Shown piece after piece: positions 1 through 29,012 of a DNA stretch of 29,012 nt. Position numbers and translations under genes: made by a program. Within the stretch, counting starts at the first letter, position 1; each line of letters begins with the position of its first letter. The notes beneath the pieces are model-generated. The model worked only from the letters and a program-made list of their open reading frames with translations, had not been told where the DNA came from and made no database searches. The stretch is from the IMG/VR virus record IMGVR_UViG_2879731240_000003. The stretch is one strand, 5' to 3'. The stretch comes from a virus. Lineage: Duplodnaviria; Heunggongvirae; Uroviricota; Caudoviricetes.

Positions 1-237
<237 letters not shown>

Positions 238-846
238 TGAACCGGTAACTCACGATGAGAAACCCAACAATCCCACCGGGTGTGACGGTGGAGAACCTGA
301 GCGGCAGTGACCTGCGGCATGCCCGCAGGGTGATGTAACCCGCTGACAACGGGGATTGAGGCGAGATCACTAAGCCGAGATGATCCTCAAGGTTAAGTAC
401 TGAAAGGCTGAAGAACATGAACCCGTTAATCCGCCTCTGTGGGTTGAAAACGTCACCACGGCCTACGTGATCTGACAGGCCGTGCAGGAGGAACTGGCAG
501 TGATACGTAAGCACTGCCGGTCGAAGGTGTTTTGACATGTATGCGAAACACCGGGGCAGCAGCGTCTATCACACTTGCGTTGCTGACTTCTGCCAACTTG
601 CGGCAAGCAAGGATAAAGAGTGCGACGGGCAGCCTCCTCAGTATGCCTGAGTCCAGGCAGGTAAACCGGGGAAGGTCAGCGACGGATGTTAAGGGGGCAT
701 GGCTCCGATGACGCGCTGGCTGGCGGAGCTTCCGTAGTAGTCCGCGATGGGGAAAGCCCATTACATGGCGAAGGGAAGCAGTTTGAATGTGTTTGCGACG
801 TGAATTAACTGACCTAACGAGGTGAAGACCTTTGATAATCAGCGAA

Positions 847-2355
847 ATGCAACGCAAGCTTGCCACATGGGCAGCCACCGATCCGTCCCTACGGATTCAA
901 CGGCTGCTGCGTCTGATAACACAACCAGAATGGCTGGCTGAAGCGGCGCGGATCACGCTTTCATCAAAGGGGGCCCATACCCCCGGCGTTGATGGCGTGA
1001 ACAAAACAATGCTACAGGCCAGACTGGCTGTTGAGCTGCAAATCCTCAGGGATGAATTACTCTCAGGCCACTACCAGCCCTTGCCCGCCAGACGGGTTTA
1101 CATCCCTAAAAGCAACGGCAAACTGCGACCACTGGGTATCCCCGCGTTGCGGGATCGTATTGTTCAGCGGGCCATGCTGATGGCGATGGAGCCGATATGG
1201 GAGAGTGATTTTCATACGCTCTCATATGGCTTCCGGCCTGAGCGCAGTGTCCACCACGCGATCCGCACGGTGAAATTACAGCTCACAGACTGTGGTGAAA
1301 CCCGGGGACGCTGGGTGATTGAAGGCGACCTGTCCAGTTACTTCGACACCGTACATCATCGACTGCTGATGAAGGCTGTACGCCGCAGGATCAGTGACGC
1401 ACGTTTCATGACTCTGCTGTGGAAAACCATCAAGGCGGGACATATCGATGTCGGTCTCTTTCGGGCGGCCAGTGAAGGTGTGCCACAGGGCGGTGTTATA
1501 TCGCCGCTATTATCGAACATCATGCTGAATGAGTTCGATCAATACCTGCATGAGCGCTACCTGAGCGGGAAAGCCAGAAAAGATCGGTGGTACTGGAATA
1601 ACAGTATCCAACGGGGCCGAAGTACGGCGGTCAGAGAAAACTGGCAGTGGAAACCCGCGGTGGCGTACTGCCGCTATGCCGATGATTTTGTCCTCATCGT
1701 CAAAGGCACCAAAGCACAGGCGGAAGCCATCAGGGAGGAGTGTCGGGGTGTGCTCGAAGGCAGTCTGAAACTCAGGCTGAACATGGATAAGACTAAAATC
1801 ACCCATGTTAATGACGGCTTTATCTTTCTGGGGCACAGGATCATTCGCAAACGCAGTCGTTATGGCGAGATGCGAGTGGTCTCAACGATCCCGCAGGAGA
1901 AAGCCAGAAACTTCGCCGCATCGCTGACAGCACTGTTATCAGGCAACTACAGTGAAAGCAAAGTCGATATGGCTGAACAACTCAACCGAAAACTGAAAGG
2001 CTGGGCCATGTTCTATCAGTTCGTTGATTTTAAGGCCAAAGTCTTCAGTTATATCGACCGTGTCGTGTTCTGGAAGCTGGCTCACTGGCTGGCCCGCAAA
2101 TACCGTACAGGTATCGCTTCCCTGATGAGGTGGTGGTGTAAATCACCGAAACCGGGTCAGAGCAAAACGTGGGTTTTATTTGGTAAAACCAATCACGGCA
2201 AGCTCAGCGGCGAAATACTGTACCGGTTGGTGGGGCAAGGCAAGAAGCTGTTCCGCTGGCGGCTACCCGAAGGTAATCCCTATCTGAGGACGGAGACCAG
2301 AAACACGTATACATCGCGCTTTACAGAAGTGGCAATGGCGTTCGCCAGCATTTAA
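847..2355 (+). CDS. Group II intron-encoded protein (reverse transcriptase / maturase); no obvious C-terminal endonuclease domain
   Basis: RT motifs including PLGIP..DRIVQ, PQGGVISPLLSNIMLNEFD and YCRYADDFVLIV (YADD); maturase/X-like region after the RT. ORF track starts at TTG 832; first ATG is 847. Confidence 0.9.
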   Translation: MQRKLATWAATDPSLRIQRLLRLITQPEWLAEAARITLSSKGAHTPGVDGVNKTMLQARLAVELQILRDELLSGHYQPLPARRVYIPKSNGKLRPLGIPALRDRIVQRAMLMAMEPIWESDFHTLSYGFRPERSVHHAIRTVKLQLTDCGETRGRWVIEGDLSSYFDTVHHRLLMKAVRRRISDARFMTLLWKTIKAGHIDVGLFRAASEGVPQGGVISPLLSNIMLNEFDQYLHERYLSGKARKDRWYWNNSIQRGRSTAVRENWQWKPAVAYCRYADDFVLIVKGTKAQAEAIREECRGVLEGSLKLRLNMDKTKITHVNDGFIFLGHRIIRKRSRYGEMRVVSTIPQEKARNFAASLTALLSGNYSESKVDMAEQLNRKLKGWAMFYQFVDFKAKVFSYIDRVVFWKLAHWLARKYRTGIASLMRWWCKSPKPGQSKTWVLFGKTNHGKLSGEILYRLVGQGKKLFRWRLPEGNPYLRTETRNTYTSRFTEVAMAFASI

Positions 2356-2360
2356 ATGGA

Positions 2361-2394
2361 GAGCCGGATGCGCTGAAAGGTGCACGTCCGGTTC
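2361..2394 (+). ncRNA. Group II intron domain V (catalytic hairpin)
   Basis: 34-nt hairpin beginning GAGC (AGC triad) with GAAA-type loop, about 50 nt before the intron 3' end; seen directly in the sequence. Confidence 0.75.
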
Positions 2395-2417
2395 GGGGAG
2401 GAGAGGCAGGGAAATAG

Positions 2418-2924
<507 letters not shown>

Positions 2925-2932
2925 CCACTTCA

Positions 2933-3096
2933 GAAGGCTTTGGATTACCGTCTGGTGATACGTGAATATACTCTCTTCCAACCATCCAGCATTCTTTCCG
3001 GGTCCGAAGAATTGTGCCTGGTTTGAGCCCGGTAATTGCGATTAGAACGCTTTCACAAACCCATTCATTGGGAGCCAGTTGAATCACATTGCCCAT
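2933..3096 (-). pseudogene. Hypothetical small gene whose 3' end is cut by the IS911-like insertion
   Basis: Minus-strand ORF MGNVIQLAPNEWVCESV..HVSPDGNPKPS preceded by a GAGGT ribosome-binding site; the frame runs into the IS right end at 2932 and only terminates inside IS sequence. Confidence 0.35.
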
Positions 3097-3104
3097 GCAT
3101 TACC

Positions 3105-3251
3105 TCACACAACACTCAGCCCACGGCAGTGGCACCAGACCTCAAACATTCGTTTCACAATTTCACGACAGTAGAAACCGTCAACATCTCGCGTCAGGTC
3201 GTAGTGGTTGCCGTAACGCTGGTGGACCCATAGCTCAAACGCTTTATTCAT
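3105..3251 (-). CDS. Small Cys/His-containing protein (48 aa), possible zinc-binding prophage protein
   Basis: My own translation (below the ORF-track size cutoff): MNKAFELWVHQRYGNHYDLTRDVDGFYCREIVKRMFEVWCHCRGLSVV, preceded by AGGAAG ribosome-binding site; four Cys/His in the C-terminal half. Confidence 0.4.
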   Translation of the reverse strand: MNKAFELWVHQRYGNHYDLTRDVDGFYCREIVKRMFEVWCHCRGLSVV

Positions 3252-3254
3252 TTT

Positions 3255-3497
3255 TTACTTCCTTTGCATTGCGCGTAATTTCTTCAGGTGCTTTTCTTGT
3301 TCTGTTTCAGCCAGAATCTTGTGATATTCCAGGTGGTCAATATGCTCGAACAGGCTACTGAATTCACCGATGCGTACTCGCCCGGTACGTCCGTCCATCC
3401 TCCGAAAGAACACTGAGTGCTCAGTACTGCGAGTAATTTCTACTGGGTATCCGGCTCTGTCTGTGTATATCTGCCCGCGTTGAATCAAAGCGAACAT
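3255..3497 (-). CDS. Hypothetical prophage protein (about 80 aa; alternative upstream start gives 92 aa)
   Basis: ORF track 3255..3533(-); internal ATG at 3497 gives MFALIQRGQIYTDRAGYPVEI..KHLKKLRAMQRK. No family recognised. Confidence 0.4.
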   Translation of the reverse strand: MFALIQRGQIYTDRAGYPVEITRSTEHSVFFRRMDGRTGRVRIGEFSSLFEHIDHLEYHKILAETEQEKHLKKLRAMQRK

Positions 3498-3501
3498 GTG
3501 G

Positions 3502-3585
3502 TTATCCCCATCGACAAATCGAGTACACAACAAACGCTACTGCGAATACCATCCCCAGAGTTACGATTGCATCAGGCCAGCTCAT
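3502..3585 (-). CDS. Very small hydrophobic peptide (27 aa), possible membrane peptide
   Basis: My own translation: MSWPDAIVTLGMVFAVAFVVYSICRWG with strong upstream CAGGAGG ribosome-binding site; sits between the clamp-like gene and the 80-aa ORF. Confidence 0.25.
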   Translation of the reverse strand: MSWPDAIVTLGMVFAVAFVVYSICRWG

Positions 3586-3620
3586 TGATTCACCTCCTGC
3601 GGCGTCCTGGTATTCGATTT

Positions 3621-4190
3621 TCATTCCGGATGCTCCTGAGCCACGTTGAAATCGCCATGATCACGACAAGGCATCACAACAAATTCAGGATTGCCATACA
3701 TTGAGTTGATGATGGAATCAAACTGAATTCTGACCGCTTGCCCGTCACCGGAGGGACGTAACTGGACGGGAATAAATTTACGCTCACGACCAAACATCTT
3801 CTCTGGATAACTCAGGTAACCCGCCTGGAGCACCGGGTGAGTACAGCGGTCAAACTTTTTCGGAATGATGCGATCCAAATCCGGAAAACAACCGTCCACC
3901 AGTTTAATGCCGGTAATGGACAGTCGTCGCTGAAACTGGTCGCGATGAACAGCGATCGGCTCTTTACTAAAAATCAGCTCTGTCGTTTCGGCTTTGGCCG
4001 GGACGCCCCCTTCGAACTGGACAATGATGTTTTTCTTCGTCCGGATGCCGTGAGCCATGCGCAGTGCCACGGAACCATTGGTTGCCTCAATATGTTTCGG
4101 CGTGATGTGAAGACCGTTCAGGTAATAACGAACGTCGTTTTTAGCAGCGCACACCAGAGCGGCGCGAATAAGTTTTGACTGGATGATCAT
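3621..4190 (-). CDS. Truncated beta sliding clamp (DnaN)-like protein, 189 aa
   Basis: Motifs NDVRYYLNGLHI and KLVDGCFPDLDRIIPK resemble E. coli DnaN QDVRYYLNGMLF and KLVDGRFPDYRRVLPK; C-terminus ..EFVVMPCRD resembles DnaN ..AYVVMPMRL (remembered sequence). About half the length of a real clamp. Start ATG overlaps the upstream stop (ATGA). Confidence 0.6.
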   Translation of the reverse strand: MIIQSKLIRAALVCAAKNDVRYYLNGLHITPKHIEATNGSVALRMAHGIRTKKNIIVQFEGGVPAKAETTELIFSKEPIAVHRDQFQRRLSITGIKLVDGCFPDLDRIIPKKFDRCTHPVLQAGYLSYPEKMFGRERKFIPVQLRPSGDGQAVRIQFDSIINSMYGNPEFVVMPCRDHGDFNVAQEHPE

Positions 4191-4936
4191 GCTTTATCCT
4201 CCCATCCGATCACCTGGAAAAGCCCCATCTTCGGGTGATACCAGCGTGTGCCGCGTGGGTCAGCCTCTGACATCATTTGGTGGAACGCCGCCATAAATGG
4301 CTCAAGCTCGACGATAGCCCTGCGAGACAACAGACCGTCCGGAGTCATGAATTCGTGGGTGTCTGTAGGAATTTGATATGCGTTCACCAGATTCCGACAC
4401 TTGGTGTCACTCATTCCACTTTTGGCTACCACCTGGCGGTAACCGACATATCCGGCGCGCATATTTCCGCGTTTGATGGTTTCCACCGCTTCTGTGACTG
4501 TTTCGAGCTGTTCTTCCACATGATTCAGGCGCTTCTGTTGACGAACAGCGTCGGCGGCTATCGCAGCGATCATCTCGATTTCCGTTAGCGGTGTGCGAGT
4601 GCGGAAGTAGCTGTTAACCAGTTCGCGCTGAACCTGCCAGGCAAGGGCGTCATTGAATGGCTTCGTCAACATCAGGTAACCTGATTCAAAAAGTACAATC
4701 CCCGATGGTGCAAATTTAGAGAATGTTCCTTCCGGGAGGTCCGTACGTATTACGTCCGCACCTAATTCGGCATAATCCACACCGCTGATGAAATGCTCAC
4801 GGTTTCGGTTGAATGCTGCACGCGCGGTTCCTTCCGGTCGCTGGTGGACTTCATCAATCATCGCCAGCGTCACAACACGCTGACCGCGATATTCGATTAC
4901 CGGAAACTGTTTGTTGTTGATGGTTACAGTATTCAT
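4187..4936 (-). CDS. Phage antirepressor-like protein (Bro-N/ORF6N/KilA-N-type N-terminal domain, uncharacterised C-terminal domain)
   Basis: Likely start MNTVTINNKQFPVIEYRGQRVVTLAMIDEV.. at 4936 with GGAG ribosome-binding site; the N-terminal pattern resembles ORF6N/Bro-N antirepressor domains (from memory, moderate). Confidence 0.5.
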   Translation of the reverse strand: MNTVTINNKQFPVIEYRGQRVVTLAMIDEVHQRPEGTARAAFNRNREHFISGVDYAELGADVIRTDLPEGTFSKFAPSGIVLFESGYLMLTKPFNDALAWQVQRELVNSYFRTRTPLTEIEMIAAIAADAVRQQKRLNHVEEQLETVTEAVETIKRGNMRAGYVGYRQVVAKSGMSDTKCRNLVNAYQIPTDTHEFMTPDGLLSRRAIVELEPFMAAFHQMMSEADPRGTRWYHPKMGLFQVIGWEDKA

Positions 4937-4979
4937 TTTTATCTCCAGACAGCCCGGCGTGTAATACCGGGCATATGTA

Positions 4980-5807
4980 TTACTTAACCTGAATAAATGG
5001 TGTGTTGGCACCGCTGGTCATGTATTGCGGCAGTGTACCGTTCCACTTGTTGATGGCTTCCAGCTCCATAACGTTTGGGTTCTGGCGCAGAGCTTCACCG
5101 CGTAAACGAATAGCATCGGCTTCGGCCTGGGCTTTTGTGCGAATCGCATCTGCCTGTCCGGCAGCTTCCGCGCGCAACATGTTGGCTTCCGCTTCGCGCT
5201 GTTTTACTTCCTGCTCGCATTGCAGGGTTTTCTGGTTCGCCGTGACTTTGGCATTAATGCTGTCGATAACAGTAGGCGGGTACTCCGGCTTACCCACATA
5301 TGAGAGGCTCATTACCTGAATACCGATGGGCGTCATTTCTTCCTGAATGTCTTTAAGAGCTGCATCCAGCAGCTCAGACTTGCCGCCGTCGATAAATTTG
5401 TCGGTGGTCATTTTGCTGGCCAGTCGGTTGAGTGCGTCGGCTATCTTCTGGCGCAGGTCGGTGTCGGTAATGTCGTCCACGCCTTTGCGGTAGGTCTGAA
5501 AGACTGTGGTAACTTTGGATGGATCAACTTTGTAGGCCACGCCGATGTGATAGCCGATGGTTGTACCGTCACTCATCTGGAAGCTGAATGGCTCATCGTA
5601 GGTCTTCATTTGTTTGAAGGTCGGGAAGATGTAAACCTCAGTGTTCCATCCCGTCCAGTAGCGCCCAACACCGACCACTTCTCCGACGCCTTTATCGTCG
5701 CCCAGTTTGTTTACCTTGATGCCAACATTACCAGGCTCAACGCGATCGCAACCGACAAGTCCGGTGGTCAGCAGAACAAGGGCTAAAGCAGGAATAACTT
5801 TTTTCAT
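4980..5807 (-). CDS. SPFH/band-7 (prohibitin/HflC-like) domain lipoprotein
   Basis: N-terminal signal with lipobox (MKKVIPALALVLLTTGLVGC); SPFH core (..IGIQVMSLSYVGKPEYP..) followed by Ala/Glu-rich coiled region (QREAEANMLRAEAAGQADAIRTKAQAEADAIRLRGEA) typical of HflK/C and YqiK-like proteins. Confidence 0.8.
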   Translation of the reverse strand: MKKVIPALALVLLTTGLVGCDRVEPGNVGIKVNKLGDDKGVGEVVGVGRYWTGWNTEVYIFPTFKQMKTYDEPFSFQMSDGTTIGYHIGVAYKVDPSKVTTVFQTYRKGVDDITDTDLRQKIADALNRLASKMTTDKFIDGGKSELLDAALKDIQEEMTPIGIQVMSLSYVGKPEYPPTVIDSINAKVTANQKTLQCEQEVKQREAEANMLRAEAAGQADAIRTKAQAEADAIRLRGEALRQNPNVMELEAINKWNGTLPQYMTSGANTPFIQVK

Positions 5808-5992
5808 CTTTTATCCTTAGAAAAAGAAAGACCCTTATAAATGGCATAAATGCAGGGCGGGGTCAGACACGCCAGAGCAAAGCCAGAAATCACTGCTACC
5901 GTATCCTTCATTGATATGAGGGCCGGAACGATTAATCCGTAAATACATGCGATAATTGCCAGTGATATAACTATTCTGAAATAAATGTTCAT
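5804..5992 (-). CDS. Small two-helix membrane protein, translationally coupled to the SPFH gene
   Basis: MNIYFRIVISLAIIACIYGLIVPALISMKDTVAVISGFALACLTPPCIYAIYKG..; strong CAGGAGGA ribosome-binding site; 4-nt overlap with the SPFH start. Confidence 0.5.
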   Translation of the reverse strand: MNIYFRIVISLAIIACIYGLIVPALISMKDTVAVISGFALACLTPPCIYAIYKGLSFSKDKR

Positions 5993-6304
5993 GGTCCTCC
6001 TGATGTATTCGGCTTGCCTTATTTAATTGCGTCATGGTTAATTTCGTTTACGTCAGAATGGTTTTGTTGCCATCAGTTCGTAATATCCGGCGCTCCATGT
6101 GTCATATTTTCTGAACCATTTTTCTGTATACTGTTTCCTGGCGATGAGTCTGCGCAGTCGTCTGATTGTTCGCTGGTGTGCGCGGGTATACTCTGTGGTT
6201 GATTCTCCACGTTTCCATATCTCATTCCCGTTGAAGATAAAACGCTTGTCAGGATGGCGTTGTGAGGTGTACTGGCAATAGCGGACACTACCATTTGTTC
6301 TTTT

Positions 6305-7123
6305 TTAAGCAGCCATCTGATGATATTTTTCCCTGAAGGCTGCCGGGGAGATATTCCCCAGACGAGAGTGACGACGCTGACGATTGTAGAAAATCTCAAT
6401 GTATTCCCGTATTACTGAGATGGCTTCATCCCGGTTATTAAAACGATAGTGGCTCAGGCTCTCATTTTTCAGCGTTCCCCAGAAGCTTTCCATCGGAGCG
6501 TTGTCGTAACAGTTACCTTTACGCGACATTGATGTTTTCAGACCAGACTGCTCCTGTATGACCCGGTAATCGTATGCGCAGTACTGTGAACCTCGATCAG
6601 AGTGGTGGATTAGCCCGGCAGGTGGGCGCTGGCTCCTGAGCGCCATAAACAGGGCTTTACCTGTCAGCTCTTTTGTCATGCGCTCTCCCATGGCGTAGCC
6701 GACAATTTCACACGTATAAACATCTTTGATGCCAGCGAGGTACAACCATCCCTCCTGTGTGGCAACATACGTCAGGTCCGCCACCCAGACCTGATTTGGT
6801 GCTGTAGGAGCGAACGTCTGGTTCAGCAGATTTGGCGCAACTGGCAGATTGTGGTTCGGGTTCGTAGTCGCTCTGAACTTGCGTTTCTGCTTACAGCGTA
6901 GCCTCAGCTCCTTACGAAGACGTGCCAGTCGGTCACGACCAACGATGATGCCATTCTCTGCCAGCTCCGTCTGGAGCCGCCGGGTTCCATATGTTTCGCG
7001 AGTGCGGATATGTGCCACCTTAATCTCCAGTTTTAGCCGCTCATCACTTTGTTTTCTGTCTGAGGGTTCATGCTGTACCCAGTTGTAATAACCGCTCCTG
7101 GATACACCAAATACCTGACACAT
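6305..7123 (-). CDS. IS600-like transposase OrfB (integrase core); made as an OrfAB fusion by -1 frameshift, so the true N-terminus lies upstream
   Basis: ..NQVWVADLTYVATQEGWLYLAGIKDVYT..HHSDRGSQYCAYDY..KGNCYDNAPMESFWGTLKNE.. (IS3-family DDE signature). Confidence 0.85.
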   Translation of the reverse strand: MCQVFGVSRSGYYNWVQHEPSDRKQSDERLKLEIKVAHIRTRETYGTRRLQTELAENGIIVGRDRLARLRKELRLRCKQKRKFRATTNPNHNLPVAPNLLNQTFAPTAPNQVWVADLTYVATQEGWLYLAGIKDVYTCEIVGYAMGERMTKELTGKALFMALRSQRPPAGLIHHSDRGSQYCAYDYRVIQEQSGLKTSMSRKGNCYDNAPMESFWGTLKNESLSHYRFNNRDEAISVIREYIEIFYNRQRRHSRLGNISPAAFREKYHQMAA

Positions 7124-7158
7124 CGCTTCAATGGGAAATTGTTGTCGCCATTGTTCGA

Positions 7159-7461
7159 TTAACGCGTATTTTTCAGCGACTCCTGTGCAAAATACGCTGT
7201 TGCTTTTTTTAATATATCTCGCTCAAGGCGAGCTTCATTTAACGCCTTACGCAGTTGCAGAATTTCAGATTCCAGTTCAGCCACCGTGCGGGAACCAGGA
7301 GTACCGAGCCCTTTTCTGGCGGCGGTAACCCATTGTCCTAAAGTGCCTTCAGGAAGAGATAATCGGGAAGCGCCTTCACTGATCGAAAGTTGATTTTCAA
7401 GAACCGTTCTGACAGCTTCGGCTTTGAACTCTTTAGAGTAACGTTGGGTTTTTCTGCTCAT
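7159..7461 (-). CDS. IS600-like transposase OrfA (helix-turn-helix / leucine zipper)
   Basis: MSRKTQRYSKEFKAEAVRTVLENQLSISEGASRLSLPEGTLGQWV..LESEILQLRKALNEARLERDILKKATAYFA; slippery AAAAAAG near its 3' end. Confidence 0.85.
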   Translation of the reverse strand: MSRKTQRYSKEFKAEAVRTVLENQLSISEGASRLSLPEGTLGQWVTAARKGLGTPGSRTVAELESEILQLRKALNEARLERDILKKATAYFAQESLKNTR

Positions 7462-7527
7462 TATTAGCTCCTTCTGATGCCATTCTATTTCAGGAAGGAG
7501 TGTCCGTTAAACTCAGGCTACCTCAAT

Positions 7528-7665
7528 ATGGTACCCGCGCTTCGGGAACTGATGCAGGCGAAGCATCGCGCACAGAAAGCAGTAGATGAGCTGGTGGACT
7601 GTGTGGCAGAGCTGGAAACCAGAGTCGGAAAGTTTGAAAAGCTGGTGCAGGAGGTGCTGCGCTGA
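7528..7665 (+). CDS. Small nin-region ORF (45 aa from the first ATG); possibly 5'-truncated by the IS600-like insertion
   Basis: MVPALRELMQAKHRAQKAVDELVDCVAELETRVGKFEKLVQEVLR; stop overlaps the rusA start (TGATG); the reading frame is open back into the IS end. Confidence 0.3.
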   Translation: MVPALRELMQAKHRAQKAVDELVDCVAELETRVGKFEKLVQEVLR

Positions 7666-8024
7666 TGCGCCATGAGTTTATTTTACCTTATCCGCCGACG
7701 GTGAATACTTACTGGCGACGTCGTGGCAGCACATATTTTGTATCAAAAGCCGGTGAGCGTTATCGCCGGGATGTGGCGCTTATTGTCCGTCAGCAGCGAC
7801 TGAAATTAAGCCTGTCCGGAAGACTGGCGATAAAGATTATTGCAGAGCCACCGGATAAGCGGCGTCGTGACCTGGACAATATCCTGAAAGCACCACTGGA
7901 TGCACTGACACATGCGGGGTTGCTTATCGACGACGAGCAGTTTGATGAAACCAATATTGTGCGCGGACTGCCTGTTCCTGGTGGTCGGTTGGGGATAAAA
8001 ATCACAGAGCTGGAGTGTGCATGA
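7665..8024 (+). CDS. rusA: Holliday junction resolvase RusA (lambdoid nin-region endonuclease)
   Basis: 119 aa; LPYPPTVNTYWRRRG..KRRRDLDNILKAPLDALTHAGLLIDDEQ..GGRLGIKITEL matches the RusA family pattern. Confidence 0.9.
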   Translation: MRHEFILPYPPTVNTYWRRRGSTYFVSKAGERYRRDVALIVRQQRLKLSLSGRLAIKIIAEPPDKRRRDLDNILKAPLDALTHAGLLIDDEQFDETNIVRGLPVPGGRLGIKITELECA

Positions 8025-8710
8025 ATAACCAGTATTTACAGTTTGTTCGTGAGCAGCTCATTATCGCCACCGCTGATTTGAGTGGGGCGACAAAAGGTCA
8101 GCTTGAAGCCTGGCAGGAGAATGCCATGTTCGATACAGGGCGTTACAGGCGTAAAAAAATCCGGTACCGCGATGAGGTGACCGGAAAAATGATAACGCGG
8201 GATAATCCACCAATCCCGGGAAAACAATCACTGGCGAAGGGGGCGTCAATTCCTCTGGTCAGTCAGGTTGCGTTTTCGACATCATCGTGGCGGCGGGCTG
8301 TTCTGTCTCTTGAAGAGCACTATAAAGCCTGGTTGTTGTGGTGTTACAGCGGAAGTATTTGCTGGGAGTATCAGATCACCATAACCCACTGGGCGTGGGA
8401 AGAGTTTAAGGCTCATTCTGGCACTAGGAAAATTGCAGAGAAAACACAGGAACGCCTGAAAAAATTAATCTGGCTGGCGGCGCAGGCGGTAAAAGCAGAA
8501 CTTTTTGGTGGGGAAGGTTATGAATATCAGGAGCTGGCATTACTGGCGGGAGTAACAACCAAAAACTGGTCCAAAACATTTACTGGTCACTGGGTTGTAA
8601 TGAAACACATTTTTCACCGACTGGATAGTGAGGCTTTATTGTTTGTGATGAGAACACGTTCAGAACAAAAAGCGGCATTTTCAAAGCAAAGTATTGCAAA
8701 AGTAGATTAA
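8021..8710 (+). CDS. Hypothetical protein in the position of the late-gene antiterminator Q (assignment positional only)
   Basis: 229 aa from ATG 8021 (overlaps rusA stop, ATGA); sits between rusA and a terminator-like hairpin plus tRNA cluster, as Q does in lambdoid phages. I do not recognise the sequence itself. Confidence 0.35.
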   Translation: MNNQYLQFVREQLIIATADLSGATKGQLEAWQENAMFDTGRYRRKKIRYRDEVTGKMITRDNPPIPGKQSLAKGASIPLVSQVAFSTSSWRRAVLSLEEHYKAWLLWCYSGSICWEYQITITHWAWEEFKAHSGTRKIAEKTQERLKKLIWLAAQAVKAELFGGEGYEYQELALLAGVTTKNWSKTFTGHWVVMKHIFHRLDSEALLFVMRTRSEQKAAFSKQSIAKVD

Positions 8711-8776
8711 AAGGCATATATCTCATGCAAATCTGATACTTTGCCGATTTTGTACGCGATGGTAAAGTAAGCAAAA

Positions 8777-8798
8777 CCCGCCGCCGAGCGGTTTTTTT
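8777..8798 (+). terminator. Candidate intrinsic terminator downstream of the Q-position gene (tR'-like position)
   Basis: Short GC hairpin CCGCCGCCGAGCGG followed by T7 (..GCGGTTTTTTTAT). The stem is short, so this is tentative. Confidence 0.4.
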
Positions 8799-8886
8799 AT
8801 GCCTGAAAAATGGCACAGGACGTTAAACGTGCTGGTGGTCAGATGAGTTTGCAGATGTGATGACATATGGTTATTATTCTGCCTCC

Positions 8887-17991: not shown

Positions 17992-18689
17992 TGCAGGATA
18001 TCCGGCAGGAAACACTGAATGAATGCACCCGTGCGGAGCAGTCAGCCCGGGTGGAGCTCTGGGAAATCGATCTGACAGAGGTCGGTGGTGAGCGTTATTT
18101 TTTCTGTAATGAGCAGAACGAAAAAGGTGAGCCGGTCACCTGGCAGGGGCGGCAGTATCAGGCATACCCCATTCAGGGGTCGGGGTTTGAACTGAACGGC
18201 AGGGGCTGTGCTGCCCGTCCGACACTGACGGTCTCTAACCTGCACGGCATGGTCACCGGGATGGCGGAAGATCTGCAGAGTCTGGTCGGCGGAACGGTGG
18301 TCCGGCGTAAGGTTTACGCCCGTTTTCTGGATGCGGTGAACTTCGTCAACGGAAACAGCGACGCCGATCCGGAACAGGAGGTGATCAGCCGCTGGCGCAT
18401 CGAGCAGTGCAGCGAACTGAGCGCGGTCAGTGCCTCTTTTGTGCTGGCCACACCAACGGAGACGGATGGCGCGGTTTTCCCGGGGCGTATCATGCTGGCG
18501 AATACCTGTATGTGGACTTACCGTTCTGATGAGTGTGGTTACACGGGCAGGGCAGTGGCTGACGAGTTCGACAAACCAACAACGGATATCCGGAAGGACA
18601 AATGCAGCAAGTGTATGCGCGGGTGTGAGTTGCGCAACAATACCGGTAATTTCGGCGGTTTCCTTTCCATCAATAAACTTTCTCAGTAA
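17991..18689 (+). CDS. Lambda L-like minor tail protein
   Basis: 232 aa with C-terminal Cys cluster (CMWTYRSDECGYTG..CSKCMRGC) as in lambda gpL. Confidence 0.9.
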   Translation: MQDIRQETLNECTRAEQSARVELWEIDLTEVGGERYFFCNEQNEKGEPVTWQGRQYQAYPIQGSGFELNGRGCAARPTLTVSNLHGMVTGMAEDLQSLVGGTVVRRKVYARFLDAVNFVNGNSDADPEQEVISRWRIEQCSELSAVSASFVLATPTETDGAVFPGRIMLANTCMWTYRSDECGYTGRAVADEFDKPTTDIRKDKCSKCMRGCELRNNTGNFGGFLSINKLSQ

Positions 18690-18693
18690 ATCC

Positions 18694-19437
18694 ATGACAC
18701 AGACAGAATCAGCGATTCTGGCGCACGCCCGGCGATGTGCGCCAGCGGAGTCGTGTGGCTTCGTGGTGAGAACGCCGGAGGGAGACAGGTATCTTCCCAG
18801 CGAGAATATCTCCGGTGAGCCGGAGGAACGGTTCCGGATGGCTCCGGAGGACTGGCTGCGGGCACAAATGCAGGGTGAGATTGTGGCACTGGTCCACAGT
18901 CATCCCGGTGGTCTGCCCTGGCTGAGTGAGGCTGACCGGCGGCTGCAGGTGCAGAGTGATTTGCCGTGGTGGCTGGTCTGCCGGGGGACGATTCACAAGT
19001 TCCGCTGTGTGCCGCATCTCACCGGGCGGCGCTTTGAGCACGGGGTGACGGACTGTTACACGCTGTTCCGGGATGCTTATCATCTGGCGGGGATTGAGAT
19101 GCCGGATTTTCATCGCGGGGATGACTGGTGGCGTCACGGTCAGAATCTCTATCTGGATAATCTGGAGGCCACAGGGCTGTATCAGGTGCCGTTGTCATCA
19201 GCACAACCGGGCGATGTGCTGCTGTGCTGTTTTGGTTCATCGGTGCCGAATCATGCCGCCATTTACTGCGGCGATGGTGAGCTGCTGCACCATATTCCTG
19301 AACAACTGAGTAAACGAGAGAGGTATACCGACAAATGGCAGCGACGCACACACTCCCTCTGGCGTCACCGGGAATGGCACGCATCTGCCTTTACGGGGAT
19401 TTGCAACGATTTGGCCGCCGCATCGACCTTCGTGTGA
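18694..19437 (+). CDS. Lambda K-like tail assembly protein (MPN/JAB plus NlpC/P60-like)
   Basis: MTQTESAILAHARRCAPAESCGFVV..ALVHSHPGG.PWLSEADRRLQ..GVTDCYTLFRDAYH.. Confidence 0.9.
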   Translation: MTQTESAILAHARRCAPAESCGFVVRTPEGDRYLPSENISGEPEERFRMAPEDWLRAQMQGEIVALVHSHPGGLPWLSEADRRLQVQSDLPWWLVCRGTIHKFRCVPHLTGRRFEHGVTDCYTLFRDAYHLAGIEMPDFHRGDDWWRHGQNLYLDNLEATGLYQVPLSSAQPGDVLLCCFGSSVPNHAAIYCGDGELLHHIPEQLSKRERYTDKWQRRTHSLWRHREWHASAFTGICNDLAAASTFV

Positions 19438-19976
19438 AAACGGGGGCTGAAGCCATCCGCGCACTGGCCACACAGCTCCCGGCGTTTCGTCAGAAACTGA
19501 GTGACGGCTGGTATCAGGTGCGCATTGCCGGGCGTGATGCAGGTGAAACCGAATTGTCTGCCCGTCTTAATGAGCCGCTGGCAAATGGTGCAGTGATCCA
19601 CATAGTACCGCGTCTGGTGGGAGCTAAAAGTGGCGGTGTGTTTCAGGCGGTGCTGGGGGCAGCTGTTATGGCGGTTGCTATATGGATGCCGGGGGTAGGA
19701 ATTATGGCGAGTAATCTGCTGTTTTCTCTCGGTGCCAGTATGACGCTTGGCGGTGTTGCACAGATGCTGGCACCGAAAGCCAGAACTCCCCGTACACAGA
19801 CAACGGATAACGGCAAACAGAACACCTGTTTCTCCTCACTGGATAACATGGTTGCCCAGGGCAATGTTCTGCCTGTTCTGTACGGTGAAATGCGCGTGGG
19901 GTCGCGGGTGGTATCTCAGGAGATCAGCACGGCAGACGAAGGGGATGGTGGTCAGGTTGTGGTGATTGGTCGCTGA
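19335..19976 (+). CDS. Lambda I-like tail assembly protein
   Basis: MAATHTLPLASPGMARICLYGDLQRFGRRIDLRVKTG.. and C-terminal ..VLPVLYGEMRVGSRVVSQEISTADEGDGGQVVVIGR match lambda gpI; overlaps the K 3' end. Confidence 0.9.
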   Translation: MAATHTLPLASPGMARICLYGDLQRFGRRIDLRVKTGAEAIRALATQLPAFRQKLSDGWYQVRIAGRDAGETELSARLNEPLANGAVIHIVPRLVGAKSGGVFQAVLGAAVMAVAIWMPGVGIMASNLLFSLGASMTLGGVAQMLAPKARTPRTQTTDNGKQNTCFSSLDNMVAQGNVLPVLYGEMRVGSRVVSQEISTADEGDGGQVVVIGR

Positions 19977-20036
19977 TGCAAAATGTTTCATGTGAAACCG
20001 CCTGCGGGCGGTTTTGTCGTTTATGGAGCGTGAGGA

Positions 20037-23000
20037 ATGGGTAAAGGCAGCAGTAAGGGGCATACCCCGCGCGAAGCGAAGGACAACCTGAAATCCACGC
20101 AGTTGCTGAGTGTGATTGATGCCATCAGCGAAGGGCCGGTTGACGGTCCGGTGGATGGATTAAAAAGCGTGCTGCTGAACGGTACGCCGGTCCTGGATAG
20201 CGAGGGGAAGACAAACTTTTCCGGTGTTACGGTGGTGTTCCGCGCCGGCGAGCAGGAGCAGACACCGCCGGAGGGGTTTGAATCTTCCGGCTCAGAGACT
20301 GTGCTGGGTACGGAAGTGAAATACGACACGCCGATCACCCGGACCATCACGTCGGCAAACATTGATCGTCTGCGCCTGACCTTCGGTGTGCAGGCACTGG
20401 TGGAAACCACCTCAAAGGGGGACCGGAATCCGTCGGAAGTCCGCCTGCTGGTTCAGATACAGCGTAACGGTGGCTGGGTGACGGAAAAAGACATCACCAT
20501 TAAGGGCAAAACCACTTCGCAGTATCTGGCCTCGGTGGTGGTGGGTAACCTGCCGCCGCGCCCGTTTAATATCCGGATGCGCAGGATGACACCGGACAGC
20601 ACCACAGACCAGCTGCAGAACAAAACGCTCTGGTCGTCGTACACCGAAATCATCGATGTGAAACAGTGCTACCCGAACACGGCGCTGGTCGGCGTGCAGG
20701 TGGATTCAGAGCAGTTCGGTAACCAGCAGGTGAGTCGCAATTATCATCTTCGCGGGCGCATTCTGCAGGTGCCGTCGAACTATAACCCGCAGACGCGGCA
20801 ATACAGCGGTATCTGGGACGGAACGCTTAAGCCAGCATACAGCAACAACATGGCCTGGTGTCTGTGGGACATGCTCACTCATCCGCGCTACGGCATGGGG
20901 AAACGTCTTGGTGCGGCAGATGTGGACAAATGGGCGCTGTATGTCATCGGCCAGTACTGCGACCAGTCAGTGCCGGACGGATTTGGCGGCACGGAGCCGC
21001 GCATCACCTGTAACGCTTACCTGACCACACAGCGTAAGGCGTGGGATGTTCTCAGTGATTTCTGCTCGGCGATGCGCTGTATGCCGGTATGGAACGGGCA
21101 GACGCTGACGTTCGTGCAGGACCGACCGTCGGATAAAGTGTGGACCTATAACCGCAGTAATGTGGTGATGCCGGATGATGGCGCGCCGTTCCGCTACAGC
21201 TTCAGCGCCCTGAAGGACCGCCATAATGTCGTTGAGGTGAACTGGATTGATCCGGACAACGGTCATGAGACGGCGACAGAGCTTGTGGAGGACACGCAGG
21301 CCATTGTCCGTTACGGTCGTAACGTCACGAAGATGGATGCCTTTGGCTGTACCAGCCGGGGACAGGCGCACCGCGCCGGGCTGTGGCTGATTAAAACGGA
21401 ACTGCTGGAAACGCAGACCGTGGACTTCAGCGTCGGCGCAGAAGGGCTTCGCCATGTACCGGGTGATGTCATTGAAATCTGCGATGATGATTATGCCGGT
21501 ATCAGCACCGGTGGTCGCGTACTGGCGGTGAACAGCCAGACCCGGACGCTGACGCTCGACCGTGAAATCACGCTGCCGTCCTCCGGTACCACGCTGATAA
21601 GCCTGGTTGACGGAAATGGCAATCCGGTCAGCGTGGAGGTTCAGTCCGTCACCGACGGCGTGAAGGTGAAAGTGAGCCGGGTTCCTGACGGCGTTGCAGA
21701 ATACAGCGTGTGGGGGCTGAAGCTGCCGACGCTGCGCCAGCGCCTGTTCCGCTGCGTGAGTATCCGTGAGAACGACGACGGCACGTATGCCATCACCGCC
21801 GTGCAGCATGTGCCGGAAAAAGAGGCCATCGTGGATAACGGGGCACACTTTGACGGTGACCGGCGCGGCACGGTGAATGGTGTCACGCCGCCAGCGGTGC
21901 AGCATCTGACCGCCGAAGTCACCGCAGACAGCGGGGAATATCAGGTGCTGGCGCGATGGGACACGCCGAAGGTGGTGAAGGGTGTGAGCTTCCTGCTTCG
22001 CCTGACCGTGGCAGCGGACGACGGCAGTGAGCGGCTGGTCAGCACAGCCAGGACGACGGAAACCACATACCGCTTCAGGCAGCTGGCGCTGGGGAATTAC
22101 AGTCTGACAGTCCGGGCGGTAAATGCCCGGGGGCAGCAGGGCGATCCGGCGTCGGTATCGTTCCGGATTGCGGCACCGGCAGCGCCTGTCACTATTGAAC
22201 TGATACCGGGGTATTTTCAGATAACGGTGGTCCCGAAACTGGCTGTATATGACCCGACGGTGCAGTTTGAGTTCTGGTTTTCGGAAAAGCGGATTGCGGA
22301 TATCAGGCAGGTTGAAACCAGCGCCCGCTATCTTGGCACGGCGCTGTACTGGATAGCCGCCAGTATCAATATCAGGCCGGGCCATGATTATTATTTTTAC
22401 GTTCGCAGTGTGAACACCGTTGGCAAATCGGCATTTGTGGAGGCCGTCGGTCGGGCGAGCGATGATGCGGAAGGTTATCTGAGTTTTTATAAAGGGTTGA
22501 TCAATAAAACGCATCTCGGCAAGGAGTTGTGGACGCAGATTGATAACGGTCAGCTTGCGCCGGACCTGACTGAAATCAGGACGTCCATTACGAATGTCAG
22601 CAATGAAATCACGCAAACCGTCAATAAAAAACTGGAAAATCAGAGTGCTGCAATCCAGCAGATACAGAAAGTTCAGGTTGATACAAATAATAACCTGAAC
22701 AGCATGTGGGCTGTGAAGCTGCAACAGATGAAGGACGGACGCCTTTATATTGCGGGTATCGGTGCCGGTATTGAGAATACGCCAGCAGGAATGCAGAGTC
22801 AGGTGCTGCTGGCGGCAGACAGGATTGCGATGATTAATCCTGCGAATGGCAACACAAAGCCGATGTTTGTTGGTCAGGGCGATCAGATATTCATGAACGA
22901 CGTGTTCCTGAAACGCCTGACGGCTCCGACCATTACCAGCGGCGGTAATCCTCCGGCATTTTCCCTGACACCTGGCGGACGGCTGACGGCGAAAAATGCC

Positions 23001-23516
23001 GATATCAGCGGTAACGTGAACGCGAACTCCGGGACGCTCAACAACGTCACGATTAATAAGAACTGTCGGGTTCTGGGAAAATTGTCCGCGAACCAGATTG
23101 AAGGCGATCTCGTTAAAACAGTGGGCAAACCTTTCCCACGGGACTCCCGGGCACCGGAGAGGTGGCCATCAGGGACCATTACCGTCAGGGTTTATGACGA
23201 TCAGCCGTTTGATCGGCAAATTGTTATTCCCGCGGTGGCGTTTCGCGGTGCTAAACATGAGCGGAAGAATAACAATATTTATTCGTCATGCCGCCTGATA
23301 GTGAAGAAAAACGGTGCTGAAATTTATAACCGAACGACCCTGGATAATACGCTGATATATACGGGTGTTATTGATATGCCTGCCGGTCACGGTCACATGA
23401 CGCTGGAGTTTTCTGTATCGGCATGGCTGGTAAATGGCTGGTATCCCACAGCAAGTATCAGCGATTTGCTGGTTGTTGTGATGAAGAAATCCACAGCAGG
23501 TATCAGTATCAGCTGA
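20037..23516 (+). CDS. Lambda J-like tail tip / central fibre host-specificity protein (1159 aa)
   Basis: N-terminal 800+ residues closely match lambda gpJ from memory ([34 protein letters not shown]..); C-terminal region diverges. Confidence 0.9.
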
Positions 23517-23535
23517 ATTTTATAACCCAGATACG

Positions 23536-23559
23536 GGCACCAGAAATGGTGCCTTTTTT
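23536..23559 (+). terminator. Intrinsic terminator after J
   Basis: GGCACC-AGAAAT-GGTGCC followed by TTTTTT. Confidence 0.6.
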
Positions 23560-23583
23560 ATTGCAGAAAAGCGAGAGGTAATT

Positions 23584-24183
23584 ATGCGTAAACTTTATGC
23601 TGCCATTTTGTCCGCAGCCATCTGTCTGGCTGTATCCGGTGCGCCTGCATGGGCGTCTGAACATCAGTCCACGCTGAGCGCGGGGTATCTTCATGCCTCG
23701 ACGAACGCTCCCGGCAGTGATGATCTGAACGGGATTAACGTGAAATACCGTTATGAGTTTACGGACACGCTGGGGCTGGTGACGTCATTCAGCTATGCCA
23801 ACGCTGAAGATGAGCAAAAAACGCATTACAGTGATACCCGCTGGCATGAGGATTCCGTGCGTAACCGCTGGTTCAGCGTGATGGCGGGGCTGTCTGTGCG
23901 CGTGAATGAATGGTTCAGCGCGTATGCGATGGCGGGCGTGGCTTACAGCCGTGTGTCGACCTTCTCCGGGGATTATCTCCGCGTAACTGACAACAAGGGG
24001 AAAACGCACGATGTGCTGACCGGGAGTGATGACAACCGCCACAGCAACACGTCTCTGGCGTGGGGGGCTGGCGTGCAGTTTAACCCGACCGAATCCGTGG
24101 CCATTGACCTTGCTTATGAAGGTTCCGGCAGTGGCGACTGGCGCACTGACGGTTTCATCGTGGGTGTCGGTTATAAGTTCTGA
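23584..24183 (+). CDS. lom: Lom/Ail-family outer-membrane beta-barrel protein
   Basis: Signal peptide ([24 protein letters not shown]), about 199 aa, C-terminal ..GVGYKF; position immediately after J as in lambda. Confidence 0.85.
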
Positions 24184-24210
24184 TTAGCCAGGTAACACAG
24201 TGTTATGACA

Positions 24211-24235
24211 GCCCGCTGGTTCAGGCGGGCTTTTT
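24211..24235 (+). terminator. Intrinsic terminator after lom
   Basis: GCCCGC-TGGTTCAG-GCGGGC followed by TTTTT. Confidence 0.6.
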
Positions 24236-24246
24236 GTGGGGTGAAT

Positions 24247-25308
24247 ATGGCAGTAAAGATTTCAGGTGTACTGAAAGATGGGGCGGGTAAACCTGTCGTA
24301 AATTGTGCGATTGAACTGCGGGCCAGAAGAACCAGTCCGACCGTTGTGGCACACGTTGTTGCCACTTGCGTGACGGACAATAACGGTGCTTATGTGATTG
24401 AGGCTGAGCCGGGGTATTACGAGGTTGCGCTTCACTGTAACGGCTGGCAGCCAACCCGTGTCGGGGATATTGATGTGGCACCGACTGATGCACCGGGGAC
24501 ACTGAACGCGTTTCTGAATGCACCAAAGGATGGTGATTTACGTCCGGAGGTGATGAAGCGCTTTGAGGAAATGGTGGCGCAGGCGCAGCAGAGTGCCGGG
24601 GCTGCAGCCGGAAACGCACAGCAGACGGCGCAGGATGTGGCGGCAGCCGCAACGGCCCGTGATGATGCACAACGTTTTGCGGAGAAAGCCCGACAGGATG
24701 CAACCGTCACAGCTGAGGACAGAAAGGCCACTGCGGAAGATGTGACAAGCACAGGAGCAAATGCAGCCGCAGCCGGACAGAGCGCACAGGATGCCGCAGG
24801 TTATGCCCGCGCAGCAGAACAGGCCAAAAATGACATTGATGCTGCGCTGACCGGCACTCTGAAAATGGCTAACCATCTGTCAGAAATCGCAGCAGCAGGC
24901 GAAAAGGCACAACAGAAGTCCCGGGATAATCTGGGGCTGAAAAGTGCGGCCACGATGGAAGCACAGAGCGACATTTACGACCGGACAAAAGGCCGTCTGG
25001 CGATACCCGGCGCATTCGGCTTTGGGTGTGCTTTTCTGCCTGAAGATGTTATCCGTTTTGACACTAAGAGTGATTTCCTGGCCTGGGTAAGGAATGCGCT
25101 GCCAGGTGAATATTCCGTTGCTGGCCCCTACGGCATCATCATACCCGACACACGGTTTGAAGGGGTGCTCAGCATCCGGTGGACTGATGCACGCCCTGAG
25201 ACAACAGAACCGCGGTACAGAGCCAAATCCCTTACTTTTTACGGCATTAACGGCCCCATTTATCACACCCGCTACCGCTACTGGCCCATATCCAGACTGA
25301 CTGGGTGA
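24247..25308 (+). CDS. Side tail fibre (Stf)-like protein, short form (353 aa) with divergent C-terminal domain
   Basis: N-terminus MAVKISGVLKDGAGKPV.NC.IEL.ARR matches the lambda Stf N-terminal anchor; Ala-rich central region; unrelated C-terminus. Confidence 0.7.
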   Translation: MAVKISGVLKDGAGKPVVNCAIELRARRTSPTVVAHVVATCVTDNNGAYVIEAEPGYYEVALHCNGWQPTRVGDIDVAPTDAPGTLNAFLNAPKDGDLRPEVMKRFEEMVAQAQQSAGAAAGNAQQTAQDVAAAATARDDAQRFAEKARQDATVTAEDRKATAEDVTSTGANAAAAGQSAQDAAGYARAAEQAKNDIDAALTGTLKMANHLSEIAAAGEKAQQKSRDNLGLKSAATMEAQSDIYDRTKGRLAIPGAFGFGCAFLPEDVIRFDTKSDFLAWVRNALPGEYSVAGPYGIIIPDTRFEGVLSIRWTDARPETTEPRYRAKSLTFYGINGPIYHTRYRYWPISRLTG

Positions 25309-25658
25309 AAATAAATATAACCACAGAAGATATTATTTACAGAATCGTGGCGAGCTCTGTCCGCAACAGATGGGGAGACCCTGACATTGGCGGGCTGATT
25401 ATTGCTGCGTACCAGGGAGAAGCTGACGGTGATAAAGTCATCAGACTTGTCAGGGGGCAGTCATACAGAGGCTCACGACTGGGACCGGTGGGGATTTCAG
25501 TGCCCGGTACTCCCACCGGAACGTATATAGCATCCCCACAATTTTTCATTACGGGATGTTCAGAGCATTCATTACCAGGGTCATATTGCGCCCTGTCCGG
25601 GGTGCCGGATGCTCATGTCTCTGGCGCAATGCCCGGGCTTTTTATTCGCACATCGTGA
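25305..25658 (+). CDS. Hypothetical protein (117 aa), GTG start overlapping the stf-like stop (GTGA)
   Basis: ORF-track ORF; no family recognised; position suggests a fibre-associated or chaperone function. Confidence 0.35.
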   Translation: MKINITTEDIIYRIVASSVRNRWGDPDIGGLIIAAYQGEADGDKVIRLVRGQSYRGSRLGPVGISVPGTPTGTYIASPQFFITGCSEHSLPGSYCALSGVPDAHVSGAMPGLFIRTS

Positions 25659-25668
25659 GGAATGCACC

Positions 25669-26233
25669 GTGGAAATTAAAAAAATCATTAATCCCCGTTA
25701 TACCGAAAGTGGCGCAGTAGACTGTGACGTTTTTTTTTGACGACAGGGACCAGGCAGTTCCCTACACAGCCACCGCTGATGATGTTGCACCGACGGGTCA
25801 GCAAATCTGGCAGGAACTGCAAAGTGGCAAATGGGGTGAGATAGCCCCATTCACTGTGACACCAGAAATGCTGGAAGCGGCCAGAGAGGCCAGACGTCAG
25901 GAAATTGAAGCATGGCGCACAGAACAGGAGGCGAAGCCGTTCACGTTTGAATGGAACGGCCGCACGTGGAACGCTGACGCCTCGTCAGTGGCCCGCCTGT
26001 CCCCGGTGGTCATGCTGGCAAAATCTGTCGCGGCACAAACACATATGGTGTGGAGTGATGCGGATAATCAGCAGGTGAAACTGTCGATGCCGGAACTGGA
26101 AGAACTGGCGGCAGCAATGGTGCAGGCGCAGGTCGATCGCAACGATGAGATTTATCGCCGTCAGCGGGAGATGAAAGAGGAGCTGAGCAGTCTGGATGAT
26201 TTGGCTTCAATTCGGGCGTTTGACGTTAAGTAA
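25669..26233 (+). pseudogene. Tail fibre assembly/chaperone-like gene (DUF4376-like C-terminus) interrupted by a frameshift at a T9 tract
   Basis: GTG 25669 behind GAGGAA opens a 23-codon frame that stops at 25738..25740; the 169-aa body (25724..26233) is in the +1 frame. C-terminal pattern W.DADN..V.LS..EL..LA.AM resembles DUF4376 tail-fibre chaperones (from memory). Confidence 0.5.
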
Positions 26234-26348
26234 TGAATAAGCCGCAACTGGCGGAATCACAGAAGACCGCTTTGCTTACCGAAGCGGAGTCTGTCATCCG
26301 GCAGCCGGGGCGTGCTGTCAGGCTGAACAGGGAAACGGATGAATCAGG

Positions 26349-26376
26349 GGAGGCCCGGGGGCGGGCCTCCGTTTTT
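26349..26376 (+). terminator. Strong intrinsic terminator between the convergent tail-fibre genes and ipaH
   Basis: Perfect 9-bp stem GGAGGCCCG / CGGGCCTCC with GGGG loop followed by GTTTTT. Confidence 0.7.
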
Positions 26377-26412
26377 CCGGAGTCAGTCCGGTCTGTGGTT
26401 TATGCGATGTGA

Positions 26413-28164
26413 TTATGAATGGTGCAGTTGTGAGCCGTTTTCAGGCAATCGCAGGGCCAGTACCTCGTCAGTCAGCTGACGGTAAATCTGCTGTTCAGTC
26501 TCACGCATCACCTGTGCACCGGCTTCCCTCTCCGCATCCGCATCACCGCTCAGACCTGATGCTTTCAGCCGGTCAGCCACCCTCTGAGGGTACTCATTCT
26601 CCAGCATCTCATATTTCTGCTCTTCTGCCTGCGCCCAGCGGTCAGCTTCCGTACGCTTCAGTACAGCATGCCATGGTCCCCAGAGGGAGAACCAGTCCGT
26701 AAATTCATTCTCTTCACGGCTTCTGACCATGGCTTCGGCAGTGCGGAGGTCATTTGCTGTCACTCCCGACACGCCATAGAAACGCATTTCCTTCACGGCA
26801 GTGGAGAGCTGAAGTTTCTCTGCGAGCATGGTCTGGAAGGCCAGGTAGACTTCTATCTCATCCACAAAATGGAGAGTTCTGACTTTATCCCGGGCAATAT
26901 CCTCCAGAATTTCGAGGCGGAACATTTCCCTGCCCAGGGAGAGCAGAGCGCCGGTATCATTATCGAAAAGGCCTTCTGATGCCTGATGGACCAGGAGGGT
27001 TTTCCGGAGATTGTTCCATGTGAGCGCGACACGGTCCTCACAGCTCTCAGTGGCATCAGCAGCAACAGCGAAAGACTGCTGTCGAAGCTCCGCAGAGGCA
27101 CTGAGTTTTTCCAGCCATGCAGCGACCTGTTCACGGAATCCGGAGGTATTGCGTGCAGAGACGGTATCGGAAAGGCGGTCAAGGAACGCGGAAAAGGTGT
27201 TGGCGTGCTCTTCATGTTCAAAAGCATGCCATATCTGTGATACATCAGATTGTTTGTTTTCCGGGAACCATGCTGTCACGGCATCAGCCAGGGGGCGATG
27301 GAGTGTATTCTGTTGTCCGTCACTCATGGAGAAGTAAATCTGCGGGCCGTGGTAGTCCGGCGAAGATGTTAATCTTTGCAGGGATTGCAGAGCATGGGAT
27401 GACAATGGGTTATCACTAATATCTATTGAACATTCATTCCTCAGATTAAGAATGCTTTCCGGGATATGACTTATCTGATTTATGTCAAAATAACCGTTCC
27501 TTAAATTTTCCGGCAGGTATGGAATATCGGTTAACATATTGTCGATTGCCCATATGGAGTGAATGTTGTGAGGTAGAGGGGGGAGTTCACTAAGAAGATT
27601 CCCTATTGCGCTAATCTCTTGTAAAGAAAATGGTAAAGGTGGTAAAACTGCCAGCCCATTACATGATACATCTAATGTTTCCAGTAGTTCTGGTAAAACA
27701 GGAAGAGAACATAATTGATTATTTGAGACATGAAGCTCCTTCAAAGATATGGGGAGTGTGGGTAGTGTGATTAGTTGATTGTGGGACGCATTCAATAATT
27801 TAAGTCCTTGAGGCAAAGCAGGCAGTTCAATAAGTCTGTTATAGCTGACATTAAGTTGTGTAAGGGACGCAGGCAATGGGGAGATTAAGCTTAAATTATT
27901 TTTACTTATATTAATTGATTTAATTCCCGGGGGGATTTCAGGTAATGTTGTCAGGCCTAATTCAGACAAGTCCAGGTTCGTCTCTTGGTTTTGTAGACAT
28001 GATACTAGTCGCTGAAAAGCGATGTCTCGTTGTTCTTCTTGTATGCGGTTATTTTTCCATTCAGTCCAATGGGTTAGATAATTTTCATATGCGCGGCTAG
28101 TGTCGATTGAATAAGTGGAGAACGAATTTGAAATTAATCTGTGATTGTTATTTGTCGGGAGCAT
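26413..28164 (-). CDS. ipaH: IpaH-family type III secreted effector: N-terminal leucine-rich repeats plus C-terminal NEL-type E3 ubiquitin ligase domain
   Basis: 583 aa; N-terminus MLPTNNN..; about nine 20-residue LRRs (L..LP.LP..L..L.VS.N.L); C-terminal domain with the catalytic CEDR motif (..ADATESCEDRVALTWNNLRK..) matching Shigella IpaH proteins from memory. Confidence 0.95.
   Translation of the reverse strand: MLPTNNNHRLISNSFSTYSIDTSRAYENYLTHWTEWKNNRIQEEQRDIAFQRLVSCLQNQETNLDLSELGLTTLPEIPPGIKSINISKNNLSLISPLPASLTQLNVSYNRLIELPALPQGLKLLNASHNQLITLPTLPISLKELHVSNNQLCSLPVLPELLETLDVSCNGLAVLPPLPFSLQEISAIGNLLSELPPLPHNIHSIWAIDNMLTDIPYLPENLRNGYFDINQISHIPESILNLRNECSIDISDNPLSSHALQSLQRLTSSPDYHGPQIYFSMSDGQQNTLHRPLADAVTAWFPENKQSDVSQIWHAFEHEEHANTFSAFLDRLSDTVSARNTSGFREQVAAWLEKLSASAELRQQSFAVAADATESCEDRVALTWNNLRKTLLVHQASEGLFDNDTGALLSLGREMFRLEILEDIARDKVRTLHFVDEIEVYLAFQTMLAEKLQLSTAVKEMRFYGVSGVTANDLRTAEAMVRSREENEFTDWFSLWGPWHAVLKRTEADRWAQAEEQKYEMLENEYPQRVADRLKASGLSGDADAEREAGAQVMRETEQQIYRQLTDEVLALRLPENGSQLHHS
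27414..27996 (-). repeat. Tandem degenerate roughly 60-bp repeats encoding the IpaH leucine-rich repeats
   Basis: Periodic LRR units in the translation and a visibly AT-rich periodic DNA segment. Confidence 0.6.

Positions 28165-29012: not shown

Follow-up and report, generated by a model that had tools for sequence, protein, structure and literature searches.

A probable remnant of a phiP27-like early-left operon, carrying a short DnaN-like clamp, in a decayed Shigella prophage

A decayed ipaH prophage of Shigella carries, between two insertion sequences, an array of minus-strand genes that an earlier note had taken for one novel system, and we asked whether the array is such a system or part of a known phage operon. 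The window analysed here, a stretch of 29,012 nucleotides, is 99.9% identical to S. flexneri SFBU1023. Besides tail genes and tRNAs it encodes RusA and Q; genes for immunity, replication, lysis or the head were not found in it. The gene arrangement described in the earlier note was borne out: all of the minus-strand ORFs (8/8) are present where it had placed them, co-directional and tightly packed between IS911, which ends at 2932, and IS600, which starts at 6264 (Table 1). Three 4-nt ATGA-type overlaps join mem62 to the SPFH gene, the ORF6N gene to the clamp gene and the clamp gene to the small ORF, and the remaining intergenic gaps are 3-43 nt. A ninth gene fragment, cut by IS600, had been missed among the eight.

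Table 1. Positions of the array's genes and of the insertion sequences that border it.
Feature	Position	Strand	Basis or remark
IS911 copy, left boundary	1..2932	+	split by a 2270-bp group II intron at 176..2445
Excisionase (DUF1233), clipped by IS911	2899..3096; native codons 1-54 = 2933..3096	-	Pfam, phrog_539
48-aa protein	3105..3251	-	phrog_3871
DUF4222 protein, 80 aa	3255..3497	-	Pfam, phrog_285
Small hydrophobic ORF	3502..3624 (40 aa) or 3502..3585 (27 aa)	-	ORF readings
Mini beta-clamp (DnaN-like), 189 aa	3621..4190	-	phrog_3007; AF2 and Foldseek
Ant-like ORF6N protein, 249 aa	4187..4936	-	Pfam ORF6N; anti-repressor PHROGs
SPFH/Band_7 lipoprotein, 275 aa	4980..5807	-	Pfam Band_7, phrog_200
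mem62, 62-aa two-TM hairpin membrane protein	5804..5992	-	phrog_1130
phrog_1886 gene, 3' remnant (C-terminal 70 codons of 130 aa)	6053..6263	-	5' side cut by IS600; PHROG match
IS600, right boundary	6264..7527	-	orfA 7159..7461, orfB 6305..7123; co-directional with the block; outer end (~7527) presumed from the known IS600 length

Very probably, the array is what is left, on the int side, of the early-left (pL-type) operon of a lambdoid prophage of the phiP27 type, whose usual site is yecE: a mosaic of independently exchangeable modules and not one machine, decayed in this window. Positions 2933..6263 are collinear with prophage DNA of E. coli STEC799 at 93.8% identity, and the STEC799 counterpart is flanked by HTH repressor genes on one side and by xis-int beside yecE/DUF72 on the other. 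The same segment aligns to 9001..12331 of one intact relative (L001), where the 130-aa gene truncated here is complete (12121..12513). In this and two further intact relatives (L002 and L183) the order is HTH/LexA-type repressor, accessory genes, block, xis and int; the block has the immunity region on one side and xis-int on the other, and shares its strand with xis and int. Transcription in such relatives would leave the immunity region leftward, cross a series of small accessory genes and reach xis and int, and genes within a module would be translationally coupled through their ATGA overlaps.

At the same place, the Stx2e phage phiP27 has the order int-xis-L03-L04-L05(SPFH), where L01 is int, L02 is xis and L05 is the lipoprotein. 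This phage and yecE-integrated E. coli prophages share with the block the same excisionase family, the DUF4222 and 48-aa genes and the SPFH cassette; L05 is 96.7% identical to the block's SPFH protein, and order and orientation with respect to xis-int are the same. phiP27 is without the ORF6N, mini-clamp and small-ORF insert, whereas in the window int, the xis 3' end and all that lay upstream of the 130-aa gene are missing. The early pL operon of phage lambda extends leftward over a long series of small, mosaic and dispensable genes up to xis-int, and its expression follows induction or infection. Its accessory region ('b/ea', sieB, cIII, kil) has the same position as the block, which would follow the same transcription logic, and no search gave a sequence match between the block and lambda's genes. 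Judged by these comparisons of sequence and gene order, the block is simply the xis-proximal end of a lambdoid early-left operon, not one new system. On neither strand of 2800..6400 did a crude consensus search find a sigma-70-like promoter (0, where chance predicts 3.6); having no internal promoter-like site is consistent with an early-left operon, whose upstream promoter is itself deleted in this window.

The gene cut by IS911, recognised as interrupted in the earlier note, encodes an excisionase (DUF1233, E=7e-23, 80.5 bits against 22; phrog_539, 1.3e-27) that keeps 54 of its 78 codons, the final 11 codons of the present reading frame being supplied by the IS911 terminal repeat. A full-length xis beside an integrase gene is not found here: int is absent and IS911 occupies its place. 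Because this gene is an excisionase, one member of the block belongs to the core integration/excision module. The view of the array as an uncharacterised, co-transcribed set of prophage accessory genes is supported. Directly upstream of xis is the usual site of the 48-aa gene (phrog_3871), and the next product is a DUF4222 protein (Pfam 1.8e-15; phrog_285 1.7e-34). Read as 40 aa, the small hydrophobic ORF is a chimera left by a deletion: the first seven codons of a deleted 74-aa gene (phrog_1001) are joined to the 27-aa ORF, with the recombination junction at 3604. The 27-aa reading, which the earlier note had used, has its own AGGAGGTGA Shine-Dalgarno sequence and is also present in a relative without the deletion. 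Further upstream, the Ant-like protein carries a KilA-N-type ORF6N domain (Pfam 2e-12, 47.6 bits against a gathering threshold of 27.8) and matches phrog_1726 (2e-69). Its C-terminal domain, phrog_6610, is shuffled: many E. coli prophages carry it behind a Rha N-domain instead. AF2 modelling gave pLDDT 79.5, with no significant Foldseek match; the putative anti-repressor label comes from annotation only.

The 189-aa product encoded next to it had been called a truncated DnaN-like protein, which proved incorrect. It matches phrog_3007 over residues 1-179 (5.9e-65), and among the 150 best of 7,215 cluster representatives (E<=0.001) lengths are mostly 170-215 aa, apart from a few shorter fragments; the full-length profile match and the length range place it in a family of short phage clamps, and a truncated DnaN pseudogene is rejected. 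Also wrong is the PHROG label of phrog_3007, RusA resolvase, as the protein has no RusA Pfam match and a DnaN-like fold. The real RusA of the window is encoded at 7665..8024. The family profile aligns to DnaN 136-291 and 316-365 (E. coli numbering), so that the mini-clamp consists of domain II, the linker and the C-terminal half of domain III; a full sliding clamp is likewise rejected by this coverage, by the length and by a TIGR00663 score of 21 bits against a cut-off of 138. The AF2 model is a compact monomer (pLDDT 89.5, pTM 0.85), for which the top PDB matches in Foldseek were all DnaN, with probability 1.0 to many DnaN chains; PDB 7evp was among the matches.

Compared with DnaN (366 aa), the mini-clamp has the same fold and an identical DVRYYLNG loop II, and retains T172/G174/(H175), P242/R246, Y323 and the C-terminal VVMPxR cleft residues. 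Domain I and roughly DnaN 253-315 are missing, and a head-to-tail dimeric ring is therefore not expected. Conservation across 142 members (median 28% identity) is highest at R21, Y23, L24, G26, T37, G39, H40, P103, Y125, M173, P174 and R176. They are equivalent to R152, Y154, L155, G157, T172, G174, H175, P242, Y323, M362, P363 and R365 of DnaN, positions of the partner-binding cleft and loop II. In DnaN, residues 148-154 constitute loop II, and H175, N320, M362 and P363 belong to cleft subsite 2 (PMC5042465; PMC6511837). The H175 position is Ser in the window's mini-clamp versus His in 88% of the family, and is S, F or C in the E. coli/Shigella lineage. Other short phage proteins of phrog_3007, annotated as 'DNA polymerase III beta / beta clamp domain', include those of Shigella phage DS8, Salmonella phage Pu29 and Pantoea phage LIET2; for this group, BFVD models of 178-209 aa reach TM 0.70-0.81. 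The virulent-phage members are only 28-33% identical to the block's mini-clamp, and the family is known from annotation only. Distant mini-clamps lie in replication or nin-type regions of unrelated phages with no ORF6N neighbour, whereas here the gene sits in a temperate-phage early-left region downstream of an Ant-like gene; in enterobacterial prophages it typically has the Ant-like gene upstream and the 74-aa gene downstream.

The mini-clamp keeps the partner-binding cleft of DnaN but has neither domain I nor the half of domain III that forms the dimer interface. By homology it would bind proteins with clamp-binding motifs, diverting or recruiting host replication or repair factors. We tentatively suggest that mini-clamps may be a large phage family that has shed the ring-forming parts of DnaN and kept the cleft and loop II, acting as soluble decoys or adaptors for proteins with clamp-binding motifs such as Pol III alpha/delta, Hda, Pol II/IV/V and MutS/L. 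Host clamps are themselves exploited or blocked by some phage proteins, among them Mu MuC and Staphylococcus phage Twort Gp168 (PMC12867686). The analogy would lie in early or regulatory phage functions acting via the beta-clamp partner network, with the difference that MuC and Gp168 bind the host clamp, while the mini-clamp is itself a piece of a clamp, and its targets would be the clamp's partners.

A genuine processivity factor, oligomerising (for instance by pairing half-domains) into a closed DNA-encircling ring that serves a polymerase in phage replication, is somewhat less likely again. In its favour, virulent siphoviruses have homologues annotated as 'DNA polymerase III beta subunit' or 'DNA clamp protein', metagenomic relatives are placed among early genes, in one case with a DnaB-type helicase gene a few genes upstream, and the conserved loop II contacts DNA in DnaN (PMC5042465). 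However, the protein has neither domain I nor the first half of domain III, the predicted structure is a monomer, no clamp loader is encoded nearby, and the gene site in lambdoid prophages is the early-left accessory region beside Ant-like genes and not the replication module. It is this first half of domain III that carries the DnaN dimer interface.

The SPFH lipoprotein belongs to the Band_7 superfamily (Pfam E=6e-31, 108.2 bits against a gathering threshold of 23.6; phrog_200, 6e-114). Its N-terminus has a signal peptide and the lipobox LVGC with Asp at +2, and its C-terminal part is an HflK-like coiled coil, an Ala/Glu-rich helical region aligning to residues 180-307 of HflK, the sole solved relative by sequence. 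It is not an HflK/HflC equivalog (TIGR01932/01933 scores of 22-24 bits against cut-offs of 134-159). The Band_7 domain followed by a helical region, with a small membrane partner encoded alongside, is shared with HflK/HflC, QmcA, YqiK and SPFH-NfeD, and the predicted location on the periplasmic face of the inner membrane with HflK/C, which however has an N-terminal TM helix in place of the lipid anchor. An SPFH-NfeD operon is rejected, the partner mem62 being a 62-aa hairpin of only two TM segments with no NfeD Pfam match and no NfeD/OB-fold domain. mem62, whose stop codon overlaps the SPFH start, is an obligate upstream partner; the pair is also adjacent in Salmonella, Pantoea, Kluyvera, Yersinia, Lelliottia and Chimaeribacter, and occurs in the P2-like P88, the HK97-like Fraca and P1-like phage-plasmids. 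On this homology the lipoprotein would face the periplasm and oligomerise into an HflK/C-like inner-membrane scaffold around or beside mem62 during lytic growth.

As read from the sequence, IS600 took out the promoter, the immunity region and the upstream operon, leaving the array beheaded, IS911 clipped xis and removed int, and an internal deletion lost the gene normally found after the mini-clamp. Because IS600 replaced everything upstream of 6263, cloning with the native promoter, as the earlier note had proposed, is impossible at this locus. The array would thus be a decaying, probably poorly expressed relic, any transcription of which would need read-through from the co-directional IS600. 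In the SFBU1023 copy, IS1 is inserted at the mem62/SPFH junction, and decay is still under way.

It is improbable, though, as an account of the intact genes, that the array is not dead and that selection in Shigella maintains at least one cassette, most plausibly mem62 and the SPFH lipoprotein, for a role in lysogenic conversion (envelope, virulence or phage exclusion), with transcription by IS600 read-through. Seven of the seven complete ORFs are intact despite heavy surrounding IS activity, which could reflect selection in Shigella and not recent decay; IS600 orfAB reads in the same direction as the block, and phrog_1130 is categorised as 'moron/host takeover'. By analogy, an HflK/C-like SPFH protein of a Pasteurella multocida prophage island is a reported virulence factor, with outer-membrane-vesicle release and TLR1/2 signalling (PMC9872710). 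Set against this are the IS1 insertion exactly at the cassette's own junction in another S. flexneri genome and the lack of a promoter-like site inside the block in the crude consensus search. In other phages the cassette lies within early lytic operons, and strictly virulent phages commonly have homologues, both of which point to a function in lytic growth.

Co-occurrence was assessed in 160 viral loci and 5,426 complete E. coli genomes. The SPFH-seeded and clamp-seeded sets comprised the 80 most similar of 137 and 403 matches respectively, with redundancy retained, so that the fractions are approximate. Among these best-80 sets, mem62 adjoins the SPFH gene in all 107 SPFH-carrying viral loci (107/107). 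Within the best 80 SPFH-seeded loci, the cassette is without ORF6N and clamp genes in 62/80, and the ORF6N, clamp and small-ORF genes are present, always together, in only 18/80; within the best 80 clamp-seeded loci, the clamp is without the cassette in 53/80 and with it in only 27/80. By gene content, the array is made up of three modules: mem62 with the SPFH lipoprotein, the ORF6N protein with the mini-clamp, and DUF4222 with the 48-aa protein and Xis. The earlier note had named a failure of the genes to co-occur elsewhere as grounds for rejecting its reading, and this is largely what is seen. That all eight form one co-functional system for superinfection exclusion, defence or host takeover is highly improbable: it would fit the tight packing with three overlaps, the recurrence of the complete block in 38 E. 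coli genomes and the fact that most products have no assigned function, but such packing is the norm in lambdoid early operons, the recurring copies share a single prophage lineage and attachment site, each module is mostly found without the other, with the SPFH cassette in 716 E. coli genomes against 60 for the ORF6N protein and mini-clamp, one gene is an excisionase, and PADLOC-DB v2 gave no match (0 at E<=0.1) for the 8 proteins. This last result agrees with the earlier statement that no described defence system is matched, and no published characterisation of the block's genes was found in the literature searched; the proposal of one novel system does not survive, and the first interpretation is, overall, partly supported.

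Within this probable remnant of an early-left operon, the mini-clamp is the widespread and most interesting part of the block and merits a study of its own. If the decoy or adaptor reading is true, the mini-clamp would represent a new phage route to rewire host replication, repair or initiation control.

Between IS911 on the left and IS600, which starts at 6264, on the right, the eight minus-strand ORFs described in the earlier note were all recovered where it had placed them. Its account of tight packing also holds, as three of the block junctions are 4-nt overlaps and the remaining gaps span 3-43 nt. The gene that it had described as cut by IS911 proved to be an excisionase, which retains 54 of its 78 codons and acquires its end codons from the IS911 terminal repeat. 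IS911 is in turn interrupted by a 2270-bp group II intron on the plus strand (176..2445), containing an RT/maturase ORF (832..2355) and the Rfam Intron_gpII domain (2359..2445); the same IS911 is present without the intron in S. flexneri SFBU1023. An Rfam search of window positions 1..9500 gave matches to tRNAs and to this intron only, none of them inside the block.

Genes of the block, its right-hand gene remnant and the ipaH-type gene (positions on the given strand of the window)
Feature	Position	Strand	Details
62-aa two-TM protein (mem62)	5804..5992	-	
275-aa SPFH lipoprotein	4980..5807	-	Band_7 E=6e-31; signal peptide; lipobox LVGC; Asp at +2
ORF6N Ant-like protein	4187..4936	-	
189-aa DnaN-like protein (mini-clamp)	3621..4190	-	
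Small hydrophobic ORF	3502..3624	-	
80-aa DUF4222 protein	3255..3497	-	
48-aa protein	3105..3251	-	
Excisionase cut by IS911	2899..3096	-	DUF1233 7e-23; phrog_539
phrog_1886 gene remnant, 70 codons left	6053..6263		intact length 130 aa; cut by IS600
ipaH-type effector gene	26413..28164	-	LRR_TTSS and NEL E3 ligase domains; far end of prophage remnant

The region 2933..6263 runs collinear with prophage DNA of E. coli STEC799 (93.8% identity) and likewise with 37 further complete E. coli genomes. In the intact copies the block genes share the strand of xis and int, repressor genes of the HTH or LexA type lie upstream, followed by a run of small hypothetical genes, and yecE/DUF72 adjoins. The Stx2e phage phiP27 has the same arrangement (int-xis-L03-L04-L05, the last encoding an SPFH protein), which, together with the layout of the intact copies, identifies the block as the xis-proximal end of a lambdoid early-left operon. 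We conclude that what survives here of a phiP27-like early-left operon is a beheaded and partly deleted block built of independently mobile accessory modules. In intact relatives the same operon also carries a ParE-family toxin-like gene (12510..12728 of one intact locus) and, farther upstream, more small hypothetical genes, all of which are absent from the window.

The proposal in the earlier note that the eight genes form one novel system is not supported, since the modules separate across both viral loci and E. coli genomes. Two sets of 80 viral loci, one seeded on the mini-clamp and the other on the SPFH protein, were scored for each of the eight proteins under constraints on strand and position; as these sets are the best-scoring matches with redundancy retained, the co-occurrence fractions are approximate. 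The genes for mem62 and the SPFH lipoprotein, together the SPFH cassette, occur jointly in 107/107 of the sampled viral loci that have the SPFH gene. ORF6N, clamp and small ORF, always as a trio, accompany the cassette in only 18 of the 80 SPFH-seeded loci, and the cassette is found in only 27 of the 80 clamp-seeded ones. Amongst 5,426 complete E. coli genomes, 716 contain the SPFH cassette (approximately half of the copies being plasmid-borne), 60 the clamp and 38 the full block. The dissociation of the modules is thus clear even though the fractions are approximate, and the block is a mosaic of the sort usual in lambdoid early regions. Nor does it correspond to a described defence system, a check that the earlier note had suggested, as PADLOC HMMs gave no matches for all eight products. 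The eight-gene 'system' as posed is therefore of little importance; the locus is a commonplace stretch of a lambdoid early-left operon in decay and exemplifies how the tight packing of phage operons can mimic a system.

Taken whole, the window represents an ipaH prophage of Shigella in a decayed state and shares 99.9% identity with S. flexneri SFBU1023. Its gene content includes RusA, Q, tail genes, ipaH, four tRNAs and an IS110-family transposase; the remnant is recognisable as a Shigella ipaH island from the ipaH-type gene at its far end. Genes for immunity, replication, lysis or the head were not found within the window, and in the absence of the immunity region the operon is severed from its promoter. 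Internal promoters or terminators of the kind that would mark a moron were not apparent: a consensus search detected no sigma-70-like promoter on either strand of 2800..6400 (3.6 sites expected), and the six terminator-like matches, compared with 3.9 expected, are at chance level. Downstream of the Q antiterminator, 8887..11092 contains four tRNA genes (Met, Arg-tct, Thr and Gly); the IS110-family transposase (9896..11092) occupies the expected place of the lysis and head genes and is directly followed by FI, Z and the tail genes.

Deletion has also reshaped the interior of the block. In most loci the gene overlapping the clamp stop codon encodes a 74-aa phrog_1001 protein (beginning MKIEYQDYGAV...), of which the window retains only the first seven codons. 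At junction 3604 these are fused to sequence matching the 3′ end of a relative's DUF551 gene, located upstream of DUF4222, indicating that the 40-aa ORF is a deletion chimera. The 27-aa peptide that the earlier note had read at this position is upheld by a perfect AGGAGGTGA ribosome-binding site and by the presence of the same ORF in the relative carrying the DUF551 gene.

The SPFH cassette, including the 4-nt overlap with the two-TM partner, is also present in the P2-like phage P88, the HK97-like phage Fraca and a P1-like phage, and extends to Salmonella, Pantoea, Kluyvera, Yersinia, Lelliottia and Chimaeribacter, with identity down to 54%. Lipoprotein homologues were counted in 491 phage records, among them virulent phages, jumbo phages and archaeal viruses. 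Sequence comparison with solved structures links the lipoprotein only to HflK chains, through the helical region, and NCBIfam returned only sub-threshold HflK/C and DnaN matches for the block products, the HflK/C scores falling far under the equivalog cut-offs. Unlike the situation in SPFH-NfeD operons, the partner is not an NfeD protein. The location of the cassette inside the early operon of P88 and the homologues in virulent phages favour a role during lytic development over one in lysogenic conversion; the lipoprotein may be a periplasm-facing membrane scaffold. An HflK/C-like protein of a Pasteurella prophage island (PM0222), a possible relative of the SPFH lipoprotein, is reported to be a virulence factor (PMC9872710); literature searches on prophage SPFH lipoproteins and on SPFH proteins in defence or exclusion yielded nothing specific. 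The S. flexneri SFBU1023 copy carries an IS1 (5212..5991 of that locus) exactly at the mem62/SPFH junction, equivalent to window 5808..5816, together with a 9-bp target duplication. This independent case of decay in the same block speaks against the cassette being under strong selection in Shigella. As a portable two-gene membrane unit that moves among lambdoid, HK97-, P2- and P1-like phages, the cassette is a useful by-product of the analysis and merits experimental follow-up, albeit less than the mini-clamp family.

In enterobacterial prophages, an Ant-like gene almost always precedes the clamp gene. Its N-domain may be ORF6N, Rha or BRO-N, most share a C-domain, and distant mini-clamp relatives have no such neighbour, which rules out an obligate ORF6N/mini-clamp pair. 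The ORF6N protein ends in a domain of ~100 residues (window 4187..4594) that is shuffled between ORF6N and Rha N-domains and is found, at 76-92% identity, in very many E. coli prophages. Upstream of other mini-clamps, Rha N-domains are followed by a more divergent version, which has a conserved W/F-x-HP-x-x-G-x-F motif at its end. The best Foldseek match to the predicted fold of the C-domain (AF2 pLDDT 79.5), to the DnaD N-domain and other winged helices, was not significant (E=0.09). The C-terminus contains HPKMGLF, resembling QLGLF of Pol II; related proteins upstream of mini-clamps have HPEFGGF or HPAVGRF, without the Leu anchor, and the AF2 model places the stretch as a beta-strand within the folded domain. 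As a candidate clamp-binding motif it is no more than a weak lead.

All top PDB matches to the AF2 model of the mini-clamp (pLDDT 89.5, pTM 0.85) are beta clamps. The family profile aligns to DnaN residues 136-291 (domain II and linker) and 316-365 (the C-terminal half of domain III), skipping domain I and roughly residues 253-315. A profile search retrieved 7,215 cluster representatives at E<=0.001, which may include genuine DnaN clamps; nearly all of the best 150, a few fragments excepted, are 170-215 aa. Sequenced phages with a homologue number 217, the majority of them virulent siphoviruses; the proteins are labelled 'DNA pol III beta' or 'RusA-like resolvase'. The PHROG assignment of this family (phrog_3007) as a RusA-like Holliday junction resolvase is wrong, given the DnaN-like fold. 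The label has spread to many phage GenBank records, for example those of Skarpretter, Serratia Eta and Klebsiella ZCKP8.

Across 142 family members (median identity 28%), the most conserved positions correspond to R152, Y154, L155 and G157 in DnaN loop II (PMC5042465) and to T172, G174, H175, P242, Y323, M362, P363 and R365. The DnaN cleft for clamp-binding motifs includes H175, N320, M362 and P363 (PMC6511837). At the H175 equivalent (codon 40, window 4071..4073), 88% of the 142 members have His; the window has Ser, and close E. coli relatives have Phe or Cys, and selection on this cleft residue could be relaxed or diversifying. In published peptide complexes of DnaN, the remaining residues listed are likewise part of loop II or the cleft. 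Comparison of the mini-clamp with E. coli orthologues gave 8 synonymous and 7 non-synonymous differences in a count covering only three genes. The conserved positions suggest a soluble cleft module that would bind proteins with clamp-binding motifs; a literature search on DnaN-like phage proteins retrieved nothing specific. The mini-clamp family merits experimental follow-up: should its members titrate or recruit clamp-binding proteins, they would represent a new class of modulator by which phages act on replication and repair in the host, and would also provide a compact probe for the clamp interaction network.

Follow-up and report, generated by a model that had tools for sequence, protein, structure and literature searches.

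The window, a 29,012-nucleotide stretch of Caudoviricetes DNA (IMG/VR record IMGVR_UViG_2879731240_000003), encodes a 189-residue relative of the bacterial β sliding clamp DnaN, comprising both motifs of domain II and the second motif of domain III. This 'mini-clamp' has three of the six motifs of a DnaN protomer and, judging by alignment, keeps the arc that builds the clamp-binding motif (CBM) cleft together with the DNA-contacting loop II. We propose, at a probability of about one half, that it docks host CBM proteins without forming a ring, serving as either an adaptor or a decoy. Bacterial replication and repair both centre on the β clamp, which is also a drug target and whose clients all use one cleft; if the proposal is true, the mini-clamp family would be a natural soluble 'CBM receptor', a clamp trimmed to its cleft-forming arc. 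It could then be used to chart the clamp interactome and to guide the design of inhibitors or decoys, and would probably represent a new way for phages to take over the host or recruit a replisome.

A half-length homologue of DnaN

The first-pass annotation of this DNA had read the gene as a half-length DnaN homologue on the strength of two motifs, naming a profile search and an AlphaFold model as checks. Searched as a single sequence, the mini-clamp falls below the cut-offs of the curated DnaN families (Pfam DNA_pol3_beta_2, 17 bits against a cut-off of 27; TIGR00663, 21.2 bits against 137.65). The family profile gives a far stronger signal than the lone sequence: built from 34 homologues and run against the PDB, it matches DnaN chains at E = 3e-15, and hhalign of the family to E. 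coli DnaN returns a probability of 98.5%. The AlphaFold2 model is a confident, compact monomer (pLDDT 91.7, pTM 0.87). Homology is significant in both sequence and fold, the protein is a genuine homologue at 189 aa against 366 aa, and both motifs (DVRYYLNG and the inter-domain connector) are real, with defined counterparts in DnaN (Table 1).

The same annotation had noted that the start of the gene overlaps the stop of an antirepressor-like gene, and this ATGA is present. The minus strand across the junction reads GGGAGGATAAAGCATGA, with a good Shine–Dalgarno sequence before the overlapping start. A second ATGA (3621–3624) couples the mini-clamp stop to a 40-aa ORF, which is annotated by PGAP in E. 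coli and has 100% nucleotide identity to its counterpart in the intact E. coli prophage L001. The 249-aa product of the upstream gene matches anti-repressor families (Pfam PF10543, E = 2.1e-12; PHROG 1726, 1.4e-69) and is best placed among the ORF6N (KilA-N-like) regulators, with a putative anti-repressor role. Its full-length AlphaFold2 model is poor (pLDDT 55) and was relied on for the C-terminal domain only (pLDDT 71–84).

Table 1. Features of the mini-clamp gene, its operon and the surrounding prophage (window positions)
Feature	Position	Strand	Remarks
Group II intron RT	832..2355		
Truncated transposase	2508..2924		
Truncated excisionase	2899..3096		
DUF4222 gene	3255..3533	-	Downstream in operon; Pfam 1.8e-15
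40-aa ORF	3502..3624	-	Hydrophobic stretch at the C terminus; by eye, a transmembrane peptide
Mini-β-clamp CDS	3621..4190	-	189 aa, 21.4 kDa, pI 9.2; DnaN domain II + second half of domain III
VVMPCR, end of the residue 117–176 motif	3663-3680	-	DnaN VVMPMR 360–365
Residues 117–176, single β-α-β-β-β motif	3663..3842	-	DnaN 316–365 (second half of domain III); from HMM and secondary structure
LVDGCFPDLDRIIPK, residues 97–111, inter-domain connector	3858..3902	-	DnaN 236–250, with cleft residues P242, R246, V247
ATNGS, residues 36–40	4071..4085	-	DnaN A171–H175; T172 and G174 retained
DVRYYLNG, residues 19–26	4113..4136	-	DnaN loop II/cleft D150–G157, including R152 and L155; from translation
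ATGA overlap, ORF6N stop/mini-clamp start	4187..4190	-	From sequence
GGAGG ahead of mini-clamp start	4198-4202	-	From sequence
ORF6N-domain, anti-repressor-like gene, 249 aa	4187..4936	-	N-terminal ORF6N, long helix, C-terminal winged-helix-like domain
SPFH/Band-7 lipoprotein gene	4980..5807	-	Upstream, same leftward operon; Pfam Band_7 6e-31, PHROG 200
IS3-family element (orfA, orfB)	6305..7461	-	Pfam rve + HTH_Tnp_1
Genuine RusA gene	7665..8024		Annotation of the same prophage
IS110	9896..11092		
ipaH gene	Right end of window		

Three motifs of six

The model is formed by three contiguous β-α-β-β-β motifs: residues 2–46, with a helix; residues 55–97, whose four strands are accompanied by a 10-residue loop in place of the helix; and, past a connector, residues 117–172, again with a helix. 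In alignments, the first 115 residues match DnaN 136–251, which covers domain II and the connector. Beyond this point HMMER and hhalign continue the alignment colinearly with the first half of domain III, although a different assignment fits better. A C-terminal profile from 139 diverse members aligns end to end with DnaN 316–366 (28.8 bits, E = 4.5e-11), compared with only 2.0 bits for DnaN 245–315, and the family consensus (eigfNaeYL...iiMPmRi) parallels EIGFNVSYV...VVMPMRL of DnaN. The better Foldseek alignments span 254–269 columns for a query of 189 residues and must therefore skip about 65 DnaN residues. This skip and the fit of the C-terminal profile together identify the protein as domain II joined to the second half of domain III.

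Relative to E. coli DnaN (366 aa; PDB codes 1MMI and 2POL), the phage protein lacks domain I and the half of domain III bearing I272, L273 and E298–E304, and hence cannot be a normal three-domain ring subunit, as its length had already suggested on the first pass. In the DnaN dimer, I78, F106 and R103 meet I272, L273, E298 and E304 across a head-to-tail interface (PMC11139829); both segments are missing here, leaving no interface of the DnaN type. Throughout the family a short loop (16 residues in 122 of 139 members) takes the place of the domain II pore helix, and the protein is basic (pI 9.2, family median 8.4) whereas DnaN is acidic (pI 5.25). Fold searches of the PDB returned full-length clamps only, none of them with the mini-clamp architecture.

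Conservation centres on the CBM cleft

The hydrophobic cleft of DnaN docks the CBM (QL[SD]LF-like) of polymerases, the clamp-loader δ subunit, MutS/MutL and Hda. Subsite I is lined by R152, L155, T172, G174, H175, R176, L177, P242, R246, V247, V360 and M362, and subsite II by H175, N320, Y323, V344, M362, P363, M364 and R365 (reviewed in PMC11139829). Of these 18 residues, 11 are the same in the window protein and E. coli DnaN and 3 more are conservatively replaced; with adjacent positions included, the two agree at 14 of 21, compared with 27 of 134 at other positions (Fisher p = 3e-5). Conservation within the family follows the same surface. In an alignment of 139 relatives sharing at most 50% pairwise identity, 18 positions are at least 80% conserved, and they comprise 10 of the 18 cleft residues (R152, L155, T172, G174, H175, P242, Y323, M362, P363 and R365) versus 8 of 171 non-cleft positions (p = 1e-7), the latter including the cleft neighbours D150, Y154, G157 and G239. 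The R, Y, Y and L of DVRYYLNG are invariant across 34 homologues. Loop II is likewise kept; its DnaN equivalent (H148–Y154) touches DNA and Pol II/IV, with D150 and R152 essential (PMC5042465).

Mapping also identifies departures from DnaN. Ser replaces the bridging His175 in the E. coli/Shigella clade, the intact-prophage copy included, and R176 and L177 are not retained, so specificity may differ from that of the host clamp. Part of the cleft enrichment could reflect fold-critical packing and the profile-based selection of members, because the cleft residues are also the most conserved in DnaN itself. On this alignment the conserved core of the family falls on the CBM cleft, and peptide binding is predicted. 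An earlier suggestion that a phage-borne clamp fragment might bind host clamp partners is indirectly strengthened by the coincidence of this core with the cleft, while the binding itself stands as a prediction.

A proposed docking role in phages without an annotated polymerase

Mini-clamp genes lie in or beside early and DNA-metabolism regions, except for two copies among structural and packaging genes. Dam-type methylases are found within two genes of them in Vibrio R19R, L008, L011 and Skarpretter, lambda P adjoins the gene in L008, and the intact E. coli prophage carries a DEAD helicase and a toprim protein; these varied neighbourhoods indicate no single pathway. Two lytic phages, DS8 and Skarpretter, were inspected in full: both have genes for an SF2 helicase, primase, ExoVIII, annealing protein and SSB, and neither has an annotated DNA polymerase. 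A scan of the phage helicase, primase, ExoVIII, annealing, SSB, ParB-like and Dam proteins of five carriers found no conserved CBM. This result, with the resemblance of the cleft to that of the host clamp, makes host clamp clients the likely ligands. A PADLOC search for defence systems gave no matches for the mini-clamp, ORF6N or SPFH proteins.

We propose that the mini-clamp is not a loaded, closed sliding clamp, given the loss of the ring-closing domain I and first domain III motif and of one pore helix, and the basic charge. It would rather work on its own as a docking module that seizes host proteins by their CBMs early in phage development, and it may itself bind DNA directly; peptide binding, the non-ring state and any physiological effect are all predicted properties of this module. 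One tentative form of it, slightly favoured, is an adaptor that would deliver components of host Pol III or the clamp loader to phage DNA. The carriers have their own helicase, primase and recombinase, with no annotated polymerase in the two inspected in full, and the basic charge and frequent DNA-binding neighbour also lean towards recruitment. The other form, a pure decoy titrating clamp clients (δ, Hda, MutS/L and translesion polymerases), is possible but doubtful, and a general Pol III/δ decoy would hurt phages reliant on host replication. A cleft outside the ring can be a strong trap, as a monomeric β mutant binds clamp-loader δ about 50-fold tighter than the dimeric ring does (PMC11139829).

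A more far-reaching reading, which we hold to be unlikely, is that mini-clamps are viral replication factors of a new class. Needing no loader, and non-ring or unusually assembled (as a head-to-head dimer or D2 tetramer), these clamp pieces would sit on phage DNA, perhaps placed there by a neighbouring DNA-binding protein, and hijack host Pol III, clamp loader or repair enzymes via the cleft. Kazlauskas et al. (2016) left the stand-alone Pol III β homologues of polymerase-less phages unexplained (PMC4889955); the new class, if real, would account for them, and the mini-clamp family makes that puzzle directly testable.

Less probable again is a true encircling or C-shaped clamp assembled from 1.5-domain subunits and acting as a processivity factor. 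Such a clamp could be a D2-symmetric homotetramer, whose 4 × 3 = 12 motifs equal those of the DnaN dimer, or a head-to-head dimer like cytomegalovirus UL44. Set against this arithmetic are the family-wide loss of one of three pore helices, the confident prediction of a compact monomer (pTM 0.87) and the want of an annotated cognate polymerase or clamp loader in the phages examined. A D2 ring would also expose cleft faces on both sides, unlike known clamps, and clamps cannot distinguish viral from host DNA (Kazlauskas et al., PMC4889955). The herpesvirus factors HSV UL42, HCMV UL44, KSHV PF-8 and EBV BMRF1 have two complete, PCNA-like domains and always accompany a cognate viral polymerase, whereas the mini-clamp is DnaN-like, comes from phages that, where fully inspected, have no annotated polymerase, and falls outside the UL42/UL44 type. 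The nearest functional analogues of a docking module would be these non-ring clamp-fold factors, along with engineered monomeric β (I272A/L273A), in which the CBM cleft is presented outside a ring much as proposed for the mini-clamp (PMC11139829). The engineered protein is a full-length, three-domain laboratory mutant, whereas the mini-clamp is natural.

The DNA-binding neighbour

The gene is present in 60 of 5,426 complete E. coli genomes (~1%; 59 full-length copies and one at 86% coverage) and is therefore an accessory gene. An ORF6N gene adjoins 59 of these 60 copies and a BRO-N gene the remaining one. Across the prophage clade the upstream genes are anti-repressor-like with swapped N-terminal domains (ORF6N, Bro-N or pRha), and three of four aligned neighbour proteins have a C-terminal domain in common, the Providencia protein being without it. 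A ParB-like HTH protein is encoded just upstream in DS8, Pu29 and Eta. More distant prophages place DUF5406, a 190-aa ORF or small ORFs immediately upstream. The co-expression proposed on the first pass is consistent with the ATGA coupling, which holds in 59 of 60 E. coli copies; ORF6N coupling is co-expression here and the partnership is not obligate, because the upstream gene varies and the shared C-terminal domain is far more widespread, occurring in Rha-family regulators on more than 1,000 contigs.

These arrangements bear on the idea that the mini-clamp is a cofactor of the adjacent sequence-specific DNA-binding protein (ORF6N/Bro-N/Rha in prophages, ParB-like HTH in lytic phages), the two forming a joint site-specific platform for transcription or replication control, comparable to the role in late transcription of the T4 clamp gp45. 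A further precedent is phage Mu C, which is reported to enlist the β clamp through a CBM (PMC12867686). A gene with a DNA-binding domain lies at most three genes upstream in 8 of the 13 contexts examined, the mini-clamp is translationally coupled to one in the window, and the exchange of N-terminal domains on a shared C-terminal domain in three of four neighbours would suit such a partner. We nonetheless consider the cofactor role improbable: the C-terminal domain is far commoner than the mini-clamp, the immediate neighbour changes between genomes and several contexts have no DNA-binding neighbour at all.

A CBM-like KMGLF near the C terminus of the ORF6N protein was considered as a mini-clamp ligand and set aside. 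Its surrounding segment is invariant in every homologue, the many without a mini-clamp neighbour among them, and AlphaFold2 places the motif in a β-hairpin of the folded domain, making it uninformative for the cofactor role.

Phage proteins aimed at the host clamp

G1 ORF240 and N4 gp8 are phage proteins aimed at the host clamp system, and P1 encodes Hot, a homologue of the Pol III holoenzyme subunit θ. Twort Gp168 also targets the host clamp system (PDB code 7evp; PMC8565349). A docking module would resemble these four in interfering with, or borrowing, host Pol III machinery. Whereas the inhibitors bind the clamp or δ and are small, unrelated proteins, the mini-clamp is itself a piece of clamp and would compete for clients.

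That phages do attack the clamp system, as Gp168 illustrates, lends some plausibility to the early suggestion of poisoning, read here as the mini-clamp binding host β itself, where it would cap an opened ring or form mixed assemblies and so poison clamp loading or function. The protein probably presents free β-sheet edges that in DnaN pair with neighbouring motifs. We regard this reading as very improbable, as the protein lacks both surfaces through which DnaN subunits meet (domain I and the first half of domain III), and conservation is strongest on the CBM cleft rather than along the sheet edges. Poisoning, one of several conceivable outcomes, also fits awkwardly with DS8 and Skarpretter, which would rely on host Pol III and a working clamp, no polymerase being annotated in either.

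A large family and a damaged prophage

A HMMER scan of 1.84 billion representative sequences found 11,516 relatives at E ≤ 1e-3 and 2,417 at E ≤ 1e-10. The best 150 of the 11,516 are mostly 170–215 aa with end-to-end coverage, alongside a few shorter fragments. Family members come from phage groups of Salmonella, Escherichia, Klebsiella, Vibrio, Proteus, Burkholderia and others. Fold matches in BFVD at TM 0.7–0.8 are phage proteins of 163–250 aa, mostly ~180–210, and dN/dS against the E. coli orthologue is 0.16. The family is thus large, uniform in length, basic, phage-borne and under purifying selection; a literature search turned up no work on the structure or function of short phage DnaN homologues. 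Fels-1 carries a partial copy only.

The host element in the window is a defective Shigella-type prophage with an intact mini-clamp gene (Table 1). In the intact L001 prophage of E. coli, the mini-clamp sits in the leftward early operon between a LexA-family repressor and xis/int. By comparison, the IS3 element of the window splits the early-left operon remnant from the expected site of the repressor and pL. Because the operon is severed from its promoter and no sigma-70-like promoter was found in 2900–6400, this copy may be silent although intact, and is itself an ordinary, probably silent member of the family. Its heavy disruption by IS elements, the lost promoter and the partial Fels-1 copy would suit a remnant without function, whether a decaying piece of dnaN or the chance frame entertained on the first pass, but at the family level this is effectively refuted by the thousands of relatives with one length and architecture across many phage groups, the dN/dS of 0.16, the strong Shine–Dalgarno sequence with translational coupling and the confident fold.

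Annotation pipelines already know the family, sometimes under the wrong name. PGAP calls the mini-clamp a 'beta clamp domain-containing protein', and it belongs to PHROG 3007 (match at 6e-65 over residues 1–179 of 189), which is labelled 'RusA-like Holliday junction resolvase'. The mini-clamp has no match to RusA (PF05866), and the genuine RusA gene of the prophage lies elsewhere (Table 1). As a practical correction, the widely propagated RusA-like label of PHROG 3007 is wrong.

Neighbours of the mini-clamp

The prophage genes upstream of the half-length DnaN homologue (mini-clamp) encode regulators whose N-terminal DNA-binding domain varies, being ORF6N, Bro-N or pRha. A conserved C-terminal domain ending PRGTRWYHPKMGLFQ..GW is common to the three upstream proteins aligned (with the window protein), in an alignment that left out the Bro-N protein of G3/10. 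An AF2 model of this domain (pLDDT 71-84) suggests a winged-helix-like fold, and E. coli Rha-family regulators commonly carry the same domain.

Another neighbour is an SPFH/Band-7 lipoprotein gene, which is co-operonic with the mini-clamp in two unrelated phages, the window prophage and lytic Skarpretter, and whose products have similar C-termini in the two. This pairing could be a recurrent association or else coincidence. On the other side of the mini-clamp lies an ORF of 40 aa whose C-terminal stretch is hydrophobic and, judged by eye, makes it a putative transmembrane peptide; the nucleotide sequence of this ORF is 100% identical to an E. coli prophage copy, and PGAP annotates it in that prophage. 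No sigma-70-like promoter was detected within window positions 2900-6400.

Features of the window and of other mini-clamp loci
Feature	Locus	Coordinates	Strand	Remarks
Group II intron reverse transcriptase/maturase ORF	window	832..2355	+	RVT_1 + GIIM
Truncated IS transposase	window	2508..2924	+	adjoins group II intron ORF
40-aa ORF	window	3502..3624	-	coupled to mini-clamp stop through second ATGA; own AGGAG
Upstream regulator	window	4187..4936	-	
Upstream regulator	L016 (prophage)	3317..4072		
Upstream regulator	L014 (prophage)	3818..4648		
Upstream regulator	L019 (G3/10)	4564..5379		
SPFH/Band-7 lipoprotein	window	4980..5807	-	same operon as mini-clamp
SPFH/Band-7 lipoprotein	L018 (Escherichia phage Skarpretter)	3042..3893		same operon as mini-clamp
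IS3-family element	window	6305..7461	-	
RusA + Q antiterminator	window	7665..8710	+	RusA, 7665..8024; remain between IS3-family and IS110-family elements
IS110-family element	window	9896..11092	-	
IpaH-type effector	window	26413..28164	-	LRR + NEL E3 ubiquitin ligase; prophage right end

A degraded prophage in a Shigella-type genome

We place the window in a Shigella-type genome because it carries an IpaH-type gene and because its ORF6N protein is 100% identical to a Shigella flexneri protein. The group II intron ORF sits at the expected position of the prophage integrase, and the IS3-family and IS110-family elements have eliminated the regions for immunity, replication and lysis.

Annotation and trimmed forms of phage clamps

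PHROG 3007, the mini-clamp family, is wrongly named 'RusA-like Holliday junction resolvase'; no RusA similarity was found for the mini-clamp protein, and the prophage has a genuine RusA gene elsewhere. This label has propagated to many GenBank phage records, among them those of Bas79, Bas81, Eta, Skarpretter and SeSz-2.

Salmonella phage Fels-1 (NC_010391.1 2529..2849) holds only a partial mini-clamp, residues 80-187 at 70% identity, split across two annotated hypothetical proteins; this copy may have arisen by decay or recombination. Phages also encode beta-clamp homologues of intermediate length, about 237-266 aa (BFVD matches; for example, in Escherichia phage Seurat, Rhodococcus phage REQ2 and Burkholderia phage BcepNazgul), which suggests that phage clamps form a series of trimmed architectures beyond the 1.5-domain form alone.

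Follow-up and report, generated by a model that had tools for sequence, protein, structure and literature searches.

The two overlapping minus-strand genes at positions 4980–5992 of the window (the whole stretch analysed, 29,012 nt of IMG/VR record IMGVR_UViG_2879731240_000003) form a conserved module, in which a lipoprotein of the SPFH/Band 7 type (PHROG 200) is accompanied by an almost obligate partner, a small membrane hairpin (PHROG 1130). Both gene families were already catalogued, and the main gain is that a subfamily of phage and bacterial SPFH lipoproteins now appears together with an almost obligate, sometimes fused, hairpin partner of 55–78 aa. The SPFH gene encodes a full cage-type subunit, i.e., SPFH1 and SPFH2 domains, a wall helix and a C-terminal motif, behind a lipoprotein signal peptide. 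An initial annotation of the window had read an SPFH lipoprotein and a two-helix membrane protein in these ORFs and had placed the pair in a prophage; both ORFs are present as described, and the location is indeed a prophage.

The SPFH lipoprotein and its hairpin partner

The Band 7 assignment had been left to a profile search, and the match obtained is strong: the 275-aa protein scores 108.2 bits against Pfam Band_7 (PF01145; gathering cut-off 23.6) with E = 6.3e-31 over residues 22–208, and matches PHROG 200 with E = 6.4e-114. The AF2 model, which is of the monomer only, has a pLDDT of 86.7, and a Foldseek search with it returns the cage subunits HflK/HflC, prohibitin (PHB1/2), erlin and stomatin in full-length alignments, with E-values from 2e-14 to 1e-11. 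Judged from the model and these alignments, the unbroken 65-residue helix is the counterpart of the coiled coil CC1 that forms the cage wall in HflK/C and prohibitin. A lineage-specific substitution, R197C, falls within this helix and is common to the window copy and just one of 80 close loci. The K-W-[ND]-G-x-L-P motif near the C-terminus is near-invariant (conservation ≥90% in two family alignments); its region has low pLDDT in the monomer model and, by analogy with HflK/C, is presumed to be an oligomer cap or closure element.

Features of the gene pair in the window
Feature	Position	Strand	Basis
SPFH/Band 7 lipoprotein gene, 275 aa	4980..5807	−	Pfam, PHROG 200, AF2, Foldseek
C-terminal helix and tail, K-W-[ND]-G-x-L-P motif (W255, G257, P260)	4983..5045	−	Conservation
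Unbroken 65-residue helix, residues 178–242	5082..5276	−	AF2 secondary structure; full-length Foldseek alignments
SPFH1/SPFH2 core, residues 22–208	5184..5744	−	Pfam envelope; AF2 strands and helices
Signal peptide (residues 1–19) and lipobox L-V-G-C	5748..5807	−	Pattern match
ATGA overlap, hairpin stop/SPFH start	5804..5807	−	Sequence reading
Hairpin partner gene, 62 aa	5804..5992	−	ORF; hydropathy and charges; PHROG 1130; AF2
Shine-Dalgarno AGGAGG, 5 nt 5′ of hairpin ATG	5996..6001	−	Sequence reading

Signal peptide and transmembrane (TM) segments were assigned from pattern, hydropathy and conservation. The N-terminus consists of MKK, a hydrophobic core and LVGC, which fits the lipobox pattern [LVI][ASTVI][GAS]C and bears out the lipoprotein call of the initial annotation. 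Cys20 (codon at 5748–5750) is kept in 70 of 79 diverse homologues, while the other nine mostly have an uncleaved hydrophobic N-terminal anchor in place of the lipobox. The residue at +2 is Asp, which by the retention rule for lipoproteins of Enterobacteriaceae keeps the protein in the inner membrane. From this residue, from the hydrophobic N-terminal anchors of the relatives and from fusions to the inner-membrane hairpin, we infer that a lipid on Cys20 anchors the protein in the inner membrane, on its periplasmic side. However, Ser or Thr is frequent at +2 in the family at large, and by the sorting rules of E. coli either residue would direct a lipoprotein to the outer membrane, which counts against this placement.

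The ‘serine protease’ label carried by some copies of the SPFH gene (phiP27 L05, Stx2a phages) is unsupported, since Pfam gives Band_7 alone; a weak match to a PHROG ‘protease’ family (E = 7e-4) lands on the coiled coil, and the label is probably a legacy error. Several phage records either carry this label or leave the small hairpin gene unannotated, and the latter is a frequent omission that annotation could correct.

The 62-aa partner matches PHROG 1130 with E = 6.6e-24. It has two hydrophobic segments, at about residues 3–27 and 31–52, followed by a Lys/Arg-rich C-tail, and an AF2 fold made from the sequence without an alignment gives a helical hairpin (helices 3–25, 28–43 and 45–61), in agreement with the two-helix nature first proposed for it. 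The charge distribution across the family, with a mean K+R of 1.7 for the N-tail and 3.2 for the C-tail against 0.5 for the loop, indicates an N-in/C-in topology with a cytoplasmic C-tail. Homology within the family is recognisable across phyla: Pro23 is invariant, Ser27 and Gly37 are near-invariant, and a P-x-[LM]-[IV]-S-x-x-[SD]-T motif lies at the end of TM1, on the predicted periplasmic side. Outside the family, no Pfam, NCBIfam or PDB relatives of the hairpin were found. Two identities considered for it were rejected. The NfeD profile PF01957 is matched by none of 33 family members at E ≤ 1, and the protein is too short for the NfeD OB fold, as had been noted from its length. The only holin match is by one of the 33 members at E = 0.04, and the gene is not in a lysis cassette.

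The ATGA overlap would translationally couple the two genes, and their close spacing is general. Among 79 unfused related loci the intergenic gap is at most 30 nt, or the genes overlap, in 74 (a 4-nt overlap in 16, any overlap in 26, a gap of 0–30 nt in 48). When the 9,509 ORFs of 91 related loci were searched with an HMM of the hairpin, 81 loci were matched; all matches lie 5′ of the SPFH gene on the same strand, with zero matches elsewhere. By inspection, six of the ten remaining loci have a multi-TM partner (two upstream two-TM ORFs, three fusions and one ORF with 3–4 TM segments). At least 18 of the 150 representative clusters, as well as five genome loci, have hairpin and SPFH protein fused in a single ORF that keeps an internal lipobox. 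Divergence of the two proteins is correlated (r = 0.84, Mantel p = 0.001); this co-divergence, like the adjacency, would also be expected from simple co-inheritance of both genes. In the close viral contigs both ORFs are intact (80/80), and pN/pS values of 0.07 for the SPFH gene and 0.35 for the hairpin gene point to purifying selection. The ORF pair is far more than a chance arrangement, and the window copy has every feature of the module: membership of both PHROG families, a hairpin gene directly 5′ on the same strand, and the Pro/Ser loop motif.

Distribution of the module and state of the window locus

The initial annotation had taken an SPFH gene to be unusual in a phage, yet a tblastn search of 50,697 phage records recovers it from 491, and these, judged by phage genus, presumably belong mostly to virulent phages. 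Carriers of the module include N4 (gp19-gp20), P1-like and SSU5-like phage-plasmids, rV5-like and LUZ24-like phages, jumbo phages and BcepF1 (gp1-gp2), and in many phages it is placed among early or DNA-metabolism genes. SPFH genes have been annotated in phage genomes since 2002–2006. Non-phage chromosomal loci with conserved flanks occur in Dyella and Leptospira, where the neighbouring genes gave no functional clue. In N4 the SPFH gene adjoins a gene annotated as superinfection exclusion, a label that is annotation, and the same holds for PhiSH19 (PMC3220722).

In P1-like variants, and not in reference P1, the SPFH pair is found at the dmt-ban locus. The reference proteins Plp (125 aa) and Upl (63 aa) were considered as a further pair and rejected: they have no TM segments and are unrelated. 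The CRISPRi result that scores plp/upl as non-essential (PMC10695390) is for this reason inapplicable to the SPFH pair.

In relatives of the window prophage the pair lies inside the early-left (xis-to-repressor) operon of lambdoid prophages, with the hairpin gene and an ORF6N gene as the neighbours of the SPFH gene. A search for a promoter or terminator of its own detected neither, so the pair is no self-contained moron, a correction to the initial reading. In the window itself, homology to the intact prophage ends at 6263 and an IS600 element occupies 6264–7527, which has severed the intact pair from the promoter of the early-left operon. As a whole the element is a decayed Shigella/EIEC-type prophage that lacks the region for immunity and replication, harbours a group II intron and a transposase of the IS110 family, and also encodes an IpaH effector and Lom.

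Because IS600 has cut off the operon promoter in a decayed prophage, expression of the window pair is uncertain. That the pair is a silent relic, with intact ORFs and transcription lost, is a realistic possibility that we lean against somewhat; it is compatible with any of the functions considered below. The break in homology at IS600 points this way, as do the loss of the immunity and replication region together with the acquired intron and transposase, the lack of a promoter-like site in a search between IS600 and the pair, and the rarity of R197C. In the related Shigella flexneri SFBU1023 an IS1 separates the hairpin and SPFH genes, which fits decay of the locus as well. Against it, neither ORF is damaged, the ribosome-binding site and the ATGA coupling are preserved, IS600 might allow read-through or drive transcription outward, and several E. 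coli genomes have kept this same arrangement next to an IS.

Possible roles of the module

The explanation we favour, tentatively and with slightly less than even confidence, is a periplasm-facing SPFH cage on the inner membrane with the hairpin as its transmembrane fence, which stabilises or insulates the membrane of the infected cell. The SPFH lipoprotein would be exported and lipid-anchored through Cys20 in the periplasmic leaflet, where the anchored subunits would oligomerise into a dome like that of HflK/C. The hairpin, made in equal amounts, would provide the transmembrane palisade that a lipid-anchored subunit lacks, a role played in HflK/C by the proteins' own TM helices and in QmcA-YbbJ, as Tan et al. 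in 2024 are said to have found, by the TM helices of the NfeD partner. Its P-x-L-I-S loop would sit at the periplasmic interface beside the anchored SPFH1 domain, so that the complex could fence a patch of the inner membrane. Expressed together with the early phage genes, the pair would insulate or stabilise the inner membrane from the periplasmic side, and the phage could benefit in either of two ways: by blocking entry of a superinfecting genome or by preventing premature failure of the envelope. The module is self-contained and generic, and in Dyella and Leptospira it forms a stable locus of the chromosome as well. A more ambitious version, in which the module represents a new class of periplasm-facing cage, with an obligate, minimal two-helix partner replacing NfeD or the subunit's own TM helix, deployed early by many unrelated phage families to wall off the inner membrane, e.g., against competing phage DNA or pore-forming defence effectors, is doubtful at present.

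Since the nearest characterised relatives in both sequence and fold are HflK/HflC and the prohibitins, which are protease-associated cages oriented away from the cytoplasm, the pair might instead mimic or compete with HflK/C, caging or modulating FtsH from the periplasmic side and so stabilising phage proteins, much as lambda cIII, a product of the same operon, would suggest. The predicted topology is on the side where HflK/C lie, and a universal target such as FtsH would fit the conservation across phyla. However, identity to HflK/C is only 16–18%, the similarity in sequence is limited to the generic SPFH2 and coiled-coil regions, no ftsH gene is linked to the module in any of the loci examined, and virulent carriers have no lysogeny decision to make. 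Scores against the NCBIfam equivalog models also fall far below their cut-offs (hflC 23.9 bits against 134.4, hflK 22.3 against 159.4), which excludes the protein from HflK/HflC proper. The pair is no displaced copy of a host hflKC or qmcA locus. We consider interference with FtsH unlikely.

The role originally suggested was abortive infection or exclusion. In such a scheme the prophage would express the pair for the protection of the lysogen, the SPFH microdomain would sense the threat or act on it, and the hairpin would form a pore. The membrane location, the superficial resemblance of the hairpin to a small pore or holin protein, the lambdoid region, which is often home to exclusion genes, and the exclusion-annotated neighbours in N4 and PhiSH19 all speak for prophage defence of this kind. 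Nevertheless, PADLOC-DB 2.0 returned no matches for the SPFH protein, the hairpin or the ORF6N neighbour at E ≤ 0.01, and since neither a promoter nor a terminator belonging to the pair was detected, it would be repressed in the lysogen along with the rest of the early-left operon. The carriers, which we take to be mostly virulent phages, would gain nothing from host suicide, stable loci exist in non-phage chromosomes, and the module is strongly conserved, not diversifying. Prophage defence is therefore improbable as a whole, and its parts fare differently. Host killing is an unlikely benefit of the module, for which a role as membrane scaffold is more probable than one in suicide defence, whereas exclusion as such is plausible, even if the sequence conservation across phyla is unlike that of typical fast-evolving exclusion proteins and counts against a role of this type.

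A role in lysis timing, in which a holin- or antiholin-like hairpin is sequestered or regulated by the SPFH cage, is very unlikely. The hairpin does look like a class II holin (about 60 aa, two TM helices, N-in/C-in, charged C-tail), but the single marginal holin match among family members argues otherwise, intact relatives have a complete lysis cassette at another site, a long way from the pair, and the module occurs in non-phage chromosomal loci.

Hardly credible at all is a lysogenic-conversion lipoprotein of the surface or of vesicles whose target would be the animal host, either in virulence or through TLR2. The IpaH effector and Lom of the window prophage would suit it, and there is a precedent in the prophage-encoded, HflK/C-like Pmorf0222 of Pasteurella multocida, which is reported to occur in outer-membrane vesicles, to activate TLR1/2 and to attenuate virulence when deleted (PMC9872710). 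However, any homology of that protein to ours is putative, lipoproteins in general activate TLR2, virulent phages and phages of environmental or plant bacteria commonly carry the module, and export to the surface or outer membrane would be at odds with Asp at +2.

The role of phage SPFH proteins was called unclear in papers of 2020 and 2026 (PMC7760394, PMC13239085); our literature search turned up no work on the function of SPFH lipoproteins from phages, and the phage Tn-seq preprints checked make no mention of them. The system has two components, is small enough for cryo-EM and genetics, and is carried by tractable phages (N4, lambdoid). If the cage-plus-palisade model is true, no simpler SPFH assembly would be known, and the question what use a virus has for membrane compartmentalisation could be addressed directly.

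Comparison with known systems

Small inner-membrane proteins and lipoproteins that an infecting or resident phage expresses early and that act on incoming phage at the envelope are known as exclusion factors, among them T4 Imm and Sp, P22 SieA and T5 Llp. The analogy with the window pair is functional only: there is no relationship in sequence or fold, they are not SPFH scaffolds, and they are typically of narrow range and fast-evolving.

Operons that couple an SPFH gene to NfeD (E. coli QmcA-YbbJ, PDB 8z5g; Pyrococcus PH1511-PH1510; FloA-NfeD) likewise join it to a small membrane-partner gene, and in QmcA-YbbJ the TM helices of the NfeD partner reportedly bridge adjacent SPFH subunits (Tan et al. 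in 2024). The window pair has the adjacent codirectional membrane partner and lacks the NfeD OB-fold domain. QmcA also differs from the predicted arrangement in its cytoplasmic orientation and in possessing a TM helix of its own, and it comes only 34th in the fold search with the SPFH model. QmcA-YbbJ is described as a cage of 26 heterodimers (PMC13086221).

Among solved proteins HflK/HflC are the best match in both fold and sequence, over the full length from SPFH1/2 through CC1 to CC2, and they have the same orientation as predicted here, facing the periplasm on the inner membrane. They differ in having an N-terminal TM helix where the window protein has a lipid anchor, and in being two adjacent SPFH paralogues, whereas the window has a single SPFH gene and a 62-aa hairpin.

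The N4 genes gp19 (membrane protein) and gp20 (lipoprotein) belong to these two families and share the gene order and common strand of the window pair, as do BcepF1 gp001/gp002 and phiP27 L05 with its unannotated upstream ORF. In all three the genes overlap or nearly abut, and the hairpin has the P-x-[LM]-[IV]-S motif in common with the window. Their SPFH proteins are alike in the lipobox and the K-W-N-G-x-L-P tail, and N4 gp20 has 63% identity to the window SPFH protein. These systems differ from the window in phage type and host range.

The SPFH lipoprotein and its membrane hairpin

Both open reading frames proposed in the initial annotation, an SPFH/Band_7 lipoprotein and a tiny two-helix membrane partner distinct from NfeD, are found where it had placed them, and its description of the two proteins holds. 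The SPFH product matches Pfam Band_7 (PF01145) with E = 6.3e-31 (108 bits; gathering score 23.6), the sole Pfam domain found, and by pattern match its N-terminus, MKKVIPALALVLLTTGLVG followed by C, reads as a canonical lipobox in which Cys20 is followed by Asp at +2. Cys20 is kept in 70 of 79 homologues, and in most of the other nine an uncleaved hydrophobic anchor takes its place at the N-terminus. These anchored relatives, the Asp at +2 and the fusions to an inner-membrane hairpin described below point to a probable location at the periplasmic face of the inner membrane, with the caveat that Ser or Thr is common at +2 across the family.

The AF2 model of the SPFH protein (pLDDT 86.7, from a 79-sequence alignment) comprises an SPFH1/2 core, a continuous helix (178-242), a short helix (244-254) and a low-confidence tail. 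Foldseek aligned nearly the whole chain to the cage subunits HflK (7vhq_E, E = 2e-14), HflC, prohibitin, erlin and stomatin, with QmcA at rank 34; by sequence, the sole PDB relative is HflK (E = 3e-4). The tail residues W255, G257 and P260 are at least 90% conserved, which would fit a role in ring closure analogous to that of the HflK/C C-termini. A displaced copy of host hflKC, which the initial annotation had named as a reason to abandon its reading, is excluded both by NCBIfam scores (hflC 23.9 bits, cut-off 134.4; hflK 22.3, cut-off 159.4) and by flanks that are prophage rather than host. The 'serine protease' label on phiP27 L05 and the Stx2a phage copies is unsupported, Band_7 being the only domain. 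In phiP27 (extracted locus L002, 3307-3492) and the listed Stx2a/Stx2d-converting phage records the adjoining hairpin gene is left unannotated, and the label is probably a legacy mislabel.

The hairpin gene has AGGAGG 5 nt upstream of its ATG, and its end overlaps the SPFH start codon in the tetranucleotide ATGA. The protein contains two hydrophobic segments and a Lys/Arg-rich tail; modelled alone by AF2, it forms helices 3-25, 28-43 and 45-61 (pLDDT 73.6). Mean Lys+Arg counts over 33 relatives are 1.7 for the N-tail, 0.5 for the loop and 3.2 for the C-tail, so that the positive-inside rule predicts an N-in/C-in topology. The protein has no Pfam match and none of the 33 family members matches the NfeD model at E ≤ 1, which rules out an SPFH-NfeD pair; no solved structure is related to the hairpin, and no PADLOC defence model matches the pair. 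Across 80 closely related viral contigs both frames are uninterrupted in every one, with pN/pS at 0.07 in the SPFH gene and 0.35 in the hairpin gene; both are real genes under selection. At SPFH codon 197 (5217-5219) the window carries Arg197 to Cys, within the wall helix; only 1 of the 80 contigs shares it, Arg being the family-wide majority residue.

Linkage, fusions and spread

An HMM of the hairpin, built from 21 sequences, was searched against 9,509 stop-to-stop ORFs of 91 loci (80 GTDB species representatives, the phage loci and the window). It matched in 81 loci at E < 0.03, always upstream of the SPFH gene and on its strand, with no match at any other position in these ORFs. Of the ten loci left over, one is on a contig of insufficient length; an ORF with two TM segments lies upstream in two, the N-terminus carries two fused TM segments in three, and one has a larger membrane ORF with 3-4 TM segments. 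Of 79 unfused pairs, 26 overlap (16 by ATGA), 48 are separated by 0-30 nt and 4 lie farther apart, 2 of these through IS insertion. The pairwise divergences of the two proteins are correlated (r = 0.84, Mantel p = 0.001).

An exhaustive HMMER search gave 3,074 representative clusters at E ≤ 1e-3, and the best 150 of these include at least 18 fused ORFs of 320-390 aa, which run from the hairpin through a basic linker and an internal segment resembling a signal peptide, with a lipobox, to SPFH. By a coarse pattern, 14 of the 18 share the hairpin motif P-x-[LM]-[IV]-S, and single uninterrupted hairpin-SPFH ORFs were seen at five genome loci. The predicted topology is self-consistent, as the hairpin C-terminus and the signal-peptide N-terminus would both be cytoplasmic; since the lipobox is kept, LspA would be able to cut the hairpin from the SPFH lipoprotein following insertion. 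Rosetta-stone fusions of this kind offer the strongest computational support for the hairpin and SPFH protein acting together in equal amounts.

The initial annotation overstated the rarity of SPFH proteins in phages. The window's SPFH protein falls in PHROG 200, a family labelled 'lipoprotein' (E = 6e-114), and its partner in PHROG 1130, labelled 'membrane protein' (E = 7e-24). By tblastn, 491 phage records out of 50,697 contain the SPFH family. Among the carriers are podoviruses of the N4 type, rV5-like and jumbo myoviruses, Pseudomonas phages resembling LUZ24, BcepF1, phiCbK-like phages, one crAss-like phage, Lak phages and haloviruses. Judging from their genera, we take most of the carriers to be virulent. 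In N4 the overlapping genes of gp19 (a 68-aa membrane protein) and gp20 (a lipoprotein) are homologues, and the arrangement recurs in BcepF1 (gp001/gp002) and in a prophage-like Pseudomonas phage. Some 360 E. coli-group plasmids also carry the family; their sizes, and the lack of mobility genes on them, are consistent with phage-plasmids of the P1 and SSU5 types. In P1-like MH422554 (L003, 2967-4011) the pair lies between dmt and ban, where reference P1 (L091) has plp, upl and tciABC instead, which indicates a swap-prone accessory locus.

The module also occurs on chromosomes with no phage genes around it: in about 23 Dyella-group species (L107-L160, e.g., L108) its neighbours are an M56 peptidase resembling BlaR1 and two conserved, uncharacterised proteins of 172 and 368 aa, and it may be part of a larger envelope-related operon, and in four Leptospira species it adjoins sdhC. 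These loci suggest either a cell-autonomous membrane function borrowed by phages or transfer in the opposite direction.

A decayed prophage

An intact relative in E. coli E110019 (98% identity) reads, all leftward, integrase, small ORFs, ORF6N protein, SPFH, hairpin, several hypothetical genes and a CI-like repressor; phiP27 has the same layout. This gene order places the pair in the early-left operon of a lambdoid prophage. Neither a sigma-70-like promoter nor a terminator was found flanking the pair on its own strand, and a self-contained moron is therefore ruled out.

Features of the window around the SPFH-hairpin pair
Feature	Position	Strand	Remarks
Group II intron reverse transcriptase/maturase (RVT_1 + GIIM)	832-2355	+	near integrase/excisionase end, left of pair
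189-aa protein	3621-4190	-	'beta clamp domain-containing' in RefSeq relatives
ORF6N (antirepressor-like) gene, mechanical ORF	4187-5011	-	GTG start overlaps SPFH gene end
SPFH/Band_7 lipoprotein gene, 275 aa	4980-5807	-	ORF + Pfam
Hairpin gene, 62 aa	5804-5992	-	ORF
IS600 (IS3 family)	6264-7527	-	orfA 7159-7461, orfB 6305-7123
Four tandem tRNA genes (Met-CAT, Arg-TCT, Thr-TGT, Gly-TCC)	8887-9196	+	just downstream of Q antiterminator gene
IS110-family transposase (DEDD_Tnp_IS110 + Transposase_20)	9896-11092	-	between Q/tRNA region and tail genes
IpaH-type type III effector, 583 aa (LRR_TTSS + NEL E3 ubiquitin ligase, E 6e-77)	26413-28164	-	tail-fibre end of prophage

Homology to the E110019-type prophage (3449-6263) ends at IS600, which cuts short the gene upstream of the hairpin and stands in place of the entire immunity and replication region, an arrangement also seen in several E. 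coli genomes; the pair has lost its native promoter. Beyond IS600 lie RusA, Q, the tRNA genes, the IS110-family transposase, tail genes, Lom and the IpaH-type effector, and the element seems to lack its lysis and head modules. An IpaH-type effector at a prophage tail-fibre end is typical of Shigella/EIEC. From its gene content (the IS600 break, IS110, IpaH effector and group II intron), the element is a decayed Shigella/EIEC-type prophage. Annotations of the 189-aa protein conflict, with a sub-threshold DNA_pol3_beta_2 match only and a PHROG 3007 label of 'RusA-like resolvase'; for ORF6N, the 249-aa RefSeq homologue implies that the real start is the ATG near 4936.

Over the best-matching segment the SPFH protein is 100% identical to those of Shigella flexneri SFBU1023 and E. 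coli ECMA0423. In both, a roughly 770-bp IS1-like fragment lies precisely where the hairpin and SPFH genes meet (L092 1730-2500 in SFBU1023; L093 in ECMA0423), altering the hairpin C-terminus and uncoupling the genes, and the module is thus being inactivated in sister lineages.

Proposed mechanism and relation to known cages

We regard the fold, anchor signal, hairpin topology, near-obligate linkage, fusions, selection and early-operon position as shown. The SPFH lipoprotein would form an HflK/C-like dome on the periplasmic leaflet, with the hairpin as its transmembrane palisade. We tentatively favour a function in insulating or stabilising the infected cell's inner membrane, as superinfection exclusion or as a guard against premature envelope failure, because virulent phages express the module together with their early genes, because it would act at the face crossed by incoming DNA and because, in N4 and PhiSH19, it adjoins genes annotated as exclusion functions; strong cross-phylum conservation is, however, atypical of exclusion proteins. 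Modulation of FtsH is the main alternative. Abortive infection, one of the roles raised in the initial annotation, is unlikely; lysis timing is also less likely, as is a virulence-lipoprotein role, for which the comparison case is Pmorf0222 of Pasteurella multocida (PMC9872710), a possible homologue.

Catalogues have listed phage SPFH proteins since 2002-2006 or earlier, with a function that the literature still terms unclear, and the window copy adds another member to families already on record; our literature search found no paper that describes the hairpin partner, the fused forms or the near-obligate linkage. The palisade role proposed here for the hairpin is played in HflK/C by the proteins' own N-terminal helices and in QmcA-YbbJ by the NfeD helices, whose bridging there was reportedly described by Tan et al. 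in 2024. The QmcA-YbbJ cage is cited as having 26 heterodimers (in PMC13086221). The module is best described as a variant on the theme of SPFH plus membrane partner, one that is periplasm-facing and lipid-anchored, with a minimal partner lacking the OB fold.

Follow-up and report, generated by a model that had tools for sequence, protein, structure and literature searches.

Two adjacent reading frames in a decayed Shigella flexneri prophage are very probably one side tail fibre gene split by a four-base deletion

The side tail fibre protein Stf of phage lambda is 774 amino acids long, and lambda Tfa is a Caudo_TAP-type protein. In Ur-lambda, the N-terminal domain of Stf (StfN) acts as a collar that docks the fibre onto the junction of tail tube and tail tip. 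While stf is intact in Ur-lambda, a frameshift in laboratory lambda (lambda PaPa) makes two consecutive ORFs out of the gene and abolishes the side fibres (PMC12617516). A new type of intermolecular fibre chaperone has been described in the Alteromonas phages V22 and A5, where DUF4376 proteins are encoded directly after fibre genes (PMC7289586, PMC10579305). The same gene pair occurs intact in two further sequenced phage genomes. In the Stx2e phage phiP27 the L56 fibre (490 aa) is directly followed by the DUF4376 gene L57, and in Avunavirus 18-1-2 a 416-aa fibre is directly followed by the DUF4376 gene peg.82.

Here we analysed a stretch of 29,012 nucleotides, referred to as the window, from a viral record of the Caudoviricetes. 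The window is the late or tail end of a lambdoid prophage, a decayed prophage of S. flexneri, and holds two ORFs at the stf position. With high confidence, we interpret these two ORFs as one lambda-type side tail fibre gene that became a pseudogene through a four-base deletion. The feature is ordinary and of an already-known kind, that is, a further example of the fate of stf in laboratory lambda. It differs in that the deletion lies in a tetranucleotide repeat and in a chromosomal defective prophage, not in a laboratory phage stock. A literature search on this specific Shigella locus gave nothing directly relevant. The features discussed below are:

24210-24231, plus strand: terminator-like hairpin 3' of lom, AGCCCGCTGGTTCAGGCGGGCT followed by TTTT
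24247-25308, plus strand: stf 5' fragment (ORF1), 353 codons and a premature TGA (25306-25308); StfN anchor domain (residues 1-131), Ala/Gln-rich helical shaft and proximal tip half
25296-25303, plus strand: lesion site, (ACTG)x2; relatives have (ACTG)x3 (loci L001 and L003) or ACTGACTGGCTG (L002)
25305-25658, plus strand: stf 3' fragment (ORF2), 117 codons in the -1 frame, distal tip module
25669-26233, plus strand: DUF4376 tail-fibre chaperone gene, 187 codons when intact, frameshifted in the window
25730-25738, plus strand: T9 homopolymer in the chaperone gene, T8 in relatives
26349-26370, plus strand: GC-rich terminator-like hairpin that closes the tail operon and faces the ipaH 3' end
26413-28164, minus strand: ipaH-family T3SS effector E3 ubiquitin ligase, 583 aa, with Pfam domains LRR_TTSS and NEL

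The gene occupies the same position as lambda stf, after J (20037-23516) and lom (23584-24183), and begins at 24247 at the end of the tail operon. Gene callers commonly start it at ATG 24205 and report 367 aa. The true start is ATG 24247, because the 24205 call reads through the lom terminator hairpin. Read from 24247, ORF1 begins with MAVKISGVLKDG, the same as lambda Stf. A sequence-only reading of the window had proposed a short stf-like gene and a subsequent 117-aa ORF in the -1 frame with a GTGA overlap, and both coordinates and frames were confirmed. The GTG of ORF2 overlaps the TGA of ORF1 as GTGA (GGGTGAAAA), and the start positions (24247 mod 3 = 1; 25305 mod 3 = 0) place ORF2 in the -1 frame.

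That ORF1 carries an Stf anchor and an Ala-rich shaft, as also proposed, is borne out by several searches. Residues 1-131 match the Pfam family PF08400 ('Prophage tail fibre N-terminal', E 1.1e-48), and in a profile search the StfN of ORF1 matched the solved N-terminal domain of Ur-lambda Stf (9e7m, residues 1-93, E 2e-32). Comparison of an AF2 full-length model with 9e7m gave a Foldseek TM of 0.79 (normalised to target) at 53% identity. The anchor is thus homologous to that of laboratory lambda and Ur-lambda, and a helical shaft rich in Ala and Gln comes after it. For the C-terminal part of ORF1, the Pfam search returned no match and no fibre repeat of the lambda Stf type (PF03406). The profile search against solved structures found the N-terminal domain only (9e7m and 7kjk) and nothing significant for the tip, and Foldseek with the full-length AF2 model again gave the N-terminal domain as sole match. 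Structure models of the tip were of moderate confidence (pLDDT 66-69).

The lambda Stf or T4 gp37 type of C-terminus with Tfa does not describe this locus: fibre-repeat matches are absent, and the downstream gene belongs to DUF4376 only, whereas lambda has Tfa at this place. The proposal that the C-terminus is unrelated to that of lambda therefore holds, and the tip belongs to phrog_2636, a family of tail fibres defined by a PF08400 anchor and a two-part tip with a length of about 420-570 aa. The protein had also been regarded as unusually short. It is truncated here, but the shortness as such is native to this fibre family, since intact relatives comprise about 470 aa compared with the 774 aa of lambda. 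ORF2 matches the final 112 positions of phrog_2636 (profile 456-567, E 7.5e-45) and, because of this match, is not a chance ORF.

We then compared the junction between the two ORFs with that of relatives. It reads CCAG ACTG ACTG GGTG in the window, versus CCAG ACTG ACTG ACTG GGTG or CCAG ACTG ACTG GCTG GGTG in relatives. This 4-base gap is the only frame-breaking difference in the fibre alignment with E. coli relatives. The codons CTG ACT GRC TGG of the L-T-G/D-W motif form a tandem tetranucleotide repeat, of which the window is one unit short. Loss of one unit yields the window sequence from either ancestor, ACTG being removed from the triple repeat or CTGG from CTGGCTGG. At the protein level, ...SRLT(D/G)WVKINITT... 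turns into ...SRLTG-stop, and the frame expected of a lambda-type Stf is interrupted by the TGA at 25306-25308. What looks like a GTG start codon of ORF2 originally encoded the Val of W-V-K; the GTGA 'coupling' is thus a by-product of the deletion. Re-insertion of ACTG gave a 471-aa protein that spans the junction in one phrog_2636 alignment (residues 180-470 to profile 270-567, E 1.9e-217), and only after this repair did a single match run continuously through the proximal and distal tip.

The gene is fused in its relatives. A megablast search of the region against a phage collection gave no close relative, only 50-122-base matches in N-terminal regions, and the informative relatives came from the E. 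coli genome collection. Ten complete chromosomes had a place covering at least 80% of window positions 24205-26240: coverage is full in nine of them, with 96.5-98.8% identity, and amounts to 83% in the tenth, with 93.3% identity. In all ten, a tail-fibre CDS and a DUF4376 CDS are the only ones under the match, and all three E. coli loci inspected have a single fibre CDS of 470 aa, the ends of which correspond to window positions 24247 and 25658. Intact orthologues of 470 aa (for example WP_197939858.1, WP_046880233.1 and WP_151334812.1) reside in ipaH-carrying E. coli prophages with the neighbours J, lom, fibre, DUF4376 and ipaH, at 96.7-98.8% DNA identity over fibre and chaperone genes. They differ from the window by the (ACTG)x3 or ACTGACTGGCTG repeat, by T8, by both genes being intact and by GRLGII instead of GPYGIII at 25127-25136. 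The sequence-only reading had suggested aligning the tail fibres of related prophages, and had named a frameshift-split fibre as in laboratory lambda among its options. The alignment yields just this picture: one fused 470-aa CDS in near-identical E. coli prophages (97-99% DNA identity), with a difference of one 4-base repeat unit.

More distant relatives gave analogous results. In a search of 5.8 billion proteins, we found intact relatives in S. sonnei, S. dysenteriae, S. boydii and E. coli (80-99% identity), eight fibres of 468-534 aa from E. coli, Salmonella and metagenomes (46-52% identity), and two longer intact fibres of 574 and 580 aa. All these homologues run continuously across the junction, with a conserved L-(T/I)-G-W or L-T-G/D-W motif in which W354 is nearly invariant. 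The phiP27 and Avunavirus 18-1-2 fibres likewise hold both tip halves in one protein (34-57% identity, tblastn), with DUF4376 genes of 188-189 aa. Their shafts differ from that of the window, and the Avunavirus fibre has a different N-terminal anchor without a PF08400 match. Close and distant relatives are thus fused, and the indel that sets the split copy apart has a length not divisible by three, as in a frameshift-split pseudogene. Judged from these alignments, the fused form is ancestral.

The ancestral gene encodes about 470 residues, with StfN, an Ala/Gln-rich shaft and a two-part tip, in which the proximal half is joined at the conserved L-T-G/D-W to a distal module of some 117 residues; the DUF4376 chaperone gene follows immediately. 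One ACTG unit was presumably lost by replication slippage. Translation now ends at the lesion (R-L-T-G-stop), and the 117 distal codons persist as an open frame in -1. The 353-residue product would keep anchor and shaft and is probably non-functional. Since the distal tip is missing, we infer that it cannot form a receptor-binding fibre; the truncated tip presumably can neither fold nor bind. Low-level re-initiation at the GTGA may still give a free 117-aa polypeptide.

The gene directly downstream is also frameshifted. Its product has PF14301 (DUF4376, E 2.4e-17) as sole Pfam match, and the repaired protein (residues 1-187) aligns end to end with phrog_1141 (profile 4-190). Domain, size of about 190 aa and position after the fibre gene fit the DUF4376 group, whereas the frame is broken by the T9 run. 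A chaperone role is predicted on the basis of the Alteromonas phage work (PMC7289586, PMC10579305). As in V22 (gp26/gp27) and A5, the DUF4376 protein is encoded directly after the fibre gene; this likeness concerns the chaperone domain family alone, with the fibre sequences outside the comparison. A GAGGA Shine-Dalgarno sequence (25657-25661) lies seven bases upstream of GTG 25669. Annotations of intact relatives begin this gene at an ATG that precedes the stf stop (207 aa, 50-nt overlap with stf); GTG 25669 with its GAGGA appears to fit the family profile better. The extra T splits the gene into parts of 23 aa (25669-25740) and 169 aa (25724-26233), which gene callers report as ORFs of 41/43 aa and 169 aa. 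The run is T8 in the three E. coli relatives; of the ten S. flexneri loci described below, nine have T8 and one (L010, CP026788.1) T9. We regard T9 as probably real, since the exact 169-aa product was found on 44 contigs from more than one submitter, although this is less certain than for the stf deletion.

Decay of the prophage extends further. Downstream of the Q antiterminator (8015-8710) comes an IS110-family transposase on the minus strand (9896-11092), and the next gene is already FI (11356), so that lysis, terminase, portal and capsid genes are missing (window 8015-11757) and there is no room for them between Q and FI. Pieces of IS3-family elements and a group II intron reverse transcriptase, located upstream, add to the signs of decay. 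Tail genes Z to J appear intact, and thus the region is not uniformly degraded. With this gene content, the prophage is evidently unable to build virions. Given the chaperone frameshift and the missing genes, the stf lesion would represent neutral decay, the cryptic prophage being retained because it carries lom and ipaH.

How widespread is the lesion? Using the exact 367-aa product, we retrieved ten S. flexneri loci from seven assemblies (L004-L013), which are 99.7-99.9% identical to the window. All ten have (ACTG)x2, in both prophage copies. Three complete S. flexneri chromosomes hold two J-lom-stf-DUF4376-ipaH modules each (loci include CP026765.1, CP034931.1 and CP026788.1). The neighbours of one copy are those seen in the window, a 583-aa IpaH and DinI, while the other copy adjoins a 587-aa IpaH, a PBP-family gene and an aminotransferase. 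Since both copies carry the same stf frameshift, the lesion either predates the duplication or spread by gene conversion.

In addition, locus L014 (CP026839.1, 3958-3995) has the same 4-base deletion on another allelic background, characterized by GRLGII, a Cys codon at 25276 and Ser at 25506; its shaft is shorter, and its chaperone gene has T7. The deletion in L014 arose either through repeated slippage or through a short conversion tract, and together with T7 it indicates that both repeats are mutable sites and that decay of the cassette took several forms. The second background could be explained by recurrence at a hot spot, or by something other than pure drift. One could therefore think of the L-T-G/D-W repeat as a slippage hot spot that acts as a crude on/off switch for the fibre, or of the two fragments as co-expressed via re-initiation at the GTGA and reassembling non-covalently. 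The deletion on two backgrounds (window and L014) and the variation of the T-run between T7, T8 and T9 would allow these ideas, yet we consider them very improbable.

A rival reading is a native two-gene organization, in which a short fibre with a receptor-binding tip would be coupled to a 117-aa partner, be it an adaptor, a tip subunit or a chaperone. Stop and start codons that overlap as GTGA are a classic sign of translational coupling, and the layout is common to all ten S. flexneri loci examined. The sequence-only reading had held that related prophages with the same two-ORF layout would indicate native organization. The S. flexneri loci do share the layout, but being 99.7-99.9% identical copies of one inherited lesion, they are not independent evidence for it, and the gene is fused in every other lineage checked. 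Furthermore, there is no Shine-Dalgarno sequence before GTG 25305, and the chaperone role is already taken by the downstream DUF4376 gene. A word-indexed homologue search with ORF2 alone had returned six mostly partial entries, and we used exhaustive phmmer instead. Among 1.84 billion representatives, it gave 61 matches, of which 55 lie in proteins of 200-1481 aa, nearly all at the extreme C-terminus. Among the six shorter ones (<200 aa) are fragments from contig ends and pieces attached directly to a shaft. ORF2 homologues thus typically sit within longer fibre proteins, which speaks against a separate coupled gene, and a diverged relative with a separate partner gene was found neither in the alignments nor in annotated phage records nor in the representative search. 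The notion of a modular tip with its own small partner accordingly had to be given up, and we regard the two-gene organization as very improbable.

What survives of that notion is the modularity. The distal 117-residue module (window 25302-25658) is an exchangeable unit, which would also suit a separate gene, and recombines independently of the proximal half among intact homologues (P0073, P0098, P0110 and P0114), but always within one polypeptide in the intact relatives examined. P0073 and P0114 share 87% identity in the proximal and 34% in the distal part, while P0073 and P0110 share 61% and 87%, respectively. Since P0073 and P0114 are nearly identical up to L-T-G-W-E and diverge immediately after it, the frameshift cuts at a true module boundary. 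This boundary could serve the engineering of fibre tips together with their DUF4376 chaperone.

Equally little credence can be given to the idea that the cell continues to produce a fused fibre, be it through programmed -1 ribosomal frameshifting or because an ACTG unit is reversibly gained and lost. ORF2 does lie in the -1 frame, and 25251-25304 (54 nt) is open in both frames. However, this overlap contains no slippery heptamer of the X XXY YYZ type and relatives use a single frame, which argues against programmed -1 frameshifting of the G/GT type. Phase variation could draw on the position of the lesion within a tandem tetranucleotide repeat, on the two allelic backgrounds of the deletion and on the neighbouring T-run (T7, T8, T9). 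But only 2-3 repeat units are present here, and known tetranucleotide contingency loci have far more. In the ten S. flexneri loci x2 is fixed, none of them having reverted to x3, and the prophage is in any case unable to make virions.

That the 4-base gap and the extra T are sequencing or assembly errors in the record is hardly conceivable: indels in repeats and homopolymers are typical of long-read errors and T9 is limited to the window and one of the ten other S. flexneri loci, but the stf deletion is identical across seven assemblies and in both copies per genome, its exact products occur on 111 (367 aa) and 311 (117 aa) contigs from several sources (including, by source names, S. flexneri 2a strain 301 and strain 2457T), which together with the ten loci excludes sequencing error for stf, and the T9-derived 169-aa product has its 44 contigs.

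A split fibre gene with a split chaperone gene is thus our preferred reading, and it has consequences for annotation. Shigella entries of a 353/367-aa 'tail component' and a 117-aa 'phage tail protein' should be annotated as one frameshifted pseudogene, and the 41/169-aa pair as a frameshifted DUF4376 chaperone gene.

Besides the lesion, the fibre gene shows allelic variation. A mosaic patch at 25127-25136 has a 3-base insertion compared to the E. coli relatives (GPYGIIIPD in the window versus GRLGIIPD), and both versions were found in intact proteins (P0005 and P0042 versus P0001 and P0002). The shaft (24544-24900) varies by in-frame deletions (compared to P0002, P0005 and P0047), with alleles of 374, 421, 428, 467 and 470 aa that are otherwise near-identical and stem from Shigella and E. 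coli. This pattern is consistent with recombination between internal repeats.

Further mobile elements and cargo were observed in the window. A group II intron reverse transcriptase/maturase ORF (832-2355) adjoins a truncated IS3-family integrase fragment (2508-2924), and a complete IS3-family orfA/orfB pair lies on the minus strand (6305-7461). The early region encodes, also on the minus strand, an SPFH/Band-7 protein (4980-5807) and an ORF6N-domain protein (4187-5011), possibly accessory or defence-type cargo. Some S. flexneri assemblies call a 59-aa ORF at 26233-26412, which is probably not a gene, since it overlaps the hairpin at 26349-26370 and has no family match on record. The ipaH gene, the product of which is named IpaH2 or IpaHd by its sources, lies convergent to the tail operon; it is downstream cargo and does not belong to the fibre itself. 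Over the ipaH 5' half and upstream of it (27400-28400), GC content falls to 37-38%, compared with 52-60% in the fibre cassette, a drop in line with cargo located where a tail operon ends. ipaH is followed by a DinI-like ORF (28764-29012).

Follow-up and report, generated by a model that had tools for sequence, protein, structure and literature searches.

A ninth T in the last tail gene of a defective Shigella flexneri ipaH prophage: a probable derived frameshift allele

The split gene and the prophage around it

The stretch of DNA analysed here, called the window throughout, comprises 29,012 nucleotides of a Caudoviricetes sequence (IMG/VR record IMGVR_UViG_2879731240_000003), and on its plus strand carries a DUF4376 gene lying in two pieces. 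A Shine-Dalgarno-like GAGGAA (25657..25662), the same in all close homologues, stands 6 nt before a GTG that opens an N-terminal stub (25669..25740). The stub consists of this GTG and 22 further codons, its 23 sense codons being VEIKKIINPRYTESGAVDCDVFF, which correspond to residues 1-23 of the DUF4376 protein, and it is closed by a TGA at 25738-25740. Direct reading thus bears out the original prediction of a well-initiated 23-codon frame stopping inside a run of nine T (25730..25738). The run covers both the stub's stop and the start of the body, at the junction of the two overlapping ORFs, and is the frameshift site; in the in-frame state there are eight T, read GTT TTT TTT (V-F-F). The body (25739..26233, plus strand; PF14301, phrog_1141) is intact and continues in the +1 frame, as had been proposed, with 164 codons and a stop 3′ of the tract; as called, its ORF extends from 25724 to 26233 and has 169 codons instead of the 168 first counted. 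Removal of one T in silico does fuse the two frames, and the product, a single DUF4376 ORF from the GTG at 25669, is 187 aa long, slightly shorter than the roughly 190 aa that had been anticipated. The window holds no second A/T homopolymer of nine or more. When the window was shuffled 100 times with dinucleotides preserved, 20 of the shuffles contained at least one T9 or A9 run; the run alone is therefore statistically unremarkable and the case depends on comparison with homologues.

In RefSeq/PGAP the intact gene begins at an ATG corresponding to 25609, which makes the protein 207 aa long and the gene overlap the last part of the tail-fibre gene. The N-termini of the family (MEIKKI..., MMQIKEI...), together with the GAGGAA, support the GTG at 25669 (187 aa) as the true start. 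A run of seven A occupies codons 4-6 of the gene (25678-25684). A consensus scan flagged 25713-25726, a hairpin with the T run behind it, as an intrinsic terminator; this candidate was rejected, its fold being no stronger than that of shuffled sequence (z = -0.10) and the run being coding in all homologues. An Rfam scan of the whole window returned four tRNAs and a group II intron, with no match at the T9 site.

The description of the gene as resembling a tail-fibre chaperone also stands. Pfam DUF4376 (PF14301) scores 63.8 bits on the body (gathering cut-off 25; E = 2.4e-17), and the repaired protein aligns over residues 1-187 with the 194-position profile of PHROG 1141, a 'tail fiber protein' (E = 1.7e-88); the lambdoid and phiP27-type proteins of this kind are likewise named 'tail fiber protein' in databases. 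The gene lies directly 3′ of a phage_tail_N tail-fibre gene, both in the window and in phiP27 (L56 then L57). For DUF4376 proteins encoded downstream of fibre genes, experiments have established a role as fibre chaperones in Alteromonas phages V22 and A5 and in a Campylobacter prophage; of these, only V22 gp27 and the CJIE1 gene have been shown to be needed for their fibre to fold or to be active (PMC7289586, PMC10579305, PMC7882524). V22 gp27, A5 gp9 and the gene 3′ of the Campylobacter CJIE1 H-fibre gene also encode proteins of about 190 aa immediately 3′ of a tail-fibre gene, with PF14301 in the C-terminal two thirds; the likeness is at the level of the domain only, so that the chaperone role of the lambdoid/phiP27-type protein stays putative. 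Neither a PF02413 match nor a TfaMu-like fold, as in the Caudo_TAP and TfaMu-type assembly proteins, was found. Sequence and profile searches gave no relative in the PDB, and Foldseek gave none there at E <= 0.001.

In full-length relatives, retrieved from a search of 1.8 billion representatives, the body's first residue corresponds to about residue 24-30, and the 23-30 or so residues preceding the tract position belong to the same ORF; possession of this N-terminal segment in one ORF is therefore a feature of the family. The N-terminus is kept even in distant homologues (MEIKKIGNARYLESGAIDCEVLF). In an AlphaFold2 model of a homologue of the same length (78% identical; pLDDT 96.8) the N-terminal β-strands span residues 3-11, 17-23 and 30-34 and are followed by helix, hairpin and helix elements. 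Residues 1-23, the stub, make up strands 1 and 2 of this model, and the frameshift site falls inside strand 2, which indicates that stub and body are fragments of one domain and neither is a separate functional unit. A functional short form restarting at GTG 25724 or ATG 25868 was considered and is unlikely, as neither start has a Shine-Dalgarno sequence and the missing residues form two strands of the sheet.

The neighbourhood bears on what the gene could be doing. The tail-fibre gene (24247..25658, plus strand) is itself split at 25308/25305 into ORFs of 353 and 117 aa through the loss of one GACT unit, and becomes one 471-aa ORF when GACT is put back. The repeat concerned is (GACT)2 at 25295..25302 on the plus strand; in-frame homologues have (GACT)3 or GACTGACTGGCT. 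Across copies the shifted state was seen 38 times, (GACT)3 nine times and the GGCT variant 46 times, and every combination of repeat state with T8 and T9 occurs. On the other side a GC-rich hairpin terminator (26349..26370; nine pairs, eight of them GC, with a T tail) separates the DUF4376 gene from the convergent ipaH, a prophage cargo gene on the minus strand (26413..28164) coding for 583 aa with LRR_TTSS and NEL E3 ligase domains.

Two further observations belong to this interval. A 59-aa ORF between the DUF4376 gene and ipaH (26233-26412; phrog_7784, E = 1.5e-44) spans the terminator hairpin, is called in many related loci and bears a faint likeness to tail-fibre-assembly fragments. Upstream of ipaH, GTATCGTTTTTTTACAT (28360-28376) fits the positions reported for the MxiE box (G1, G6, T7-13, A14, C15 and A16; PMC3299695) and is a candidate for such a box; five nucleotides upstream of it on the ipaH strand is a run of ten C (28382-28391, minus), a second polymorphic homopolymer, with C10 in 12 of the fetched loci and C9 in five.

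Further upstream, RusA, the antiterminator Q and four tRNAs (7665-9193; tRNAs 8887-9193) are followed by an IS110-family transposase (9896..11092, minus strand) and then directly by FI, after which come Z, U, V, the tape-measure gene and the other tail genes through J. The IS110-family element stands in place of the lysis, terminase, portal and capsid genes, which are absent from the lambdoid prophage in the window. The prophage further contains an IS3-family element and a group II intron. The intron has its RT/maturase ORF at 832-2355 and its Rfam Intron_gpII domain at 2359-2445; it adjoins a truncated rve-type transposase fragment (2508-2924), and appears to lie inside an IS element. The tape-measure gene (14591-17662) is intact and contains in frame a run of eight A (16744-16751) that is potentially both prone to slippage and hypermutable. 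Judged by this gene content the prophage is defective and virions are not makeable by it. With neither head nor virion, and with a frameshifted fibre gene, a chaperone would have no fibre or virion to serve in this element; we see no evident selection to keep it and, the gene belonging to a prophage unable to form particles, no evident bearing on Shigella virulence.

Tract length among strains, paralogues and distant homologues

Whether the ninth T exists at all has to be settled before its history is discussed. The extra T could be a homopolymer miscall over a true T8, and errors of this kind are present in related assemblies: one has many singleton indels, old drafts under-call A7 and T8 jointly (A6/T7), and the A7 run reads A6 or A5 in eight IMG/VR draft loci, often with a shortened T run. 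The A6 and A5 readings of older assemblies resemble homopolymer under-calling, and part of the tract variation is likely technical. Against a miscall in the window, a complete genome (CP044158.1) is 100% identical to it over 9,289 nt, T9 included, with no other singleton indel. T9 is also read at the same locus in three other S. flexneri assemblies and in four drafts of short contigs from other contexts, the latter most likely short-read assemblies. The exact products of the split state recur widely, the 169-aa one on 44 contigs and a 41-aa stub on 119; intact versions of this allele, of 187 and 207 aa, occur on 993, 254 and 156 contigs (more than 1,000). A sequencing or assembly error is, on this evidence, hardly credible, and by the agreement of these assemblies the T9 allele is genuine and inherited.

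The state of the run in relatives could then be compared. Aligned base for base, close homologues have T8 where the window has T9, and no other indel lies nearby; in four EIEC genomes the same region (94-99% identical) has T8 and is annotated as an uninterrupted DUF4376 gene. A pattern scan of the GTDB representative genomes found 13 copies, from two genomes, twelve of them T8 with a 187-aa ORF and one, in another paralogue, T9. Searching IMG/VR with the protein body only, and so blind to the tract, retrieved 59 copies of the Shigella clade and 20 distant homologues. Among the 59, 44 are T8 and 41 of these fully intact (A7/T8); three are A6/T8, seven A7/T7, two A7/T9 and one A7/T10, and the rest are A6/T7 (three), A6/T6 (one) and A5/T7 (one). 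The 20 distant homologues, from E. coli prophages of phiP27 type, have V-L-F at this point, encoded with T3-T5 only, and all 20 have a single ORF. Over all 108 copies the count is 68 T8, 28 T9, ten T7 and one each of T6 and T10. The T8 majority in close copies, in frame, and the T3-T5 single ORF in distant ones lead us to regard T8 as the normal, in-frame state of a young clade and T9 as a derived allele with one T added.

The comparison of run length across homologues that the original prediction had proposed therefore came down on the second of its two readings. The gene had been offered either as dependent on slippage or as a fresh pseudogene: the first does not agree with the uninterrupted single ORF of the homologues, whose run is T8 where they are close and a non-slippery T3-T5 in the 20 distant ones, which is the outcome that the prediction had itself named as refuting it, whilst the second, a lesion of one extra T, agrees with both.

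The stronger form of the first reading, in which the gene is built for transcriptional slippage on T9 in the manner of mxiE and the two-ORF layout is its functional state, deserves to be weighed all the same. The run sits at the ORF junction, runs of nine A or T do slip in Shigella and E. coli (PMC1088944, PMC6925163), and in all 28 T9 copies the body ORF is otherwise intact, free of secondary lesions, such that a transcript with one U less would give the exact family protein. However, neither the out-of-frame layout nor the length of the run is conserved among homologues and strains (the 108 copies and the 20 distant homologues): T8 is the majority state in close copies, T7 and T10 variants exist and distant homologues lack the run. 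Moreover, mxiE gains one U, whereas this site needs the loss of one or the gain of two, and the gene would serve a virion that this prophage cannot build. We give programmed recoding very little credence.

The distribution of T9 within S. flexneri is less simple than its derivation. At the window's own locus (ipaH-dinI-pncA::IS110-aspS), retrieved through identical IpaH, there are roughly ten T8 and eight T9 copies, a count that takes in 'similar places' whose tracts were not checked one by one; within one set of S. flexneri assemblies of this same locus, six have T8 and four T9. T9 is further found next to four other ipaH paralogues, which brings its loci to five: those of 587 aa (bio operon), 608 aa (resolvase), 547 aa (methyltransferase) and 571 aa (pphA). 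One genome, CP034931.1, combines T8 at the window's locus with T9 at a second one. The SNP haplotypes on either side form a mosaic that does not follow the state of the tract, at least three haplotype backgrounds carrying T8 at one locus and likewise T9. In subsets of the orthologous loci, dense blocks of SNPs (25960-26062 and 26283-26370) match other paralogues (GRIWNAGPDSLGRL-type), which indicates gene conversion among the ipaH prophage remnants, of which there are 5-7 copies per genome.

The presence of both states on several haplotypes points to recurrent slippage at a hot spot, to gene conversion, or to both; and T9 would recur in paralogous ipaH remnants through the hypermutability of the T8 run and the exchange of sequence between paralogues by conversion. 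A reversible switch would give the same pattern. It can thus be asked whether T8 and T9, perhaps with the neighbouring (GACT)n, are the two positions of a phase-variation switch that governs the tail-fibre module in ipaH prophages. In favour are the variation in run length, which affects several haplotypes of a single orthologous locus and altogether five paralogous loci, the second simple-sequence frameshift in the adjacent gene with all state combinations, and the lack of secondary lesions in T9 copies. Conversion among the 5-7 paralogues of a genome, seen in the swapped blocks, nevertheless explains the incongruence without new switching, and some of the variation is sequencing noise (lengths from T6 to T10 are seen, T8 and T9 both at one locus, some possibly of this origin). 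Nor does a tail-fibre chaperone in a headless prophage have a known bacterial function, and none is evident here. A run of 8-9 T is, besides, short for high-rate switching in enterobacteria proficient in mismatch repair. A contingency locus is accordingly improbable in our judgement. Because public assemblies are noisy, the allele frequencies of T8 and T9 are to be read as rough.

Constraint on the protein gives a partial answer about the age of the lesion. Within the clade pN/pS is about 0.35-0.42, and a test for relaxed selection gave 0.42 for rare variants against 0.35 for common ones, a comparison that is not decisive since the rare variants include imported conversion tracts. These values and the intact bodies of T9 copies are not what the neutrality of a long-dead gene would produce; the family may be constrained, or the lesions may be very recent.

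Origin of the T9 allele and its possible leakiness

In our interpretation, held with good confidence, the T9 gene is a derived +1T frameshift allele of the last tail gene of a defective lambdoid ipaH prophage of Shigella flexneri, an ordinary inherited lesion. Replication slippage most likely turned T8 into T9, under weak or absent selection; for the chaperone in this prophage we infer that selection is lacking. The extra T cuts translation short after codon 23, midway along the second β-strand of the N-terminal sheet. The allele has been inherited, most likely with spread by conversion, and is common at this locus in S. flexneri.

Such an allele would probably be leaky, since runs of nine U slip in this organism and the extra T also creates the sequence GUU UUU UUU UGA C. 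Slippage of RNA polymerase on runs of nine A or T is documented for Shigella and E. coli (PMC1088944, PMC6925163), in S. flexneri itself for mxiE and spa33, and the omission of one U from the T9 transcript would restore the frame. A +1 ribosomal shift at UUU-UGA-C could be a second route, and by either route the junction would read V-F-F-D, in the exact wild-type protein. This leakiness is very probably a by-product of the mutation and not a programmed mechanism.

If any full-length product is made from T9, it could be argued that it comes mainly from the ribosome and not from the polymerase. The 'shifty stop' UUU UGA C at 25735..25741 (plus strand), made by the extra T and identified by motif logic from prfB (PMC12421855), would let tRNA-Phe re-pair perfectly at +1 while GAC enters the A site, the product being that of T8. 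The weak stop context UGA-C is that found in prfB, and TTTTTGA occurs naturally in the prfB of 21 genomes (PMC12421855). Yet the Shine-Dalgarno-like stimulator that prfB has 3 nt upstream of its slippery codon is absent, GACGTT standing there in place of anything like AGGGGG, and no local RNA structure is detectable at the site relative to shuffled sequence (z = -0.1). Alteration of any element of the prfB site lowers shifting (PMC12421855), and this, with the missing stimulator, suggests that the shift at UUU-UGA-C is probably inefficient. As slippage on U9 is, by contrast, documented in this very organism, ribosomal shifting as the main source is possible though on the whole unlikely.

It is tempting to join these elements into a more daring scheme. 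T8/T9 and (GACT)n could act as an on/off or dimmer switch of a tail-fibre module kept beside every ipaH, T9 allowing low, tunable expression through U9 slippage and UUU-UGA-C, and translation of the DUF4376 gene might even modulate convergent transcription into ipaH. We mention this as a speculation that is very improbable, and return to the reading of T9 as an inherited lesion with incidental leakiness.

The value of the case lies mainly in annotation and method. Where a slippery run marks an ORF junction in Shigella, a census of tract length across paralogues and strains can resolve the case, provided that it takes account of conversion among prophage copies and of miscalled homopolymers in public assemblies. 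In addition, one extra T having produced both a U9 slippage site and a prfB-like shifty stop, the gene offers a natural substrate on which the two routes of recoding may be separated.

Comparison with known recoding and switching systems

The resemblance to mxiE and the spa33/spa13-type genes of S. flexneri (Penno et al. 2005/2006) is considerable: the organism is the same, and so is the arrangement of nine T or A at the junction of overlapping frames, which stuttering of the polymerase can fuse. In mxiE, however, the two-ORF arrangement is fixed and functional and is resolved by insertion of one U, whereas here the split is polymorphic and derived from a T8 norm; a junction run of at least nine A or T is present, a conserved two-ORF layout is not.

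With the +1 frameshift of prfB (RF2) the T9 site shares YUU-UGA-C, in which an in-frame UGA is preceded by a slippery P-site codon and followed by C, and the TTTTTGA variant of prfB uses tRNA-Phe as this site would. It differs in having neither an SD-like stimulator nor conservation of the interrupted frame nor an autoregulatory logic, and its motif seems to be an accident of adding a T before GAC.

The contingency loci of Campylobacter, Haemophilus and Neisseria likewise have a coding homopolymer whose length varies among isolates and toggles the ORF, and this much was found here too. The tract of the T9 gene is, in contrast, short, its host is proficient in mismatch repair, and the gene codes for a phage assembly factor and not for a surface or restriction function.

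The closest likeness is to the 'pseudo pseudogenes' of Baranov, Hammer, Zhou, Gesteland & Atkins (2005, Genome Biol 6:R25; PMC1088944), in which the frameshift mutation itself makes an 8-nt run into one of nine. The DUF4376 gene is not listed for S. flexneri NC_004337 in the supplementary tables of that study (PMC1088944). As in that class, a single-nucleotide mutation has extended an A/T run from eight to nine, the homologues have a single ORF, the lesion is found in some isolates only, and slippage would restore the normal protein. The differences are that the loss of one U (or the gain of two) is needed here, and that the gene sits in a defective prophage, where restoration may be inconsequential. 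Judged by its run and its homologues, the T9 gene fits the class of pseudo-pseudogenes, to which it adds one well-documented case.
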